Part shown: in pieces, positions 1-64,000 of the stretch | Layout of the letters: the number at the start of each line of letters is the position of its first letter | How positions within the stretch are numbered: position 1 is the stretch's first letter | NCBI GenBank assembly: GCA_963782595.1 | Contig: CAWAKJ010000003.1 | Span: 707,789 to 771,788, forward strand | DNA: 64,000 nt | Source: Vicinamibacterales bacterium | GTDB lineage: Bacteria > Acidobacteriota > Vicinamibacteria > Vicinamibacterales > JAMQPK01 | Direction of reading: 5' to 3' | Notes under the pieces: model-generated | Databases searched by the model: none | The model's input: only the letters and a program-made list of their open reading frames with translations | Told to the model about the DNA's origin: nothing | Position numbers and translations under genes: made by a program

Positions 1-1
1 G

Positions 2-496
2 ACGGTCCCCGGCAAGATCATCCGGAGCATTTCGTCGAGCTTCAAGCCCCGGGACGCGGCCATCGTGAAGCCGCCCCGCGTCGCGCCCGAAGAGAAGGCG
101 ACCCGCGAGCGGGGCGAATATCTCTCGCGTTACGTTGCAAACTGCGCCGGTTGCCACACGCCCCTCCACGACACGACGTTCGAGCCGATCGGCCCGGAAT
201 TTTCGGGCGGCGAGGAATTCGAGCCGATGCCCTTCCAGGGCGTCGACATGAAGACGTGGTTCATCACGCCGAACATCACTCCGATGAAGGGCGGCGCGCT
301 GATGAAGTTTCCGGATCGCCAGACCTTCGTGGCGCGTTTCAAGAATGGAGGCCGCCAGCACGCAGGCACACCGATGCCATGGGAGGCCTACGCGAAGATG
401 AGCGCGGAAGACGTCGGGGCGATTTACGAATTTCTCCACAGCCTGCCGGCGTCCAATGGCGCGACCGGTGAAGTGACATTCCGAAAGCTAGACTAG
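2..496 (+). CDS. c-type cytochrome, C-terminal part (5' end lies upstream of the window)
   Basis: Frame open from window edge to stop at 494-496; one CxxCH haem motif (CAGCH); shares the pattern RGEYL..C..CHTP...MPW.AY...ED..Y.YL with the cytochrome at 27680-28273. Confidence 0.75.
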   Translation, partial: TVPGKIIRSISSSFKPRDAAIVKPPRVAPEEKATRERGEYLSRYVANCAGCHTPLHDTTFEPIGPEFSGGEEFEPMPFQGVDMKTWFITPNITPMKGGALMKFPDRQTFVARFKNGGRQHAGTPMPWEAYAKMSAEDVGAIYEFLHSLPASNGATGEVTFRKLD

Positions 497-532
497 CTCC
501 GCGGGCGAACTGCGCGCGTTTCTTGCATTTGA

Positions 533-1927
533 ATGGTCGTGGGGTCAAATGCGTACAGATTTCGTGCACCAGCGAAGGGTGTGGCGGCCCGTAGACCGAC
601 CAACGGGCTCGCGGCCCGCTGGCACGCCGTCCGGCAACGGTACAAGTGGTGGCAGCTCTTCCTGTTTGTGTTCGGCGTAATCGCGGCCGGTTCAGTGTTT
701 GGCGCGCTCTTCTTTGTCGTCGGCAGCCAACCCACGTTCGTTTACACAGATGCCCCCCCGCCCCCGGTCCAGTCGCCGCACTTTACAACAGCGTTTGCGA
801 CCATTGTTGGGGCCCCCGTCGAGCGCGGCGGCACGATTGTCCTGCTGAACAACGGCGACCAATTCGTCCCGGCATTGCTGGATGCCGTGAATCGTGCCCG
901 GCGAACGATCAACTTCGCAGTGTACATATGGTCTGAGGGTGAGTTCAGCGACACGCTGATCGCCGCGCTGGCACAGAAGCAGCGCGAAGGTGTGAACGTG
1001 CGTGTTCTGCTCGACGGAGTGGGCAGCCTCAATGTGCCAGACCGAGATTTCGAGCCGCTCGTCGCGGCCGGCGGGAAGGTGCAGAAGTTCCGGACGCCGA
1101 AGTTCGGCAAACTCACGCGATTCCACCGGCGGAATCATCGGCGAGCCATCATCATCGACGGAGACATCGGATTTACCGGCGGGATGGCGGTGTCCGACGT
1201 GTGGCTCGGGCACGCGCAGGACGACGATCACTGGCGCGACATCATGTTCAAGGTCACGGGGCCCCTGGCCAGGAGCCTTCAGACGGCGTTCGTCGATTTG
1301 TGGGTGAGTTCCTCGGGCGAGCTGTTGACCGATCCGAGGAACTACCCGGTGGAGGCGCCGGCCGCCGTCAACGGCGTCGAGCGTTTCGTTCACCTTGCCA
1401 GCTCGCCCGCCGACGATGACCAGTCGATGGCGTATTTCTTTCTGCTGCCCATTCTTGCCGCTCGCCAGAGCGTGTACCTGGCGGCGCCGTACTACGTCCC
1501 CGACCGTCATCTGCAGGATGCGCTCGTCGACAAAGCTCGGGCCGGCGTCGACGTTCGACTGCTGCTCCCGGGCGCTCGTACCGACAACTGGATTGTCCGG
1601 GCGAGCGCACAGGCGCGCTACCAGGAGCTGTTGGAGGCTGGCGTGAGGGTGTTCGAATATCAGCCGACGTTCATGCACGCGAAATACGGCGTCATCGATG
1701 GCTCGTGGGCCATCATCGGTTCGGCGAACCTGAACTCGCGCTCGCGGCAGCTGGACGAGGAGAATGCGCTGGGGATTTACGACCCGGCATTCGGCGCCAA
1801 GCTGACCGAGACGTTCTTCACGGATCTCCAGCGTGCCAAGCCCATCTCGCTCGAGGAATGGCAGCGGAGAAACCCGCTACAGAGGCTGTTCGAGACGGTG
1901 TCGCGAATGCTGGATCAGCAGTCCTAG
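533..1927 (+). CDS. cls: phospholipase D / cardiolipin synthase family protein
   Basis: N-terminal TM helix (WWQLFLFVFGVIAAGSVFGALFFVV); two HKD-type motifs: HRRAIIIDG (first, K replaced by R) and HAKYGVIDGSWAIIGSANLNSRS (canonical). Confidence 0.8.
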   Translation: MVVGSNAYRFRAPAKGVAARRPTNGLAARWHAVRQRYKWWQLFLFVFGVIAAGSVFGALFFVVGSQPTFVYTDAPPPPVQSPHFTTAFATIVGAPVERGGTIVLLNNGDQFVPALLDAVNRARRTINFAVYIWSEGEFSDTLIAALAQKQREGVNVRVLLDGVGSLNVPDRDFEPLVAAGGKVQKFRTPKFGKLTRFHRRNHRRAIIIDGDIGFTGGMAVSDVWLGHAQDDDHWRDIMFKVTGPLARSLQTAFVDLWVSSSGELLTDPRNYPVEAPAAVNGVERFVHLASSPADDDQSMAYFFLLPILAARQSVYLAAPYYVPDRHLQDALVDKARAGVDVRLLLPGARTDNWIVRASAQARYQELLEAGVRVFEYQPTFMHAKYGVIDGSWAIIGSANLNSRSRQLDEENALGIYDPAFGAKLTETFFTDLQRAKPISLEEWQRRNPLQRLFETVSRMLDQQS

Positions 1928-2280
1928 CAGGAACACGAAGGTCACGAAGGACGGATTCAGACAAGGTCACGAAGGGAGAGACGCGACGGGCTCGACGCGC
2001 GACGAAAGAACATCGAGCACTGCATCGACGTCGCGCGGCCCACGATGTCGATGTCTCCGACGGAGCCCACTGACGCAGCCCACGGGGAACGTCACACTTC
2101 ATGGCACGTCGTCGCACCGTAGTGCTTTTGTCTTTCTCAGTGCTCCGTGACTCCGTGTTGAGACGGGCGATGTTGCGATAGCAGTTGGCTGGAGTGTGTA
2201 TTTCGTCGCGCTCGTCGCGCTCGTCGCGTCGTCGTGTTCATCGTGTTGGGTCGGTCATGTGAAGTGTTCTTTGTGAGGCG
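1928..2280. repeat. intergenic degenerate tandem repeats in imperfect palindromic arrangement
   Basis: GTCACGAAG-type units and GACGCGACG..CGACGCGCGACGAAA on the left; complementary TTTCGTCGCG / CGTCGCGCT x3 run (2201-2240) on the right; central dyad 2081-2095 / 2147-2157. Confidence 0.7.
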
Positions 2281-3027
2281 CTATTTCAGCGCCACCTCAC
2301 ACATCAGCGGAAAGTGATCCGACGCCTTCTTCAGCGCGGGATGATCGCTCACCACCTCGCATCGCCGCAGATTGCTCTTGAAGGACTCGGGCAGGAAGGC
2401 ATAGTCGAGGCGGACGTGAGGGTCCCACGTGGTGAACGTGTGCCCTTCGTCGCCGTGAAACTTGCGATATCCGTCCACGTAGCCGGCTTCGAGCATCATC
2501 CGGATGGTGATCCACCGAATGGACTTGCCCGTCACCCAAGCCAGCGCGCGCAACCGCGGCGGCAGCTTGTTCATGTCGAGGCGCTCGCCGGGCGCCAGCG
2601 TGTTGAAGTCGCCCGTCACGACGTGCAGGCCGTGCTGATGCCGTTCGACGCTGCGCAGCAGCGCGCGCAACTCGTACGCGCGTCGCTGCTCGGTCAGGTT
2701 ACTGTGCACGGCGCTCAGATGTACGCCGTAGACCCGAAAGTCTGTCGCCGTGACGATCTCCAGGTACGCGCGCTTGGCCCAGCGAACGCGGCGCCACACA
2801 TAGCCGGCAATCTCTACGCGGCTCATGAACGCGACTGAATGGCCGGGTGAAGATGCGAAGTGCTCGAACCCGCAGGTATTCGCGAGCTGCTGAACGACTT
2901 CCGGGCGATAGGCTTCCTGCAAGACCACCAGGTCGGCAGCCTGAGCCGAAATGACCTCGCCGATCGGTGATTCGCGATCGACACCACCCTTCAGGATGTT
3001 GTAGCTGAGGATCCGCAGCTTCTTCAC
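2281..3027 (-). CDS. endonuclease/exonuclease/phosphatase (EEP) family protein
   Basis: 248-aa ORF with EEP-like blocks (ILSYNILKG, VVLQE, VTGDFN, SDHFPL); GTG start overlaps the upstream stop (GTGA). Confidence 0.85.
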   Translation of the reverse strand: MKKLRILSYNILKGGVDRESPIGEVISAQAADLVVLQEAYRPEVVQQLANTCGFEHFASSPGHSVAFMSRVEIAGYVWRRVRWAKRAYLEIVTATDFRVYGVHLSAVHSNLTEQRRAYELRALLRSVERHQHGLHVVTGDFNTLAPGERLDMNKLPPRLRALAWVTGKSIRWITIRMMLEAGYVDGYRKFHGDEGHTFTTWDPHVRLDYAFLPESFKSNLRRCEVVSDHPALKKASDHFPLMCEVALK

Positions 3028-3485
3028 GGTTCCTGGACTACACCGAAGAGCGTCAGGTAGGGCTGGTTCATGATGTCGCCGCGAAAGTGCTGCACCCAGT
3101 CGCGTGTGGCCTGAATGTTCACCGGACGGTGCACCATGTCAACCAGACGACGTCGCAGAGGCGTCAGCTCCGGCGCGATGTCGGGGTCGACGTCGCTCAG
3201 CGGCTTCGAGTGGATGCCCGGGATCCAGAATGCGCTGTAGTAGCGAAGCACCTCCGCGCCGACCAGTGTCAGATCGAGATCGCTCGTGCCGGGCCCTTCG
3301 GTGTCGAAGGGAGTGCCGTCAACGAAGCGAGTACCAGTGATGGCGCTGCCGCGAAGGACAGCCGCATGCGCTTCGGGGACGGACTCTTGGATGATTTCGC
3401 AGAAGCGTTCGAACAGCGAGCGGTCGTTGTTGAAAGCGAGCTTCAACACACAGGTGAGCTTTTCAGCGTCTGTGGGGTCGGTCAT
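3024..3485 (-). CDS. minimal nucleotidyltransferase-like protein (Pol-beta superfamily), function unknown
   Basis: Start moved to MTDPTD (ATGA overlap with the M23 gene stop); GS...DLDL pattern (LRGSAITG...GTSDLDLTLVG) resembles the NTase G[SG]-x(n)-DxD signature. Confidence 0.55.
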   Translation of the reverse strand: MTDPTDAEKLTCVLKLAFNNDRSLFERFCEIIQESVPEAHAAVLRGSAITGTRFVDGTPFDTEGPGTSDLDLTLVGAEVLRYYSAFWIPGIHSKPLSDVDPDIAPELTPLRRRLVDMVHRPVNIQATRDWVQHFRGDIMNQPYLTLFGVVQEP

Positions 3486-4861
3486 GGCTGGACGAGGCCA
3501 GCGTCGCGCAGCTTTCGCATGACGCGATCTTCGATCCAGTGCGGATCCCACCACTCGGTCGCGTTCACGAACCGCCCGCTGACCAGCATACTGAAGTGCA
3601 GGTGATCGCCGCCAGCCAGTCCCGTCTGACCGCTCGCGCCAAGTGTCTGCCCCTTCTGAACGTCGTCGCCTTCCTTGACCGCAAACGACGACAGATGCGC
3701 GTAGAGCGACTGCACGCCCATGCCATGGTCGACAATGACGGTGTTGCCGTAGATGCCGAGCTCGCGCGCAAACACCACCTTGCCGTTGTTGCCGACGATC
3801 ACTGGCGAGTTGGCGGTCTTCGCAAGATCAAAACCAAGATGCACCTGTCGGTCCACCTCCTTGCCGTCGTAGAGATATGTTCGGAAGTCCGCGAATCCCG
3901 ATTCGACCTGCGAGCCACCCAATGGCTGGAACGCACCCTGCCAGAGTATTTGTGGCGAACTCTTCAACGCCATCGTGGCGATCGTGTCGTTGTTCGTCCG
4001 CCGGAGGTCGTTGTTGATCTTGAGGAAGGCAGGCACTAGATCGTCGCCCGACACCTTCAGTTCGGGCGAGCTCTGAAGGATGGCCGGCACCACACGGCCG
4101 AGAAACGCGTCGTCCAGGGGAATACGGCTCTTGCGGAACACCTTCGGAAAGACGCGATGCTCGAATTGGGCTCGTGCGGTGTTGCCCGCGACGTCACGCG
4201 CGAAGAGCTCGATCGGTGTCCCGGGCTTCTGGTCGTACTGCAGCGCGAAGAACGCCACTTTGAGATCCGGATCGCGAAGCCCTGCACCCGACCCGGAAAA
4301 TCCTGGATACTCGACGTCGCCGACGCGCAGTCCGGACTCGACGTCGGGTGGCGATACGCGGTACACGACCATCTCGGATCCGCCCAGATTGATGTAGTGG
4401 TGTGTCGACACCACCGAAACGCGCGGCGGTATCAGGCGCACCTCGACGTCTCGTGTCGCCTCTGACGAGACCTGTCTCAATCCTCGAAGCACAGGTCTTG
4501 AGGCGCTCACCCGAATCGTCGCGGCGCCGCTCTCCAGTTCCGGTAGCGCGCTCTTGCCGACAGGATGCGTGACATGGAGCTTGTCGCCCTCTTTGGCAAT
4601 CGAGCCGTCCGCTGCCGATTCCAGGTTAATAACCGGAAGAGTGCGGCCTTTCTGCTCCAATTGGATATTCAGCGCCGTCAGCTCCGCCCCGGGAGCGTCG
4701 ATGGTTACATCGAGCATGCCGCCCTGCCCGATGACCGACGGCTGATTGATAGCGATGGCCGGACCGTCGGCCATGCCTGCGAAGAAGTATGCCGCTCCAG
4801 CGCCGATCGCCAGCAGCACTAGAAGACCGAAGAACCATCGAACAATGCGCATGAGTGCCAT
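3482..4861 (-). CDS. M23 family metallopeptidase with N-terminal membrane anchor
   Basis: N-terminal TM helix; C-terminal LytM/M23 blocks (VDHGMGVQSLYAHLS, GQTGLAGGDHLHFSM). Confidence 0.9.
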   Translation of the reverse strand: MALMRIVRWFFGLLVLLAIGAGAAYFFAGMADGPAIAINQPSVIGQGGMLDVTIDAPGAELTALNIQLEQKGRTLPVINLESAADGSIAKEGDKLHVTHPVGKSALPELESGAATIRVSASRPVLRGLRQVSSEATRDVEVRLIPPRVSVVSTHHYINLGGSEMVVYRVSPPDVESGLRVGDVEYPGFSGSGAGLRDPDLKVAFFALQYDQKPGTPIELFARDVAGNTARAQFEHRVFPKVFRKSRIPLDDAFLGRVVPAILQSSPELKVSGDDLVPAFLKINNDLRRTNNDTIATMALKSSPQILWQGAFQPLGGSQVESGFADFRTYLYDGKEVDRQVHLGFDLAKTANSPVIVGNNGKVVFARELGIYGNTVIVDHGMGVQSLYAHLSSFAVKEGDDVQKGQTLGASGQTGLAGGDHLHFSMLVSGRFVNATEWWDPHWIEDRVMRKLRDAGLVQP

Positions 4862-4931
4862 CTTAGCAAGCTATAGTCTCCAGGTCCGTATCGATTGATG
4901 TCATGCGAGGGACACTGGAAGTGCCGGCGAT

Positions 4932-5300
4932 GTGTCTCACTCTGATGCAAGGGTGACGATGCGTTTAGGATCGCACTTGTCCTTCAGAGCTTTTTTCATC
5001 GGCTGGGTGTTTGCCGTGGTGCTCGGGCTGCCGGTGCTCTATACCGCCGAGTTGCTGTTCGCCGTCCCGCTGCATCGTCTCCTGAAACATCTGAAAAAGC
5101 AGGCGCTCGTGTACTACCTTTTAGCGGGCATCATGACCAGTCTCATCTCGACATGGGTGTGGTCAGAAGCCATTCGGTTTGGACCGATACCGTTGTATAA
5201 GAATTTCTGGGACACCGCCATACTGACGGTCCCAGCCGGCGCCGCCGGTGGCGCGATGTTCTGGCGCATCGCGGTCCAGTCACCCGAACGTGGGTCGTGA
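4932..5300 (+). CDS. small integral membrane protein, unknown function
   Basis: 122-aa ORF with about 4 hydrophobic segments; no recognisable motif. Confidence 0.5.
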   Translation: MSHSDARVTMRLGSHLSFRAFFIGWVFAVVLGLPVLYTAELLFAVPLHRLLKHLKKQALVYYLLAGIMTSLISTWVWSEAIRFGPIPLYKNFWDTAILTVPAGAAGGAMFWRIAVQSPERGS

Positions 5301-5307
5301 CTGCCGT

Positions 5308-6645
5308 CTATCGACGATCGACCAGCGGTCGAAAGACTGTCACATCGACCGCCGATCCCATCGCCTGATATCCCGCGCGGTTCGGGTGCAGACGATCGCC
5401 GGCGCCGCCGACGGTGCTATTGGGGACGAACTCTTCTCGCATCGCGCCCGTTTTGGTGTCGACGGTCGCCGCGTCGAAATCGGCCACGGCATCGAAGATG
5501 CCACCGGTACGGATGAACGCGTTCACGGCCTGGCGTCGCTCGTTGGCCTCCGGAGTGCCGGAGTTCCCGTTCGCCGTGAGCGCCGACGTGATGGTGGCGC
5601 CCACGATCGTGATCCCCTTCGCTTTGACTCGAGAGACGAGCTCGCGCATGCCTGTGATGATGGCCTCGGCCGGCGCGCCCGCGCTGATGTCGTTGATGCC
5701 CTCGAGGAGAATCACCGCCGATATTCCTGAGAGTCCGAACAGATCCCGATCGAGGCGTTGCAGCGCCGACGGTCCTCCCGAAAACGGCTTGGGTGGTGGA
5801 TACGTCTCTGGCGTGAGAATGCGATTGCCGCCGATTCCGGCATTCACGACCGACACGCGATTCCCATACGCTGCATGCAGTCGCCGCGACAGCACGTCGG
5901 GCCACCGGTCGTCGCCGTTCAACGTCGACAGTGTCCCGTCTGTGATCGAGTCGCCGAATGTACACACCACCACGGTGTTCGACGGCGCCATCACGTCCAC
6001 GGCATCGAGGAAGTACCACGAGGTGGTGGTGAAGGGAAACGCCGCGTCGTCCTCGGCGCTGGTATGGACTCCCGAGCGATGTCCGCTCAGATACGACGTC
6101 TGGAGCGCCTTGGCGTGCCACGTCATCGGACCGCTGGGGCCGGCGACGTGAAAGGAGATCGCAAGCTTGCGGCCATCCGTGAGCGCACCGGCCGGCAGTT
6201 TCATCTCGACGCCATCGCTGTACGACGAGGCGCCCGGCGCAATCGCGACGCTTGGGCGGCCGTTGAATGAAACCGGGCGGTTTGTGCCTTTCACGATGTT
6301 TCCGCCCGCGGCCGCCACTCCGACGTACACCGCGTCGAAGGTGATCGTCTCGGCGCCGAATGTATTCGAAAGCCGGATGCGGAATCGATCGCCCCACAGA
6401 TCGGGTTTGACGATCAGCCTGAACGACTGATCACTGGCGCCTGCAGCAGGATCCGGAAAGGCAAAGCGCAGGTCGGGCTGCGCCGAAGGGTTGCCTGCGG
6501 GGTATGGACCGTGGACCGACGCGGCCCAGGTCGCCACCCACTTCATCACCGCCGGCGAGCCGGGTGTCTGCGCTGACGGATGGAATTGTGCCGCCGCAAA
6601 CACCCAAACGACGGCCAGAACCGCGCGTACTCTCATCAGCGCCAA
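5308..6645 (-). CDS. secreted SGNH/GDSL hydrolase with N-terminal accessory domain
   Basis: Signal peptide; SGNH blocks FGDSITDG, NAGIGGNR, LEGINDI, DRLHPN. Confidence 0.85.
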   Translation of the reverse strand: MALMRVRAVLAVVWVFAAAQFHPSAQTPGSPAVMKWVATWAASVHGPYPAGNPSAQPDLRFAFPDPAAGASDQSFRLIVKPDLWGDRFRIRLSNTFGAETITFDAVYVGVAAAGGNIVKGTNRPVSFNGRPSVAIAPGASSYSDGVEMKLPAGALTDGRKLAISFHVAGPSGPMTWHAKALQTSYLSGHRSGVHTSAEDDAAFPFTTTSWYFLDAVDVMAPSNTVVVCTFGDSITDGTLSTLNGDDRWPDVLSRRLHAAYGNRVSVVNAGIGGNRILTPETYPPPKPFSGGPSALQRLDRDLFGLSGISAVILLEGINDISAGAPAEAIITGMRELVSRVKAKGITIVGATITSALTANGNSGTPEANERRQAVNAFIRTGGIFDAVADFDAATVDTKTGAMREEFVPNSTVGGAGDRLHPNRAGYQAMGSAVDVTVFRPLVDRR

Positions 6646-6695
6646 CCTCCGGCGCTATCATCGCGGGACAGGTCTTCGCACGCAAGGGGGCATGA

Positions 6696-9140
6696 TCACT
6701 CGTATCGCAGCGCCTTGACCGGATCGAGCCGCGTCGCGCGACGCGCAGGCCAGAAGCAGGCCATCACCGCGACGCTGATGAGCGCGAAGCTGATGGTGAC
6801 GAGCGTCAGCAGGTCGGTGGGCCCGGTGCCCACGAGCATGCCCTGAAGCAGCCGGCCCGTCCCCATCGCACCGGCCAGGCCCAGGCACAAGCCGATCGCC
6901 AGCTCCACCATGCCGCGGCGCAGGATGAGCCACCGGACCTGTTCACCGTCGGCGCCGAGCGCCATGCGAATGCCGATCTCCTGCGTGCGCTGCGCGACGG
7001 AATAGGCCGTGACGCTGTACAACCCGACGGACGCCAGCACGATCGCGATGACCGCAAACGCGAGGAACATCGTACCGAACGTCCGCTGCGGCCAGCGATT
7101 TCTCGCAAGAATCTCGTCCATCGTGCGGATGTTCGTCACGGGTACGTCGGGATCCATGGCTGAAATTTCCTGCCGAAGCAGCGCCGCCACGGCCGGCGGA
7201 TTGTCGCGTGCGCGCACGAGCAGTTCCGTGTTCATCGCCATGAGGAAATTCTGCGCGTGCGTGAAGTACACGACGGGATCGGGATCGCGCTCGAAACCAC
7301 GCTGACGAATCGTCGGCGAGACGCCAACGATGGTGGCCTGATACATCCGGGGAGCACCGGGAATGTTCCCGTCGTTGATCATGCGGATCCGTTTGCCGAC
7401 CGGATCTTCGCCTCGGAAATACATGTCGGCGAGCCGCTGATTGATGATCATCGCTTCGCGTCCCGGTTCGCCGTCGGTGGCGGTGAACGCGCGGCCTCGC
7501 ACCATGCGAACCCCCAGCGCGTCGAAGTATCTCGATCCGACCGCCACGATGCTCACGAATGGCCGCTGTTCGCCCGTCATCTCGGCCCGGCCGTCGATCT
7601 CGAGACGCCGCTGCGACGCGCCGCTGAACGGCAGATAGTTAGTCGAGCTCGCGCCCTCGATGGCGCTGATGCCGTTGAGCCGATCGTCGAGCCGCTGAAG
7701 AAACAGCGCCCGCGATTCGAGGCTCGAGTAGGTACGACTGGGGAAAATCAGCTGCATCGTCACCAGCCGGGATGTGTCGATGCCGATGTCCATGCGATAC
7801 AGGTTCATGAAGCTCCGCATCATGAGCCCGGCGCCCGACAGCAGCACCAGAGTGAGCGTCAACTCCGCCACAATCAGCGCCGTCGTCCACCGCCGTGCCC
7901 GCAGGCCGGCCGACCCCGATCGTCCTCCGTCCTTCATCACCTCGCTGACGCTCGTGCGCGAGACATAGAGCGCCGGCGCCAGGCCGAACACGATGCCGGT
8001 CACCAGGCAGACACTGGCAAAGAAGAGAAAGACGATCGGATCCATCGTGAACACCATCCAGTACGGCTTCCCGATGTCCTGGGTGTTGGCGTCGAACCAC
8101 CGCACGCCGGCATACGCCAGGCCGAGTCCCACAATGCCCGCCACGAACGCCAGCAGCACGCTTTCCACGAGCAACTGCCGGACGATCCGCCATCTCGTGG
8201 CGCCGATGGAGACACGGACGGCAATCTCGCGCGAGCGATCGGCCGCACGTGCCAGCATCAGGTTGGCCACGTTCGCGCACGCGATGAGCAGTACAAACGC
8301 GACGGCACCCATGAGCGACCAGAAGAGCATGCGGACGTCGGTGCCGATCACCTGCTCGGCGAACGGCGTGACGACCGCAGTGATCCCTTTGTTCGAGTCT
8401 GGAAACTGACTGGCCAGCTGCTGGCTGATGCTCGTCATCTCAGAGCGCGCCTGCTCCACGTCCATGCCATCGGCAAGGCGCCCGTAGGCCATCAGCAGGC
8501 GCCCCGAGCGTCCGGCGCGGGTCTGCGCCGTGGGCCGCTGCGCCAGAGGTAGCCAGATTTCCGAATTGAACGGAAACTCGAGGCCCGGCGCCATGATGCC
8601 GACGATCGTTGCGGGTTCCGAGTTCACGCGTATCGTTCGCCCGATGATCGCCCTGTCCCCACCGTAGCGGCTTTGCCACATCTTGTGGCTCAGGAGCACA
8701 ACCGCCGGAGCGCCCGGTCGATCGTCGGCGGCCGAAAATCCTCGTCCGATCGCGGCCTGTGCACCAATCAGTGAGAAGCCGTTCCAGGAGATGTAGGCGC
8801 CGTTGTACCGATCGGGCACGCGATCGTCGGCGCTGAAGTTGACCGGGTAGGTCTGGACGAGTGAGATACCCGAAAACGTGCGGGTCGCGCGGCGCCAATC
8901 TTCGAAATCGGGCTCGGAGACGCCAAAAGTACGGCTCTGGGCGTCGCGCGTGTTGATGAACATGATGCGGTCGGGCTGGTCGAACGGCAGCGTTCGCAGG
9001 AGCACGGCGTTGACGAGTGTGAACACGGCGCTTGTCGCGCCGATGCCGAGGGCGAGCGCGGCCACGGCCGCCAACGTGAAGCGGCGATCGCGAATCAGGC
9101 GCCGGGCTGCAAACCGAAGGTCCTGGACGATGCTGGTCAT
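6696..9140 (-). CDS. ADOP-type duplicated FtsX/MacB-like ABC permease
   Basis: Start set at MTSIVQDLRFAARRLIRDRRFT (typical ADOP N-terminus); two FtsX-like 4-TM modules separated by large periplasmic domains; no adjacent ATPase. Confidence 0.85.
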   Translation of the reverse strand: MTSIVQDLRFAARRLIRDRRFTLAAVAALALGIGATSAVFTLVNAVLLRTLPFDQPDRIMFINTRDAQSRTFGVSEPDFEDWRRATRTFSGISLVQTYPVNFSADDRVPDRYNGAYISWNGFSLIGAQAAIGRGFSAADDRPGAPAVVLLSHKMWQSRYGGDRAIIGRTIRVNSEPATIVGIMAPGLEFPFNSEIWLPLAQRPTAQTRAGRSGRLLMAYGRLADGMDVEQARSEMTSISQQLASQFPDSNKGITAVVTPFAEQVIGTDVRMLFWSLMGAVAFVLLIACANVANLMLARAADRSREIAVRVSIGATRWRIVRQLLVESVLLAFVAGIVGLGLAYAGVRWFDANTQDIGKPYWMVFTMDPIVFLFFASVCLVTGIVFGLAPALYVSRTSVSEVMKDGGRSGSAGLRARRWTTALIVAELTLTLVLLSGAGLMMRSFMNLYRMDIGIDTSRLVTMQLIFPSRTYSSLESRALFLQRLDDRLNGISAIEGASSTNYLPFSGASQRRLEIDGRAEMTGEQRPFVSIVAVGSRYFDALGVRMVRGRAFTATDGEPGREAMIINQRLADMYFRGEDPVGKRIRMINDGNIPGAPRMYQATIVGVSPTIRQRGFERDPDPVVYFTHAQNFLMAMNTELLVRARDNPPAVAALLRQEISAMDPDVPVTNIRTMDEILARNRWPQRTFGTMFLAFAVIAIVLASVGLYSVTAYSVAQRTQEIGIRMALGADGEQVRWLILRRGMVELAIGLCLGLAGAMGTGRLLQGMLVGTGPTDLLTLVTISFALISVAVMACFWPARRATRLDPVKALRYE

Positions 9141-9318
9141 CTGCGCTCCTTCCGCGCGGAACACCTCTATTACGCGCGTCCGCGCCGGTTGGTTGCATTG
9201 GCCAGCTTGCACGCCCTGCGCACAACCCGGTGAGGTTGTAGAAAGGCAAAACCACAGAGGGTCGTCACCGCAATACAGAGGAAATACAAAGAGGTCTAAA
9301 GATTTGCTCGGCAGCTTG

Positions 9319-9690
9319 TCACAAGCTCGCCGCGAAGAATGCCAGACATGCCCAGCCCACCAGAAACCCCAGCCCGCCGATGGGCGTAATCGCCCCGAAC
9401 AAGCCGGTGCCGGTAAGCGCGAGCGCGTAGAGACTTCCCGAGAAGATCAGGGTGCCGGCGATAAACGACCATCCGGCAATCGTCAGCAGGCGCGCCGGCC
9501 CGAAATGCCCGATCGCGGCAACAATCACCAGCAGCGCGAAGACGTGGTACATCTGGTACCGCACGCCGATTTCGAAGACCGCGAGCATTTCCGGCGTGAG
9601 CCGGCTGCGCAGCCCGTGCGCGCCGAACGCGCCGAGGGCGACACCAAGGAACCCTAGAATCCCCGCGATGAGAAGGAAGTTCTTCTGCAT
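9319..9690 (-). CDS. DUF423 (YgdD-like) membrane protein
   Basis: Start set at MQKNFLLIAGILGFLGVALGAFGAHGL; 4 TM helices. The longer ORF start (9798) translates the repeat tract and is rejected. Confidence 0.8.
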   Translation of the reverse strand: MQKNFLLIAGILGFLGVALGAFGAHGLRSRLTPEMLAVFEIGVRYQMYHVFALLVIVAAIGHFGPARLLTIAGWSFIAGTLIFSGSLYALALTGTGLFGAITPIGGLGFLVGWACLAFFAASL

Positions 9691-9712
9691 GCGCCGATCA
9701 TATGCCACGGCG

Positions 9713-9830
9713 CGGTTGGTGGTGGGTGCTTGGCGGTTGGTGGTTGTTCGTGGTGGCGCGTGATGGTTCGTAGTCGTCCGTGGTAACGAGCTAACCACGA
9801 ACTACCAACCACCAACCACGAACCACCAAC
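9713..9830. repeat. heptamer-periodic repeat hairpin (TGGYGGT-like arm / CNAACCA-like arm)
   Basis: Left arm GGTTGGTGGTGGGTGCTTGGCGGTTGGTGGTTGTTCGTGG...; right arm CTAACCACGAACTACCAACCACCAACCACGAACCACCAAC is largely its complement. Confidence 0.75.
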
Positions 9831-10174
9831 TAGACGGGCGGTCGCACGAAGTTGACGATGGTGCTGGTTCCGTCCGCCGACACGATCTGCATCGCAGCTC
9901 TGCCGTTGTCTTCTTCGTCCACCAGGATCTTGGCGGGGTGTTGGATGAAGCGGGTGACGTGCTCGTCCTTGTCGCGCTCGACAAACACCGAGACGCTGCC
10001 GCCCTTCGCCGCCGGCTCGGCGCTGAGGCCCTCCAGCGGCAGATTTCGCACCTCAGGCTGGGCGCCGATGTCGTTCCCGAGCACCTCGACCGATACGAGC
10101 CATCTGTAATGATCTTCGCCGAACCGCGTCACATCCGTCGGCCACTTCTCGCGCGGAATCTCGTAGGTCTGCAT
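9830..10174 (-). CDS. DUF5335-like protein, unknown function
   Basis: Start set at MQTYEIPREKW; its ATG overlaps the EBP stop by 1 nt (TGATG). Resembles the DUF5335 pattern (W...F...H..WLV.VEVLG.DIGAQ) from memory. Confidence 0.6.
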   Translation of the reverse strand: MQTYEIPREKWPTDVTRFGEDHYRWLVSVEVLGNDIGAQPEVRNLPLEGLSAEPAAKGGSVSVFVERDKDEHVTRFIQHPAKILVDEEDNGRAAMQIVSADGTSTIVNFVRPPV

Positions 10175-11193
10175 CAGCTTCTTCCCCGATATCTCAGTTT
10201 GTCGATGCTGAAACGCTTGATCTTCGACTCGAGCGTCGACGCGGGGACGCCAAGCCTGGCCGCCGCGCCGGCCGAGCCGGCGACGCGCCCTTCGGCCTCC
10301 TTCAGCGCCTGCTCGATCATCCGCCGTTCGTCGGAACGGAGGGCCGTGTTGAGACGCGACGCGACCCTGACCGACGGCTGCTCGATGAGAAGACGCGCGG
10401 CCACCGTCAGCACAGGTTCGTCGCAAAGGATCGCGCTGTGTTCGATGACGTTCTGAAGCTGGCGGATGTTGCCGGGCCAGCTGAAACCCATGAGGCGCTC
10501 CATCGAATCGGGTTCGATGCCGTTGAACTGTCGGCCGAGGCGCGGGCTCATGCGTTCGAGAAAGTGCTGCGCGAGCACAGGGATGTCTTCGCGGCGTTCG
10601 CGAAGGGGCGGCAGATGGATCGGGAACACGCTCAACCTGTAGAAGAGATCGGATCGAAACCGTCCTTCATCGATCGCCTGCTCGAGATGGCGGTTGGTGG
10701 CGACGATGAGCCGCACGTCTACCTTTCGCGTCTGCGAGGCGCCAAGCCGCTGAAATTCGCCGTCCTGCACGACGCGCAGCAGCGCCACCTGCATGTCGGG
10801 CGACAGCTCGCCGATTTCGTCGAGAAACAGCGTGGCGCGATCGGCCAGCTCGAACCGGCCGATGCGCCGCTGTATCGCCCCGGTAAATGCGCCCGATTCG
10901 TGGCCGAAGAGCTCCGAGGCGACGAGCGGTTCCGGGATCGCGGCAAGGTTGACCGCCACCATCGCGCCGCGGGCGCGGCGCGAGCGCCGGTGCAGCAGCT
11001 GCGCCATGAGCTCTTTGCCCGTGCCGGTTTCGCCTGTGAGCAGTACGGTCGTGTCGATCGGTGCGACACGCGCGAGACGATCCATGGCCTCGCGCAGCGT
11101 GGCCGAGTGTCCGACCATCGCATCTTCAGCGATCTCGGAGGCGCTGTAGAAGCCAGCGTGAACAGTAGCCTGATCGAGACGTGACGTCGTCAT
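10174..11193 (-). CDS. sigma-54-dependent transcriptional activator (bEBP) lacking an N-terminal sensory domain
   Basis: AAA+ sigma-54 interaction domain (Walker A GETGTGKE, GAFTGA loop in HESGAFTGA, Walker B LFLDEIGE); C-terminal Fis-type HTH (AARLGVPASTLESKIKRF); only about 25 aa precede the AAA+ core. Confidence 0.9.
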   Translation of the reverse strand: MTTSRLDQATVHAGFYSASEIAEDAMVGHSATLREAMDRLARVAPIDTTVLLTGETGTGKELMAQLLHRRSRRARGAMVAVNLAAIPEPLVASELFGHESGAFTGAIQRRIGRFELADRATLFLDEIGELSPDMQVALLRVVQDGEFQRLGASQTRKVDVRLIVATNRHLEQAIDEGRFRSDLFYRLSVFPIHLPPLRERREDIPVLAQHFLERMSPRLGRQFNGIEPDSMERLMGFSWPGNIRQLQNVIEHSAILCDEPVLTVAARLLIEQPSVRVASRLNTALRSDERRMIEQALKEAEGRVAGSAGAAARLGVPASTLESKIKRFSIDKLRYRGRS

Positions 11194-11396
11194 GGGTACC
11201 TTAGAGCGAAGCGTGAGTGTGTGACCCGTGTATACAAAAGAAGCGCCGAACGGCTCGTCCCGCAGACCTTACTTGTTCGCGCCGAGAACGATGCTGCGTT
11301 CGATGGCGGCGCGTCTTTGTCCTGTTCGATTTCGCGACGGTTGCGACGACATGCGATCGCGTGATGGACAACTGCCGGCGCACGAGGAATCAGGTA

Positions 11397-11461
11397 GTTG
11401 AGATTTCGCGGGTTCGTGACCGTTCGCGACCGACGAGCCGGATTCGCGCAGGAATCTCAAC
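11397..11461. promoter_or_regulatory. candidate upstream activator site: 9-bp perfect inverted repeat GTTGAGATT-N47-AATCTCAAC
   Basis: Read directly; internal TTCGCG / CGCGAA-like submotifs; centred about 75 nt upstream of the predicted sigma-54 start site. Confidence 0.45.
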
Positions 11462-11478
11462 AATTCATCGCGTGTGTC

Positions 11479-11494
11479 TGGCAGGTGCCTTGCG
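11479..11494 (+). promoter_or_regulatory. sigma-54 (-24/-12) promoter
   Basis: TGGCAGGTGCCTTGCG fits TGGCAC-N5-TTGCW (GG-N10-GC spacing exact); followed by GGAGGG RBS (11515-11520) and ATG at 11525. Confidence 0.7.
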
Positions 11495-11524
11495 AGTCGG
11501 TACGGAGCATTCACGGAGGGCAGC

Positions 11525-11749
11525 ATGATTGCTCCTGTTCGAATCGACCACGCGTTGTGCACGTTGAAGGGCGTGTTCCTGGAAGTTCCACGGCTCGAAC
11601 TGAACATTGCGCAGGCCTGCGAGCTCACGGGTCTCGACAGTCAGACGTGCCTCGTCCTGCTTCAGGCGCTCGAACAGGCGCGATTCCTCTGGCAGCCAGA
11701 CTCGGGTCGCTTCGTGCTGAGACCCGACTGGATAACCAACGAATCCTGA
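11525..11749 (+). CDS. small winged-helix-like protein, unknown function
   Basis: 74 aa from ATG with GGAGGG RBS; [40 protein letters not shown] looks like HTH plus wing; 16 nt upstream of dnaK. Confidence 0.55.
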
Positions 11750-11765
11750 AAGAGCGAGGGCCGAC

Positions 11766-13688
11766 ATGCCAGGCAAAGTGATCGGGATTGATCTGGGCAC
11801 GACCAATTCGGTGGTCGCCGTCATTGAAGCGGGGCAGCCCGTTGTCGTCGTCAATCAGGAAGGTGCGCGAACCACTCCTTCTGTCGTGGCGCTGACCAAG
11901 GACGACGAGCGTCTGGTCGGACAGATTGCCAAGCGCCAGGCGATCACCAATCCGGAGAATACGATCTTCTCCATCAAGCGGTTCATGGGGCGCAAGTACG
12001 AGGAAGTGGCCGAAGAGATCAAGAAGGTGCCGTACAAAGTCGTACGCGCACCGAACGGCGATGCCTGGGTGGACGTTCGCGGCAAGACGTATTCGCCGCC
12101 GGAGATTTCAGCGCTCATTCTGAGAAAGCTGAAAGAGGCGGCCGAGGCCTATCTCGGCGAAAAGGTGACCGACGCGGTCATCACCGTACCCGCCTACTTC
12201 AACGACGCGCAGCGTCAGGCGACCAAGGACGCCGGGAAAATCGCGGGCCTCGAGGTCAAACGCATCATCAATGAGCCCACGGCGGCCGCGCTCGCGTACG
12301 GCCTCGACCGGAAGAAAGACGAGACGATTGCCGTCTACGACTTCGGCGGCGGCACGTTCGACATCTCGATTCTGGAAGTCGGCGATGGCGTCGTCGAAGT
12401 CAAGGCGACCAACGGCGATACGCACCTGGGCGGCGACGACCTCGATCAACGCATCATCGAATGGATCGCCGCGGAATTCAAGAAATCAGAAGGGATCGAC
12501 CTCACCACAGACCGCATGGCTCTCCAGCGGCTGAAGGAGGCGGCGGAAAAGGCGAAGGTCGAACTGTCGACGGCCCTCGAGACCGACATCAATCTGCCGT
12601 TCATCACGGCCGACGCGAGCGGCCCCAAACACCTGACGCTGAAGTTGACGCGCGCCCGCCTCGAGCAGCTCGTCGAAGACCTCCTGCAGCGGTCGATGGG
12701 CCCGGTGCGTCAGGCGCTGACCGACGCTGGTGTGGACGCAAAGTCGATCGACGAAGTGGTGCTGGTCGGCGGCATGACCCGCATGCCGCGCATTCAACAG
12801 CTCGTCAAAGATCTCTTCGGCAAGGAGCCGCATAAAGGCGTCAATCCGGATGAGGTCGTCGCGGTCGGCGCGGCGATCCAGGGGGGCGTCCTCGCCGGTG
12901 AAGTGAAGGATGTTCTGCTGCTCGACGTGACGCCGCTGTCGCTCGGCATCGAGACACTCGGCGGTGTGATGACGCGGCTGATCGAGCGAAACACCACGAT
13001 CCCGACGCGCAAGAGCGAGATTTTCTCGACCGCTGCCGACAATCAGCCGAGCGTCGAGGTGCATGTGCTGCAGGGCGAGCGTCCGTTGGCCCGGGACAAC
13101 CGGACGCTGGCGTGCTTTCAGTTGACGGGGCTGCCTCCGGCCCCCCGCGGCGTGCCGCAAATCGAAGTGACCTTCGACATCGACTCGAACGGCATCGTCA
13201 ACGCGTCGGCCAAAGACATGGCCACCGGCAAGGAGCAGAAGATCACGATTACGGCGTCGAGCGGGCTCGCCAAGGACGAAGTGGAGCGCATGGTGCGAGA
13301 GGCGCAATCACATGCGGCCGAGGACGAACGCCGGAAGGTGCTGATTGAAGCGCGCAACGAGGCCGACAGCCTCACCTATTCGGTGGAGAAGACTCTTCGC
13401 GAGAACGAAAGCCGGTTGCCCGCCGAAGAGCGCGCCCGCGTCGAATCGCTCGTCGCCGAAGTGCGCCGTCTCGCCCAGGGCGAGGATACCGAGGCGATCA
13501 GGAGCAAAGTGGCCGAGCTGCAGGCGGCATCGCACAAGCTGGCCGAGTCGATGTATCAGGCGACGGGTGCGACGGGTGCGGGAGGTGCAACAGGTGCATC
13601 AGGTGCACCTGGTGCGACAGGTGCACCAGGTGCGGCTGGAGATGTGCGAGAGGGCGAAGTGGTGGATGCGGAAACCGTGGGGGAATAG
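11766..13688 (+). CDS. dnaK: molecular chaperone DnaK (Hsp70)
   Basis: Canonical Hsp70 signatures ([28 protein letters not shown]); low-complexity (GAx)n C-terminal tail; no grpE/dnaJ adjacent. Confidence 0.97.
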
Positions 13689-15674
13689 TCATTTCAGCAC
13701 CGCGCTGTTTTCCGCCTGCGTCACCATCGCGGCCGCGTCCTCCGGCAGGAGATATCCGTCGGCGACAAGCGTGTCCGCGGCAGTTTTGACGGCGCGCACG
13801 TAGCCATTGTGATCCTTGTACCGCTCCTCCAATGAAGGCCGCGGATCGCCACTCGCATTCCGGTCGGCGTTCGTTTTCGCGAACGGAATGAAACCGCCGA
13901 CCGGCGATCCGCCGATGCAGAGGTTGCCTTTGTAGACTCCCGATGTCGTGAGGTTCCAGCCCGTGTAAGTGCCAAGCGGCGCCATCAGAAGTGGCGAGCG
14001 GATACCAGCGACCTCGTTTCCGTCTGCATCCACTCTGACGACGAGTTGTGGCAGCGTGCCCTTCACCGTGGGGAGCTTCGTCAACACCCCGGATTGGTCG
14101 TTGTAGCGGAAGTGCGGCCCAAGATCGTAGTTGATAAGCGGGTGCTGAAGTCCTTCGGGCGACGGTTTGCCTGGAATAGACGGAAAGCCCATCGCGCTCC
14201 TGGTCGCCGGTACCAGCGTGCCTTCGGCAAGGGTCGGATATTTGCTCGCCGGCATCGGCGTGTTCCTGGTCACCCAGGCAGTCAACCTCTTCATCAACGC
14301 GGTGCGCATCGGTCCGACGGGGGCGGGATTCGACGTCAGCGCGCACGAGGGCACGGGGTTAGTCGAAAGAGCGAAGCCCCCCGGGCCGCCACCGTGCGAG
14401 ACACCTGCGAAGTAGTAGCGGCGCACGTTCTCGGGAAGCGCGATGTCGGCCTTGGCGGTCGTCCCGACGAGTGTGAACGATTGACGCAATCCCCACACTT
14501 CGGCCGCTCCGAATGTTTCGACGATTTTCGGACAGGTGTTCGTGGCGCGGCACCTGTCGAGCAGGCTGGATACGGGACGATTGCGCACGGTGTCCTGCCA
14601 TGGCGTCCACCAGACGGGCCCCTCGTGTCCGAGCTCCGTCGGCCACACAAGGCCCCCGGGAAATGCGAAGCGGCGATTCAGATCGGTGAACCGCGCGGCA
14701 ATGTGCGGATTCATTCCATCCCACACGATGCGGCCACGCTCGTCCTGGTTGAAGCCGAGCAGCAGCGACAGTTTGAGAAACGTACCGGATTGCGAGCTGC
14801 CTTCTGAAATCGCGTGTGTGATGCGTCCCGCTACCGGATTCGGGGTACCCGATGCATCCTGCGTGTCGTACCTGAAAAACGATCCCAGGTCGCGCGTTGC
14901 CGCGAGACCGATGCCGAGCACGAGTGGATCCTTCACCGTGTATTGCAACTCGTAGAGCAGAGCAGGATCAAAGCCCGCCTTCACGCAGATGCGGCCCGGG
15001 TCCGGCTTACCGGGAAATGGCGCTGTGGAACAATCGGCAAAGGCCCAGTCCGAGCTCGGAATCTTCACGACGCCGCTCTTGACGCCGGTCGGCGTTTCGG
15101 CGGTTGCCGAGATGAGACGTGCCGATGAGGTGTCGAGCGATGCCGGTGGATATGGAGACGGCTGGCCGCGTGGAATCATCAGGGCCGTCGTGTTGCCCTT
15201 CAGGTTCGTGAAACGAAGAAGGAGAGGGCCGGTTATGCTCGACCCGTCGCGGTTCCTTGCAACGGGCACGCGGATCGTCTGATTATCGGCGGTCGGCACG
15301 ACGTCGCCCTGCCATCCGCTGACGAACGTGACGTGGCCATCAGGATGCGTGGCTGCGTTGCCGTTACCGCGATTCACGACCGTGTAGACCAGCACGCCGC
15401 TCGCGATCGACATATCCTTCGGCTTCACGAGCGAAAACGTCGCGACGTATTCGACCTTGCCGCGCTCGTTCCGCGGCGCCACATCGATGTCGGTAATCAC
15501 GGCGTTCTTCGGATCGGCGGGGTCGAGCTCGCCGTACGCCTTACCGGAAATCCGTTCGTGGGCAGGCCCCGCGGGTTCAACCTTGGTAATCTCCAGCCGC
15601 ACGACGTTGGCGTGCGCGACTGAAGCCGCCGACAGAAAGACGAGGATTGCCGTGAGCCGTCTCGCGCCAGACAT
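13689..15674 (-). CDS. secreted protein of unknown function (possibly the large alpha/beta-hydrolase-domain family)
   Basis: 661-aa ORF with signal peptide (AASVAHA/NV); protein-like composition; family assignment from memory only. Confidence 0.6.
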   Translation of the reverse strand: MSGARRLTAILVFLSAASVAHANVVRLEITKVEPAGPAHERISGKAYGELDPADPKNAVITDIDVAPRNERGKVEYVATFSLVKPKDMSIASGVLVYTVVNRGNGNAATHPDGHVTFVSGWQGDVVPTADNQTIRVPVARNRDGSSITGPLLLRFTNLKGNTTALMIPRGQPSPYPPASLDTSSARLISATAETPTGVKSGVVKIPSSDWAFADCSTAPFPGKPDPGRICVKAGFDPALLYELQYTVKDPLVLGIGLAATRDLGSFFRYDTQDASGTPNPVAGRITHAISEGSSQSGTFLKLSLLLGFNQDERGRIVWDGMNPHIAARFTDLNRRFAFPGGLVWPTELGHEGPVWWTPWQDTVRNRPVSSLLDRCRATNTCPKIVETFGAAEVWGLRQSFTLVGTTAKADIALPENVRRYYFAGVSHGGGPGGFALSTNPVPSCALTSNPAPVGPMRTALMKRLTAWVTRNTPMPASKYPTLAEGTLVPATRSAMGFPSIPGKPSPEGLQHPLINYDLGPHFRYNDQSGVLTKLPTVKGTLPQLVVRVDADGNEVAGIRSPLLMAPLGTYTGWNLTTSGVYKGNLCIGGSPVGGFIPFAKTNADRNASGDPRPSLEERYKDHNGYVRAVKTAADTLVADGYLLPEDAAAMVTQAENSAVLK

Positions 15675-15740
15675 GAGCGCCTCCGCATGGAATTATCGCG
15701 TAAGATGTGTCATCCGCTACGCACAAAAAGGGAGCAGCCT

Positions 15741-16484
15741 ATGTTCGCCCTTCTAATCGCAGGCGCCACCTCGCTCGCACTGGCTCAGGCCCCTGCCGCA
15801 GTGCCGCCGACGCCCGACGGCCAACAGCTCTACAAGGAGAATTGCGTCGAATGTCACGGGCCCGAGGGGGACGAAGTGCCCGATGTCGATCTCGGCCGCG
15901 GCCGTTTCCGCCGCGCCACGACCGATCCGGAGCTCGTGGGCATCGTGCTGCGCGGCATTCCGAACACCGCGATGCCGCCCAGTAACTTCTCCGAGGCGCA
16001 GGCCTCGGCGATTGTTCAGTACCTGCGAACGAAGGCCAGCCGAGCGGCCGCGAGCGCCGGCAACGCGGCCAATGGCCAGGCGATTTTCACAGGCAAGGGG
16101 AATTGCACGACCTGCCATCGCGTGAACGGATCCGGCGCGCGAACCGCGCCCGATCTGAGCGACATCGGGCGGATGCGCCACTCGACCGATATCGAGCGCT
16201 CTATCGTCGAGCCCGATTTCATGATTGCGCCGAGCAACCGCTATCTCCGTCTCGTCACGCGAGACGGGACGACGATCACGGGCCGGATGCTGAATCAGGA
16301 CATCTTCACGGTACAGCTCATCGATGCCAAAGAGCAGCTGCGATCGCTGACGCGCGCCGACCTCAAGGAATTTACGTTCATCGACAAGTCGCCGATGCCG
16401 TCGTATCGCGGAAAGCTTACGGCGCAGGAGATCGGCGATCTGGTCAGTTATCTCGTCTCGCTGCAGGACGGAGGTGTGCGATGA
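15741..16484 (+). CDS. dihaem c-type cytochrome
   Basis: Start at MFALLIAG with AGGGAG RBS; signal peptide; two CxxCH motifs (CVECH, CTTCH); ATGA overlap with the downstream PQQ dehydrogenase. Confidence 0.85.
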   Translation: MFALLIAGATSLALAQAPAAVPPTPDGQQLYKENCVECHGPEGDEVPDVDLGRGRFRRATTDPELVGIVLRGIPNTAMPPSNFSEAQASAIVQYLRTKASRAAASAGNAANGQAIFTGKGNCTTCHRVNGSGARTAPDLSDIGRMRHSTDIERSIVEPDFMIAPSNRYLRLVTRDGTTITGRMLNQDIFTVQLIDAKEQLRSLTRADLKEFTFIDKSPMPSYRGKLTAQEIGDLVSYLVSLQDGGVR

Positions 16485-18130
16485 GAGTGACCCTTTTTCT
16501 GCTCGCGATTGCAGCGACGGCCTCCCTGCACGCGCAGGTGACGTTCGATCGGCTCGTGCGCGCGGCGGAGGAGCCGCACAACTGGCTGTCCTACTCGGGC
16601 GGCTATTTCAGCCAGCGCCATACGGAGCTCGCGCTGATAACGCCCGACAATGTGAGGAACCTCGAGTCGGCCTGGATCTATCAGCTGAACTCGCGCGAGC
16701 CCACGAGTACACGCTTCGAAGTGACGCCCGTCGTCGTCGATGGCGTCATGTATATCGTCCAGCCGCCGAACGACATCATCGCGCTCGACGCGGTGAGCGG
16801 CCGCCCCTTCTGGACCTATTCCTACAATACCTCCCCGCAGGCGCGGCCGTGCTGCGGGCGGCTGAATCGCGGCGTGGCGATTCACGGGGACCGGCTGTTC
16901 ATGGGCACGATTGATGGCCATATGGTTGCCGTCGACGCCAAGACCGGAAAACAGCTGTGGGACAGGACCGTCGTGCGTCCGGAAGCGGGCTATGCGTTCG
17001 CGTCGGCGCCCCTCGTGGTGAAAAACAAAGTCATCATGGGACCCGCAGGTGGCGAATACGGGATCCGTGGTTTTCTCGCCGCGTTCGATGTGGCCACGGG
17101 CAACGAGGCCTGGCGCTTCAATCTCGTGCCGGGCCCGGGAGAGCCAGGGTTCGATACGTGGCAGGGTGATTCGTGGAAGACCGGCGGCGCGTCGATCTGG
17201 CTGACCGGTTCTTACGATCCCGAACTGAATCTCACCTATTGGGGTGTCGGGAATCCCGGGCCCGACTGGAACGGCGATAACCGCGAAGGCGACAACCTGT
17301 ACAGCAACAGCGTTGTTGCCCTCGATGCGGACACTGGCCAGTTGAAGTGGCACTTTCAATTCTCGCCGCACGACGAGTTCGATTACGACGCCGTGCAGAT
17401 TCCCGTGCTCGTAGACGCGGTGTGGCAGGGGAAACCGCGCAAGCTGATGTACTTCGCCAACCGCAATGGCTACTTCTATGTGCTCGATCGCGCGACCGGG
17501 CAGTTTCTGTCGGGCAAGCCATTCGTGGAGGTGAACTGGGCATCGGGCCTCGATCCGAAAAGCGGCCGTCCGATTCGCATCGCCGGGAAGGCTCCGAGCG
17601 CGCCGCCGGGAACGCTGATCTTTCCGGGCAACCAGGGCGGAACCAACTGGTACTCGCCGTCCTATAGCCCACGCACCGGGCTGTTCTACATTCCGACGTG
17701 GGCGAACTACAGCAGCCTCTACGTGAGAGACAAGGTCGAGTACGTCGAAGGGCGCCGGTTCGCCGGCGGCGGCGGCAGAGCACCGGTGCCAGGTATCCGG
17801 ACAGGCCAGGGCGGGTACAGCTTCGCGAAGCCCGAGGAAGGGTACGGCGCCGTGCGCGCGATCGATCCCAACACTGGCGCGCTCCGGTGGGAATTCAAGA
17901 TGAGCGATCTCACGTGGGCTGGCATTCTGACGACAGCGTCCAACGTGCTGTTCAGCGGCAGCGGAGAAGGGTACTTTTACGCGCTGGACGCGCGCACCGG
18001 CAATCTGCTGTGGAAGTCGCAGCTCGGCTCGGTGATTCGCTCAGGGCCGATGAGTTATGCGGTGAACGGCAAGCAACACGTGGCGGTCGCCGCCGGTAGC
18101 GGGCTGTTCGTGTTCAAGTTGCGCGAGTGA
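16481..18130 (+). CDS. PQQ-dependent alcohol dehydrogenase (methanol/ethanol family), lanthanide-type signature
   Basis: Start at MRVTLFLLAIAATASLHA (signal peptide); vicinal Cys pair (RPCCGRLNRG); 8-bladed propeller W-motifs; PHDEFDYDAVQ containing a DYD motif (17381-17389). Confidence 0.9.
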   Translation: MRVTLFLLAIAATASLHAQVTFDRLVRAAEEPHNWLSYSGGYFSQRHTELALITPDNVRNLESAWIYQLNSREPTSTRFEVTPVVVDGVMYIVQPPNDIIALDAVSGRPFWTYSYNTSPQARPCCGRLNRGVAIHGDRLFMGTIDGHMVAVDAKTGKQLWDRTVVRPEAGYAFASAPLVVKNKVIMGPAGGEYGIRGFLAAFDVATGNEAWRFNLVPGPGEPGFDTWQGDSWKTGGASIWLTGSYDPELNLTYWGVGNPGPDWNGDNREGDNLYSNSVVALDADTGQLKWHFQFSPHDEFDYDAVQIPVLVDAVWQGKPRKLMYFANRNGYFYVLDRATGQFLSGKPFVEVNWASGLDPKSGRPIRIAGKAPSAPPGTLIFPGNQGGTNWYSPSYSPRTGLFYIPTWANYSSLYVRDKVEYVEGRRFAGGGGRAPVPGIRTGQGGYSFAKPEEGYGAVRAIDPNTGALRWEFKMSDLTWAGILTTASNVLFSGSGEGYFYALDARTGNLLWKSQLGSVIRSGPMSYAVNGKQHVAVAAGSGLFVFKLRE

Positions 18131-18136
18131 GTGATT

Positions 18137-18165
18137 GTAGGCGGGTCTTGCAAGACCCGCCCTAC
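18137..18165. repeat. REP-like palindrome family A, copy 1 (bidirectional terminator position)
   Basis: GTAGGCGGGTCTTGCAAGACCCGCCCTAC between convergent genes ending at 18130 and 18162. Confidence 0.8.
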
Positions 18166-19121
18166 TGGGTGAGCGTCTGCATATTCTTTCGATCGCACCC
18201 CCGTGGCAGCGTGCCTCGTGGCGGCCTGTCGCCCGCGTAGCAGTTCGGGATGACGTAGTAGCGCTTCGCCGCTCGTGGCTGCGACGGTGGAGTTGAAGCG
18301 GCAGGCGCCGCCGCGACCGGCGCCGTACTGGGCTGCAGGAGCTGCATGTCGCCGCGATAACGCAGAATCTCGTTCGGTTCGATCATCACGTTGAACGACA
18401 ACGTTTCATAACCTGGCGCGCGCAGGTCGATGCGGTGCGGACCGGCATCGATGCTCATGGGCCATCCTGTGAAACCGAAATCGCCCGCCAGTCCAACGAA
18501 GAATCCATCGACGTATGCCTGCGCAGACGGAGGCGTCGTCAACAGCGAGAGTGATCCGCGGATTTCTTCGACGACGTCCCTGCGCGCATATTCGTCGAGG
18601 CTCGGCATCAAGTAGGGATCCGTATAGTAGGGATCCGTAAAGTAGGGCCAAATGCCGCTACCGATGAAGTCCGACTCTTGCCGCCGCGGGAGCCGCTGAA
18701 AGCGATCCCGTGGCTCAAAGCGATCAAATCGAGTCCTCGGGAAGCGATCAAATCCCCGCCGTGGGAAGCGATCATCAAATCCCGGCCTTGGAAAGTGATC
18801 AAATCCGGGCCGTGGAACGCGATCGAATTCTTGATACAGGTCGCGCCGTCCGGGGATGAAGCCGCTGAACGGGTTCGGCACCGTCAGCGCGGCAGGCATC
18901 TGCGGCAGCGGCGATGGAGGAGGCGGTACCACTCGGAATCGAGGAGGAAACCCCGTCCGCGGCGAAGGATGCCGTCCCGTCCCCGGTGAAGGTGAAGGAG
19001 ATGGCCCCGTCCGCGGAGCGGGAGCGGGTGAAGGAGTTGGCGCCGGCGTTTGCGCGATGGTGTGCGACGCAGTGGTAAGTGCCAGCGTCAGGGCAAGTAT
19101 CGCGACGGAACCAGTTTTCAT
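18162..19121 (-). CDS. secreted proline-rich repeat protein with PEGA-like C-terminal domain
   Basis: Signal peptide; P-rich tract; degenerate (R)FDRFPR / PRPGFDHF repeats; YYTDPY motifs; PEGA-like segment (AQAYVDGFFVG...PHRIDLRAPGYETLSF). Confidence 0.65.
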   Translation of the reverse strand: MKTGSVAILALTLALTTASHTIAQTPAPTPSPAPAPRTGPSPSPSPGTGRHPSPRTGFPPRFRVVPPPPSPLPQMPAALTVPNPFSGFIPGRRDLYQEFDRVPRPGFDHFPRPGFDDRFPRRGFDRFPRTRFDRFEPRDRFQRLPRRQESDFIGSGIWPYFTDPYYTDPYLMPSLDEYARRDVVEEIRGSLSLLTTPPSAQAYVDGFFVGLAGDFGFTGWPMSIDAGPHRIDLRAPGYETLSFNVMIEPNEILRYRGDMQLLQPSTAPVAAAPAASTPPSQPRAAKRYYVIPNCYAGDRPPRGTLPRGCDRKNMQTLTQ

Positions 19122-19228
19122 GGCTGCAGCTCTTTTCCTATACTAGCCCGCCCTTGCGCTGTTTGTCACAGCGAATCGGCGTCACTCAACGATTCGCCGG
19201 GCAAGCTGCGTCGGAACCCGCACGCCGT

Positions 19229-19321
19229 TCAGACGCGGCGGCGGACCTGCGCGACCAAAAAGGAGATAAGGCCAACGGCAGCGATAACCAGGAGAACGCC
19301 GACCGTCACTGTAAGACCCAT
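19229..19321 (-). CDS. candidate 30-aa single-TM peptide (below the ORF-track size cutoff)
   Basis: ATG preceded by AGAGG; translates MGLTVTVGVLLVIAAVGLISFLVAQVRRRV, a hydrophobic helix plus basic tail. Confidence 0.3.
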   Translation of the reverse strand: MGLTVTVGVLLVIAAVGLISFLVAQVRRRV

Positions 19322-19362
19322 ATAGCCTCTAATGTCTTGAGATGCAACGGGGCTGCCATTGG

Positions 19363-19392
19363 GAGCGGGCCAAAGAGCAGGACCCGCCCTAC
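19363..19392. repeat. REP-like palindrome family A, degenerate copy
   Basis: GAGCGGGCCAAAGAGCAGGACCCGCCCTAC; the right half matches the family consensus and overlaps the LysR stop codon. Confidence 0.5.
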
Positions 19393-20273
19393 GAGTGGCT
19401 CACTACCGATTCGAGCGTCTGCTTGAGCTTGTCTGCGGTCGGCGAGAGCGATCGTCCCGCGCGCATGATGATGCCGATGCGGCGTGTGAGCGCCTCGCCG
19501 CGGATGCGGAGTTGATGCAGGCGGCTGGGCGCCGCCATCGATTCGGGCAGAATGCCAATCCCGAGACCGGCCTGCGCAAGTCCCGCGACGGAGGTGCCGT
19601 AGGTCGTTTCGTACGCCACGTTACTCACGAGGCCCTCACGGTCGAACGCCAGATCAACGATTTGACGGCTGCTGCTGTCCTTCACCATGAGAATCAACGG
19701 ATGTTTGGCCAGCTCGTGAAGCGTCATGCTGCGCTTCCTCGCGAGCGGATGATTCGTGGCGACCACGGCGCACAGGCGATCCATCAACAGCACGTGGCTG
19801 GTGAGCTCGCGATCGCCATAAGTCTGACTGCTGATACCGAAGTCGACTTGTCCGGATTTCACCATGGCCGCCACCGTCGAGGCTACGCCGTCATGGACGC
19901 GCACCGTGATGCCCGGGTAGGACTCTGACAACTTCTTGATGGCGCGCGGCAGCAGCCCGGCCGCAACCGATGGCAGCGCTGCCACTGTCACCAGGCCGCG
20001 GCGATGCTCGAGGAGCTCTTCGGTGCTGGTGGCGATCGCTTCGACCTCGATGAGGATGCGCTCGAGAGGCACGAGCAGATCGCGGCCCGCCTGCGTGATC
20101 GCGACGTGCCGTTTACTACGGTCGAACAGCTTGACGCCAACGGCGGCCTCGAGTTGCTGAATCTGTACGGTCAACGTCGGCTGCGACATATGCAGCTCGG
20201 TCGCGGCGCGCGTGAAGCTGCCCGCGCGGGCGAGCGCCAGAAACGCGCGGATATGCCGGAGGTCATGAATCAT
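19389..20273 (-). CDS. LysR family transcriptional regulator
   Basis: N-terminal HTH (LRHIRAFLALARAGSFTRAATELHMSQPTLTVQIQQLE) and LysR substrate-binding domain. Confidence 0.92.
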   Translation of the reverse strand: MIHDLRHIRAFLALARAGSFTRAATELHMSQPTLTVQIQQLEAAVGVKLFDRSKRHVAITQAGRDLLVPLERILIEVEAIATSTEELLEHRRGLVTVAALPSVAAGLLPRAIKKLSESYPGITVRVHDGVASTVAAMVKSGQVDFGISSQTYGDRELTSHVLLMDRLCAVVATNHPLARKRSMTLHELAKHPLILMVKDSSSRQIVDLAFDREGLVSNVAYETTYGTSVAGLAQAGLGIGILPESMAAPSRLHQLRIRGEALTRRIGIIMRAGRSLSPTADKLKQTLESVVSHS

Positions 20274-20280
20274 CGGTCAA

Positions 20281-20321
20281 AATTGTTATTACTTTAAGTA
20301 ATTACTGAAATAAGAACAATT
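20281..20321. promoter_or_regulatory. AT-rich nested palindrome with LysR-type T-N11-A box
   Basis: ATTACTTTAAGTAAT (20288-20302) nested inside AATTGTT...AACAATT (20281-20287 / 20315-20321), in the divergent LysR/adk spacer. Confidence 0.55.
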
Positions 20322-20427
20322 CAATTGTCTAATTCAGCGCCCGTGTTACCTTTTTTATAGTGGCCTGCGACACTTGCGTTCTGTTCGATCGTGCACGTCG
20401 CACCACGCAGCCAAACGGGTGGATAAA

Positions 20428-21143
<716 letters not shown>

Positions 21144-21272
21144 AATCATGTCGACATACACTTCGACTGCGCCTCGGATCCTGGCGCCACGAACCCACTG
21201 CGCCGAGGCGTACGTGGATGACGCTCAATCCTGACGTCGCGCACATCTGGCGCTCGGCGAGAACTGGTGAGC

Positions 21273-21300
21273 TTAGGAGCTAGGGATTAGGGATTAGCGA
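21273..21300. repeat. heptamer array TAGGAGC-TAGGGAT-TAGGGAT-TAGCGAC
   Basis: Four consecutive 7-nt units read directly. Confidence 0.75.
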
Positions 21301-21304
21301 CCGG

Positions 21305-21351
21305 GCAGATTGACGATCGGCAATAGCAACTGATCACCGATCGTCATCTGC
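21305..21351 (-). terminator. hairpin downstream of the GlsB/YeaQ-family gene
   Basis: GCAGATTGACGATCGG ... CCGATCGTCATCTGC (15 bp with one bulge), 20 nt past the stop at 21371. Confidence 0.45.
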
Positions 21352-21370
21352 GCCACGGGTCGGCCCTGCG

Positions 21371-21628
21371 TCACACGGTTCGCCGGCGGGCGACCATCCG
21401 GTAGAGAAACAACAAGCCTACGGCCCCCAGAATCGACATGAAAATGCCGGCGCTGTCGTTGGGACCGTACATGCCTAGCAGGCGTCCGGCGTATCCGCCG
21501 AGCACCGCGCCTACAATGCCGAGCAGCATCGTCACGACGATGCCCCCGGGATCTCTGCCGGGCATCAAGACCTTCGCGATCGCGCCGACGATGAGACCAA
21601 AGATAATCCACCCAAGAATGCCAAACAT
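21371..21628 (-). CDS. GlsB/YeaQ/YmgE (transglycosylase-associated) stress membrane protein
   Basis: Start at MFGILGWIIFGLIVGAIAK with GGAGG RBS; characteristic G-rich TM helices. Confidence 0.85.
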   Translation of the reverse strand: MFGILGWIIFGLIVGAIAKVLMPGRDPGGIVVTMLLGIVGAVLGGYAGRLLGMYGPNDSAGIFMSILGAVGLLFLYRMVARRRTV

Positions 21629-21681
21629 GCGTGTACCTCCACCGTTGTACGATGCACGAGATGTTCCATACGATGTGATCA

Positions 21682-21728
21682 ATGGGCGAAGGGCATCGGG
21701 CGATGGTCCATGGTCGGTCGTTGGTCAT
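21682..21728. repeat. heptamer array of the GATGGKC family
   Basis: AATGGGC GAAGGGC ATCGGGC GATGGTC CATGGTC GGTCGTT GGTCATG; same unit family as 53847-53909. Confidence 0.65.
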
Positions 21729-21953
21729 GTACACAAACTGACCATGTGGCCTTGAGCATCGACCTTAGGTCCCTATCGAGCTCGCTGCACTCGTCACCGC
21801 TGCGCCGCGCCGCTGCGCAGCAGCACTTGGCTGGTCGCCCCATTCGATGCCGAGCGAGAGCCCGAGCGTGAGCTGCCGGTTGACGTGTCATCGAGCTGGA
21901 TGCGCGGGGTAGCCCAAAAGGAGTAGCCCGGAATTCCTTCATGGCAGCTTAAC

Positions 21954-22631
21954 GTGTCGAGGCTAAAATCTCGGCGTAGGACATACATGTTCCTGCTTAC
22001 GTTGGCCTTATTTTTTCAGGTCGCTTCTGCGGCCCAGGCCGTGCTCACCCGCACGTTTGAGGACGATAAGATTGGTGCGCCGCCTGCCGGATTCCAGTTG
22101 GCAGCGGGACGCGAGGCGCCCGCCGATCGCTGGACAGTGAGGCGCGAGGGGGACGGGCGCGTGCTGGTGCACGAGGGCAAAGCGGCGCCTGCCGACAGCT
22201 TTGCCGTGGCCATTCTGTCCGGGGTCCAGTACGCGGACGTCGTGGTTTCGGTGCGCTTCAAGGCGACCGGTGGGGGGCGCACCGCCGGCCTGGTATGGAA
22301 ATACCAGGATCCGATGAATCACTACACGGCCCAACTCGACCTGGTCAGGCAGGAGGTTTCTGTGTACCGCGTGGTGAGCGGCAACCGAATCCGCCTCGAA
22401 CGAGAGGACGATCTCGAGCTCGATCCCGACGCCTGGCACTCCTTGAGAATCGTCCAGGCCAACGAGCAGGTCCGGGTGTATCTTGGTGGGATACGCGTGC
22501 TGAGCGAGCGAGATCGCCAGCCGCGCGCATCGGCCGGCATCGGTATCTGGGTGGGGGGCGACTCCACCGTCATGTTCGACGACCTTCGTGTCGAAGACAG
22601 GCCGGCTCCGCCACCAAAACAACAAAAATGA
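21954..22631 (+). CDS. secreted protein, possibly concanavalin/LamG-like (DUF1080-like) fold
   Basis: Signal peptide (alternative ATG at 21987 has an AGGA RBS); beta-rich sequence; ATGA overlap with the response regulator. Confidence 0.55.
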   Translation: MSRLKSRRRTYMFLLTLALFFQVASAAQAVLTRTFEDDKIGAPPAGFQLAAGREAPADRWTVRREGDGRVLVHEGKAAPADSFAVAILSGVQYADVVVSVRFKATGGGRTAGLVWKYQDPMNHYTAQLDLVRQEVSVYRVVSGNRIRLEREDDLELDPDAWHSLRIVQANEQVRVYLGGIRVLSERDRQPRASAGIGIWVGGDSTVMFDDLRVEDRPAPPPKQQK

Positions 22632-23284
22632 GATTACTGGTCGTCGAGGACGAGGCCGATCTTGCCAGCACGCTGAACCGAGCCCTCGGCGAAGCCCATT
22701 TCGCCGTCGACCTCGCGTCCGATGGCGAAGAGGCACAGTATCTTCTTGCCGAAGTGGCCTACGACGCGGTCGTACTCGACCTGATGGTGCCTAAACGCAG
22801 CGGCTGGACGCTGCTCAAGGATTTGCGCGAGTCCGGTTCGCGCACGCCGGTACTGATTCTGACCGCGCGCGATGCGGTTGACGATCGCGTGAAGGCGCTC
22901 GACCTCGGCGCCGACGACTACCTTCCGAAGCCGTTTGCGATATCGGAGCTCGTTGCCCGATTGCGCGCGCTGGTGCGGCGCTCGGCGGGGAACCCTTCGC
23001 CCGTCCTGGTCGTTGGAGAAATCACCATCGATCGCGCGGCCCGGCTCGTGTATCGCGACGACGTTCCCATCGAGCTGACCGCCCGGGAATATTCGATCCT
23101 CGAACTGATGGTCAGCAATCGCGGCACGCTCGTGACGCGGTCGGCCATCTGCGAACACCTCTACAGCGAGTCGAGCGACGTCTTCTCGAACGTGGTCGAC
23201 GTTCACATCGCCGCACTGCGGCGCAAACTCGGTCCCACCGTCATCCACACCCGCCGCGGACAGGGCTACATCGTCAATGCGTGA
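22628..23284 (+). CDS. OmpR-family response regulator
   Basis: Start at MRLLVVEDE; receiver domain (DLMVPKRSG) and winged-helix output (LTAREYSILELM...RRGQGYIV). Confidence 0.93.
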   Translation: MRLLVVEDEADLASTLNRALGEAHFAVDLASDGEEAQYLLAEVAYDAVVLDLMVPKRSGWTLLKDLRESGSRTPVLILTARDAVDDRVKALDLGADDYLPKPFAISELVARLRALVRRSAGNPSPVLVVGEITIDRAARLVYRDDVPIELTAREYSILELMVSNRGTLVTRSAICEHLYSESSDVFSNVVDVHIAALRRKLGPTVIHTRRGQGYIVNA

Positions 23285-24659
23285 ATCGCTGCGCGTCCGC
23301 CTGGTTCTGTGGTACGCGCTCGTGCTGACGCTCGTGGTCGTGTTGTACGGTGGCGCAGTGGTGTATCGGTCGTGGCGAACGATGACGACGGCTGTCGATC
23401 TCGAGCTGGAGGAGTACGCGCTCGAGGTGAGCAGGGCTCTGAAGCCCGTGGAAGGCGGACGGTTCGATCTCGAGATTCCTTCGGACGCGGCCTCGGACTT
23501 TTTCGGCCCCGAAGCGCGTGCGTACTACATCATCTGGAGTCGGACTGGAGAGCTCGTCGATCAGTCTGCTCCGGAACTCAAGGTTGGCCTTCCCGGCAAC
23601 ACCGCACCAGGCCGGCGCGAACTGTCGATGCCGGCAACAGGTGGAGCGACGGTACTCGTCGGACGCGACATTGCCAGCCTGGAGCAGGAGCAGCGGGGAT
23701 TGTTCTGGAACGTGCTGCTCGCCGGACTGGCCACGCTCGCGGTGGCGATCTTCGGCGGGTGGTTCGTTGCGGGTCGCGCGCTGGCACCGATCAAGCGCAT
23801 CAGCAGGACCGCCCTCGCGATGTCGGCGGGCAATCTCAACGCGCGGATTGCCGTGGAGAGCACCGACAGCGAGCTCGAGCAGGTGGCGTCGACGCTGAAC
23901 GAGGCCTTCGATCGCCTGCGGCTTGCCGTGGAGCAGGAGAAGCAGTTCATGGCCGATGCCTCACATGAACTGCGCACGCCGATTTCGGTTCTACGGGCGG
24001 AAACCGAATGGGCGCTGGACCGCGAACGAAGTCCCCAGCAGTACAAGGACGCGCTGGCTGTGTGCCGGCGTGCAGCGCACCGCATGCAGGACATCGCAGA
24101 GCGGCTGCTCACCCTCGTGCGGGTCGAGCTGGCGTCCGACTCGCTGGAGCACACACCTGTCGCCATGCGGTCGCTCATCGACGATGTCGTGGCATGGCTT
24201 GCGCCGATGGCACAGGAACGCGACGTGCGTCTGACGGTGGCCGGCGATCCGTTTACCGTGAATGGCGATGCCGAGCAGCTTCGCGAAGCCCTGAACAACG
24301 TCATTGCCAACGCCATCCTCTACAACAAACCGGGCGGCAGCGTGACCATCTCCACGCGCGAGACCGGTGGTGAAGCGCGGATTGAAGTCGTTGATACCGG
24401 CGTCGGGATTCCCGCCGAGGCCGTGTCGCGGGTGTTCGAGCGCTTCTTCCGGGTCGACAAAGCCCGATCGCGCGAAGGCCATTCCGGCAGCCATCCCACC
24501 TCGCACGGTCAGGCAGGGGGGTCTGGTCTGGGCCTTTCGATCTCGCGCACGATCTTCGTCGCGCACGGCGGCAACATCACCTGCACCAGCGAGCCTGGAG
24601 TCGGATCGGCGTTCGTCATCTCGCTCCCCACCGTGACATTGCCGGTGATGGCGAATTGA
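23277..24659 (+). CDS. sensor histidine kinase (2 TM, HAMP, HisKA, HATPase_c)
   Basis: H-box SHELRTPIS; N box NAILYN; G1 DTGVGI; G2 GGSGLGLSI preceded by a His-rich insertion. Confidence 0.92.
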   Translation: MRESLRVRLVLWYALVLTLVVVLYGGAVVYRSWRTMTTAVDLELEEYALEVSRALKPVEGGRFDLEIPSDAASDFFGPEARAYYIIWSRTGELVDQSAPELKVGLPGNTAPGRRELSMPATGGATVLVGRDIASLEQEQRGLFWNVLLAGLATLAVAIFGGWFVAGRALAPIKRISRTALAMSAGNLNARIAVESTDSELEQVASTLNEAFDRLRLAVEQEKQFMADASHELRTPISVLRAETEWALDRERSPQQYKDALAVCRRAAHRMQDIAERLLTLVRVELASDSLEHTPVAMRSLIDDVVAWLAPMAQERDVRLTVAGDPFTVNGDAEQLREALNNVIANAILYNKPGGSVTISTRETGGEARIEVVDTGVGIPAEAVSRVFERFFRVDKARSREGHSGSHPTSHGQAGGSGLGLSISRTIFVAHGGNITCTSEPGVGSAFVISLPTVTLPVMAN

Positions 24660-24823
24660 CAATTACCGGCGAGTGTGTTCTCCTATTTCACCTTTGATGA
24701 AGACCCTTACCTCGCTCTATTTCGTGCCGCAGCGCATGCGCGCCGCCATTGGCGGCGGCGTTTATGTCGCAACGTGCGGAGGCAGGTGCGGGTGAGATAA
24801 GCCAGACCCGACGAGACCTTTCC

Positions 24824-24867
24824 AAAAGGCCATCACCTGCGCAAGCGGTGATGGCCTTTTTGCTTTT
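24824..24867 (+). terminator. intrinsic terminator
   Basis: AAAAGGCCATCACC-tgcgcaagc-GGTGATGGCCTTTT followed by TGCTTTT; lies 22 nt upstream of the ABC ATPase ATG. Confidence 0.8.
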
Positions 24868-24888
24868 CAGGGTATCGGGAGAGATCAC

Positions 24889-25890
24889 ATGCAGGCACTG
24901 GCGATTGAGACCGAACGTCTGGGACGCATCTACAAGCCGCGGAAGAACGATCGGCACGAGACAAAGCCACGCGTGGCGCTGAGCGATGTCAGCCTGACCG
25001 TGCCGCGAGGGGAATTGTTCGGCTTGCTGGGTCCGAACGGCGCCGGGAAGACGACGCTGATCAAGATTCTGACGACCCTGCTCGCGCCCTCGTCGGGGTG
25101 GGCGGCTGTCGAGGGGTACGACGTCCATCGCGAGCCGCAGTTCGTCCGGCCATGCATCAACATGGTTTCCGGCGGGGAAGCATCAGGTTACGGATTGCTC
25201 ACCGTCCGCGAGAATCTGTGGATGTTCTCGCAGTTCTACGGGCTGAGCTCTGCCGACGCGAACAGGCGCATCGTCGAGCTGCTCGCGATCGTGAAGATGT
25301 CCGATCGCATGAACACCAAGTCGTCGCAGCTCTCGACCGGACTGCGGCAGAAGATGAACATCGCGAGGGGCTTCCTTACCGATCCGAAGGTGTTGTTTCT
25401 CGACGAGCCGACGCTGGGGCTCGACGTCGAGGCGTCGCGCGACGCGCGCAAGTACATCCGGCAGTGGGTGAAGGAGGACGACACTCGAACCGTTCTCCTG
25501 ACCACGCACTATATGGTCGAAGCCGATGAGCTGTGCGATCGCGTGGCCATCATCAACGGAGGGCGAGTGCTCGCGTGCGACACACCGGCGAACCTGAAGC
25601 GGAGGCTGCAGCGCGAGGCCATTTTTCATCTCGAGGCCGCACCGCTGGCGGCCGCCGATGTGGCGGCGATCGCCGCGCTGCCGGGCGTGGAGAAGTCCAC
25701 GCACCGGTCGAACGAGACCGGCTCGTCGGTCGAGCTGATCCTGAGGGAAGAGCGCGTGCTCGGCCCCGTGATTGGTTTGCTCGAATCCAGGCAGATCGGG
25801 CTCACCAATCTCACGAAGCGGGAACCCACGCTCGAGGACGTGTTCGTGGCACTGGTCGGCCGCAGTATGGAGGAAGTGGAACATGACTAG
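24889..25890 (+). CDS. ABC transporter ATP-binding protein (ABC-2 / DrrA-like)
   Basis: Walker A GPNGAGKTT, signature LSTGLRQK, Walker B VLFLDEP. Confidence 0.93.
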   Translation: MQALAIETERLGRIYKPRKNDRHETKPRVALSDVSLTVPRGELFGLLGPNGAGKTTLIKILTTLLAPSSGWAAVEGYDVHREPQFVRPCINMVSGGEASGYGLLTVRENLWMFSQFYGLSSADANRRIVELLAIVKMSDRMNTKSSQLSTGLRQKMNIARGFLTDPKVLFLDEPTLGLDVEASRDARKYIRQWVKEDDTRTVLLTTHYMVEADELCDRVAIINGGRVLACDTPANLKRRLQREAIFHLEAAPLAAADVAAIAALPGVEKSTHRSNETGSSVELILREERVLGPVIGLLESRQIGLTNLTKREPTLEDVFVALVGRSMEEVEHD

Positions 25891-26731
25891 TCCATCGTCG
25901 ATCGGCCATCGTCGATCGTCTGGATGGCGCCTGTTTGCCCGCACAGTGATGGCGCGCGCGTATCCACGTCTCATCATGAACGTGCGCGAGAAATGGTGGC
26001 TCGTCTTCGACATCGTGTTGCCGCTCGTCGGCGTGTGCGCCTATGTGTTCGTGTATCGCGCCAACGACGCGCCGGCCGATCTCATCGGATTCGTCATCAT
26101 CGGCGGTGCGATGAGCGCGTACTGGATGAATGTGCTGTGGTCGATGGGCAATCAGTTGTTCTGGGAAAAAGAGACGGGCAACCTCGCACTGTACATCATG
26201 GCACCGAACTCGATGATGGCCATACTGCTCGGCATGGCGCTGGGCGGCATGGTAACGACGACGGTTCGGGCGGCGAGCATTCTCGCGATCGGCAGTCTGC
26301 TCTTCGACGTGCACTTCGCCGTGTCGAGCGTCCCCCTGCTGGCGACGGTATTCGTGCTCGCGCTCGTCGCGCTGTACGGCATGGGAATGATGTTCGCGTC
26401 GATGTTTCTGCTGCTCGGGCGTGAAGCGTGGCATCTGGTGAATCTCGCACAGGAGCCGGTGTTTCTCCTGTCGGGGACCTTCTTTCCGATCCGCAGCTTC
26501 AACTTCTGGGTCGCCGCGGGCGCATCGGTGATTCCGCTCACGCTGGCGCTCGATGCGATTCGCCAGTTGTCGTTTTCTTCCGGCGCCGCGCAGGGATTTC
26601 TCGACGTCCGTACTGAGGTGACAGTGCTGGCCGGTCTTTGCATCGTCTTCTTGTTTGTCGCAAGGTTTCTGCTGCAGCAGCTCGAACGCATGGCGATCGC
26701 TGAAGGTCGGCTGACAGAGAGCAGGGCGTGA
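25883..26731 (+). CDS. ABC-2 type permease (first of two)
   Basis: Six hydrophobic segments; start at MTSPSS overlaps the ATPase end (alternative ATG at 25949); the first codons lie in a repeat tract. Confidence 0.8.
   Translation: MTSPSSIGHRRSSGWRLFARTVMARAYPRLIMNVREKWWLVFDIVLPLVGVCAYVFVYRANDAPADLIGFVIIGGAMSAYWMNVLWSMGNQLFWEKETGNLALYIMAPNSMMAILLGMALGGMVTTTVRAASILAIGSLLFDVHFAVSSVPLLATVFVLALVALYGMGMMFASMFLLLGREAWHLVNLAQEPVFLLSGTFFPIRSFNFWVAAGASVIPLTLALDAIRQLSFSSGAAQGFLDVRTEVTVLAGLCIVFLFVARFLLQQLERMAIAEGRLTESRA
25891..25927. repeat. tandem CCATCGTCGATCG units (complement of the GATGGKC family) within the 5' end of a CDS
   Basis: TCCATCGTCGATCGGCCATCGTCGATCGTCTGGATGG read directly. Confidence 0.6.
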
Positions 26732-26735
26732 AAGT

Positions 26736-27575
26736 ATGTGGACATCTCTGAAAACGGCAACGTGGCTGGGCTGGCAGATCGAGTCGAACTGGGCTTCGCC
26801 CGCCCTGTTTGCGCTCTATTCGATCGTCAAGCCGCTCACGGCGGCGGCCATTCTGGTCGTGATGTTCGGGATGGTGACGCAGGGCAACTTCGCCTCCACG
26901 GCGTTTTCGTACATGTACATCGGCAATGCGTTCTACATGTACGTCGGGGCCGTGATGGCTGGAATGGCGCAGGCGGTCGTCGACGATCGCGAGAGATTCA
27001 TGACGCTCAAGTCGATGTACGTGGCGCCGGTCAACATCCCGATGTACCTCATGGGGCGCGGTGTCGCGCGCGTGCTGACGACGACGCTGTCGGTCGCCAT
27101 CACGCTGGCGTTCGGCGTGCTGTTTCTGCGGCTTCAGTTGAGCGTGGCGGACGTCAGGTGGGGCTTGTTCCTCGCCTCGTTACTGGCTGGCGTGGTGATG
27201 CTCGCGATGATGGGGCTGACACTGGCCAGCATCGTGCTCGTCATCGCGCACAATTCCTGGCTCGTCGGCGAGGCGGTGGCAGCGGCGCTCTATCTCTTCT
27301 GCGGCGCGGTGTTTCCGCTGGAGGTGCTCCCATGGTGGCTCAGGCCGGTCGGCTATGTCATGCCGGTGACCTACTGGCTCGAGCTCGTGCGTCGCTCCCT
27401 CGTCGGGCAGGTGGCACACGAGTACCCGACGCTGGCGGGCTTTGGCGATGCGCAGTTGCTCGTGCTGGTCATGGTGCTCACTGTGGCTTTCGGCGCGATC
27501 GCGGCGGCGACCTTTGCCCGCTGCGATTACCTGGCCCGCGAGCGAGGGTTGATCGACAGGACGACGAATTACTAG
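26736..27575 (+). CDS. ABC-2 type permease (second of two)
   Basis: 279 aa, six TM segments, follows the first permease after 4 nt. Confidence 0.82.
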   Translation: MWTSLKTATWLGWQIESNWASPALFALYSIVKPLTAAAILVVMFGMVTQGNFASTAFSYMYIGNAFYMYVGAVMAGMAQAVVDDRERFMTLKSMYVAPVNIPMYLMGRGVARVLTTTLSVAITLAFGVLFLRLQLSVADVRWGLFLASLLAGVVMLAMMGLTLASIVLVIAHNSWLVGEAVAAALYLFCGAVFPLEVLPWWLRPVGYVMPVTYWLELVRRSLVGQVAHEYPTLAGFGDAQLLVLVMVLTVAFGAIAAATFARCDYLARERGLIDRTTNY

Positions 27576-27586
27576 GACAGATCATG

Positions 27587-27680
27587 GAGGTTCGTCAGGT
27601 TCGTCAGGTTCGTAGGTTCGTGGGTTCGTTAGGTTCGCGGGTTGCGACTTACGACTTTCGACTTTCGCCTTGCGACCAAC
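27587..27680. repeat. tandem arrays (C/A)AGGTTCGT x about 6 then CGACTTT-type units
   Basis: GGAGGTTCGTCAGGTTCGTCAGGTTCGTAGGTTCGTGGGTTCGTTAGGTTCGCGGGTTGCGACTTACGACTTTCGACTTTCGCCTTGCGACCAAC between convergent genes. Confidence 0.8.
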
Positions 27681-28273
27681 TAGTTCGAATCCCCCGGCGC
27701 CACGTACTCCGGCACGTGGTTGACGATCGGCTTGATCGTCCGCAAGTACGCGTAGACCGATTTCAGGTCCTCATCGGTCGCGTGACGGTATGCGGGCCAG
27801 GGCATCGGCGGGTTAATCGGGCGCGAGACGCCCATGTGCCGGCCCGTACGAATTGTCTGGATGAACATCTCTTCGGTCCAGATGCCCAGCCCGGTGTTCT
27901 GATCGGGCGTCAAGTTGAAGGCGTAGCTCACGCCCCACGGACCGCTGTACGCCGTGTTGGTGGCGAAGCCCAACGACACATACGGTTCGGACGCTCGAAC
28001 GGCCGGCAGCGGACCGATCTGCTCGGGATGCCCGGAGAGCATCCGGGTCATATCCGGCTCGGGACCTTGCGGCCCCATTTTCCAGGGTGTGTGGCAGTCA
28101 TTACAGCCCATGATCTTGACGAGGTACTCGCCCCGTTGGACCCGGTCGCCTCCAGGCGCCGGAAACAGCGCCCGCGCAAGATCCTGCGACTGTGTCTGAC
28201 TGGTCGAGAGGCTGACGAACACGGCGGCCGAGACCAACACGAGAACGATTGCGACGAAGTAGGTGTTTTTCAT
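27680..28273 (-). CDS. c-type cytochrome (membrane-anchored or secreted)
   Basis: N-terminal hydrophobic helix; CNDCH haem motif; paralogue of the partial gene at 2-496. Confidence 0.85.
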   Translation of the reverse strand: MKNTYFVAIVLVLVSAAVFVSLSTSQTQSQDLARALFPAPGGDRVQRGEYLVKIMGCNDCHTPWKMGPQGPEPDMTRMLSGHPEQIGPLPAVRASEPYVSLGFATNTAYSGPWGVSYAFNLTPDQNTGLGIWTEEMFIQTIRTGRHMGVSRPINPPMPWPAYRHATDEDLKSVYAYLRTIKPIVNHVPEYVAPGDSN

Positions 28274-28308
28274 AAGAGAAATCTACAGATTCGCGCGGGC
28301 GCGCGATG

Positions 28309-28377
28309 CTAAGACTTCCCTAGATGAATCTGAAAAGTTTCCTACGCGGCCGCCGCAATCCTAAAGACTTCCTAAAT
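28309..28377. promoter_or_regulatory. direct repeats CTAAGACTTCCCTAGAT / CTAAAGACTTCCTAAAT (candidate operator)
   Basis: Two 17-nt near-identical copies 52 nt apart plus a weaker GAAAAGTTTCCTAC between them, in a divergent intergenic region. Confidence 0.4.
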
Positions 28378-28465
28378 AGTTCATAATTACCCGTCGCGAA
28401 GCGGCACGGGGCGATTGGGCTCCGTAAGCGGAGCGACCCGAGCGGGTGTTGGGGCGCCGTAAGAC

Positions 28466-28924
28466 ATGAGTGACGAAAGACTGCGCAAAGGCCTCCAGCC
28501 TGGTGTGTCGGTCATCGTGGGATCGGTCGATGCGCTGGGCAACCCGGCGTGCTGCCGCGCGGTTGGCGTGAGGTCCGACGACGATCTCGCGACCGTCACC
28601 GTGTTCGTGCCCACGTCGACCGGCCAGGAAACGATCGCAAACGTCGCCGCGACCGGGCGGCTGGCCGTCGTCACGACACATCCGATTTCGCACTGCGCCA
28701 CCCAGCTGAAAGGCATCGTCGAGACGACGCGCCTGGCGCGCATAGACGAGGAACCGTTTGTCAACCAGCACTTCGGCAGCTTCGGCGGCGTGCTGAATGC
28801 GATTGGCTATCCGGCCCGTCTCACGAAGTCGGTCGTGAGCTGGCCAGCATTTGCACTCGAGATGCGCGTCGAGGAAATTTACGAGCAGTCTCCCGGGCCG
28901 AAAGCGGGCACCCGGTTACGATGA
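28466..28924 (+). CDS. PNPOx-like (FMN-binding split-barrel) family protein
   Basis: 152 aa with beta-rich split-barrel-like pattern; ATGA overlap with the next gene; assignment tentative. Confidence 0.55.
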   Translation: MSDERLRKGLQPGVSVIVGSVDALGNPACCRAVGVRSDDDLATVTVFVPTSTGQETIANVAATGRLAVVTTHPISHCATQLKGIVETTRLARIDEEPFVNQHFGSFGGVLNAIGYPARLTKSVVSWPAFALEMRVEEIYEQSPGPKAGTRLR

Positions 28925-30330
28925 CGATGTCCCTCAGGCTGTCGGACATACCTCGCTGCTTCCAAGGGGTCACGCCAAGCCTCATCGCCACGGTGGACGA
29001 GCGTGGCGTGCCCAACGTGACCTATGTGAGCCAGGTTTACTACATCGATGACCAGCACGTGGCGCTATCCTGCCAGTTCTTCAACAAGACGCGGCGCAAC
29101 CTCGATGTGAACCCGCGCGCATGCGTGGAGATGTACGATCCGCTCACGATGCAGGCCTATCGCCTGCGATTGATGTTCCTCAGGTCGGAGAAGCAAGGGC
29201 CGTTGTTCGACACGATGTCGGCGCGCATCGAAGCCATCGCGTCGGCGACCGGCATGAAAGGCATCTTCAGGCTGATCGCCGCTGACGTGTTCGACGTGCT
29301 CTCGTTGGAAAAAGTCGAAGGCTTCCTGGCCGACGATCGCCCATATGTGGAGGCCGACGCACCGTCGCTGGCGGGGCACCGGTCGGAGGTGCGAGGCCTG
29401 CAATGGGTGTCGGAACGGATCAACCGTGCCGGCGATCTCGAGTCGCTGCTCGATGCTGCACTCCATGCGCTCGAGGAATATTTTCAGTTCGCGCACACCA
29501 GTGTGCTGTTGTACGACGAAACATCGGGCCGTCTGACGACACTGGCGAGCCGCGGCTACGGCGATCGCGGCATAGGGGCAGAAGTGCCGATGGGCCAGGG
29601 ACTCATCGGCACTGCAGCGCGCGATCGACAGGTGCTGCGATTCAGCATGCTGGATGCCGATCTCGCGTACGGACGCGCGATTCGGCGCGAAGCGTCGAGC
29701 GACGACATGTGCCACGACATTCCGCTTCCGGGCCTGCCCGATGCGCGCAGCGTGCTGGTGATTCCGCTGACGCTCGGCGATCGGCTCGTCGGGGTGCTCG
29801 CTGCCGAAAGCCGGGACCCGATGCGGTTCGGCGAGTGGCACGAGGCGTACTTGCAGATCATCGGCAACCAGATCGCGCTTGGGATCGATCGCATGATGGA
29901 GCGGTCCTCGACGGAGGCCGACTCGGAAGCTGTATCCGCCACCGGTTCAGCCGTGTCCCAGCGAGGCACGGGCCAGCAGAGGGCGGCGAATGTGGAAGCG
30001 GCGCGAAAGAAGAAGCGCACGCTGACCTACTATCGCAAGGACGAAGCGATCTTCGTCGACGGTGAATATCTCATTCGGAATATCCCGGCGCGCATTCTCT
30101 GGAAGCTCCTCGGCGAATCGCAGCGCACCGGCCGAACGGAATTCACCAACCGCGAAGTGCGGCTGGACGAATCGCTCGGGTTGCCTCCGGTGAAGGACAA
30201 TTTCGAGAGCCGCCTCATTCTGCTGCGTCACCGTCTGCAGGAAAAGTGCCCCGACGTGCAGATCGTCTCCACTGGCCGCGGCCGCTTCGCGCTGCACACG
30301 GAAGCGGCGATCGAGATGATCGAGCGCTGA
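28921..30330 (+). CDS. multidomain sensor: PNPOx-like N-terminus, GAF domain, C-terminal winged-helix-like domain
   Basis: Start at MTMSLRL; N-terminus (PSLIATVDERGVPNVTYVS) PNPOx-like; GAF-like core (LLYDETSGRLTTLASRGYG...GQGLIGTAARDRQVL...VIPLTLGDRLVGVLAAES); C-terminus (FESRLILLRHRLQEK...VSTGRGRFAL) resembles the OmpR-type recognition helix and wing. Confidence 0.7.
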   Translation: MTMSLRLSDIPRCFQGVTPSLIATVDERGVPNVTYVSQVYYIDDQHVALSCQFFNKTRRNLDVNPRACVEMYDPLTMQAYRLRLMFLRSEKQGPLFDTMSARIEAIASATGMKGIFRLIAADVFDVLSLEKVEGFLADDRPYVEADAPSLAGHRSEVRGLQWVSERINRAGDLESLLDAALHALEEYFQFAHTSVLLYDETSGRLTTLASRGYGDRGIGAEVPMGQGLIGTAARDRQVLRFSMLDADLAYGRAIRREASSDDMCHDIPLPGLPDARSVLVIPLTLGDRLVGVLAAESRDPMRFGEWHEAYLQIIGNQIALGIDRMMERSSTEADSEAVSATGSAVSQRGTGQQRAANVEAARKKKRTLTYYRKDEAIFVDGEYLIRNIPARILWKLLGESQRTGRTEFTNREVRLDESLGLPPVKDNFESRLILLRHRLQEKCPDVQIVSTGRGRFALHTEAAIEMIER

Positions 30331-30446
30331 ACCCCGCGAGTCTCCGACATTCGATTGCCCCAAAATCTGCACCGGCCGTGCTGTCCTGATGCGCGGACAA
30401 GCCGCTAGACATGCGCGATTTTGCTCAGATTTATCAGCGTTTTCGA

Positions 30447-30462
30447 CGGCACGACGGTTGCA
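30447..30462 (+). promoter_or_regulatory. sigma-54 (-24/-12) promoter
   Basis: CGGCACGACGGTTGCA fits GGCACG-N4-TTGCA with exact GG-N10-GC spacing; GGAGG RBS at 30475-30479 and ATG at 30485. Confidence 0.65.
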
Positions 30463-30484
30463 CAATCCGGTTTCGGAGGTAAGT

Positions 30485-31168
30485 ATGGGTCTTCGATTTG
30501 CGCTTGCCGTGCTGCTGGCGATATCGGCGTTTTCACTCGATGCTTCGGCTCAGCGGCAAGGGAGAGGATATGGCGGCGGCTACAGCGGAATCACGGTGTA
30601 CGAGCATCCGGATTTCCGCGGTGACAGCGTGACGTTTCGGAACGAAGTGGCAGACCTGCGGGAGCATGGCCTGAACGATCGCATCAGCAGCATGGAGGTC
30701 GACGGCAATCAGGCATGGGAAGTGTGCCGCGACGTCAACTTTTCCGGCGGCTGCCGCGTCTTTTCCGGCACCATCGACGACCTTCGGGCCCAGGGATGGA
30801 ACGATCGGATTTCGTCAATGCGCGCCGTCGGCTATGCACGCAACGACAATGGCGGCCGGTGGGGCAATGGGAACGTCAACAACCGCAACATCCGCGATTC
30901 GAGGCTCGTTTTCTACGATCGGACGAACTTCCGCGGTGAATCGCGCGATGTGTTGAACAACGCGATGAATCTGGGATCGTTCGGCGATCGCGCGCGCAGC
31001 GTGCACGTGTACGGCGGCACGTGGGAACTCTGCGAGGGTGCATTCCGCAACGCCCGCTGCGTGACGGTGAATCAGAGCATTTCGGACCTGCGGAGCCTGG
31101 GGCTGCGAAGCGGCGTCACCTCTATCCGGGAGATCGGCAATCAGAGCCGGGGGCGCTGGTGGCAATAG
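30485..31168 (+). CDS. secreted beta/gamma-crystallin family protein (two domains, four Greek-key motifs)
   Basis: Signal peptide ending ASAQ; four Y/F/C-x4-F-x-G corners (YEHPDFRG, CRDVNFSG, YDRTNFRG, CEGAFRNA); Ca-binding-type N-D-R-I-S-S twice in domain 1. Confidence 0.88.
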   Translation: MGLRFALAVLLAISAFSLDASAQRQGRGYGGGYSGITVYEHPDFRGDSVTFRNEVADLREHGLNDRISSMEVDGNQAWEVCRDVNFSGGCRVFSGTIDDLRAQGWNDRISSMRAVGYARNDNGGRWGNGNVNNRNIRDSRLVFYDRTNFRGESRDVLNNAMNLGSFGDRARSVHVYGGTWELCEGAFRNARCVTVNQSISDLRSLGLRSGVTSIREIGNQSRGRWWQ

Positions 31169-31181
31169 GGCAATTCCACTA

Positions 31182-32228
31182 TCAATCGATCAGCCCTTCG
31201 AGTGGATAGAGCAGAAAATTCTTTCCTTTCGAGTTCATCATGACGAGCAGGCCGCGGGGGAATCCCGGAAGCGGCCTGTTCGTCACCTCGAGCCCATCGG
31301 TGTCGTCCGACCCAGTCACGAGCGACTTGATCTCAACGTGCTGGTGCGGATTACCGGGCGCTCCCTCGCGCCGATAGGTCCGCACGCGCGAGCCGTTGGA
31401 AATCTGATCGCTCGAGACGATGAGTCCCTTGCCAGGACCGGTTGAGTAGATCGCGAGCCCCTCGCGATCGCCCTCGTACACCTTCAAGCCGAACGCGGCG
31501 AGCTCCTTTGCCGCCATGGGCGCATCGGGATCTGCGTGGTACTTGCGGATGCCGTAGCTCTCGTCGCTGTAGTAGACATAGCCCAGCTCGTCGTCCACCG
31601 CCACGGCTTCAATCTCGCCGCTGCCGCTGAAGGCACCGAAACGCCGGGCGAGGCGTACGGCGACCCGGTTCTGGGAATCGCCGGTCAGCCGGTATTGCCA
31701 CAAGTAATTGGAGGATGGGCCTGTCTTGGGCGCCACAATCACGAACACGCTCTCGTCTGACGGCCTCTTGTAGAGCGCAATCCCCATTGGCTCAGACGCG
31801 TCGCCGGTCTGGCCTTCGAGGATCGGAAGTCCGGCAGGAGCAAGGTCGCGCAGTGGCGATCCGTCGAGCGGGATCTCGAAAATTCTAAGACGGTGTTGCA
31901 TTCGTTCTGTGAGCACGGCGATGTCGACACGCCGATCGCCAAGACGCACGCCGTACTCGATGTCGACATTGTTGGGACGATCGAGCGGGCCGATACGCTG
32001 GCGCACCGATCCGTCGAGCGCGAAGACGTACAAACCACCTTTGGTCTCGACCTTGTCCGTTCCGACGATCAGGCTGCGGGAGGGATCGGTTGGATGGACC
32101 CAGATGGCGGGATCGTCAGGATTGTCTGACACCGCAGCCGTCGCGAGCGTCGGCGTCAGCACGCGCTGCGCGACCGCGGCTCCAGCCATCAACACGACGA
32201 CAACGATGGGCAACGCTGCGCTCCTCAT
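31182..32228 (-). CDS. beta-propeller phytase (3-phytase) family protein
   Basis: Signal peptide; DDPAIWVHPTDPSRSLIVGTDK...GLYVFALDG matches the BPP N-terminal signature. Confidence 0.85.
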   Translation of the reverse strand: MRSAALPIVVVVLMAGAAVAQRVLTPTLATAAVSDNPDDPAIWVHPTDPSRSLIVGTDKVETKGGLYVFALDGSVRQRIGPLDRPNNVDIEYGVRLGDRRVDIAVLTERMQHRLRIFEIPLDGSPLRDLAPAGLPILEGQTGDASEPMGIALYKRPSDESVFVIVAPKTGPSSNYLWQYRLTGDSQNRVAVRLARRFGAFSGSGEIEAVAVDDELGYVYYSDESYGIRKYHADPDAPMAAKELAAFGLKVYEGDREGLAIYSTGPGKGLIVSSDQISNGSRVRTYRREGAPGNPHQHVEIKSLVTGSDDTDGLEVTNRPLPGFPRGLLVMMNSKGKNFLLYPLEGLID

Positions 32229-32329
32229 GCATCCGTATTGTCAATGACCGACGCATTCGACGCAACGACAACGAGGGCTCTCCGGGGAGAATTTACTGCG
32301 GTGACGAGAAGGCGTCACACATGCGACAT

Positions 32330-34114
32330 CTAATCTACCGGCAAGCCGACGGCTCTCATCAAGGCCAGGGCATTGCTGTGAGTCACGGGGCCTGGCCGCA
32401 TGCGATAGTCGAACGTCAGCTCCCCGTCCTTCAACCGATCTTCGAAGTGCACGTTGACCGCGCGGCCGTCCGAGTGATCGGCGATCGCGGTCAGCGCCAG
32501 GTCGTGCGTGGTCGTCAAGCCGATCGCGCCGCGATCGATCAGGCTGCGGAGCAGCGCCTCGGCCCCGATTCGACGATCGTGCGAGTTGGTGCCCTGGAAG
32601 AGCTCGTCGAGGAGAAACAGCGGTGGGGGTGTGTGATCGGTGAGGTCGGCGATCCGCCGGATCCGTGAGATTTCGGCGAAGAATCGCGAGCGGCCGGCCT
32701 GCAACGAATCGTGAACATGGAGCGTGGCGCCCACCGAGAGAGGCGTCATCGTGAGCGTGGCGGCGCGGACCGGGGCGCCGGCCATGGCGAGCACGACGTT
32801 GACCCCGACTGTGCGCAGGAGCGTGCTCTTGCCCGACATGTTCGAGCCGCTCACGATGAGCAAACGTACCTGCGGCGTGAGGCGTACATCGTTTCGCACC
32901 ATTCGCGCGGCGGGTACCAAGGGATGGCCCAGGCTCGCGGCCTCAAACCGAGCCGGGCTGTCTTCGACCAACGATGGGAAGCGATCGTCAGGGTGCTCGT
33001 ACGCATAGGCGCCAAGGGAGCTGAGCGCTTCGTATTCGCCGACGGCCGACAACCACGCGATAACCTTGGGCCCGAACTCGCGACGCCAGGCTTCGATCGC
33101 CGAGGCGAGGTGCAACGGCCACGACACGGTAGCGGAGATGGGCGCAAAGATGGCGTTGCGCCGCCAGTCGAGCATGTCTGCCAGCCGCTTGAGGCGCCGA
33201 ATCGCGACCGACGGCACGATGCCATGGCTCATCATGTCGCTGCGGATTTCCCCGAGCCGTTCGCTCTTGAAGGCCGCCTGCTCGATGAATGAAAGGGTGT
33301 CCGCCAGCACGTCGAGCTGCCCGAGCGGACGTTCGACCCCACGCACGACGCGCGCCACCCGCTTCCGCGAAGGCCGCGTCAACACCATCTTCAGCACAAC
33401 GACGATGAGGAGCGGAGATACTGGACCGCCTCGAACCCATAGCGCGGCTGTGCCGATGATAGCCACTGCCAGAATGATTGCGGCGGTGCGCAGCCAGATG
33501 CTTTCGGGCACCGCGGGAGCCGATGCCCACGCGCTGAGCGCAATCGTGTCGATATCGCGCGAGGCGCCACCAGCGGTGGCGAGCGCCTCACGGAAATCGT
33601 GCGCCTCGCGCAGCTCCGACGTGGCGTCCTGACGCTGTCGGACAATAGGGAGAGGAGCGGGCGCCGTGAGCCAGCGCGCGAGCAACTCTTCGCCCAGGTG
33701 CGTACGCGCGAGGGAAAGGAGCTGAAACAGCGATCCCGGACCAAAGATGTCGAGGTCGCGTGCATAGAGATGATCTTCCGTGAGGAATCGTGCGCCCGTC
33801 TCTCCGACGTCGTGCCAGCGGTCCTCCAGGCGCGCAAGGCCGTTCTCGTACAATGCAACGGCGCGCGACGTGCGTTCGGCCGCCCGAATCACGCGATCGT
33901 GCCATACCGCGAATGCCGCGAAAGCAGCGGCGGGCAGCGCAAGGAGCCATCCGCTGATGCCAAGCTGGAAGACCAGCCAGGCAGAAACGGCGATGCCGGC
34001 GACCGCGGCGAGCCGCGCGTAGGCGAGACGCGCATCGAGCCGGGCGAGGCGCGCATGTTCGTTTGCGCGCGCCGCCCGTCTTTGTCGGTATTCGTCCAGG
34101 GGTGGGGATGTCAA
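32330..34114 (-). CDS. membrane-anchored MutS-related protein (domain V ATPase only)
   Basis: About 4 TM helices in the N-terminal half; C-terminal MutS ATPase motifs (SGSNMSGKSTLLRTVG, LFLLDELFQGTNSHDR, TTHD); no mismatch-binding domain seen. Confidence 0.8.
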   Translation of the reverse strand: MTSPPLDEYRQRRAARANEHARLARLDARLAYARLAAVAGIAVSAWLVFQLGISGWLLALPAAAFAAFAVWHDRVIRAAERTSRAVALYENGLARLEDRWHDVGETGARFLTEDHLYARDLDIFGPGSLFQLLSLARTHLGEELLARWLTAPAPLPIVRQRQDATSELREAHDFREALATAGGASRDIDTIALSAWASAPAVPESIWLRTAAIILAVAIIGTAALWVRGGPVSPLLIVVVLKMVLTRPSRKRVARVVRGVERPLGQLDVLADTLSFIEQAAFKSERLGEIRSDMMSHGIVPSVAIRRLKRLADMLDWRRNAIFAPISATVSWPLHLASAIEAWRREFGPKVIAWLSAVGEYEALSSLGAYAYEHPDDRFPSLVEDSPARFEAASLGHPLVPAARMVRNDVRLTPQVRLLIVSGSNMSGKSTLLRTVGVNVVLAMAGAPVRAATLTMTPLSVGATLHVHDSLQAGRSRFFAEISRIRRIADLTDHTPPPLFLLDELFQGTNSHDRRIGAEALLRSLIDRGAIGLTTTHDLALTAIADHSDGRAVNVHFEDRLKDGELTFDYRMRPGPVTHSNALALMRAVGLPVD

Positions 34115-34139
34115 ATCGCAGCCGCTCGGGCCTGCGATG

Positions 34140-34598
34140 TTACCTGAATGTGTAGCCCACGCCGAATTTCAGGTCCGGGCTGTCCACCATCCCGACCTTC
34201 ATCTCGAAGAACATGCCGTCGCGATTCTTCGCGCCGATGAGGATGTTGAAGCCGCCATCGGTCCGGGAGCCGCTGTCGAAGTCGAGCCAGTTGATGGAGG
34301 GGCCGGCGCCGGCGTAGAGATTCCATGGACGGCCCGATGTGAAGGCATACGTAAAATCGAAGTTGAAGGCGATAAGCGTGAGGTTGTCGCCCAGACCGAT
34401 GTCCACATTGGGACGGAATCGCAGCCGATCGACCAGGGGAGATGTCTCGATATGGCCGCCGAAGAACACCTGATCTGGATCCAGCGAAAGGCCGCCCTGT
34501 GCGCCTGCCCGCGCCTGCGCCCGGGCCGGAGTTGCTGCGGCTGCCGAGAAAAGGCTGAGGACTGCCAGACACACCCAGAGCGACGCGCGAATACGCAT
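34140..34598 (-). CDS. small outer-membrane beta-barrel protein
   Basis: Start at MRIRASLW with AGGAGG RBS; signal peptide; alternating amphipathic strands; C-terminal ..GVGYTFR. Confidence 0.65.
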   Translation of the reverse strand: MRIRASLWVCLAVLSLFSAAAATPARAQARAGAQGGLSLDPDQVFFGGHIETSPLVDRLRFRPNVDIGLGDNLTLIAFNFDFTYAFTSGRPWNLYAGAGPSINWLDFDSGSRTDGGFNILIGAKNRDGMFFEMKVGMVDSPDLKFGVGYTFR

Positions 34599-34659
34599 AG
34601 ATAGCCTCCTGCCCGGCAGGCGATACAAAATACGATCCAAAGCGAACCATTCGCGGATC

Positions 34660-35595
34660 ATGCATTCAAACAATACGCACCTCATTCATGCGCGTGGACT
34701 CACGAAGCGATTCGGCAGCTTTGTCGCGGTCGACCACATCGGGTTCGACGTGCGGGCCGGCGAGGCGTTCGGCTTCCTCGGACCGAACGGCGCAGGGAAG
34801 ACCTCGACGATGCGCATGATTGCATGCGCGTCGCCGGTCACCGAAGGCGAGCTTCGCGTGTTGAACATGAGCCCGGGATCGGACGCGAGCCTCATCAAAG
34901 CGCGGCTGGGCGTGGTGCCGCAGCAGGACAATCTCGACACCGAGATTACAGTTCGGGAGAACCTGCTCATGTATGCGCGCTATTTCGATATTCCGCGGCC
35001 TGTCGCCGAGCGGCGCGCGGACGAGCTGCTCGATTTCGTCGAGCTCGGCGATCGGGCGGGCGCACAGGTCGAGCCATTGTCCGGGGGCATGAAGCGGCGA
35101 CTCACCATCGCGCGCGCGCTTGTGAACGAGCCCGATCTGATTCTGCTCGACGAGCCGACGACCGGGCTCGATCCGCAGGCCCGGCATGTCGTGTGGGAGC
35201 GGCTCTATCAGTTGAAGCGTCGCGGCGCGACCCTGCTGCTGACGACCCACTACATGGACGAGGCCGAGCGCTTGTGCGATCGGCTCGTCGTCATGGACAA
35301 AGCCAGGATTGTCGCCGAAGGGTCGCCGCGCGAGCTCATCGCGAAGTTCTCGACGCGGGAGGTGCTCGAATTGCGATTTCCCGATGACGCGCGCGTGCAC
35401 GTGGACGGGCGGTTGAGCGGCATCGGCGAACGGGTCGAGCAGCTGCCCGATCGGGTGCAGATCTACACGACCGACGGCGAGCATGCGCTGCAGCAGGTGC
35501 ACGCGCTCGGCATTCCGCTCGAGAGCGCCGTCGTGCGGCGCTCGACGCTCGAAGATGTGTTTCTCCGGATTACGGGAAGGGCGCTTATCGAATGA
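34660..35595 (+). CDS. ABC transporter ATP-binding protein, NodI/DrrA-like
   Basis: Walker A GPNGAGKTS, QQDNLD...TVRENL block typical of NodI-like ATPases, LSGGMKRR, Walker B LILLDEP. Confidence 0.92.
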   Translation: MHSNNTHLIHARGLTKRFGSFVAVDHIGFDVRAGEAFGFLGPNGAGKTSTMRMIACASPVTEGELRVLNMSPGSDASLIKARLGVVPQQDNLDTEITVRENLLMYARYFDIPRPVAERRADELLDFVELGDRAGAQVEPLSGGMKRRLTIARALVNEPDLILLDEPTTGLDPQARHVVWERLYQLKRRGATLLLTTHYMDEAERLCDRLVVMDKARIVAEGSPRELIAKFSTREVLELRFPDDARVHVDGRLSGIGERVEQLPDRVQIYTTDGEHALQQVHALGIPLESAVVRRSTLEDVFLRITGRALIE

Positions 35596-36359
35596 TCGGC
35601 GCTGTTCGCATGGTGCAGCGGAACGCGCTCGTCTACAGCCGCGTGTGGCGAGGATCTGTATTTTCGAGCTTTCTGCAGCCGACGTTGTTCCTGCTCGCGA
35701 TGGGACTGGGACTTGGCGCGATGGTCGATGCCGGTGGCGCGTCCTTGCCTGGAGGCGTGCGCTATGCCGAGTTCCTTGCCCCCGGATTGCTGGCAGCGGC
35801 GGCAATGCAGGCGGCAGGGTTCGAGTCGAGCTATCCCGTGCTCGGCAAGATGACCTGGCATCGCAACTATGAGGCAATCGTCGCGACGCCAATGCGTGTG
35901 TCCGATCTCGTGCTGGGCGAGCTCGCATGGCTGGCAGTGCGCCTGACGACGATTGCGCTCGCGTTCATTCTCGTGATGACAGCCTTCGACGTTCCCCGTT
36001 CGTGGCATGTGATTCTTGCGGTGCCGGCCGTGGTGTTGACCGGGCTCGCCTTTGCGGCGCCCATCATGGCCTATGCGGCGACGCTGAAGAGCTCGAGCAC
36101 GTTCAACGTGATGTTCCGCTTCGTCCTCACGCCGTTGTTCCTGTTCTCGGGCGTGTTCTTTCCGACGAGCAGGCTTCCTGACTGGCTCGAGCGGGCGGCA
36201 TGGCTGACGCCGCTCTTCCACGGCGTCGAGCTCGTGCGGGGCGTGACGCTCGGCGCTGTTCCGGCGAAGTGGCCCATCCACGTGGCGGTCCTCGCGAGTC
36301 TGATGCTCACCGGTATTCTGCTGGCGCAGCGGACATTCCGCCGAAGGTTGTACGCATGA
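35592..36359 (+). CDS. ABC-2 permease, NodJ-like (first of two)
   Basis: ATGA overlap with the ATPase; 6 TM segments; N-terminal (VQRNALVYSRVW) pattern. Confidence 0.85.
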   Translation: MIGAVRMVQRNALVYSRVWRGSVFSSFLQPTLFLLAMGLGLGAMVDAGGASLPGGVRYAEFLAPGLLAAAAMQAAGFESSYPVLGKMTWHRNYEAIVATPMRVSDLVLGELAWLAVRLTTIALAFILVMTAFDVPRSWHVILAVPAVVLTGLAFAAPIMAYAATLKSSSTFNVMFRFVLTPLFLFSGVFFPTSRLPDWLERAAWLTPLFHGVELVRGVTLGAVPAKWPIHVAVLASLMLTGILLAQRTFRRRLYA

Positions 36360-37147
36360 TGTCGCTCGCGCTGCCGGCGCCGCGCCGGGCGATCCGGATG
36401 GTGCAGCGGAACCTGCTCGTCTACAAGCACACGTGGATGGTGATTGTGTCGGGCTTCTTCGAGCCGTTCTTCTACCTGCTGGGTATCGGGATCGGCCTCG
36501 GCTCGATGGTGCCGCCCATCAATGGCATCAGCTACGGCGCTTTCGTGGCGCCTGGCCTGCTCGCGTCGAGCTGCCTGAACGGCGCGATTACCGACGGCTT
36601 CTTCAACATTTTTTTCAAACTGCACTACCAGAAGACCTACGACGGCATTCTCTCCACGCCGATGCGGGTGCCCGATGTGGCCTTCGGCGAGATGTTATGG
36701 GCGCTCGGGCGGGGATCGCTGTATGCCGCCGCGTTTCTCGTCGTGCTCCTGGTGCTCGGCGAGTCGACGGGCCGCCAGATGTTGCTGTCGTGGTCGGCTG
36801 TGCTCGCGTGGCCGGCGGCGGTGCTGGCCGCGGCGTCGTTTTCCGCGATGGCAATCTGTCTGACGACGTTCGCTCGGAAAGTTCAGGATTTCGACATGGT
36901 GATGGGGCTGCTCGTGATGCCGATGTTTCTGTTCAGCGGCATCTTTGTCCCGATTGAGCGATTCCCGGGCGTGGTGCAGTGGATCATGCGCGTGACGCCT
37001 CTGTATCACGCCGTGAGCCTGCTACGCCAGCTCACGACAGGCGCCGTCAACCTGGCGATCGTGGGTCACCTGGCGTACTTAATCGTCGCCGGAGTCGCCG
37101 CATTTGCACTGGCCATGCATCGGCTGGAACGCGCGCTGATCAAATGA
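36356..37147 (+). CDS. ABC-2 permease, NodJ-like (second of two)
   Basis: Start at MMSLALP (ATGA overlap); paralogous N-terminus (VQRNLLVYKHTW); 6 TM segments. Confidence 0.85.
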   Translation: MMSLALPAPRRAIRMVQRNLLVYKHTWMVIVSGFFEPFFYLLGIGIGLGSMVPPINGISYGAFVAPGLLASSCLNGAITDGFFNIFFKLHYQKTYDGILSTPMRVPDVAFGEMLWALGRGSLYAAAFLVVLLVLGESTGRQMLLSWSAVLAWPAAVLAAASFSAMAICLTTFARKVQDFDMVMGLLVMPMFLFSGIFVPIERFPGVVQWIMRVTPLYHAVSLLRQLTTGAVNLAIVGHLAYLIVAGVAAFALAMHRLERALIK

Positions 37148-37161
37148 CTGAAAATGCGAAA

Positions 37162-37208
37162 CAGGAGATTAGGAGTTCAGGAGGATTTTTCTTTCTCCTA
37201 ATCTCCTG
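37162..37208 (+). terminator. 14-bp perfect hairpin built from AGGAGAT-type heptamers
   Basis: CAGGAGATTAGGAG-(19 nt loop)-CTCCTAATCTCCTG between the permease stop and the deacetylase start. Confidence 0.5.
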
Positions 37209-37227
37209 ATCTCCTGTTGTATTTCCG

Positions 37228-37932
37228 ATGTTCATTTTCCTCGCAATCGGCGCAGCCGTGACCGCGCTGGCGCACATGTGGCCGGCGCCGTTCGTCATCG
37301 ACTGGATGGCTGGCGAGCGGGCAGTGTGGGAGATGCCCCGGACCGACACGCCTACGGTCTATCTGACCTACGACGACGGCCCGAATCCCTCGACGACGCC
37401 GGATCTGCTCGACGTCTTGAAGGCGGAGCAGGTACCGGCCACGTTCTTCATCATCGACGCGCACCTCGACGAGGGCACGGCGCCCATCGTGACGCGTGCC
37501 TTTGCAGAAGGGCATTCGGTTGCGCTTCACTCGGCAACCCGCCGCTTCATGTTGATGACGCCGGCCCAGCTTGGTCGAACGCTGACGGCGGCGGCCAACC
37601 GGATCGAACTGCTCGCCGGCTCGCGCCCGTGCCGCGCGTTTCGTCCTCACGCCGGCTGGCGCGGCGCCCAGATGTATGCCGGCATCAGCGCGCTCGACTA
37701 CCGGATGATCGGCTTTGGCTGGATGTTGTGGGACTTCAACTGGTTCCGTCCGCGAAACGCCAACAGCACCGTCCGCCGGATCGCGCCCCGCATCTCCGAT
37801 GGCGACATCGTCGTCCTGCACGATGGCGACGAATCGGCCCCGACGCGCGACCAGCGCCACACCGTCGAGGCGACCCGCCAACTGATTCCCGAGCTGCGCG
37901 CGCGCGGGTTCATGTTCGGCAAGGTCTGTTAG
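37228..37932 (+). CDS. polysaccharide deacetylase (NodB-homology domain), membrane-anchored
   Basis: N-terminal TM helix; VYLTYDDGPNP (TFDDG motif 1), HS..H-type motif (ALHSATRRF), LHDG. Confidence 0.88.
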   Translation: MFIFLAIGAAVTALAHMWPAPFVIDWMAGERAVWEMPRTDTPTVYLTYDDGPNPSTTPDLLDVLKAEQVPATFFIIDAHLDEGTAPIVTRAFAEGHSVALHSATRRFMLMTPAQLGRTLTAAANRIELLAGSRPCRAFRPHAGWRGAQMYAGISALDYRMIGFGWMLWDFNWFRPRNANSTVRRIAPRISDGDIVVLHDGDESAPTRDQRHTVEATRQLIPELRARGFMFGKVC

Positions 37933-37940
37933 TCGCACAG

Positions 37941-37958
37941 GTCCGGCTGAAGCCGGAC
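37941..37958. repeat. REP-like palindrome family B, copy 1
   Basis: GTCCGGCTGAAGCCGGAC between convergent genes (stops at 37932 and 37967). Confidence 0.7.
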
Positions 37959-37966
37959 ACTACGTA

Positions 37967-38632
37967 CTACGGCTCGACGATGCCTTCGCGGATCGCGTAG
38001 CGCACGAGATGGCTCAGCGAGTTGAGCCGGAGCTTGCGCATGATGTTCAGCCGGTGGGCTTCGACCGTCTTGACGCTGATGCTCAGCCGTGTCGCGGTTT
38101 CCTTGTTGCTGTGGCCTTCGCACAGCAGCTGGATGATCTCGCGCTCGCGAGGGGTCGCTTTCGGCGTCCGGAGCTCGTCTGACTCCGGCGACTGATAGCG
38201 CCGCATATAGCTGTCCAGGGCTTCTTCGGCAAGCTGCCCGGTGAGGAACGGCTTGTGGCGGCTCAATGCCGTCACGGCGGCGACGAGGCTCGTCACGCCG
38301 TCGGACTTCAGCACATATCCGCGCGCGCCCGCCTGCAGCACCTGCTGGGCCATCTCTACTGAGTGAAGGATGGTCATGACGAGCACCTCCGTTTTGGGCG
38401 ATGCCTCGAGAATTTGCCGGATGGCCTCGAGCGCACTCTGCGGATGCGAGGCGTCGAGCACGACCACGTCGGGGTTGAGGCGTCGTGCGTCTTCCACAGC
38501 GGAGGCGCCCACGGCTGTTTCTCCGACGATGTCGAGATTTTCCTGGGATTCGAGGCCCGACCGGATGCCCAGCCTTGCGACTGGATGGTCGTCCACGATG
38601 AGAATTCGAATCTGGTCTGTTGTTACAGTCAT
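37967..38632 (-). CDS. NarL/FixJ-family response regulator
   Basis: Receiver domain (ILIVDDHPV, VVVLD) and LuxR-type HTH (LTPREREIIQLLCEGHSNKETATRLSISVKTVEAHR). Confidence 0.93.
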   Translation of the reverse strand: MTVTTDQIRILIVDDHPVARLGIRSGLESQENLDIVGETAVGASAVEDARRLNPDVVVLDASHPQSALEAIRQILEASPKTEVLVMTILHSVEMAQQVLQAGARGYVLKSDGVTSLVAAVTALSRHKPFLTGQLAEEALDSYMRRYQSPESDELRTPKATPREREIIQLLCEGHSNKETATRLSISVKTVEAHRLNIMRKLRLNSLSHLVRYAIREGIVEP

Positions 38633-38715
38633 GCTACCTAGCTTAAAAATAGTTCGCTCGACGATGAATCAGTGAGCGACTCGACTTTCTGTGAGGAAGT
38701 ACCTACAGCGGCGGG

Positions 38716-39348
38716 TCAATCAATCAGTCTGTTCTCTAGAGCATACCGTACGATGTCGGCGTTTGTCCTGAACGCCATTTTCTCGAGGACGCGCGCGCGG
38801 TAGGTACTCACCGTTTTGTCGCTGAGCGCGAGCATGGCGGCGATCTCGCTGACGCTCTTGCCGCGCCCGAGGAGTCGCATCACTTCGAACTCGCGGTCCG
38901 ACAGCAGGTCGTGCGAGGGCTGGTCGAGATCGCGGCCGAGATCGCTCACCAGCAGCTCGGCGAGGGCGGGACTGATGTAGCGCGTGCCCGAGAGCACCTT
39001 CTTGATCGCGGAAGAGAGCTCGGCCCGCGGACTGTCCTTGGTGACATATCCGGAGGCGCCCGAACGATACGCACGACGCGCGTACTGCTCCTCGGCGTGC
39101 ATGGTCAGGACGAGCACCGGCATGTTCGGCCGAATCTCTTTGAGCTCTTTGAGCACTTCCAGGCCGCTGTGATCGCGAAGGGAGATATCCAGCACGGCGA
39201 GATCCCAGCGCTCGTCGCGCGAGAGCTTGAGCGCGTCCTGTGCGGTGGCGGCTTCGCCGAAGACCGCATCGTCGGCAAACTCGCGGACGATGCTTTTCAG
39301 CCCGTCGCGCACGACCTGATGGTCGTCGATGAGCAGCACGCGCCTCAT
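38716..39348 (-). CDS. NarL/FixJ-family response regulator
   Basis: Start at MRRVLLIDDHQVV (ATGA overlap with the kinase stop); LuxR-type HTH (LSDREFEVMRLLGRGKSVSEIAAMLALSDKTVSTYR). Confidence 0.93.
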   Translation of the reverse strand: MRRVLLIDDHQVVRDGLKSIVREFADDAVFGEAATAQDALKLSRDERWDLAVLDISLRDHSGLEVLKELKEIRPNMPVLVLTMHAEEQYARRAYRSGASGYVTKDSPRAELSSAIKKVLSGTRYISPALAELLVSDLGRDLDQPSHDLLSDREFEVMRLLGRGKSVSEIAAMLALSDKTVSTYRARVLEKMAFRTNADIVRYALENRLID

Positions 39349-40721
39349 GCCGCAACCCTGGTCGAGAGTGGAATCGTCACCGCAAGTGTCGTGCCCTGCC
39401 CCGGCTGGCTCGTGATATCGACCGTTCCATCGATGAGTGCGGCGCGCTCGCGCATGCCCAGCAGCCCGAGCGATTGGCGTGAATGGACGTGTCCGCGGCT
39501 CATGCCCCTCCCGTTGTCCGAGATCTCGAGCAGAAGATACTCGCCCGCGACTGTCGCCCGGACCTCGACGCGTGTGGCGTCCGCGTGCCGGAGCACATTT
39601 GTCAGCGCCTCCTGGAAGATGCGAAATGCCGCAGTCGCGGCCTCGCTGGAGAGCTCCGCACGCTCGGCCGGAATCTGATAGTGACAAAGGATGCCCGTTC
39701 GCCGCTCGAACTGCGACGCCTCCCATTGGATGGCGTCGAGCAATCCGAGATCGTCCAGAATGCCGGGTCGGAGATCCGATGAGATCTGTTTGACCGTTGC
39801 CATAATCGCTTCGACCCGCCTGACCGCGCCGTTCAGGCGGTGGTCGCCGACGGATTCCAGTTCCCACTTGAGTCCCGTCAGCGCCGAGCCCAGCTCGTCG
39901 TGAATCTCGCGGGCCAGACGCGCCCGCTCCTGTTCGCGAGTCGATTGCAACTGTCCGGCGAGCGCACTCAACTGGTCGGCACGACGCCGTTGTGCGCGAT
40001 CGACGAGCGACGTCAATAAGGCGACGATCAGTAAAGTGGCCGGCACGACGCTGACTCCGAGAAGCCCGATCGACTGGATGCTGACCAGATGCGACGCATC
40101 GCGCGGGAAAGCGTTCATCGAGAACAGGACACCGGTCATGGCGGTGTAGTACATCGCCGGATTCGCGAGGCCGCGCAGGATGGATGCCCCGTGCACCCCG
40201 GCCCAGCGAACCCGTGTTCCTTCGGTGGCGTCCACGCTGATTCGGAACGCGAGACACGAAATCGACACCGCGACCGCCACCGAAAGGATGATGACTGGGA
40301 TGAAGTGATATTGGGCGAACGGGACTCGGACAGCCGCCATTGCCGTGTAGTGAAGCCCGGCGATGTTGATGCCACCGAGTGCCAGGCCGGCGCCCATCCG
40401 TCTGAGAACCGTGATGGGGCCGCGGCGTATGAAAATCAAAGCGAGTGCCGAGCCGGCCATCCCCACGAACAGCGACAGGATGACGCCGCGTCGATCGAGC
40501 AGCAGGGGCGTGGGAAGCCTCAGGCCCAGCATGGCGGTGTAGTTCATCGACCATGTGCCGATCCCGTCGACGACGGTGGCCACGGCAAACCACATCAGCC
40601 AGAGTCGTTGGTTCTTCGACGCTCGCATGCGCGCGGCCAGATCGCGCGCCGCATAGGCGGCCATCATCGCGAGAGCGATCGACAGCACGACGAACCGGAC
40701 ATCATGGCGAGCGTAGAACAC
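39345..40721 (-). CDS. sensor histidine kinase with N-terminal MHYT membrane domain (HisKA_3 / HATPase_c)
   Basis: Three MHYT-type motifs (MNYTAM, LHYTAM, MYYTAM) in a 7-TM region; H-box AREIHDELG; HATPase (DNGRGM, GLLGMRERA). Confidence 0.9.
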   Translation of the reverse strand: MFYARHDVRFVVLSIALAMMAAYAARDLAARMRASKNQRLWLMWFAVATVVDGIGTWSMNYTAMLGLRLPTPLLLDRRGVILSLFVGMAGSALALIFIRRGPITVLRRMGAGLALGGINIAGLHYTAMAAVRVPFAQYHFIPVIILSVAVAVSISCLAFRISVDATEGTRVRWAGVHGASILRGLANPAMYYTAMTGVLFSMNAFPRDASHLVSIQSIGLLGVSVVPATLLIVALLTSLVDRAQRRRADQLSALAGQLQSTREQERARLAREIHDELGSALTGLKWELESVGDHRLNGAVRRVEAIMATVKQISSDLRPGILDDLGLLDAIQWEASQFERRTGILCHYQIPAERAELSSEAATAAFRIFQEALTNVLRHADATRVEVRATVAGEYLLLEISDNGRGMSRGHVHSRQSLGLLGMRERAALIDGTVDITSQPGQGTTLAVTIPLSTRVAA

Positions 40722-40759
40722 ACAATCCGCGTTGCATCAACGATGCCCGCCCTGTACGC

Positions 40760-40794
40760 GTAAGGCGGGTCTTGAAGTTCAAGACCCGCCCTAC
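40760..40794. repeat. REP-like palindrome family A, copy 3
   Basis: GTAAGGCGGGTCTTGAAGTTCAAGACCCGCCCTAC just past the stop of the gene ending at 40803. Confidence 0.8.
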
Positions 40795-40802
40795 GTACGA
40801 AT

Positions 40803-41456
40803 CTACGCGATCGCCGGGAGACGCTGCCCGCGTCTGGCGATCCATTCGAGGGACAACCCCGTCAGGCACCCGGCAAGGATGATGATCGCAGCCGAGAGCC
40901 ACGGACGTCCACCGCCGTACACAAGCGGGAAGTGATTACTGATCATGAAGAGAATGACGGCAGGTGCGAGGATGGCATTGTGCGTGACACGTTGCGGGCG
41001 TTGGTGAGTGTTGTTCACCATGATGGTGCCAAGGATGGCGCCCAGGTGGATGAACACTGCGCGTCCGGTCATGAACTGAATGAGGCCCTGGGCGATAGCA
41101 CTGAGGATCGCGATCGATATCATCGCCGCAAGGGCTGGCCGCCCAGCCAGGAGAGTCCATACGGCATCGTACAGGAGCCAACTGAGGAACATGACGGCCA
41201 CTCCTACACCGAGGGCCATGCCCCACGACTGGGTGGGCGTTGTCAGCGCGCCTCCGCCGTAGTACACGAAGATGAGCAAGGTGAATCCTGTGAGCCATGT
41301 CGCGCCGCTCGCGGCTCGCATCAACAGGTCCGGCCGGACCGGCTGAAAGCGTGCAGAGAAGCTCAGCGACCACACATGACCAATCCACAGGACGGCCGTG
41401 ACGACGTGGAGCCACCGGAACACGAGATGGTGAAGCTCGCTGCCGTTCATCTCCAA
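40803..41456 (-). CDS. integral membrane protein (PuuD N-terminal-like domain), unknown function
   Basis: 217 aa, about 6 TM; N-terminus RWLHVVTAVLWIGHVW resembles the membrane domain of urate hydroxylase PuuD (from memory). Confidence 0.6.
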   Translation of the reverse strand: MEMNGSELHHLVFRWLHVVTAVLWIGHVWSLSFSARFQPVRPDLLMRAASGATWLTGFTLLIFVYYGGGALTTPTQSWGMALGVGVAVMFLSWLLYDAVWTLLAGRPALAAMISIAILSAIAQGLIQFMTGRAVFIHLGAILGTIMVNNTHQRPQRVTHNAILAPAVILFMISNHFPLVYGGGRPWLSAAIIILAGCLTGLSLEWIARRGQRLPAIA

Positions 41457-41487
41457 ACGTTAGACGTATACTGACTCTCTGAGTTCC

Positions 41488-42987
41488 ATGCCGCCTGCCG
41501 TCGATCCGGCCTTTCTCGCACTTCCGCTCGATCGTGTCGCCGACGCGGCGCTTGCCGCCGCCAGGGAACGTGGTGCTACGCACGTGGACTTCCGTATCGA
41601 GCGCTTGCGGACCCAGATCATCGTCGCTCGCGATCGTGAGCTGCAGACGTCGGTCGAAAGCGAGGCGGTCGGCTTCAGCGTGCGCGTCGTCTGCAACGGA
41701 GCCTGGGGATTTGCCGCCGGCATCGATCTGACGACCGATGCCGCCGCCGCCGTGGCGCGGCGCGCCGTGGCGGTCGCCGAATCGCTCGCGCGCCTCAATG
41801 CCGATCCGGTCACCCTTGCCGACGAGCCGGTCTACGCCGATACCTACGTGTCCCGCTACGACATCGACCCGTTCACGGTCGCTGAAGACGAGAAGATCAA
41901 CTTCCTGCTGGGGCTGAACGACCGTGCGCTCGCATCGAAGCGGATCGACCGCGTGACCTCGTATCTGATGCTCGTGCGCGAGCAGAAGTACTTCGCGTCC
42001 CTCAAAGGCTCGCGCATCACGCAGCAGCGCGTTCGAGTGAAGGGCGATCTCACCGCGGTTCGCATCGACAAGTCGACGGGTGCGTTCGAAACGATGGGGA
42101 ATGCCGCGCCCCCCGCCGGCCGGGGCTGGGAGTACTTCACGAACGGCCATGACTGGAAGAAGGATGCCGACGAGATTCCGATGCTGCTCGAGGAGAAGAT
42201 GTCTTCGCCCTCGATTGTTCCCGGGCGCTACGACATCGTGATCGATCCGACCAACCTCTGGCTGACCATTCACGAATCGATCGGCCACTCGACGGAGCTC
42301 GATCGCGTACTTGGATACGAGGCGAACTACGCAGGCACGTCGTTCGCGACGCTCGACAAGCTGAACACTCTGCAGTTCGGCGCCGCGATGATGCATGTGA
42401 CGGGCGACCGCCAGGTCGCCCACGGCCTCTCGACAGTCGGCTATGACGACGAGGGAGTGGCGGCGCAGACGTGGGACATCATCCGCGACGGCGTGCTCGT
42501 GGGCTATCAGCTCGATCGGCAGATGGCCCACAAGCAGGGCTTCGGCCGCTCGAACGGGTGCGCCTTCGCCGATCAGGCCGGTCACGTTCCCCTGCAACGC
42601 ATGCCGAACGTGTCGCTTGGCGCGAGCGAGAAGGACGTGACGCTGACGGATTTGCTGGCTGGCCTCGACGAAGGCCTCTACGTCGTCGGCGACAAGAGCT
42701 GGTCGATCGACATGCAGAGGTACAACTTTCAGTTCACCGGCCAGAAATTCTTTCATGTCCGCGGGGGAAAAATCGTCGGGCAGTTCAAGGATGTGGCCTA
42801 CCAGTCGCGCACGACCGATTTCTGGAATGCGATGGAGGCGGTCGGCGGCCCCGCGACCTACGTGCTGGGCGGCGCGTTCAATTGCGGCAAGGGCCAGCCA
42901 GGCCAGATTGCGCCCGTGTCGCACGGATGTCCGGCCGCGCTCTTTCGCGGCATCAACATCCTGAACACCGCCGAGGAGGGGCGCTGA
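41488..42987 (+). CDS. tldD: TldD family metalloprotease
   Basis: HESIGHSTELD (HExxxH) motif; typical TldD length and C-terminal GxC...G pattern. Confidence 0.9.
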   Translation: MPPAVDPAFLALPLDRVADAALAAARERGATHVDFRIERLRTQIIVARDRELQTSVESEAVGFSVRVVCNGAWGFAAGIDLTTDAAAAVARRAVAVAESLARLNADPVTLADEPVYADTYVSRYDIDPFTVAEDEKINFLLGLNDRALASKRIDRVTSYLMLVREQKYFASLKGSRITQQRVRVKGDLTAVRIDKSTGAFETMGNAAPPAGRGWEYFTNGHDWKKDADEIPMLLEEKMSSPSIVPGRYDIVIDPTNLWLTIHESIGHSTELDRVLGYEANYAGTSFATLDKLNTLQFGAAMMHVTGDRQVAHGLSTVGYDDEGVAAQTWDIIRDGVLVGYQLDRQMAHKQGFGRSNGCAFADQAGHVPLQRMPNVSLGASEKDVTLTDLLAGLDEGLYVVGDKSWSIDMQRYNFQFTGQKFFHVRGGKIVGQFKDVAYQSRTTDFWNAMEAVGGPATYVLGGAFNCGKGQPGQIAPVSHGCPAALFRGINILNTAEEGR

Positions 42988-44348
42988 TCACTCTCCAGGA
43001 GACCATCGATCGCGTGCTGCATCTGTCGAAAGCTGATGGCTGCATGGTCCTTGCACGACGTGTCGCCAACGTCAACATCCGCTGGGCGCACAATATGGTG
43101 ACGACCAACGGCGACACAGACGAGGTGCAGTTGTCGGTGATGTCAATCATCGGTCGCCGCGTCGCGGCGGTGACGCGCACCTACTTTCCGCCCGAGCGTC
43201 TCGAAGAGATCGTGCGTGAGACCGAAGCGGCATGCATGCGCCGTCCCGAAGCGCCCGACTGTATGCCGCTCATAGAAGGGACCGGCGTCCCGGTGGACTG
43301 GAACGCGCCCCCCGGCGATGCCGACATCCATGTCTTCGACCCGCTCGTACCCGAACTGGGCAGGTTGTTCGAGCACGCCAGGCGCGCGGACATTGCGACG
43401 TTCGGCTATGCCGAGTTTCGCACGGAGACCACGCTGCTCGCGACGTCCACCGGGTTGAGAAAACGGGACACCGAGCGTATCGGCAAGGTCGAAATCACCG
43501 CGAAAACGCCTGATTTCGCGCGCTCCTCGTGGGTCGGGCAGGCGACGCACGACTTTCTCGACATCGATCTCCGGGCGATGTTCGATCGGTTGCAGGAGCG
43601 TCTCGGTTGGGCTGCCCGCCGCATCGAGATGCCCGCCGGTTCCTACGAAGTGCTGCTCGAGCCGTCGTGTGCCGCAGACCTGGCGATTGGCGCCTACTCG
43701 TTCATGGCCCGCCGGGATGCCGACGAAGGGCGCAGTCCGTTTTCCAAACCGGGGGGCAGCACGCTGCTGGGCGAGCGATTGTTCGGCGATGTAACCATCT
43801 ACTCGAATCCAGCGGAGCCAGGCATCGAGGCGGCGCCGTTTCACGCTGGCGTCGAATCCGGAGAGGCTTCGTCTGTCTTCGATAACGGCCTCGAGCTCTC
43901 GCGTACCGACTGGGCGCACAAGGGAGTCCTGCAACATCTCGTGACGCCGCGCTACTGGGCGGAGAAGATGGGGCTCTCGACGTCGGTGCCGTTCATCAAC
44001 AACCTGGTGCTGGATGGGAGTGGACCGTCGATCGCCGAGATGATCGCCCAAACCGAGCGTGCGCTGCTCGTGACGTGCCTCTGGTACATCCGGGTCGTCG
44101 ATCCGCAGACGGCGCTCGTCACCGGACTCACGCGCGACGGTGTGTTCCTGGTCGAGCGAGGTCAGGTGAAAGGCGCGGTCAACAACTTCCGGTGGAATAT
44201 GAGCCCGATTGCCGCGCTTGCACAGGCAACACAAATCGGTCGGACCGGCCTGGCCCTGCCCCGCGAACACGACGAATTTCTGCGCTCGAAGGCGCCGGCG
44301 CTGCGCGTCGAGCGCTTCAACATGAGCTCGGTAAGCGAAGCCCGGTAG
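42984..44348 (+). CDS. pmbA: PmbA/TldE family protein (start codon uncertain)
   Basis: PmbA-like N-terminus LITLQETIDRVLHLSKADGCMVLA follows a GGAGG RBS but has no ATG/GTG/TTG there; in-frame candidates are CTG 42984, ATG 42927 (61-nt overlap) and GTG 43014. Confidence 0.8.
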   Translation: MITLQETIDRVLHLSKADGCMVLARRVANVNIRWAHNMVTTNGDTDEVQLSVMSIIGRRVAAVTRTYFPPERLEEIVRETEAACMRRPEAPDCMPLIEGTGVPVDWNAPPGDADIHVFDPLVPELGRLFEHARRADIATFGYAEFRTETTLLATSTGLRKRDTERIGKVEITAKTPDFARSSWVGQATHDFLDIDLRAMFDRLQERLGWAARRIEMPAGSYEVLLEPSCAADLAIGAYSFMARRDADEGRSPFSKPGGSTLLGERLFGDVTIYSNPAEPGIEAAPFHAGVESGEASSVFDNGLELSRTDWAHKGVLQHLVTPRYWAEKMGLSTSVPFINNLVLDGSGPSIAEMIAQTERALLVTCLWYIRVVDPQTALVTGLTRDGVFLVERGQVKGAVNNFRWNMSPIAALAQATQIGRTGLALPREHDEFLRSKAPALRVERFNMSSVSEAR

Positions 44349-44372
44349 GCAGTCGTTACAATAAGACAACTG

Positions 44373-45536
44373 ATGCCGCTACCCCTGGGTCTCAAGACGG
44401 ATATTCGTGTGCTTGTGGGCGACGGAACGATCGATCAACTCGGAGCGCTGGCAGGAGAGCTCGGGTTCACGCGCACGCTGCTCGTTGCCGACGCCGGCCT
44501 GGTAAGAGCCGGTCATCACGAGCACGCCCGTGCGTCGCTCGAGGCTGCCGGCGTGCACACCCTCGACTTCAGCGATTTTGGTCCGAATCCCGATGCCGAC
44601 ATGCTCGAGGCGGGGCGCCGGCGTGTCGTGGGGAAGGCCATCGACTCGATTGTCGGTCTCGGGGGTGGCAGCTCGCTCGATTGCGCCAAGGGCATCAACT
44701 TCGTGTTGACGCAGGGCGGCACGATTCACGATTTTCATGGGTACGGCAAGGCCACCAGGCCGATGCTGCCAATGATCGGCGTGCCGACCACAGCCGGCAC
44801 CGGCAGCGAAGCGCAATCGTATGCCCTTATCTCGGATCCGAAGACCCACAATAAGATGGCGTGCGGCGATCCGAAAGCCGCGTTTCGCGCGGTGATTCTG
44901 GATCCGCGCCTGACGCTGACGCAGCCGTCTTCGGTGACGGCGGCTGCCGGCTACGATGCGATTGCGCACGCGGTCGAAAGCTTCGTCTGCACGAAGCGCA
45001 ATCCGGACTCGCGAGAGATGTCGCTGGAGGCGTGGCGGCTGCTCGAACGCCATTACGAACGCGTGCTGGCGTCGCCCGGAGATCTCGAAGCTCGCGCGGC
45101 GATGCAGCTCGGCGCGTTCTGCGCCGGGACGGCCATCGAGCGTTCGATGCTCGGTGCCACGCACGCCTGCGCAAATCCGCTGACCGCGCGCTACGGCACG
45201 ACTCATGGCGATGCCATCGCCATCCTGTTACCGCACGTCGTACGATGGAACGGCGGCGAGGCCGGATCGCTCTATGCTGAGCTCGTCGCGGCGTCGAGCA
45301 CGTTTGAGCGCCGAAGCGCACTGCTAGAAGGCACGACCGCCGCGGACGTGCTGGCCGCCCGGCTCGCAGCGCTCGCTGCTGTCGGAGGATTGCCGACGAC
45401 GCTCAGAGATGCCGGTGCGTCCTCGGGAGACGTGGCCGCGCTGGCGCGCGATGCCGCGGACCAATGGACAGGCCGATTCAATCCGCGCCCGTTCGATGCC
45501 GCGGGTGCGCGGGAGATTTACGAATGCGCGTTTTGA
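44373..45536 (+). CDS. iron-containing (group III) alcohol dehydrogenase
   Basis: GGGSSLDCAK, PTTAGTGSE and His-rich metal-site blocks (AHAVES..., THGDA). Confidence 0.9.
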   Translation: MPLPLGLKTDIRVLVGDGTIDQLGALAGELGFTRTLLVADAGLVRAGHHEHARASLEAAGVHTLDFSDFGPNPDADMLEAGRRRVVGKAIDSIVGLGGGSSLDCAKGINFVLTQGGTIHDFHGYGKATRPMLPMIGVPTTAGTGSEAQSYALISDPKTHNKMACGDPKAAFRAVILDPRLTLTQPSSVTAAAGYDAIAHAVESFVCTKRNPDSREMSLEAWRLLERHYERVLASPGDLEARAAMQLGAFCAGTAIERSMLGATHACANPLTARYGTTHGDAIAILLPHVVRWNGGEAGSLYAELVAASSTFERRSALLEGTTAADVLAARLAALAAVGGLPTTLRDAGASSGDVAALARDAADQWTGRFNPRPFDAAGAREIYECAF

Positions 45537-46678
45537 AGCGATCCGGTGTCTTCTCGTGGGTGGCCGTCGCGCTGCTTTGCGTCGCGTCCGCCGTCGTGTC
45601 CGCCGTAATGTCCGGCTTTAGCCGGACTCTTCTCGCGCAGCAACCTGCGGCCTGGGCGCAATTCCGCGGAAACCCGCAACTGAGCGGCGTCGCGTCTTCC
45701 ACGCTTCCGGCGTCATTGAAGGTGCTGTGGACGTTCGACGCCGGTGAGGCAATCGAGTCGTCGGCTGCAATCGCCGACGACACGGTCTACGTGGGGTCTG
45801 CAGCGGGAGAGCTCGTGGCGCTGAATCTTCAGAACGGAAGCGTTCGCTGGAGGTACCGCACGGGCGAGATCGGCGAGTCTTCTCCGGCTGTCGCGAACGG
45901 AGTCGTTTACATCGGCGATCTCACCGGTACGTTTCACGCCGTCGATGCGAAATCCGGAAAAGCGCTGTGGACCTATAAGACGATGGGCGAAATCCGGTCA
46001 TCGCCGGTCGTGGTCGGCGATCGCGTCCTTGTCGGCTCATACGATCGTTTCTTGTACGCGCTCTCGGCCGCGAAGGGCAGCGTGCTCTGGAAGGTCGAGT
46101 TCCAGGGCTATGTGCACGCCACGCCTTCGGTCGTCGACGGCGTGGCTTACATCTCGGGCTGTGACGAGACGTTCCGCGGTATTCGTGTCGCGGACGGACG
46201 CGAGGTGCTGAATGTGCCGATCGGCGCCTACATGGGTGCGTCGGCAGTCGTGACGGGTGGAGCGGCGTACGTCGGCACGTTCGAGAACGAGGTGATTGGC
46301 ATCGATATGAAGGCGCGGAAGGTGATGTGGAGCTATCGGCATCCAGAGCGCTTGTTTCCGTATTACTCGTCGGCAGCCATCAGCCAGGACCGTGTCGTTC
46401 TGGGCGGACGCGACAAGATGGTTCACGCCCTCGACCCCAAAACAGGCAAGGCCCATTGGACGTTCATGACCAATGCGCGTGTCGAGTCGTCTCCGGCCAT
46501 TGTGGGAAACCGCGTTTTTGTCGGTTCGACCGACGGCCGATTGTACGAATTCGACCTCATCAAGGGCTCGAAGCTCTCGGACTTCGACGCGGGCGCCGCG
46601 ATTACCGCGTCGCCGGCCGTATCAAACGGCCGCCTTGTGGTCGGTACACATGACGGCCGTCTGTACTGTCTGGGGTAA
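45524..46678 (+). CDS. PQQ-like beta-propeller repeat protein (BamB-like), secreted
   Basis: Start at MRVLKRSG with signal peptide; repeated 'G.VY.G...G.L.A.D..TG...W' blades. Confidence 0.85.
   Translation: MRVLKRSGVFSWVAVALLCVASAVVSAVMSGFSRTLLAQQPAAWAQFRGNPQLSGVASSTLPASLKVLWTFDAGEAIESSAAIADDTVYVGSAAGELVALNLQNGSVRWRYRTGEIGESSPAVANGVVYIGDLTGTFHAVDAKSGKALWTYKTMGEIRSSPVVVGDRVLVGSYDRFLYALSAAKGSVLWKVEFQGYVHATPSVVDGVAYISGCDETFRGIRVADGREVLNVPIGAYMGASAVVTGGAAYVGTFENEVIGIDMKARKVMWSYRHPERLFPYYSSAAISQDRVVLGGRDKMVHALDPKTGKAHWTFMTNARVESSPAIVGNRVFVGSTDGRLYEFDLIKGSKLSDFDAGAAITASPAVSNGRLVVGTHDGRLYCLG
45610..45627. repeat. REP-like palindrome family B, copy 2 (inside a CDS)
   Basis: GTCCGGCTTTAGCCGGAC encodes ..VMSGFSRT.. 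within the predicted signal peptide region. Confidence 0.65.
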
Positions 46679-46778
46679 TCCACGATACATGCACTGCCAT
46701 ATTCTCAATTGACGATTGCCTTATTGATCGTTCGCCCGATCAATCTGGCAATTGCCAATTGCAAATGTGGCAATGCAT

Positions 46779-47189
46779 TCACGCCCGGCGTGCCGCTGCC
46801 GAGCGCCGGCGTGCGGCACTCTTCGCCTGACGTGAGAGGGCCTTCCGCGACACCATGCTCCGCCCTTCGCGCTTTAATGCCCGTCTCGCGGCGCGCGATC
46901 GACGAGCCGACGGCTTCTTTCTGCCGCGTGCAGCCGCGCGATCGGCGTACCTGGCGCTCTGTCTGGTTCTGGCCTTCGCGCTGCGAGGGGGCGGCGGCAA
47001 CTTCACGCCGGCACGGCGGGCTTTGGATAGCCCGATCGCAATCGCCTGTTTCGTCGATCGTACGCCGTGCTTGCCCTCTCGGACATGTTCGATCTCTTCG
47101 CGCACGAACGGCCCAGCCTGCGTCGTCGGCGCATTGCCGCGTCGTTTGGCCTGTCGTGCACGCTTGATGGTCCTTTGTTCTGGCATCAT
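46779..47189 (-). CDS. highly basic small protein (DUF6496-like), stress-associated
   Basis: 136 aa; KQAIAIGLSKARRAGVK block then an R/K/A-rich tail; ATGA overlap with the upstream small gene. Confidence 0.6.
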   Translation of the reverse strand: MMPEQRTIKRARQAKRRGNAPTTQAGPFVREEIEHVREGKHGVRSTKQAIAIGLSKARRAGVKLPPPPRSAKARTRQSARYADRAAARGRKKPSARRSRAARRALKREGRSMVSRKALSRQAKSAARRRSAAARRA

Positions 47190-47338
47190 GCCCTCCGTTT
47201 GAAGAACTGAACGGCGTGCTCGTGCTTCTCGGCGGCGGCTCGCGACCGGAACGTTCCCAGATTTCTCCGCTTGCCGGTTCTTGGATCGGCCTTGCGCGAG
47301 TACAGACGGTACGCGCCCGATTGCAGTTTGCGAATCAT
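47186..47338 (-). CDS. small conserved basic protein, unknown function
   Basis: Start set at MIRKLQSGAYRLYSRK...RNLGTF...AEKHE..VQFFK; the longer ORF start would run into the REP palindrome. Confidence 0.55.
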   Translation of the reverse strand: MIRKLQSGAYRLYSRKADPRTGKRRNLGTFRSRAAAEKHEHAVQFFKRRA

Positions 47339-47345
47339 TGAATCC

Positions 47346-47380
47346 GTAGGGCGGGTCTTGCAGTTCAAGACCCGCCCTGC
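47346..47380. repeat. REP-like palindrome family A, copy 4
   Basis: GTAGGGCGGGTCTTGCAGTTCAAGACCCGCCCTGC, 13 nt past the hsp20 stop. Confidence 0.8.
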
Positions 47381-47392
47381 ATCGGAATCGGG

Positions 47393-47959
47393 TTACGCTC
47401 CCGAAATTTCGAGTTTGCGCTTCCGCGATACCTCTCGCGGCGGCGCCTGGATCGTCACTTCGAGCACGCCGTTGTCGAAGTTCGCCTTCGCGCTCTCGGT
47501 GATAGCGCCTTCGGGGAGCGGCACGACCCGGTAGAAGTGCCCGTAGGTGCGCTCGCTGCGATAGTACCCCCCGCGATCTTCCTCCTGCTCTTCCCGGCGC
47601 TCGCCTTCGATGGTCAACGAGTCGTCAGTCAGCTCGATGTCGACATCTTCCTTCTTCATGCCGGGAAGATCCGCGCGCACGATGAACCGATCGCCTCGTT
47701 GGAAGGTCTCGATCTGCGGCGTCCAGAGCGCCTGAACATCCGTCGCGCTGCGCCGTGGCTCTCGCTGGAGCAGGTTGAACGGATCGTGCCAGAAGCTGCC
47801 GAACGGATCGCGCCAGAGCGCGGCGAGTGGATCGCGCCAATTCAGCTCGTTGCGTCCACGGCCCGACTGCAGACCACGCTCGGTGTCCGTCTGCGGAGTC
47901 CGCTGATCTCGATCTTTGCGGTCCTGTGGTGCCATGGGGCCCTCACTTTCCGTGGTCAT
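47393..47959 (-). CDS. Hsp20/alpha-crystallin family small heat-shock protein
   Basis: Alpha-crystallin domain (PQIETFQRGDRFIVRADLPGMKKEDVDIELTDDSLTIEGER...F.R...LPEG...A.F.NGVLEV). Confidence 0.92.
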   Translation of the reverse strand: MTTESEGPMAPQDRKDRDQRTPQTDTERGLQSGRGRNELNWRDPLAALWRDPFGSFWHDPFNLLQREPRRSATDVQALWTPQIETFQRGDRFIVRADLPGMKKEDVDIELTDDSLTIEGERREEQEEDRGGYYRSERTYGHFYRVVPLPEGAITESAKANFDNGVLEVTIQAPPREVSRKRKLEISGA

Positions 47960-48134
47960 CGGTGCATGGGTCAGTTTTTGCGAACTGCCCCAAGACTAAA
48001 ACAGCAAAGGCGAGGCCATCGAGACGGCCAATGTTGAGGCGGCGATTGAACGGCGACGTGTCACGTGGTGTACACGGTGAACGAAGGCCGGACCCGGCAC
48101 ATCGTTTGAAAGAGTCAATCTCCAGGCAGCATCC

Positions 48135-48704
48135 ATGAAGAAGGGAGCAGACACACACATGGCCAACACAGGCAAGCCGTCACCCTCACGCCGCGCCGTT
48201 GCCGCCGCGACGGAGGAGCTCACCAAGGAGAACAGACTCGACAGTCCCGTGGTGCAGGACCTTCGCCGGCAAACAGCCAATGCGTTCATGTTGTACGCAA
48301 ACTACAAGCACTATCACTGGCAGACCTACGGGCCACATTTCCGCGAATTCCACAAGCTGTTCGACAAATTTGCCGAAGAGGTGCTCGAAACCCTCGATCC
48401 GCTGGCCGAACGGGTGCGCATGATCGGACCCGATCCGCCCGCCCATCCGCTCGAGATCAACGATCTCGCCAGCGTGTCGCCTGCCGCGCCCGGTTCGACG
48501 ATGTTGGAGATGGCGGAGGAAGCGAATCGAAACACCCTCATCGTCATCAAGGAGATGCGGCACGCCGCTCGAGTCGCCGACGATCACGACGACCCGGGGA
48601 CGGTCGATGTGTTCTCGAGGATCGTGCAGGTTCACGAAAAGCACGAGTGGTGGCTGCGCGACATCCTCCGCAAGGGCGACGGGTTTCACATGAGCGATGT
48701 GTGA
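48135..48704 (+). CDS. dps: Dps family DNA-protection / ferritin-like protein
   Basis: YKHYHWQTYGPHFREFHKLFDKFAEE..D..AERV ferroxidase-centre pattern; alternative start at MANTG (48159). Confidence 0.9.
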   Translation: MKKGADTHMANTGKPSPSRRAVAAATEELTKENRLDSPVVQDLRRQTANAFMLYANYKHYHWQTYGPHFREFHKLFDKFAEEVLETLDPLAERVRMIGPDPPAHPLEINDLASVSPAAPGSTMLEMAEEANRNTLIVIKEMRHAARVADDHDDPGTVDVFSRIVQVHEKHEWWLRDILRKGDGFHMSDV

Positions 48705-49750
48705 TGAGGATCGCTCAGGTCGCTCCGCTCGCTGAAAGCGTACCCCCGAAGCTGTACGGCGGGACCGAACGCGTGGTCGCCTATCTCTGCGACGAGCTCG
48801 TCCGCCAGGGCCATGCGGTGTCGCTGTTTGCCTCCGGCGACTCGCACACGGGCGCCAGCCTATGGCCTCTCTGCGACGAGGGATTGCGTCTCAACGGTCA
48901 GGGCAGGGACTCGCTGGCGCTGCACCTGCTGATGATCGAACAGATTGCCAGGCGGGCGAACGAGTTCGATGTCGTCCACTTTCATGTGGCGCCGCTGCAT
49001 TTCCCGATGGCGCGGCGTCTCGGCGTCCCGCATGTCACGACGCTGCATGGACGATTGGACCTGCCCGATCTCGTCTCGCTCTATAGCGAGTTTTCCGACA
49101 TCCCGGTGGTATCGATTTCAGACGCTCAACGCGTGCCGATTCCCGATGCGAACTGGATAGGAACGGTGCATCACGGCCTGCCCGCATGCGAGCTGCGATT
49201 TCGCGCAGAGGATGCCGGGTACTTCGCGTTTCTCGGGCGGATTTCGCCCGAGAAGCGCGTCGATCGTGCGATTGCGATCGCCAAGGGCTGCGGGTACCCG
49301 CTGCGCATCGCTGCCAAAGTCGATCCGATCGACGAGGAGTACTTTGCGTCGGCGATCAAGCCGCTGCTCGATCATCCGCTCATTACGTTTGTCGGAGAGA
49401 TTTCGCATGCCGAGAAGGGCGACTTTCTCGGCGGCGCCAAAGCCCTGTTGTTTCCCATCGACTGGCCGGAGCCGTTTGGCCTCGTCATGATCGAGGCGCT
49501 GGCCTGCGGTACTCCGGTGGTCGCGTTTCGCGGGGGTTCGGTAGACGAGGTGATCGAGAGCGGCACGACAGGATTCATCGTCGACGATCTGGAGCAGGCC
49601 ATTGCCGCCGCCCTCAGGATTGACACGATTGACCGGAGAGTGTGCCGGCAGTCGTTCGAGCGGCGTTTTGCGGTTGAGCGTATGGCAACTGACTATCTGC
49701 AGCTCTATCGGACTCTTCAGGCTCGCCAACGAAGCGAGCTTGTCAGCTGA
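48704..49750 (+). CDS. glycosyltransferase family 4
   Basis: Start at MRIAQVAPL...YGGTERVV; C-terminal E-x7-E region (PIDWPEPFGLVMIEALACGTPVVA). Confidence 0.88.
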   Translation: MRIAQVAPLAESVPPKLYGGTERVVAYLCDELVRQGHAVSLFASGDSHTGASLWPLCDEGLRLNGQGRDSLALHLLMIEQIARRANEFDVVHFHVAPLHFPMARRLGVPHVTTLHGRLDLPDLVSLYSEFSDIPVVSISDAQRVPIPDANWIGTVHHGLPACELRFRAEDAGYFAFLGRISPEKRVDRAIAIAKGCGYPLRIAAKVDPIDEEYFASAIKPLLDHPLITFVGEISHAEKGDFLGGAKALLFPIDWPEPFGLVMIEALACGTPVVAFRGGSVDEVIESGTTGFIVDDLEQAIAAALRIDTIDRRVCRQSFERRFAVERMATDYLQLYRTLQARQRSELVS

Positions 49751-49760
49751 CGTGACACCC

Positions 49761-51921
49761 ATGGAAGAGACGCCCACCCTGAATCAAGAGTTTGCGGTTA
49801 TCACCGAGGCCGAGCCGATTGGCGCGCCGATGCGCGTGCTGAAACAGGGCGACAGCTTTGGGGTCTTCGACCAGTGCGGCGACATCACGGCGGCGGAGAA
49901 CAGCGAGGCAGGCCTGTACCTACGATGGGACGCGATTCCTGTCGAGGTTCGAGCTCTCACTGTTTCACCGCCGGCCACTGCTCCTGAGCTCGACCATCAG
50001 CCGGGACAACGCGGTCTTCGTTGCCGATCTGACCAACCCCGACCTCCGGAGCGGCGATCGAGTCGCTATCCCGCGGGGTCAGATTCACCTCGTACGCTCC
50101 CGTGTGCTGTGGAAGGGCCAGTGTGTCGAGCGCATTCGTGTGGCGAACTATTCGCTGCGCCGGTTGGAAGTGCCGATCGCCATCCGTATCGATGCCGATT
50201 TCAAGGACGTGTTCGAAGTCAGAGGCACGCGCCGGCTCGGATGTGGCGAGCGGCTGCCGGATGTGACCAGTCCCGACTACCAGATGCGCTATCGAGGCCT
50301 GGATGGCACCGAGCGGCGAACGCGAATCCGATGGAGCCAGTCGCCTGATACGGTGGCGCCCGGCTATGTCGCATTCGTCATCGGCCTGGAGCCGCGCGCA
50401 TCGGCGGTCCTCGAGTTGATGATCGGGTGCGAGACCGCCTCGGATGTGCGTCCAGTCGTGTCGTTTGAGGAAGTAATGCCCGCAGCAAGGGCCGCTCTCG
50501 CGATGCATCCCGAGGACACCTGCATGGTGCATACCTCGAACGCGACATTCAACCGATGGCTGACCCGTTCGATCGCCGATCTGCAGATGCTGATGACCGA
50601 GACGCCGTTTGGCGTGTACCCCTATGCCGGTATTCCGTGGTACAGCACGCCGTTCGGACGCGACGGCCTCATTACCGCGTTCGAGCTCCTCTGGGTCGCC
50701 CCGCGAGTCGCACGAGGCGTGCTGGCGTTTCTGGCCAACACTCAGGCCACGACGCATGCCGAAGCCGACGAGATGCAGCCCGGGAAGATCATCCACGAGA
50801 TGCGCGGTGGAGAGATGGCGGCGCTTGGCGAAGTACCTTTCGGCCGGTACTACGGGAGCGCAGATGCGACGCCCCTGTTTGTGATGCTGGCCTGGGCGTA
50901 TTACGAAAGGACCGCAGATCGGAGCTTCATCGACAACCTCTGGCCACACATCACGTTGGCTCTCGAATGGATGGAGACGTACGGAGATCTGGACGGCGAT
51001 GGCTTCATCGAATATGCGAGGCACGGCGAAAAAGGGCTGATTCATCAAGGATGGAAGGATTCGTACGATTCCGTGTTTCATGCGGATGGTGAGCTGGCGG
51101 AGGGGCCGGTCGCCATCTGCGAAGTTCAGGCTTATGCGTACGCGGCGTGGATGGCCGGCGCGCGGCTGGCGTCTGTGAGAGGCGATGCTCGTGGCGACCA
51201 ATGGAACAGTCGCGCAGAGCGCCTGCGGACGCGCTTCGAGGCAGCGTTCTGGTGCGAGTCGCTCGGGACGTATGCGCTGGCCCTCGACAAACATAAGCGC
51301 CCTTGTCAGGTGCGCACGTCGAATCCGGGCCACTGTCTTTTTGCCGGCATAGTCCCGGAAGACAAGGCCGAACGCGTGCGCACGACGCTAATGAACGATA
51401 CGTCGTTTGCCGGATGGGGCATACGGACAGTAGCGGCAGGCCAGGCACGCTACAACCCTATGTCGTATCACAACGGCTCAATCTGGCCTCACGACAATGC
51501 CGTCATCGCCGCAGGCTTCTCGCGATACGGGCATACGCGATCTGCCTCGCGACTCCTGGACGCAATGTTCGATCTGAGCGCAGCCGTGGATTTGCACCGG
51601 CTGCCTGAACTGATCTGTGGCTTCGAGCGCAGAGGTGATGAACATCCGACACTGTATCCAGTCGCCTGCGCACCGCAGGCCTGGGCGGCTGGAGCCGTGT
51701 ATCTCCTGTTGGCCGCTGCCCTGGGGCTCGCGATTGATGCGCGATCGAAGCGGCTGTCGTTCTCACGCGCGAAGTTGCCTCGCGACGTCGACTGGATCGA
51801 ACTCTCGAATCTCTCTGTCGGCGACGCGACGCTCGATTTACGGCTCGAAAGTCATCCTCACGACGTCGGGGTTACGGTCCTGCACCGCGCAGGAGACGTG
51901 GAGATCAGTTCGATCAAGTGA
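49761..51921 (+). pseudogene. amylo-alpha-1,6-glucosidase / glycogen-debranching-like gene interrupted by a 1-nt frameshift near 49920
   Basis: N-terminus (MEETPTLNQ...VLKQGDSFGVFDQCGDI...EAGLY) is in the frame of ORF 49602-50348; the continuation (YDGTRFLSRFEL...GIPWYSTPFGRDGLI...QGWKDSYDS) is in the frame of ORF 49858-51921. Removing one C at TAC-C-TAC restores GLYYDGTRFLS. Confidence 0.8.
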
Positions 51922-52447
51922 CGTGTGAGCGGCCGAGGACGCTGCGCTGATCAGTCAGCGCAAAGAATGCCGGCAGATAGGCGAGCGTCCAACTGAAGAA
52001 GTGAACACCGTAATCCCAGCCCTGCGGGTCGAATGGGCGCCAGATTCCCGAGATCAGGTAGAACGCCACGCCCGATCCCACCATCGCGAGCGCTCCGCGC
52101 TTGAGCGTATCGCCCCACGTGGCGTGGAAGCTGAGAATGCGCCCGGCGAGCACAGCAACGGCCAGCCAGACGAAGGCCCAGATCACGGCCATCACCCAAT
52201 ATCCCGTCACGGGCGCGAGCACATAGAAGCTGCCAGCCGCCACGAGCCCGATCAGTGCTCCGTAAATCGCTCCAATTAGGGTTTTGTTCCCGATCGACCC
52301 GAGGAATGCCCCGATGCACAGGAAGAGGATGGTGCCGTGTGCCAGGCCGTACTCGACCCGATGACGCAGATGCAATCCCGCCCAGACGAAATCGCCGAGC
52401 GTCGAGACAGCAGCAATGAGCAGGGAGCCGAAGAGTGCAGTGGGCAT
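51914..52447 (-). CDS. integral membrane protein, unknown function
   Basis: Start at MPTALFGSLLIAAV (1-nt TGATG overlap with the MFS stop); about 6 TM segments. Confidence 0.6.
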   Translation of the reverse strand: MPTALFGSLLIAAVSTLGDFVWAGLHLRHRVEYGLAHGTILFLCIGAFLGSIGNKTLIGAIYGALIGLVAAGSFYVLAPVTGYWVMAVIWAFVWLAVAVLAGRILSFHATWGDTLKRGALAMVGSGVAFYLISGIWRPFDPQGWDYGVHFFSWTLAYLPAFFALTDQRSVLGRSHVT

Positions 52448-53829
52448 CAGTCGGGCATGTTTTCCTTCGATGGTTCCGGCAGCCAGAAACTGGCGATGAA
52501 GCCGACAAGATATACCGAAAAGCCCACCGCGGCAGCGACAAGCGCGACCTTTGTCGGGGCGTACGCCCTGTCGGGAGTGACGGCCAGCGTCGCCGTCAGC
52601 CAGGCGAACGACGTACCGATGAGGCGGCCGCCGATATTGGCCGCAAAGCTTTCGCCCGTGCCTCGCAGGTGAAGCGGGTAGACGCGCGGCAGGTAGTTGC
52701 CCCAGAAACTGAACTGGCCCACGGTGAAGAATCCCGCCAGGAATATCCCGATGTTCAGCCAACTCAAGCTTGTGGTTGCCGCGATCGCGAACGTGATCGG
52801 CAACACGATCAGGCCGGGAATCTGAAACATTCGGATCAGCTTTTGGCGGCTGACGACGACAACTGCGAGATACGCGAGTGCGACGCGTCCGACGAGGCCG
52901 CCGATTTCCTGCACCTTGGTCACGTTGGCCGCAACCTCCTGATTGGCGAGCGCGGCACGCGGCGGCGGCATCCCTTGCGTCATCTGACGCACCTCGGGCA
53001 GGCCTGGAACGATCTGCGGCACCTGTTGGATTGCGCCAAAGGCGGCGCCATACGCACAGGCAAACATGATCGTCGTGACGATGGTCGTGCGCCGCAACGC
53101 GGGCGAGAAAATCGCCGCCAGGCTTGGCCGGCCGAGCGTGCCGGCGGCCTTCTTCTGTTGCCATGACGGCGATTCCGGCAGGAACGGCCGAATCAGAATC
53201 AACGGGATAGCGGGCAGCACGCCCGACATCAGCGTGTAGCGCCATGGTGCGTGAGGATCGGGAAGCGATGACCCGAACATGTTCAGCGACGGCAGGTACG
53301 CGGCGTACGCGACCATCAGGCCGTTTACTGTGGCGACCATGATTCCGCCGAGCGACGAAAATGCCTGGGTGTAGCCGAGCACCTTCTCGCGGCGCATCGG
53401 ATCGGAGAAGAGCTCGGCAAGCCACGCAACGGCGGCCACGAACTCGACGCACACGCCGATGAAGACGAAACACCGGAGCAGCAGCAGCATTTCAATCGAC
53501 GTCGAGAAGCCCGACAGAAACGCCGACACGGCATAGATGAGGATGCTGTAGGTGAGCACGCGCCGCCGGCCGAGTCGGTCGGTGAGGTACCCGCCGAGCA
53601 GGCCGAAGATACCGCCGGCAAACGCCGGTATGTAGAACAGCCGCCCGACCCACATCTGGAACTGCGGCGAGCCGGGTGCGGCGCCGGTCAGTTCGAGCAG
53701 CGCCGGCCGCACGATGAGCGGCAGCATCAGAATTTCGTAGATGTCGAACGCGAAGCCAATGGCCGCGATGGCGCAGATCAGCCATTGCACGGGCGTCAGC
53801 CGTGCAGAGGGGGCGATTTGTGCTGTCAT
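52447..53829 (-). CDS. MFS transporter
   Basis: 460 aa, 12 TM pattern, GYLTDRLGRRRV motif between TM2 and TM3. Confidence 0.9.
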   Translation of the reverse strand: MTAQIAPSARLTPVQWLICAIAAIGFAFDIYEILMLPLIVRPALLELTGAAPGSPQFQMWVGRLFYIPAFAGGIFGLLGGYLTDRLGRRRVLTYSILIYAVSAFLSGFSTSIEMLLLLRCFVFIGVCVEFVAAVAWLAELFSDPMRREKVLGYTQAFSSLGGIMVATVNGLMVAYAAYLPSLNMFGSSLPDPHAPWRYTLMSGVLPAIPLILIRPFLPESPSWQQKKAAGTLGRPSLAAIFSPALRRTTIVTTIMFACAYGAAFGAIQQVPQIVPGLPEVRQMTQGMPPPRAALANQEVAANVTKVQEIGGLVGRVALAYLAVVVVSRQKLIRMFQIPGLIVLPITFAIAATTSLSWLNIGIFLAGFFTVGQFSFWGNYLPRVYPLHLRGTGESFAANIGGRLIGTSFAWLTATLAVTPDRAYAPTKVALVAAAVGFSVYLVGFIASFWLPEPSKENMPD

Positions 53830-53846
53830 GTGGGTCGGATCATAAC

Positions 53847-53909
53847 GTAGGTGGTCGATGGGCGATGGTCGGTGGGCTATGGGCGATGGTCATGGTCGAT
53901 GGGCGACGG
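53847..53909. repeat. heptamer array GATGGKC x about 9
   Basis: GTAGGTGGTCGATGGGCGATGGTCGGTGGGCTATGGGCGATGGTCATGGTCGATGGGCGACGG. Confidence 0.8.
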
Positions 53910-53912
53910 ACC

Positions 53913-54404
53913 TCAATACCTGAGCCGCACAACGAGCGCAGGCGACCCTTTTTGCGGGATCACCACAAACAGGTTGTCGTACTCCGTATCGCCGATCGTG
54001 ACCGGAGCGGCGACGCCGAGTCGCTGCAGGATCTGAGGAACCGTGTTCGAATGCCCGACGACGAGCACGCGGTCCTGCAGCGTCGCGGTATTCAGCTTGC
54101 TGAACAGCGCGTCGAGATCGCTGACCGGCAGTTCCGTCGGCGTCAGTTGTAATGCCGCGGCAAGGGGCGCGGCGGTCTGAACCGTCCGACGCAGGTTGGT
54201 CGTATAGATCTGAGTAATGCCGGCGTCTTTGAGGAGCACGCCAAGGCGCGCAGCCCGGGCCTCTCCAACGCCAGATAAGAGTGAGTCCGCAGAGGCGTCC
54301 GCACGTTCCGCATGACGCACGACGAACACGGTACCTTGCGCGGCGGCAATGGTGGGAGCCGCGACCAACAAGAGCGCAAACGCACCGGCAAAGAAACCCT
54401 TCAT
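53913..54404 (-). CDS. histidine phosphatase (phosphoglycerate mutase-like) family protein, secreted
   Basis: Start at MKGFFAG (signal peptide); RHAE catalytic motif (VFVVRHAERA) and VVGHSNT. Confidence 0.85.
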   Translation of the reverse strand: MKGFFAGAFALLLVAAPTIAAAQGTVFVVRHAERADASADSLLSGVGEARAARLGVLLKDAGITQIYTTNLRRTVQTAAPLAAALQLTPTELPVSDLDALFSKLNTATLQDRVLVVGHSNTVPQILQRLGVAAPVTIGDTEYDNLFVVIPQKGSPALVVRLRY

Positions 54405-54406
54405 GT

Positions 54407-55171
54407 TCAGTAGAGCCACACGCGCCCGCCAGATGGTAGCGTGACACCCGACTGCCGAGTGAATTGCTCGATACCGAAGACCCAGCGGCGCTCTGGACGC
54501 ATGAAGTACAGCCTCAGGCTCTCGACTGTGGGTGCGCCATTGGAGCTCGCCTGAGGGTGAGCCCCGAGAATCTGCTGCCAGGCTGGACGCCATAGAGCAG
54601 GGCGAACGTGAATGGGGTCGAAGCCGTACCACGCAGGATCAAGTCGAAAGAACTTGGCACCGCGCGCGGCGGACAACTTGGCAAGCCCGGTGTTCAGGAG
54701 TTCCGCCCTCTCGAGGACTTGAGCCAGCGAGAGTCGACACGACGGCACCAAGATCGAGCGGAATGCCAGAAACTTCAGACTCGATAAGCCGCGGATGCTG
54801 GCGAGGGGCAGATCCGTCAGCACGATATCCTGTGTCACACGACTCAAGCGACCGAGCGCCTCTTCGACCCATCCAAGGGTCTGCTCGGCCGAGAAGCCAT
54901 ACAGGAGGTCATTCCCGACATCGGTAATGAGACCTCGAGTCGCCACCCGAGGGCGCGACTCCAACTCGGACCACAAGCCTGATTCGAGGATTCCAGGCAG
55001 CGTTCGAAAGAGCAATTGGCTGCGGGCGCCATAGGATCGACCGTGGCCGAGCGCAGCCAGGACTTCGACACCAGGGCCCCACGCGGCTCGAGCCGTGGAG
55101 ACGACAGTCTGGAAGCCACGCGTCAAGTTGCTGGCGCCGAGAGCAACCACGCGAGCGACGTCAGCGGACAT
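54407..55171 (-). CDS. divergent SGNH-like hydrolase, unknown function
   Basis: Start at MSADVARVVALGASN; candidate blocks GASN (I), DVGNDL (III), DPIH (V). Confidence 0.5.
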   Translation of the reverse strand: MSADVARVVALGASNLTRGFQTVVSTARAAWGPGVEVLAALGHGRSYGARSQLLFRTLPGILESGLWSELESRPRVATRGLITDVGNDLLYGFSAEQTLGWVEEALGRLSRVTQDIVLTDLPLASIRGLSSLKFLAFRSILVPSCRLSLAQVLERAELLNTGLAKLSAARGAKFFRLDPAWYGFDPIHVRPALWRPAWQQILGAHPQASSNGAPTVESLRLYFMRPERRWVFGIEQFTRQSGVTLPSGGRVWLY

Positions 55172-55191
55172 CGTCGGCCCTTCCAACGCCG

Positions 55192-56274
55192 TTAACCGAT
55201 CCGAAGCAGCTTCATGAGGTTGCCGTTCAGGATCGCTTCTTTGTCCGCGTCGCCGAGAAACGGCGCATTCAGAACGAGATCGACCGTCACGGGCCAGTTG
55301 AAGGGTACGTCGGTCCCATACACAACCTGCCCGATGCCTACCTCGGCCACCAGGTGGCGCAGCCCCTCTTCGGAAAAGACCATCGTGTCTACGAGAATCT
55401 GTGATTTCAGATACTCGCTGGGTTTCCGCGTGTTGGCGCAGTTCGCGTTGCTGCGTACCACGCATGCCGCTTCCGTTCGGCCGAGATACGATGGCAGGTA
55501 GCCGCCGGCGTGCGATGCGCAGACACGGAGGCCGGGAAATTTGTCGAACGTCCCGTCAAAAATCAGGCGCGACAGGAAGTATGTCGTTTCAAGCGGATTG
55601 CCGATGATGTTGCCGAGATCGCCCCGTCCTCGGAACGCGCCTTCCTTGATGATGTTTTCAGCTCCGCCGGGGTGCATGAAGACCAGCACGCCAAGCTCGG
55701 CGGCCTTGGCCCAGAACGGGTCGTACTTCGGCAGCGAGAGATCCTCGCCGTTGACGTGGCCCCCGATCGACGCGCCGCGCAGGCCCAGACGCCGGACGCC
55801 ATCCTGAAGCTGCTCGGCGGCCAACTCGGGATGCTGCAAGGCGACGGACGCCAACGCGACAAAGCGATCGGGGTGCGCGGCGACCCATTTCGCCAGTCCC
55901 TCGTTCTGGGCTCGAACGATCCTGCGTGCGAGATCCTGGTCGGCGGCGTACCACCAATACCCGTTGATGGTGAGCGCCTGAATGTCAACGCCCTGCTGAT
56001 CCATCACCTGAAGGCGCTGCGGGCCAAGGATGTTGTTCCCGCCACCGCCTCCCAACTTGGCCAGCGGAGTACCGTTCACGATGTCCTCGACCGGGATGAT
56101 GCAGTGCGCGTGTGCGTCGATCACTCGGACGCGGCGACCATTCACCATCACCTGACGTCGTGCTGATTGACCTTGACGTGCGGCGGTTGCGGTCTCGAAG
56201 CCGCCTCGGTCCATCGCATACGCGGCCGCTGTACCCGCCAAGACCTGGCGGAAGAACTCCCGACGACCTGGCAT
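55192..56274 (-). CDS. amidohydrolase-2 (ACMSD-like) family protein with Tat-type signal
   Basis: MPGRREFFRQVLAGTAAA twin-arginine leader; VIDAHAHC, HPGG, SHAGG, YGTDVPF blocks. Confidence 0.85.
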   Translation of the reverse strand: MPGRREFFRQVLAGTAAAYAMDRGGFETATAARQGQSARRQVMVNGRRVRVIDAHAHCIIPVEDIVNGTPLAKLGGGGGNNILGPQRLQVMDQQGVDIQALTINGYWWYAADQDLARRIVRAQNEGLAKWVAAHPDRFVALASVALQHPELAAEQLQDGVRRLGLRGASIGGHVNGEDLSLPKYDPFWAKAAELGVLVFMHPGGAENIIKEGAFRGRGDLGNIIGNPLETTYFLSRLIFDGTFDKFPGLRVCASHAGGYLPSYLGRTEAACVVRSNANCANTRKPSEYLKSQILVDTMVFSEEGLRHLVAEVGIGQVVYGTDVPFNWPVTVDLVLNAPFLGDADKEAILNGNLMKLLRIG

Positions 56275-56330
56275 GTGACCTCCGCTCCTGACAAGAGTTT
56301 TCGAGCTGCGCGACGGGTGGCTTCCTCAGG

Positions 56331-56783
56331 TCACTGCGCAGGCTTGCGGGCGCGTGAGGACCAATGGATGGCCCGGATTCGCCAGACTCCTGACGCACGA
56401 CTCAGGACCATCAACTCCGAACCGATGGAATTGACAGCGCGCCCCTGATAGGTGCCCATAACCTCGCTTGTGCACGTCGCCCACGCTGCCTCGCCGGCGA
56501 CCACCACGCGGATAGGGCTGCGCTTGATGGAGACGCCTTTCTCGAACTCGATGTCGGCGGGCAGATGGTCCTTCTCGTATTGGGCCCGCGTTTCCACGCT
56601 GCCCGCCTCCAGAAACACGGCGTCATCGGCAACGAGCGCCATCGCCTTCGTCCTGTCGCCGGCCGTCAGCGCGGCGTGAAACCCGCTGACAACGGCCAGA
56701 ACGCTCGCCTCATCGCCAGCCGGCTGCGCGGCGAGGGGCCCGGCAGCCAGGCACAACAGGAAAGCCAGCGTGTGAATCCGCAT
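56331..56783 (-). CDS. secreted NTF2-like (SnoaL/DUF4440) protein
   Basis: Signal peptide; NTF2-like pattern (VVSGFHAALTAGD...DAVFLEAG...WRIRAIHWS). Confidence 0.75.
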   Translation of the reverse strand: MRIHTLAFLLCLAAGPLAAQPAGDEASVLAVVSGFHAALTAGDRTKAMALVADDAVFLEAGSVETRAQYEKDHLPADIEFEKGVSIKRSPIRVVVAGEAAWATCTSEVMGTYQGRAVNSIGSELMVLSRASGVWRIRAIHWSSRARKPAQ

Positions 56784-56807
56784 ACATCACTCCTCCTGCC
56801 AGCGGTG

Positions 56808-57242
56808 CTATTGGCATTCGCTGTGGGTGACGATCTCATACTTGATGCCCTCGAGATCCTTGAAAAACAGCGCGTAGTAACCGGATGGCGTGTATTCGGG
56901 ATATTCACGAGGTGGTGTGACGATAACGGCTCCAATTGCCGTGAGTTCCCGGTGCAGTCTATCGACCTCCTCGCGAGAGCGAGCCCGAAACGCCAGATGA
57001 TGAAGAGAACCAGGCCGCCGTCGGTGGACACTCTCGTTCTTGAACGCCTGGCGCGGCGACGTGATGGCGAAGGCCAGCCGTGGATGCGTGTACTCGACGA
57101 CCTGAAAGTCGTGCGTTGAGATGGTGGCGCTTGTCTTCTTTTCAGGGTTGAATCCGAGAAGGGGCATCAGCCGATCGTAGAACGCGACCGCGACTGGCAA
57201 GTCTCTCACCGTAATCTGAATATGGTCGATCACAGGTTCCAT
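56808..57242 (-). CDS. VOC (glyoxalase/bleomycin-resistance/dioxygenase) family protein
   Basis: MEPVIDHIQITVRDL...AFYD start with GGAG RBS (longer alternative start at 57260); HLAFRA block. Confidence 0.82.
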   Translation of the reverse strand: MEPVIDHIQITVRDLPVAVAFYDRLMPLLGFNPEKKTSATISTHDFQVVEYTHPRLAFAITSPRQAFKNESVHRRRPGSLHHLAFRARSREEVDRLHRELTAIGAVIVTPPREYPEYTPSGYYALFFKDLEGIKYEIVTHSECQ

Positions 57243-57269
57243 GCTGTCGGCTCCATGCACGTGTCGATG

Positions 57270-57683
57270 CTATCGTCCTCCGCGCCGACGGCTCCGGCGC
57301 GTAGCGAGACCCTTCCTGGCCTTCAACCTGGGCGGTGCACTGGCGCGGATACGACGAAGTAATTGAGATCGGTCCTCGTCCGCGGCGGGCGGCGCATCCC
57401 AGCCACCTGGGGGCAGGTAGTGGAACCGAATCAGGTACACGTTCTCACCCCGACCGTGTTTCGCGATCTCGAGTAATTCCCTTACACTGCGGAAACCCGA
57501 TTCACGTGCCAGATCGTCTGTAACATCTGCAAGCCGAATTGGCGTAATCGAATCCACGACGATTTGCCCTTCGTCCATGGGGTAACGACCGCCTGCTCTG
57601 ACATGGGGTCTCAACCAGATGCGGACGCTGCACGTGATCCGCCCGCGTCGAACGCCTTCGCGAAGATGTTTGGTGAATACCAT
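57270..57683 (-). CDS. ASCH-domain-like protein
   Basis: 137 aa; pattern K...EGVR.G.IT...R.W suggests ASCH/PUA-like fold; basic tail. Confidence 0.55.
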   Translation of the reverse strand: MVFTKHLREGVRRGRITCSVRIWLRPHVRAGGRYPMDEGQIVVDSITPIRLADVTDDLARESGFRSVRELLEIAKHGRGENVYLIRFHYLPPGGWDAPPAADEDRSQLLRRIRASAPPRLKARKGLATRRSRRRGGR

Positions 57684-57702
57684 GTGATGAGCGACGGCCC
57701 GC

Positions 57703-58311
57703 CTAGGCTGAAGGCGAAGAGGTCGGCCCGATATTCTGCCTCACTGCATAGCCGAATGCTCCGCCAACGGCTCCCAGCAGCGCCCCTGGGCCGAGGAGCG
57801 TCATTGGCAGCGTGAACACCTCGGCGAGGCCACCGCTTGCCTGAATGGCTGCCAACGTGCGCTGATCGTGATAGGCAACGAGAAGCCAGGTCGCACCGAA
57901 CATGCTGATGATGGCGGCAATAAAGACGGACATGATGCCGGCGAAAATCCCTGACCATGGGGAGTGCGATCGCCAAGCCGCCGAGAATCCTGCGCAGAGC
58001 AGGATCCCAACGCTGAGAATGGTTGTGATCGTCGATCTCGAATGAAAATCCACCGTTGGAACAAGCCAATCGAGGGCTGTTCTCGCGACGAGTGAGCCGC
58101 CTAACAGCGCCGCCCACAGGCGATTGTCGCTCCAGAGAAACCCAAAGACCTGAGTCACGAACCAGACATCGGCCCGGATGCGCCCGCGCGCTGGATAGAT
58201 GCTCTCGCGGTACTCTTCAAGGAGATCACCAGACACGGGATCGCGGTCGTGCGGTGGCAGAAGCATTCGAAGCACGGCTTCCACAGATCGCGGCGGTCTG
58301 GCGCTCGTCAT
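57703..58311 (-). CDS. membrane protein with permease-prefix-like N-terminus
   Basis: Start at MTSARPP (ATGA overlap with the PadR stop); N-terminal (EAVLRMLLPPHDRDPVSGDLLEEY) pattern typical of PadR-linked genes; 4 TM. Confidence 0.65.
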   Translation of the reverse strand: MTSARPPRSVEAVLRMLLPPHDRDPVSGDLLEEYRESIYPARGRIRADVWFVTQVFGFLWSDNRLWAALLGGSLVARTALDWLVPTVDFHSRSTITTILSVGILLCAGFSAAWRSHSPWSGIFAGIMSVFIAAIISMFGATWLLVAYHDQRTLAAIQASGGLAEVFTLPMTLLGPGALLGAVGGAFGYAVRQNIGPTSSPSA

Positions 58312-58640
58312 GCGGTTCCTTTCAGTGGCCATTTGAAGCCAGTCCACAACTTGTCTACGGTGGCTCGGGCCTGATTGAGCGCGCGCCTCCCTGCGGGTTC
58401 AAGCGTGTAAAACCGCCGCGGCCGGCCCGCTCGAACTTCAGTACCTGGCCCCAAGGTCGACGCGAGGAGTCCCTTCTGTTCGAGCCTGACCAAGGTCGCA
58501 TGAACGGCGCCTGCAGCGACGTTCCGTTCCAGCCGCGTCTGTACGTCCTTCAGGATCGCGCGGCCGTACGCGTTGTCGCGGAGCCGAAGCACCGCCAACA
58601 GAACCGCCTGCTCGAACGCACCGACAACGTCTGCCATCAA
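58308..58640 (-). CDS. PadR family transcriptional regulator
   Basis: LEQAVLLAVLRL..NAYGRAI......R......GAVHATL.RLE.KGLL pattern. Confidence 0.9.
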   Translation of the reverse strand: MMADVVGAFEQAVLLAVLRLRDNAYGRAILKDVQTRLERNVAAGAVHATLVRLEQKGLLASTLGPGTEVRAGRPRRFYTLEPAGRRALNQARATVDKLWTGFKWPLKGTA

Positions 58641-58786
58641 TAGCTACATTGTAGTATTTAAGGGAGGCTGTCAAGGGGCCGAGAGCGCGAGCTCACCAGA
58701 ATTGTTGAGACCTCTCCTCCAACGCAAAGGGACACAGCTTTGCGTCATCGCGTCTTGGCGTTGAGACAGCACAAGGTGTGAGCGAG

Positions 58787-60412
58787 TTAAGCGAAGTAGC
58801 GGGCCAGCGTGGATTCGGCCGGCTTGGCGAAGTTCTTCGTTGCCAGCGACACCACAATCATCAGCAGCGCAGAAATCAATGTCATCGGGACGACAGGAAG
58901 AAGTCCCAGCACGAACGTCCCAGTGGCCCCTCGAGTCACGATGGCTCCATCACCAAGCGCCCACACCACTACCGAGGCGCCGGGTGGAGGTGGCGGAATG
59001 TTTGTCTGAACGATCGCGACGGCGCACACGGCAGCCGCGGTCCACAACGTGCTCGCCAGCGCCCCCCACCGCGTGCTGTTCTTCCAGAACAACGCCGCGA
59101 CGAGCAACGGGACGAGTGCGGCGTAGCCGGCAAACGCGTACTGCGTGGCCACGTCGAAGATCGATTGCGGAATGCGCAGAGCGATGACATACGCGACGGC
59201 CGTGACGAGGATCACGAACACACGGCCGGTGAACACCTGCATGTTCGGACCGAATCGCGCCGTCCCCTGATAGAACGTGAAGATGTCTTCGGTGAACATC
59301 GTCGATAGCGCCAGGATCTGCGAATCGCTGGCCATCACCGCAGCCATCACCGCCGCGCCGAGGAGCGCCGCCAGCCACAACGGTGCGTATCCATCCACGA
59401 GCCTCAGAATCACATCGTCGCCGGCGGCCTGCGCGCGCAACCGCGCACGGTCGCCGGGTGTCAGCTCGTTCCCCGGCGCCGCCAGCTGCGCTCGCGCCTC
59501 CAGCTTCGCCTGGATGGCCGGAACCGCCGTCGCCTGATTGGCGACGACGCCCAGGAAGACCGAGGGCATCCAGATCAGCAACATGCAAATCGGGTAGAGC
59601 ACGATCGTTTTCCGGAAGTAGGTGACGTTGCGCGCCGTCAGACAGAAGATGCAGATGTGAGGAAACGCGATCGACGACAGGGGAATGAACGTGTAGCTGA
59701 AAAAGTACAGGGGCGAGACACGCTCACGGGTCAAGAGCGGAGCTGTTGCCGGCGAGGCGAGCATGGCCTCCATGGCTTCGCGAAACCCGCCCATCCCGGC
59801 GCCGATGACGAACACCGCGATCGTGCCGAACAAGAGGAACAGCGTCGTCTGCAGCGCGTTCACCCAGGCGGTTCCGCGCATCCCGCCGAGAAACACATAC
59901 GCCATCACCACTGACGACACGATGGCGCCGCCGAGCCAGTACGGCACGACGCCGTTGGTAATCGCCTGCAGCACCGTTCCGCCGCCCATCACTGCGATGA
60001 TGATGTAGGGCACCAGCAGGACGGCCTGCACCACAAAGATGACCGTGCCGATGTGCCGGCATTCCCAGCGGTCGCGGAACATCTGCACCGGCGTCATGAA
60101 TTTGTTGCGCTTGCCGAGCGCCCACAGCCGAGTGCCGATGGCGAACAGACAGATGGGGATGACGAGCGCAGAAGAGGACGCCATCAATCCGAAGGTCACG
60201 ATGCCGTTGGCGAACGCATGGCCCGATGCGCCGAGAATCGAAAAAGCCGTCATGTTCGTCCCGAACAGCGACAGGAGGAACACGGCAGGACCAAGCGACC
60301 GGCCCGCCAGGAAGTAGTCTTCAGCGCTCGCCTGCCGCGTGGTACGGAAAGCAAAGATGCCGATGTAGAGCACGACACCGAGATACGCGAAGACAACGAG
60401 AGCGGGAATCAT
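58787..60412 (-). CDS. sodium:solute symporter (SSS) family transporter
   Basis: 541 aa, about 13-14 TM; N-terminal YFLAGRSLG motif. Confidence 0.9.
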
Positions 60413-60415
60413 TGT

Positions 60416-60634
60416 TTAGTCGCGGGGCCCATGCGGATCTTCGAGATGCGAGGGCCAGGCGACGGCGATGAGCAGCCAGAGGACGCCGGCCGACGCTACG
60501 GTGAAGGCGGCATGATAGAAAAGACCGATCGGCAGAAATCCAAAGACGAGCGGACGCGCCTCGCGCCAGAACCAGAAGTCCTGGTGCAGCACATAGAGGA
60601 GAGCCACGGCGGCGATGGCGGCGGCTTTCTGCAT
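60416..60634 (-). CDS. DUF3311-like small membrane subunit of the SSS transporter
   Basis: 72 aa, 2 TM, starts at [10 protein letters not shown], ends 3 nt before the symporter start. Confidence 0.65.
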
Positions 60635-60664
60635 CGTTGGATCTTGAGAATATACTACCGACCT

Positions 60665-61744
60665 ATGACGGAGTCCGAGAAGGCGCGAGCTGCAGTCGAC
60701 GCCCATGTGCGCGAGATCGTCAACTGGCATTTCGATCCGGCGACGGGATCGCCGTTCTGGCTGGATTACGCGACAAAGCTCGGCTGGGATCCGCGGAAGG
60801 AAATCGGCGGCTTCGGCGATCTGTCGCGCTTCCCGGCATTCGAGGACGAATGGCTGCGCGGCGGACCGGTCCAACGCTGGATTCCCCGCGGATTCAATGG
60901 AAAACCGATTTACGTGTTCGAGACGGGCGGTACGACCGGCATTCCGAAAACGCGTGTCGCGTTCGACGACTTCCGGACAGACTATGAGCTCTTCAGCGCC
61001 ACGTTGCCCGACGAACACTTTCCCAAGGGTTCGAACTGGTTGATGCTCGGGCCGTCGGGCCCGCGGCGGCTTCGTCTGGCCGTGGAGCATCTGGCTCAAT
61101 TTCGCGGCGGCATCTCCTTCTGCGTCGATCTCGATCCGCGGTGGGTCATCAAGCTGATCAAAAAAGGTTGGATGGAGCATCTCGAGGCCTACAAGGGCCA
61201 CGTGATCGATCAGGCTGTCTCGATTCTGCAGGCCGGACACGACGTGCGGTGCATGTTCACGACGCCGAAGCTGCTCGAGTCGCTGGCGCTGCGGCTCGAG
61301 TCGATGGGCACCACCATTCGCCAGGCGGGGATCACGGGGATCTTCTCGGGCGGCACAGAGTTCACGCCCCAGTGGAACCGGTTTGCGCACGAAGAGCTGC
61401 TCGACGGGGCGTACATGACCCCCACCTATGGCAACACGCTGATGGGCCTGGCCGCCAGCGCTCCCACCGGCCCTGAGAACAACTATAAGATCACGTATCA
61501 CGCGCCGCAGCCGCGTGCGGTCATCGAGGTGGTCGACTTCGACGACCCGTCGAAGCTCGTCGGCTACGGTCAGACCGGACGGGTGAAGCTGACAACGTTG
61601 ACGAAGGAATTTTTCGTGCCGGGATTCCTGGAGCGCGACGAAGGCGAGCGCGAACCTCCGCACGAGAAGTACCCGTGGGATGGAGTCAGCGGGGTCAGGC
61701 CATTTAGAGGCTTCGCCGCGACGACGACGGTTGGAGTGTACTAA
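60665..61744 (+). CDS. PaaK/F390-synthetase/LuxE-like adenylate-forming enzyme (COG1541-type) without a C-terminal lid domain
   Basis: Start at MTESEKARA; [12 protein letters not shown] (vs SSGTTGKPT), [44 protein letters not shown] (vs GELV.TsLTKE..P.IRYRTGD). Confidence 0.7.
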
Positions 61745-61750
61745 CGGTAG

Positions 61751-61894
61751 CGGTTCTAGGTTCTACGTTCTTGGTTCTGGGTTCCGGTTCAAGGTTCCGG
61801 ACCTCAGAGGCAGAACCTGGAATCCAGAACCTGGAACCAGAACCCAGAACCCAGAACCCAGAACCTAGAACCCAGAACCCAGAACCTAGAACCG
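61751..61894. repeat. 144-nt heptamer-repeat hairpin: (GGTTCTN)x7 arm and (AGAACCY)x12 arm
   Basis: Outer 14 nt CGGTTCTAGGTTCT (61751-61764) pair perfectly with AGAACCTAGAACCG (61881-61894); fills the spacer between two co-oriented genes and ends 1 nt before an ATG. Confidence 0.9.
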
Positions 61895-61895
61895 T

Positions 61896-63320
61896 ATGAT
61901 TCAGATTCCCGTTCTCCGCTGGGGTCAGCCTTATTCGAGCATGGACGTCGATGAGGTGAAGCACTTTCTTACCGGCGAGCCAATTGCGAAGGTGGGACGC
62001 GCCAACGCGGGGCTGATTCAGCGCGACATGCGCAAGGCCTCGAACGCCCGCGACGTGCTGCGGAAAATACCGGTGGCCGAGCTCGTCGCCCGGATGAAGG
62101 TGGCCGGCGATCTCTACATGAACGCCGAGCTTCCGCTCGGCGACGGATCGCAGACGCCCGACGACTTTGCGAAACAGCAGTCGGCGAGCACGGGCCTTCC
62201 AGAGGCGTTGTGCCGCGCGAACATGAAAAAAAATCAGTTCGTGCTGGGCGAGATGGGCAACATTCTCCGGTCGCTCACGCGCGGGCTCGATTTGACTGTT
62301 CTCACCACCGGCTACGGCGAAGAGAACGGCGTGCCGATCAGCTATCAGGCGCAGAGCCCGGTGCTCGGGCTCGTCCTTCCCTCGAACTCGCCGGGCGTCC
62401 ACACGCTGTGGTTGCCGATCATCCCGATGCAGATCGGCCTGGTACTGAAGCCGGGACCTCAGGAGCCCTGGACGCCGTATCGTGTCGCCGAGGCGTTTTT
62501 TCAGGCGGGGATCCCGCGAGAAGCCATTTCCATTTATCCCGGCGAAGCCGAAGTGGGTGCTGCCGTGGTCTCGGCGTGCGGCCGCAGTCTCATCTTCGGT
62601 GGAACCGCGACGGTCGAGCGCTACAAGGGCAACCCCCGCGTGCAGGTACACGGACCGGGTTTTTCGAAGATCGTGTTCGGCGATGACTGCGTCGACGACT
62701 GGGAGCGCTATCTCGACATGATGGTCGACAGTGTGTTCCTCAACAGCGGCCGAGGGTGCATCAACTGCTCGGGCATCTGGGTCAGCCGCCACAGTCGAGA
62801 CATCGCCGACGCGCTGGGGAAGCGGCTGGCGTCTATTCAGGCACTGCCGCCGGACCATCCGGATGCGAGCCTCGCGGCGTTCACGGTGCCGGGCATGGCC
62901 GACGCCATCTCGCAATCGATCGATGTCGATCTCAAGCAGCCCGGCGTGACCGACGTCACCGCCAGGTATCGCGACACCCCGCGAGTGGTGAGGAACGGGA
63001 AGGCCGAATACCTGCTGCCGACCGTCGTGCATTGTGAATCTCCCGAAGCCGCGATTGCGTCGAAGGAGTACATGTTCCCGTTCGTCACCGTCGTCGAATG
63101 CCCCGAGTCGAAGCTCGTCGAGGCGATGGGGCCGACGCTCGTCTGCTCGGCGGTCACCGGGAAGCCCGAACTGCGCCGTGCGCTCCTCGATGCGACGCAC
63201 ATCGATCGCTTGAATCTCGGTCCGGTGCCGACGATTCGCCTCAACTGGCTCCAGCCGCACGAAGGCAACATCGTCGATTTCCTCTACCGTCCGCGCGCCC
63301 TGCAAACCGCGATGGTGTGA
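61896..63320 (+). CDS. aldehyde dehydrogenase superfamily protein (possibly LuxC-like acyl-CoA reductase)
   Basis: 474 aa; catalytic-Cys block FLNSGRGCINCSGIWV (vs F.N.GQ.C.A); PSNSPGV and GPGFSK blocks; no SD upstream. Confidence 0.8.
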   Translation: MIQIPVLRWGQPYSSMDVDEVKHFLTGEPIAKVGRANAGLIQRDMRKASNARDVLRKIPVAELVARMKVAGDLYMNAELPLGDGSQTPDDFAKQQSASTGLPEALCRANMKKNQFVLGEMGNILRSLTRGLDLTVLTTGYGEENGVPISYQAQSPVLGLVLPSNSPGVHTLWLPIIPMQIGLVLKPGPQEPWTPYRVAEAFFQAGIPREAISIYPGEAEVGAAVVSACGRSLIFGGTATVERYKGNPRVQVHGPGFSKIVFGDDCVDDWERYLDMMVDSVFLNSGRGCINCSGIWVSRHSRDIADALGKRLASIQALPPDHPDASLAAFTVPGMADAISQSIDVDLKQPGVTDVTARYRDTPRVVRNGKAEYLLPTVVHCESPEAAIASKEYMFPFVTVVECPESKLVEAMGPTLVCSAVTGKPELRRALLDATHIDRLNLGPVPTIRLNWLQPHEGNIVDFLYRPRALQTAMV

Positions 63321-63324
63321 GAAT

Positions 63325-64000
63325 GTGAAAATCCTGTTCATCACGGCTGGGGCGGCAGGGATGTACTGCGGCAGCTGCCTCAGAGATAACGCGCTTGCCG
63401 CCGAACTGAAATCGCGCGGCCACGACGTGGTGCTCGTTCCGCTTTACACGCCGACCCTGACAGACGAACCCAACGTCAGTGAAGAGCGCGTGTTCTTCGG
63501 CGGCATCAGCGTCTACCTGCAGCAGCACGCCGACTTCTTCCGGCGGACCCCGCGCATTTTCGACAAACTGCTCGACTCGCCGTGGCTCATCAGGAAGGCT
63601 GCATCAGGATCCATTTCCACCAACCCGCGATCGCTCGGTGAGATGACGATTTCGATGCTCAAGGGCGAAGACGGTTTTCAACGCAAAGAGTTCGAGAAAA
63701 TGCTCGAGTGGGTGGCCGCCGAACCGCCGCCCGATGTGGTGCAACTGCCGAATGCGCTGCTGGCGAGCCTGGCGCCCCCTTTGCGGCGAGAGTTGAAGCG
63801 TCCGATCCATTGCACGCTGACGGGTGAAGATCTGTTCCTCGACGGGTTAAGCGAACAGCATCGCGCTGCGTCGATCGAGCTCATCCGTCAGAATGCCGCC
63901 TTCGTCGATCGGTTCACGTCGATTAGTGAGTACTACGCCGATTTCATGGCGAAATATCTGTCGATTCCGCGGGAGAAGATCGACGTGGTGCCGCTCGGGA
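63325..64000 (+). CDS. glycosyltransferase (GT-B, family-4-like), 3' end outside the window
   Basis: GTG start 4 nt after the ALDH stop; frame open to the window end (absent from the ORF track because no stop is reached); VKILFITAGAAGMYCGSCLRDNALAAELKSRGHDV. Confidence 0.7.
   Translation, partial: MKILFITAGAAGMYCGSCLRDNALAAELKSRGHDVVLVPLYTPTLTDEPNVSEERVFFGGISVYLQQHADFFRRTPRIFDKLLDSPWLIRKAASGSISTNPRSLGEMTISMLKGEDGFQRKEFEKMLEWVAAEPPPDVVQLPNALLASLAPPLRRELKRPIHCTLTGEDLFLDGLSEQHRAASIELIRQNAAFVDRFTSISEYYADFMAKYLSIPREKIDVVPLG

Follow-up and report, generated by a model that had tools for sequence, protein, structure and literature searches.

The question raised by this locus is why a 144-nt hairpin made of heptamer repeats should fill the spacer between two genes of one operon and end 1 nt before the start codon of the second. 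It lies at positions 61751-61894 of a 64,000-nt stretch of DNA from a Vicinamibacterales bacterium, the whole of which is referred to here as the window. A first-pass annotation had seen in it the clearest member of a class not previously described, and had suggested that it might sequester or define a translation start lacking a Shine-Dalgarno (SD) sequence, act as a terminator or insulator, sense temperature, or serve as a slippage-based phase switch.

The hairpin and its flanking genes

Repeat arrays were located with TRF, and genes were called with a home-made codon-bias caller. The 5' arm of the hairpin (61751-61797, plus strand) was resolved by unit decomposition into about seven GGTTCTN units, the inner ones degenerate (GGTTCC, GGTTCAA), and TRF reported it as a period-7 array of 6.7 copies of GGTTCTA at 61752-61797. 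The 3' arm (61811-61894, plus strand), delimited by TRF, inverted-repeat search, folding and unit decomposition, holds about twelve NAGAACC units, reported by TRF as 12.0 copies of CAGAACC with period 7 at 61811-61893; its outer six units form a higher-order repeat, CAGAACC-CAGAACC-TAGAACC. Between the arms lies a non-repeat centre of 13 nt (61798-61810, plus strand), which is the loop region of the MFE structure. The best pairing joins 50-nt arms that are 88% complementary, while the outermost (61751-61787 with 61858-61894) joins 37-nt arms at 86%. Direct reading of the sequence confirmed that the outermost 14 nt pair perfectly (CGGTTCTAGGTTCT with AGAACCTAGAACCG), and the many slipped registers of the first-pass annotation are present as at least nine inverted-repeat pairings.

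Folded as RNA, positions 61735-61910 reached -81.9 kcal/mol, against -46.7 ± 4.1 kcal/mol for dinucleotide shuffles (z -8.65), and none of 200 shuffles matched it. The score for a complementary partner array was 33.5-35, compared with 6-8 in the control, and the pattern GGTTCTNGGTTCT occurred 12 times in the window where 0.16 matches were expected. The GGTTCTN array is confined to this one locus, with no second site in the window or in 160 related loci, and its unit contains no G-tract. A search of the window against Rfam 15 gave no match at the gathering score, and E-value mode returned only sub-threshold matches to generic long hairpins (miRNA precursors). A 7-nt unit is repeated here head to tail beyond chance, as in the long SSRs of other bacteria, whose units measure 5-11 nt, and the two complementary arrays lie close together on opposite strands in intergenic DNA, as do the paired repeats of Xanthomonas. 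The element at 61751-61894 consists of two microsatellites with 7-base units, inverted with respect to each other and evolving fast.

The upstream gene (60431-61744, plus strand) encodes an acyl-CoA/AMP-ligase-like protein, on the strength of a crude gene call with an approximate start and a weak AMP-binding match. It ends with a TAA at 61742-61744, and the C-terminus of its product (...TTVGVY*) is conserved in orthologous loci. Downstream is a gene of the aldehyde dehydrogenase (ALDH) superfamily (61896-63320, plus strand; Pfam Aldedh, 2.7e-20), the N-terminus of which is conserved, together with its ATG, in alignments of orthologues. The array sits between this stop codon and this start codon and fills the spacer separating the two genes. 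As had been noted in the first pass, the stem ends 1 nt before the ALDH ATG at 61896, where the sequence directly after it reads GUAUGAUUCAG, and no GGAG-like motif precedes that ATG. A glycosyltransferase gene starts 4 nt past the ALDH stop, and the neighbours of the array are metabolic or transport genes. The G+C content of the window is about 63%.

Orthologues of the ALDH were found in Vicinamibacterales MAGs (92-94% amino acid identity) and, more remotely, in other Acidobacteriota, in Gemmataceae and in other Planctomycetota; the closest match in a metagenome scan was 92% identical in amino acid sequence. These matches place the window in a Vicinamibacterales-like soil acidobacterium. An exact look-up of the ALDH protein found no record of it. 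Among the four hairpin-bearing lineages the gene shows 92-94% amino acid identity against 80-92% nucleotide identity and, judged by these values, has been maintained under purifying selection. Transcription and translation must therefore be able to pass the hairpin.

Repeat arrays in the window and in related loci

The hairpin had been placed in a window-wide class of locus-specific 7-9-nt arrays lying mostly in inverted arms. The arrays themselves are real. With a period of 5-12 and at least three copies, 12 were found in the window, eight of them with period 7, whereas shuffles in 200-nt blocks averaged 0.78 and never exceeded four. Eleven are intergenic, despite the window being 90% coding, and the lone coding array is an in-frame 9-mer, with GATGATGAGGATGA... 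(GATGA...) as its encoded product. The second part of the description was too strong for the window, because three hairpin loci (of about nine array loci) stand against at least five direct arrays.

The two other hairpins also lie between genes. At 9709-9829 (minus strand), a heptamer array reading GGTGGTT... / ...ACCAACC in mRNA sense (inverted-partner score 18.5) fills the spacer of two minus-strand genes, DUF5335 followed by DUF423 by Pfam, and folds to -60.2 kcal/mol (z -4.9). At 37148-37227 (plus strand), an 8-mer array, CAGGAGAT / ATCTCCTG and then UUGUAUUU, has perfect arms of 14 nt and folds to -40.4 kcal/mol (z -7.0); Pfam assigns its flanking genes to an ABC-2 permease and a polysaccharide deacetylase. 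The five direct-array loci comprise eight copies of TGGTCGA at 53830-53912 (minus strand), which are C/A-rich on the mRNA, fill a co-directional spacer and have no inverted partner there (z -0.14); two adjoining arrays at 27576-27679, six copies of AGGTTCGT and 4.6 of CGACTTT, which fill a convergent spacer (z -0.83); eight copies of AAGTAAA followed by 3.5 of CCCCTT at 21057-21143 (z +0.5); a short 7/14-nt array at 25891-25945 (plus strand), between genes for an ABC ATPase and a permease; and an array at 18610-18828. The first four of these loci were folded and showed no structure, with z about 0. The window also contains a REP-like GTAG palindrome at 40759-40795.

A TRF census of the window and 160 related loci found similar arrays elsewhere. 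Period 7 accounted for 86 of 141 arrays in a first set and for 116 of the 191 intergenic arrays of the larger set, in which periods 8 and 9 accounted for 45 and 21; non-coding placement and a predominance of heptamers are both features of long SSRs. In the array-rich loci (the window and L001-L043), an array was present in 15% of the co-directional spacers, 18% of the convergent ones and 11% of the divergent ones. They were common in Vicinamibacterales-like loci and almost absent where the same operon is found in Gemmataceae, other Planctomycetota and Marinacidobacterales. The genes flanking them are unrelated in function, as judged by Pfam.

The units are locus-specific and diverse: the commonest canonical heptamer was seen four times among 86, and the two unit families that recur across MAGs, an ACGAACC type and a CACGAAAN type, are not universal. 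These observations bear on the idea that the arrays act at the level of DNA, either by offering many binding sites to a protein of nucleoid or regulatory type, or by extruding a cruciform with consequences for replication or supercoiling. The strand symmetry of the palindromes and the regular spacing of the repeats are what such an element might show, but half of the arrays are non-palindromic, a spacing of 7 nt does not keep phase with the turns of the DNA helix, and no motif is shared among the units in the 1.1 Mb of DNA examined. With units that bear no relation to one another at different loci, the arrays could not be recognised by any one protein, and a single-protein binding site was rejected as a candidate on the grounds of this diversity and of the limited spread of the recurrent families. 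A DNA-level role is accordingly considered very unlikely.

A complementary partner array was present for 104 of the 179 arrays outside divergent spacers, compared with none in a reversed-sequence control. The hairpin type made up 95 of 155 arrays in co-directional spacers (61%), 9 of 24 in convergent spacers (38%) and 2 of 12 in divergent spacers (17%), and the difference between divergent and all other spacers was significant (Fisher p = 0.006), for a statistic that depends on the home-made gene caller, on 12 arrays in divergent spacers and on loci drawn around one operon. Array density per base also appeared to be about 3-fold lower in divergent spacers. This figure was dropped as evidence; it is circular because the arrays themselves create spacer length, and the rates per spacer given above are similar.

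The same junction in related lineages

The junction between the ligase-like gene and the ALDH gene was compared in 121 sequences, the window and 120 loci, in which the upstream stop and the ALDH start could be located. Three states were seen: no spacer, short-period arrays, and REP-like palindromes. Many lineages are without a spacer, the two genes overlapping in TGATG fashion or lying 1-20 nt apart, which bears out the earlier view of the spacer as intra-operon. Such an arrangement is what would be expected of coupled genes, and comparison of the lineages suggests that it is probably the ancestral one.

Direct-only arrays at this junction include eight copies of GGTTCAA and four to nine copies of GAACTTTA, and in two loci (L005 and L006) the spacer is occupied by direct-only, unstructured arrays. 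Elsewhere the junction holds hairpins built from unrelated units (AATGCTG/TTCAGCA, GGTGCGTA/ACCTACGC, AAATGAC/TTTGTCA, GGTCGTT/ACGACTA and GGCAGAG/CTGCC..), a recurrent hairpin family, CACGAAAN/NTTTCGTG, and G+C-rich REP-like palindromes with a GTAG head, either alone or beside arrays. These palindromes raise the possibility that the hairpin itself reached the spacer by insertion, as a dispersed mobile element such as a MITE or a RAYT-mobilised REP. They occupy the spacer in other lineages and one is present in the window (see above), but the GGTTCTN array lacks another copy in the window and the 160 loci, and shows neither a GTAG head, nor a terminal inverted repeat apart from the array, nor a target-site duplication. 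Insertion of a mobile element is thus a highly improbable origin.

The closest relatives of the window (L001, L002 and L011) have arms homologous to its own, with a common GGTTC core. Their units are of 8-9 nt (GGTTCGTNN / NNACGAACC, of GGTTCG(T)NN type) rather than 7 nt, and the numbers of units in the 5' and 3' arms are 7/12 in the window, 4/10 in L001, 6-7/10 in L002 and 6/9 in L011. Copy number and unit variants differ between these close relatives, as is expected of the slippage dynamics of long SSRs. Aligning their spacers took 38-56 gap columns to reach 63-68% identity; in the coding DNA on either side, 0-6 gaps sufficed for 80-92%. In addition, GGTTCT/AGAACC in the window corresponds to GGTTCG/CGAACC in the close relatives, so that the same base has changed in both arms together. 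From these two comparisons it follows that the arrays turn over by gain, loss and replacement of units, and that the two arms have not evolved independently. A longer 3' arm is common to the window and its three closest relatives; as a general rule this was rejected, since it was not seen across the unrelated hairpins.

A more elaborate proposal is one in which tandem-repeat hairpins are a selected, lineage-specific and evolvable class of intercistronic element in the Vicinamibacterales, serving to preserve termination-reinitiation coupling. The helix would then fit flush between stop and start, with about 7 unpaired nt parting the TAA from the AUG in the outer register, and a shunt-like bypass of the 144 nt would keep the once-overlapping genes coupled. 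Gain and loss of units, together with the choice of register, would tune the product ratio, and selection, not conversion, would keep the arms complementary. The flush fit was set aside as evidence for coupling, as it is equally expected if an array grew in an originally tiny spacer, and the proposal as a whole is regarded as improbable.

RNA structure, translation initiation and termination

If the stems had been tuned as RNA, their mismatches would be expected to favour G·U pairs on the sense strand. No such signature was found, either in the spacer at 61751-61894 or in 57 distinct co-directional spacers with hairpins. The former folds to -80.4 kcal/mol in sense and -96.8 kcal/mol in antisense orientation, making the hairpin weaker on the mRNA strand by 16 kcal/mol; among the latter, the sense strand was the more stable in 29 and the antisense strand in 23 (Wilcoxon p = 0.17).

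This result bears on the most substantial of the functional explanations, according to which the structure is a selected intercistronic RNA stem-loop, comparable to REP or BIME elements or to an operon-internal stabilising or processing hairpin, that sets the ratio of ligase to ALDH. It could do so by shielding the upstream cistron from 3'->5' decay, by partial termination or pausing, or by protecting the spacer from Rho loading, and tandem repeats would be the cheapest way of growing a stem. The concentration of hairpin arrays 3' of genes accords with selection of this kind, as do the repeated gain of hairpins at the junction from unrelated tandem units and REP-like GTAG palindromes, the joint alteration of both arms in close relatives and the great stability of the stem. 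Furthermore, 3' stem-loops without a U-tract often mark transcript ends in bacteria (PMC13613805). Against it, the stability comes without a sense-strand bias, the hairpin at 61751-61894 being even weaker on the mRNA strand, and the arms are unequal, with 7 and 12 units. Equivalent spacers often hold direct-only, unstructured arrays, including the two cases at this very junction; many relatives have no spacer at all, and the bias in placement can also be given by purging from promoter regions. A selected stem-loop is possible but rather doubtful.

The absence of an SD sequence ahead of the ALDH had been part of the case for a sequestered start. Within the limits of crude start calls, GGAG or GAGG was present at -18 to -4 of 45 of 251 predicted starts (about 18%, against a background of 7-10%), and an SD-less start is thus the rule in this genome, applying to about 82% of starts so called. 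In a context of 261 nt the MFE was -115.2 kcal/mol, compared with -112.2 kcal/mol for the outer register and -109.5 kcal/mol with positions -22 to +10 forced open. Opening the start region costs 5.7 kcal/mol, the outer register lies 3 kcal/mol above the MFE, and the ALDH AUG is 75-77% unpaired in the ensemble. The 3' arm has a surplus of five units over the 5' arm, and the registers are nearly isoenergetic and the AUG mostly free because the 5' arm can pair with inner units, leaving C/A-rich units beside the AUG.

The suggestion that the hairpin is a control element, sequestering or defining the SD-less initiation region as a thermosensor or a slippage-driven phase switch, drew on the stem ending 1 nt before an ATG without an SD and on the many slipped registers; the variation of unit number among relatives could be added in its favour. 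Sequestration is weak, given the small cost of opening (about 5.7 of -115 kcal/mol) and a largely unpaired AUG in a genome where SD-less starts are usual. RNA thermometers and other sequestering riboregulators mask an SD or a start codon behind a helix of marginal stability that gives way when physiological conditions change, while here there is no SD to mask, the AUG is about 75% unpaired, and a core helix of about -80 kcal/mol cannot melt at physiological temperatures, which makes a thermosensor implausible. A phase switch would have no substrate, as the array is outside any ORF and does not lie between promoter-like hexamers. Moreover, the genes flanking arrays of this class are of housekeeping type and mutually unrelated, and the arrays at the junction in relatives differ in architecture or are missing. 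Control of ALDH initiation by the hairpin is very improbable.

An autonomous ALDH promoter and a canonical terminator within the spacer were both rejected as candidates: a scan of 60300-62300 found no promoter-like or terminator-like site in the spacer (61745-61895). The stem is not followed by the U-tract that accompanies the G+C-rich stem (about 5-20 bp) of an intrinsic terminator and, with no promoter of its own for an ALDH gene that is under purifying selection, an efficient terminator or insulator is unlikely. Elsewhere in the window, at 24824-24860, there is a canonical terminator with A-tract, stem and T-tract, and the genome therefore uses the ordinary terminator design. No evidence was found for a dedicated switch or a new regulatory mechanism.

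Comparison with known repeats

REP and BIME elements are imperfect palindromes found in transcribed extragenic DNA, in operon spacers and at 3' ends, and are absent from promoters. As stem-loops in mRNA they can stabilise the upstream message. REPs, which are associated with RAYT transposases, are scattered copies of one GTAG-headed sequence of 20-40 nt. The hairpin at 61751-61894 resembles them in placement, being in a co-directional spacer between genes whose orthologues overlap, but it is a unique tandem-repeat hairpin without a GTAG head or, in the window and the 160 loci, a second copy.

Closer parallels are found among prokaryotic microsatellites. The long SSRs of Mrázek, Guo & Shah (2007), as summarised in PMC4679880 and PMC4692102, are arrays of 5-11-nt units in which heptanucleotides predominate, and polymerase slippage was proposed as their source; heptanucleotide long SSRs were located in intergenic DNA (summary in PMC4679880). 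The arrays of the window resemble them in running head to tail for longer than chance would allow, in having heptamers as the commonest class, in the confinement to non-coding DNA of units that are not a multiple of three, and in their sporadic, lineage-specific spread across phyla. The arrays here differ in the large share that forms complementary inverted pairs and in the occupation of 11-18% of spacers. No case from the Acidobacteria or Vicinamibacterales was found in the literature searched.

Inverted pairs are also on record: Rehm et al. (2015, PMC4692102) reported 70-75 convergent pairs of GGGAATC sites in Xanthomonas campestris and X. axonopodis, with the capacity to form a hairpin or cruciform. 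Of these repeats 89-93% are intergenic, mostly in co-directional and rarely in divergent spacers, and at a given junction the two sister species differ strongly in repeat length and sequence (PMC4692102). They share with 61751-61894 the close, convergent, intergenic pairing of heptamers with hairpin capacity, but Xanthomonas uses a single G-rich unit genome-wide, with G-quadruplex potential, whereas the units here are particular to each locus and without G-tracts. Cyanobacterial STRR heptamers (Calothrix/Nostoc/Anabaena) and the GGGGATT arrays of Nostoc are likewise intergenic tandem heptamers with intra-operon examples such as pecE/pecF (PMC4692102); in contrast to the diverse units of this acidobacterial host, a few units (STRR1-3) are reused throughout the genome, with few inverted pairs reported. 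The tandem repeats of Borgs arise locally, evolve fast and have region-specific units (PMC9879509), and the TAACTGA repeats of Beggiatoaceae, one unit genome-wide, lie directly upstream of start codons (PMC4679880). Local origin and fast evolution are common to both and to the arrays of the window; the Borg repeats are described as direct, as are those of Beggiatoaceae with one indirect repeat reported, and their hosts are different, whereas 61751-61894 is an inverted pair.

The kind of element is therefore already known: heptanucleotide SSRs in intergenic DNA have been described (Mrázek et al. 2007, as summarised in PMC4679880), among them cases inside operons and convergent pairs able to form hairpins (PMC4692102). 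The impression of an undescribed class does not hold. The literature searched contained no account of their occurrence in Acidobacteria or Vicinamibacterales, of a high proportion of hairpins among arrays whose units are locus-specific, or of concerted change in the two arms.

Probable origin and effect of the hairpin

The best explanation, and on balance the probable one, is that 61751-61894 is an inverted heptanucleotide microsatellite arising from a mutational habit shared across a clade of Vicinamibacterales-like Acidobacteria, and not a dedicated regulatory device. The long-SSR interpretation is preferred because what unites the class is not structure but the presence of tandem heptamers in non-coding DNA. 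Units of 7 nt, less often of 8-9 nt, would expand by replication slippage in any non-coding DNA; here the expansion would have taken place in the spacer of two genes that, from the comparison of lineages, ancestrally overlapped or nearly abutted. The likeliest cause of the linked evolution of the arms is intrastrand template switching between quasi-palindromic arms, which would copy unit variants from one arm to the other. Conversion between arms is inferred because partner arrays are too frequent for independence and because the arms change in concert, although selection for pairing would also produce joint change. Template switching of this kind would allow the hairpin to grow by one unit at a time while either arm could continue to slip alone, as in the 7 and 12 units seen here.

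The array would be transcribed within a bicistronic mRNA, where it presumably forms a long stem-loop that is imperfectly paired and can adopt many registers. Such a structure would be tolerated because initiation is mostly independent of an SD and because the surplus 3' units cheaply leave a C/A-rich single strand before the AUG. Its most probable effect would be quantitative and REP-like, not on/off: by impeding 3'->5' exonucleases or by causing a pause, it would alter the ratio of the upstream and downstream gene products. In this sense the influence of the hairpin on the operon mRNA may be a mild version of that of a REP element.

The enrichment of hairpins downstream of genes is the single result that leans towards function, with few divergent spacers and a crude gene caller behind it. 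Uneven placement is not what a purely neutral DNA process predicts unless further assumptions are made; the purging of hairpins from promoters could account for it, as could an origin of the arrays in pre-existing 3' hairpins, of which the REP-like palindromes in the spacer are examples.

Across some 120 lineages, this one operon junction is empty or holds direct arrays, hairpins of unrelated units or REP-like palindromes, and constitutes a natural experiment. It is a good system in which to follow the birth and growth of microsatellites and palindromes in bacterial spacers, and could show whether conversion between arms or selection keeps the arms matched. The arrays occupy roughly a tenth of the spacer DNA in these abundant soil Acidobacteria, where they probably cause breaks in short-read assemblies and errors in the prediction of terminators, sRNAs and gene starts.

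Other repeats and palindromes

Recurrence of one repeat unit at more than one site was seen for an 8-mer family, CACGAAAN / NTTTCGTG, which forms hairpin arrays at several distinct spacers in many MAGs (related loci L013, L019 at 2915-2996 and 5964-6040, L022, L033, L036, L041, L094, L101, L122, L125 and L151). This contrasts with the locus-specific units of the other arrays, and the family may be a genome-wide one, comparable to the STRR heptamers of cyanobacteria or the GGGAATC unit of Xanthomonas.

A second kind of element is a G+C-rich, REP-like palindrome with a GTAG/CTAC end, found in the window at 40759-40795 (CGTAAGGCGGGTCTTGAA / TTCAAGACCCGCCCTACG). Such palindromes lie in co-directional spacers, where heptamer arrays sometimes adjoin them within a single spacer, and they are present in the ALDH-upstream spacers of L007, L019, L031, L044, L062, L084, L121, L122, L139 and L159, one example of the relatives' version being GTAGCGCAGGCCTTCAGGCCTGC. 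They may represent a RAYT-type REP family of these Acidobacteria.

Only one intragenic short-period array was found in the window, an in-frame 9-nt repeat (13560-13639) that encodes 28 residues towards the 3' end of an ORF of 640 aa; its period fits the rule that coding DNA keeps only units that are a multiple of three. A large stretch at 18590-18850 (within 18131-19388) that seems to code weakly or not at all contains two arrays, one of a 15-mer (AAGTAGGGATCCGTA, 2.5 copies) and a 24/51-nt one (AAAGCGATCAAATCCCGGCCGTGG, 4.5 copies), and its TAGGGAT motif is found again at 21281-21297. The spacer after the gene ending at 46678 carries a long, imperfect, A+T-rich palindrome (46689-46778; 42-nt arms, 81% complementary, 6-nt loop) with CAATTG/TTGCCA-type short repeats inside.

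Initiation and termination signals

Shine-Dalgarno motifs are rare in the source genome: across all predicted starts in the window, for which the calls are crude, GGAG or GAGG occurred at -18 to -4 in about 18%, against a background of 7-10%. Upstream of an ABC-transporter operon, a predicted bidirectional intrinsic terminator of canonical design (24824-24860; AAAAGGCCATCACC - 9 nt - GGTGATGGCCTTTT) shows, to judge from its sequence, that ordinary U-tract terminators are in use in this genome. The direct heptamer array at 53830-53912, flanked by genes for a histidine-phosphatase-family protein and an MFS transporter, is C-rich, G-poor and unstructured when read as minus-strand mRNA (CCCAUCGACCAUGACC...), a composition such as would be expected of a Rho-loading site.

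Further junctions of the ALDH operon

The spacer 3' of the ALDH gene is just 4 nt long in the window, and in many relatives it is filled by lineage-specific arrays (at about 11420-11580 in L006, L008, L012, L026, L028, L036, L040 and L042), including a 12-mer array of 13.6 copies in L012 (CGGAGCCGGGGT); several junctions of the ALDH operon are therefore hot spots. One metagenome contig, L082 (Ga0184625_10000076), begins at residue 25 of a 92%-identical ALDH, and its end may mark a break at or near the repeat-filled ALDH-upstream spacer. If the contig did break there, these arrays fragment short-read assemblies.
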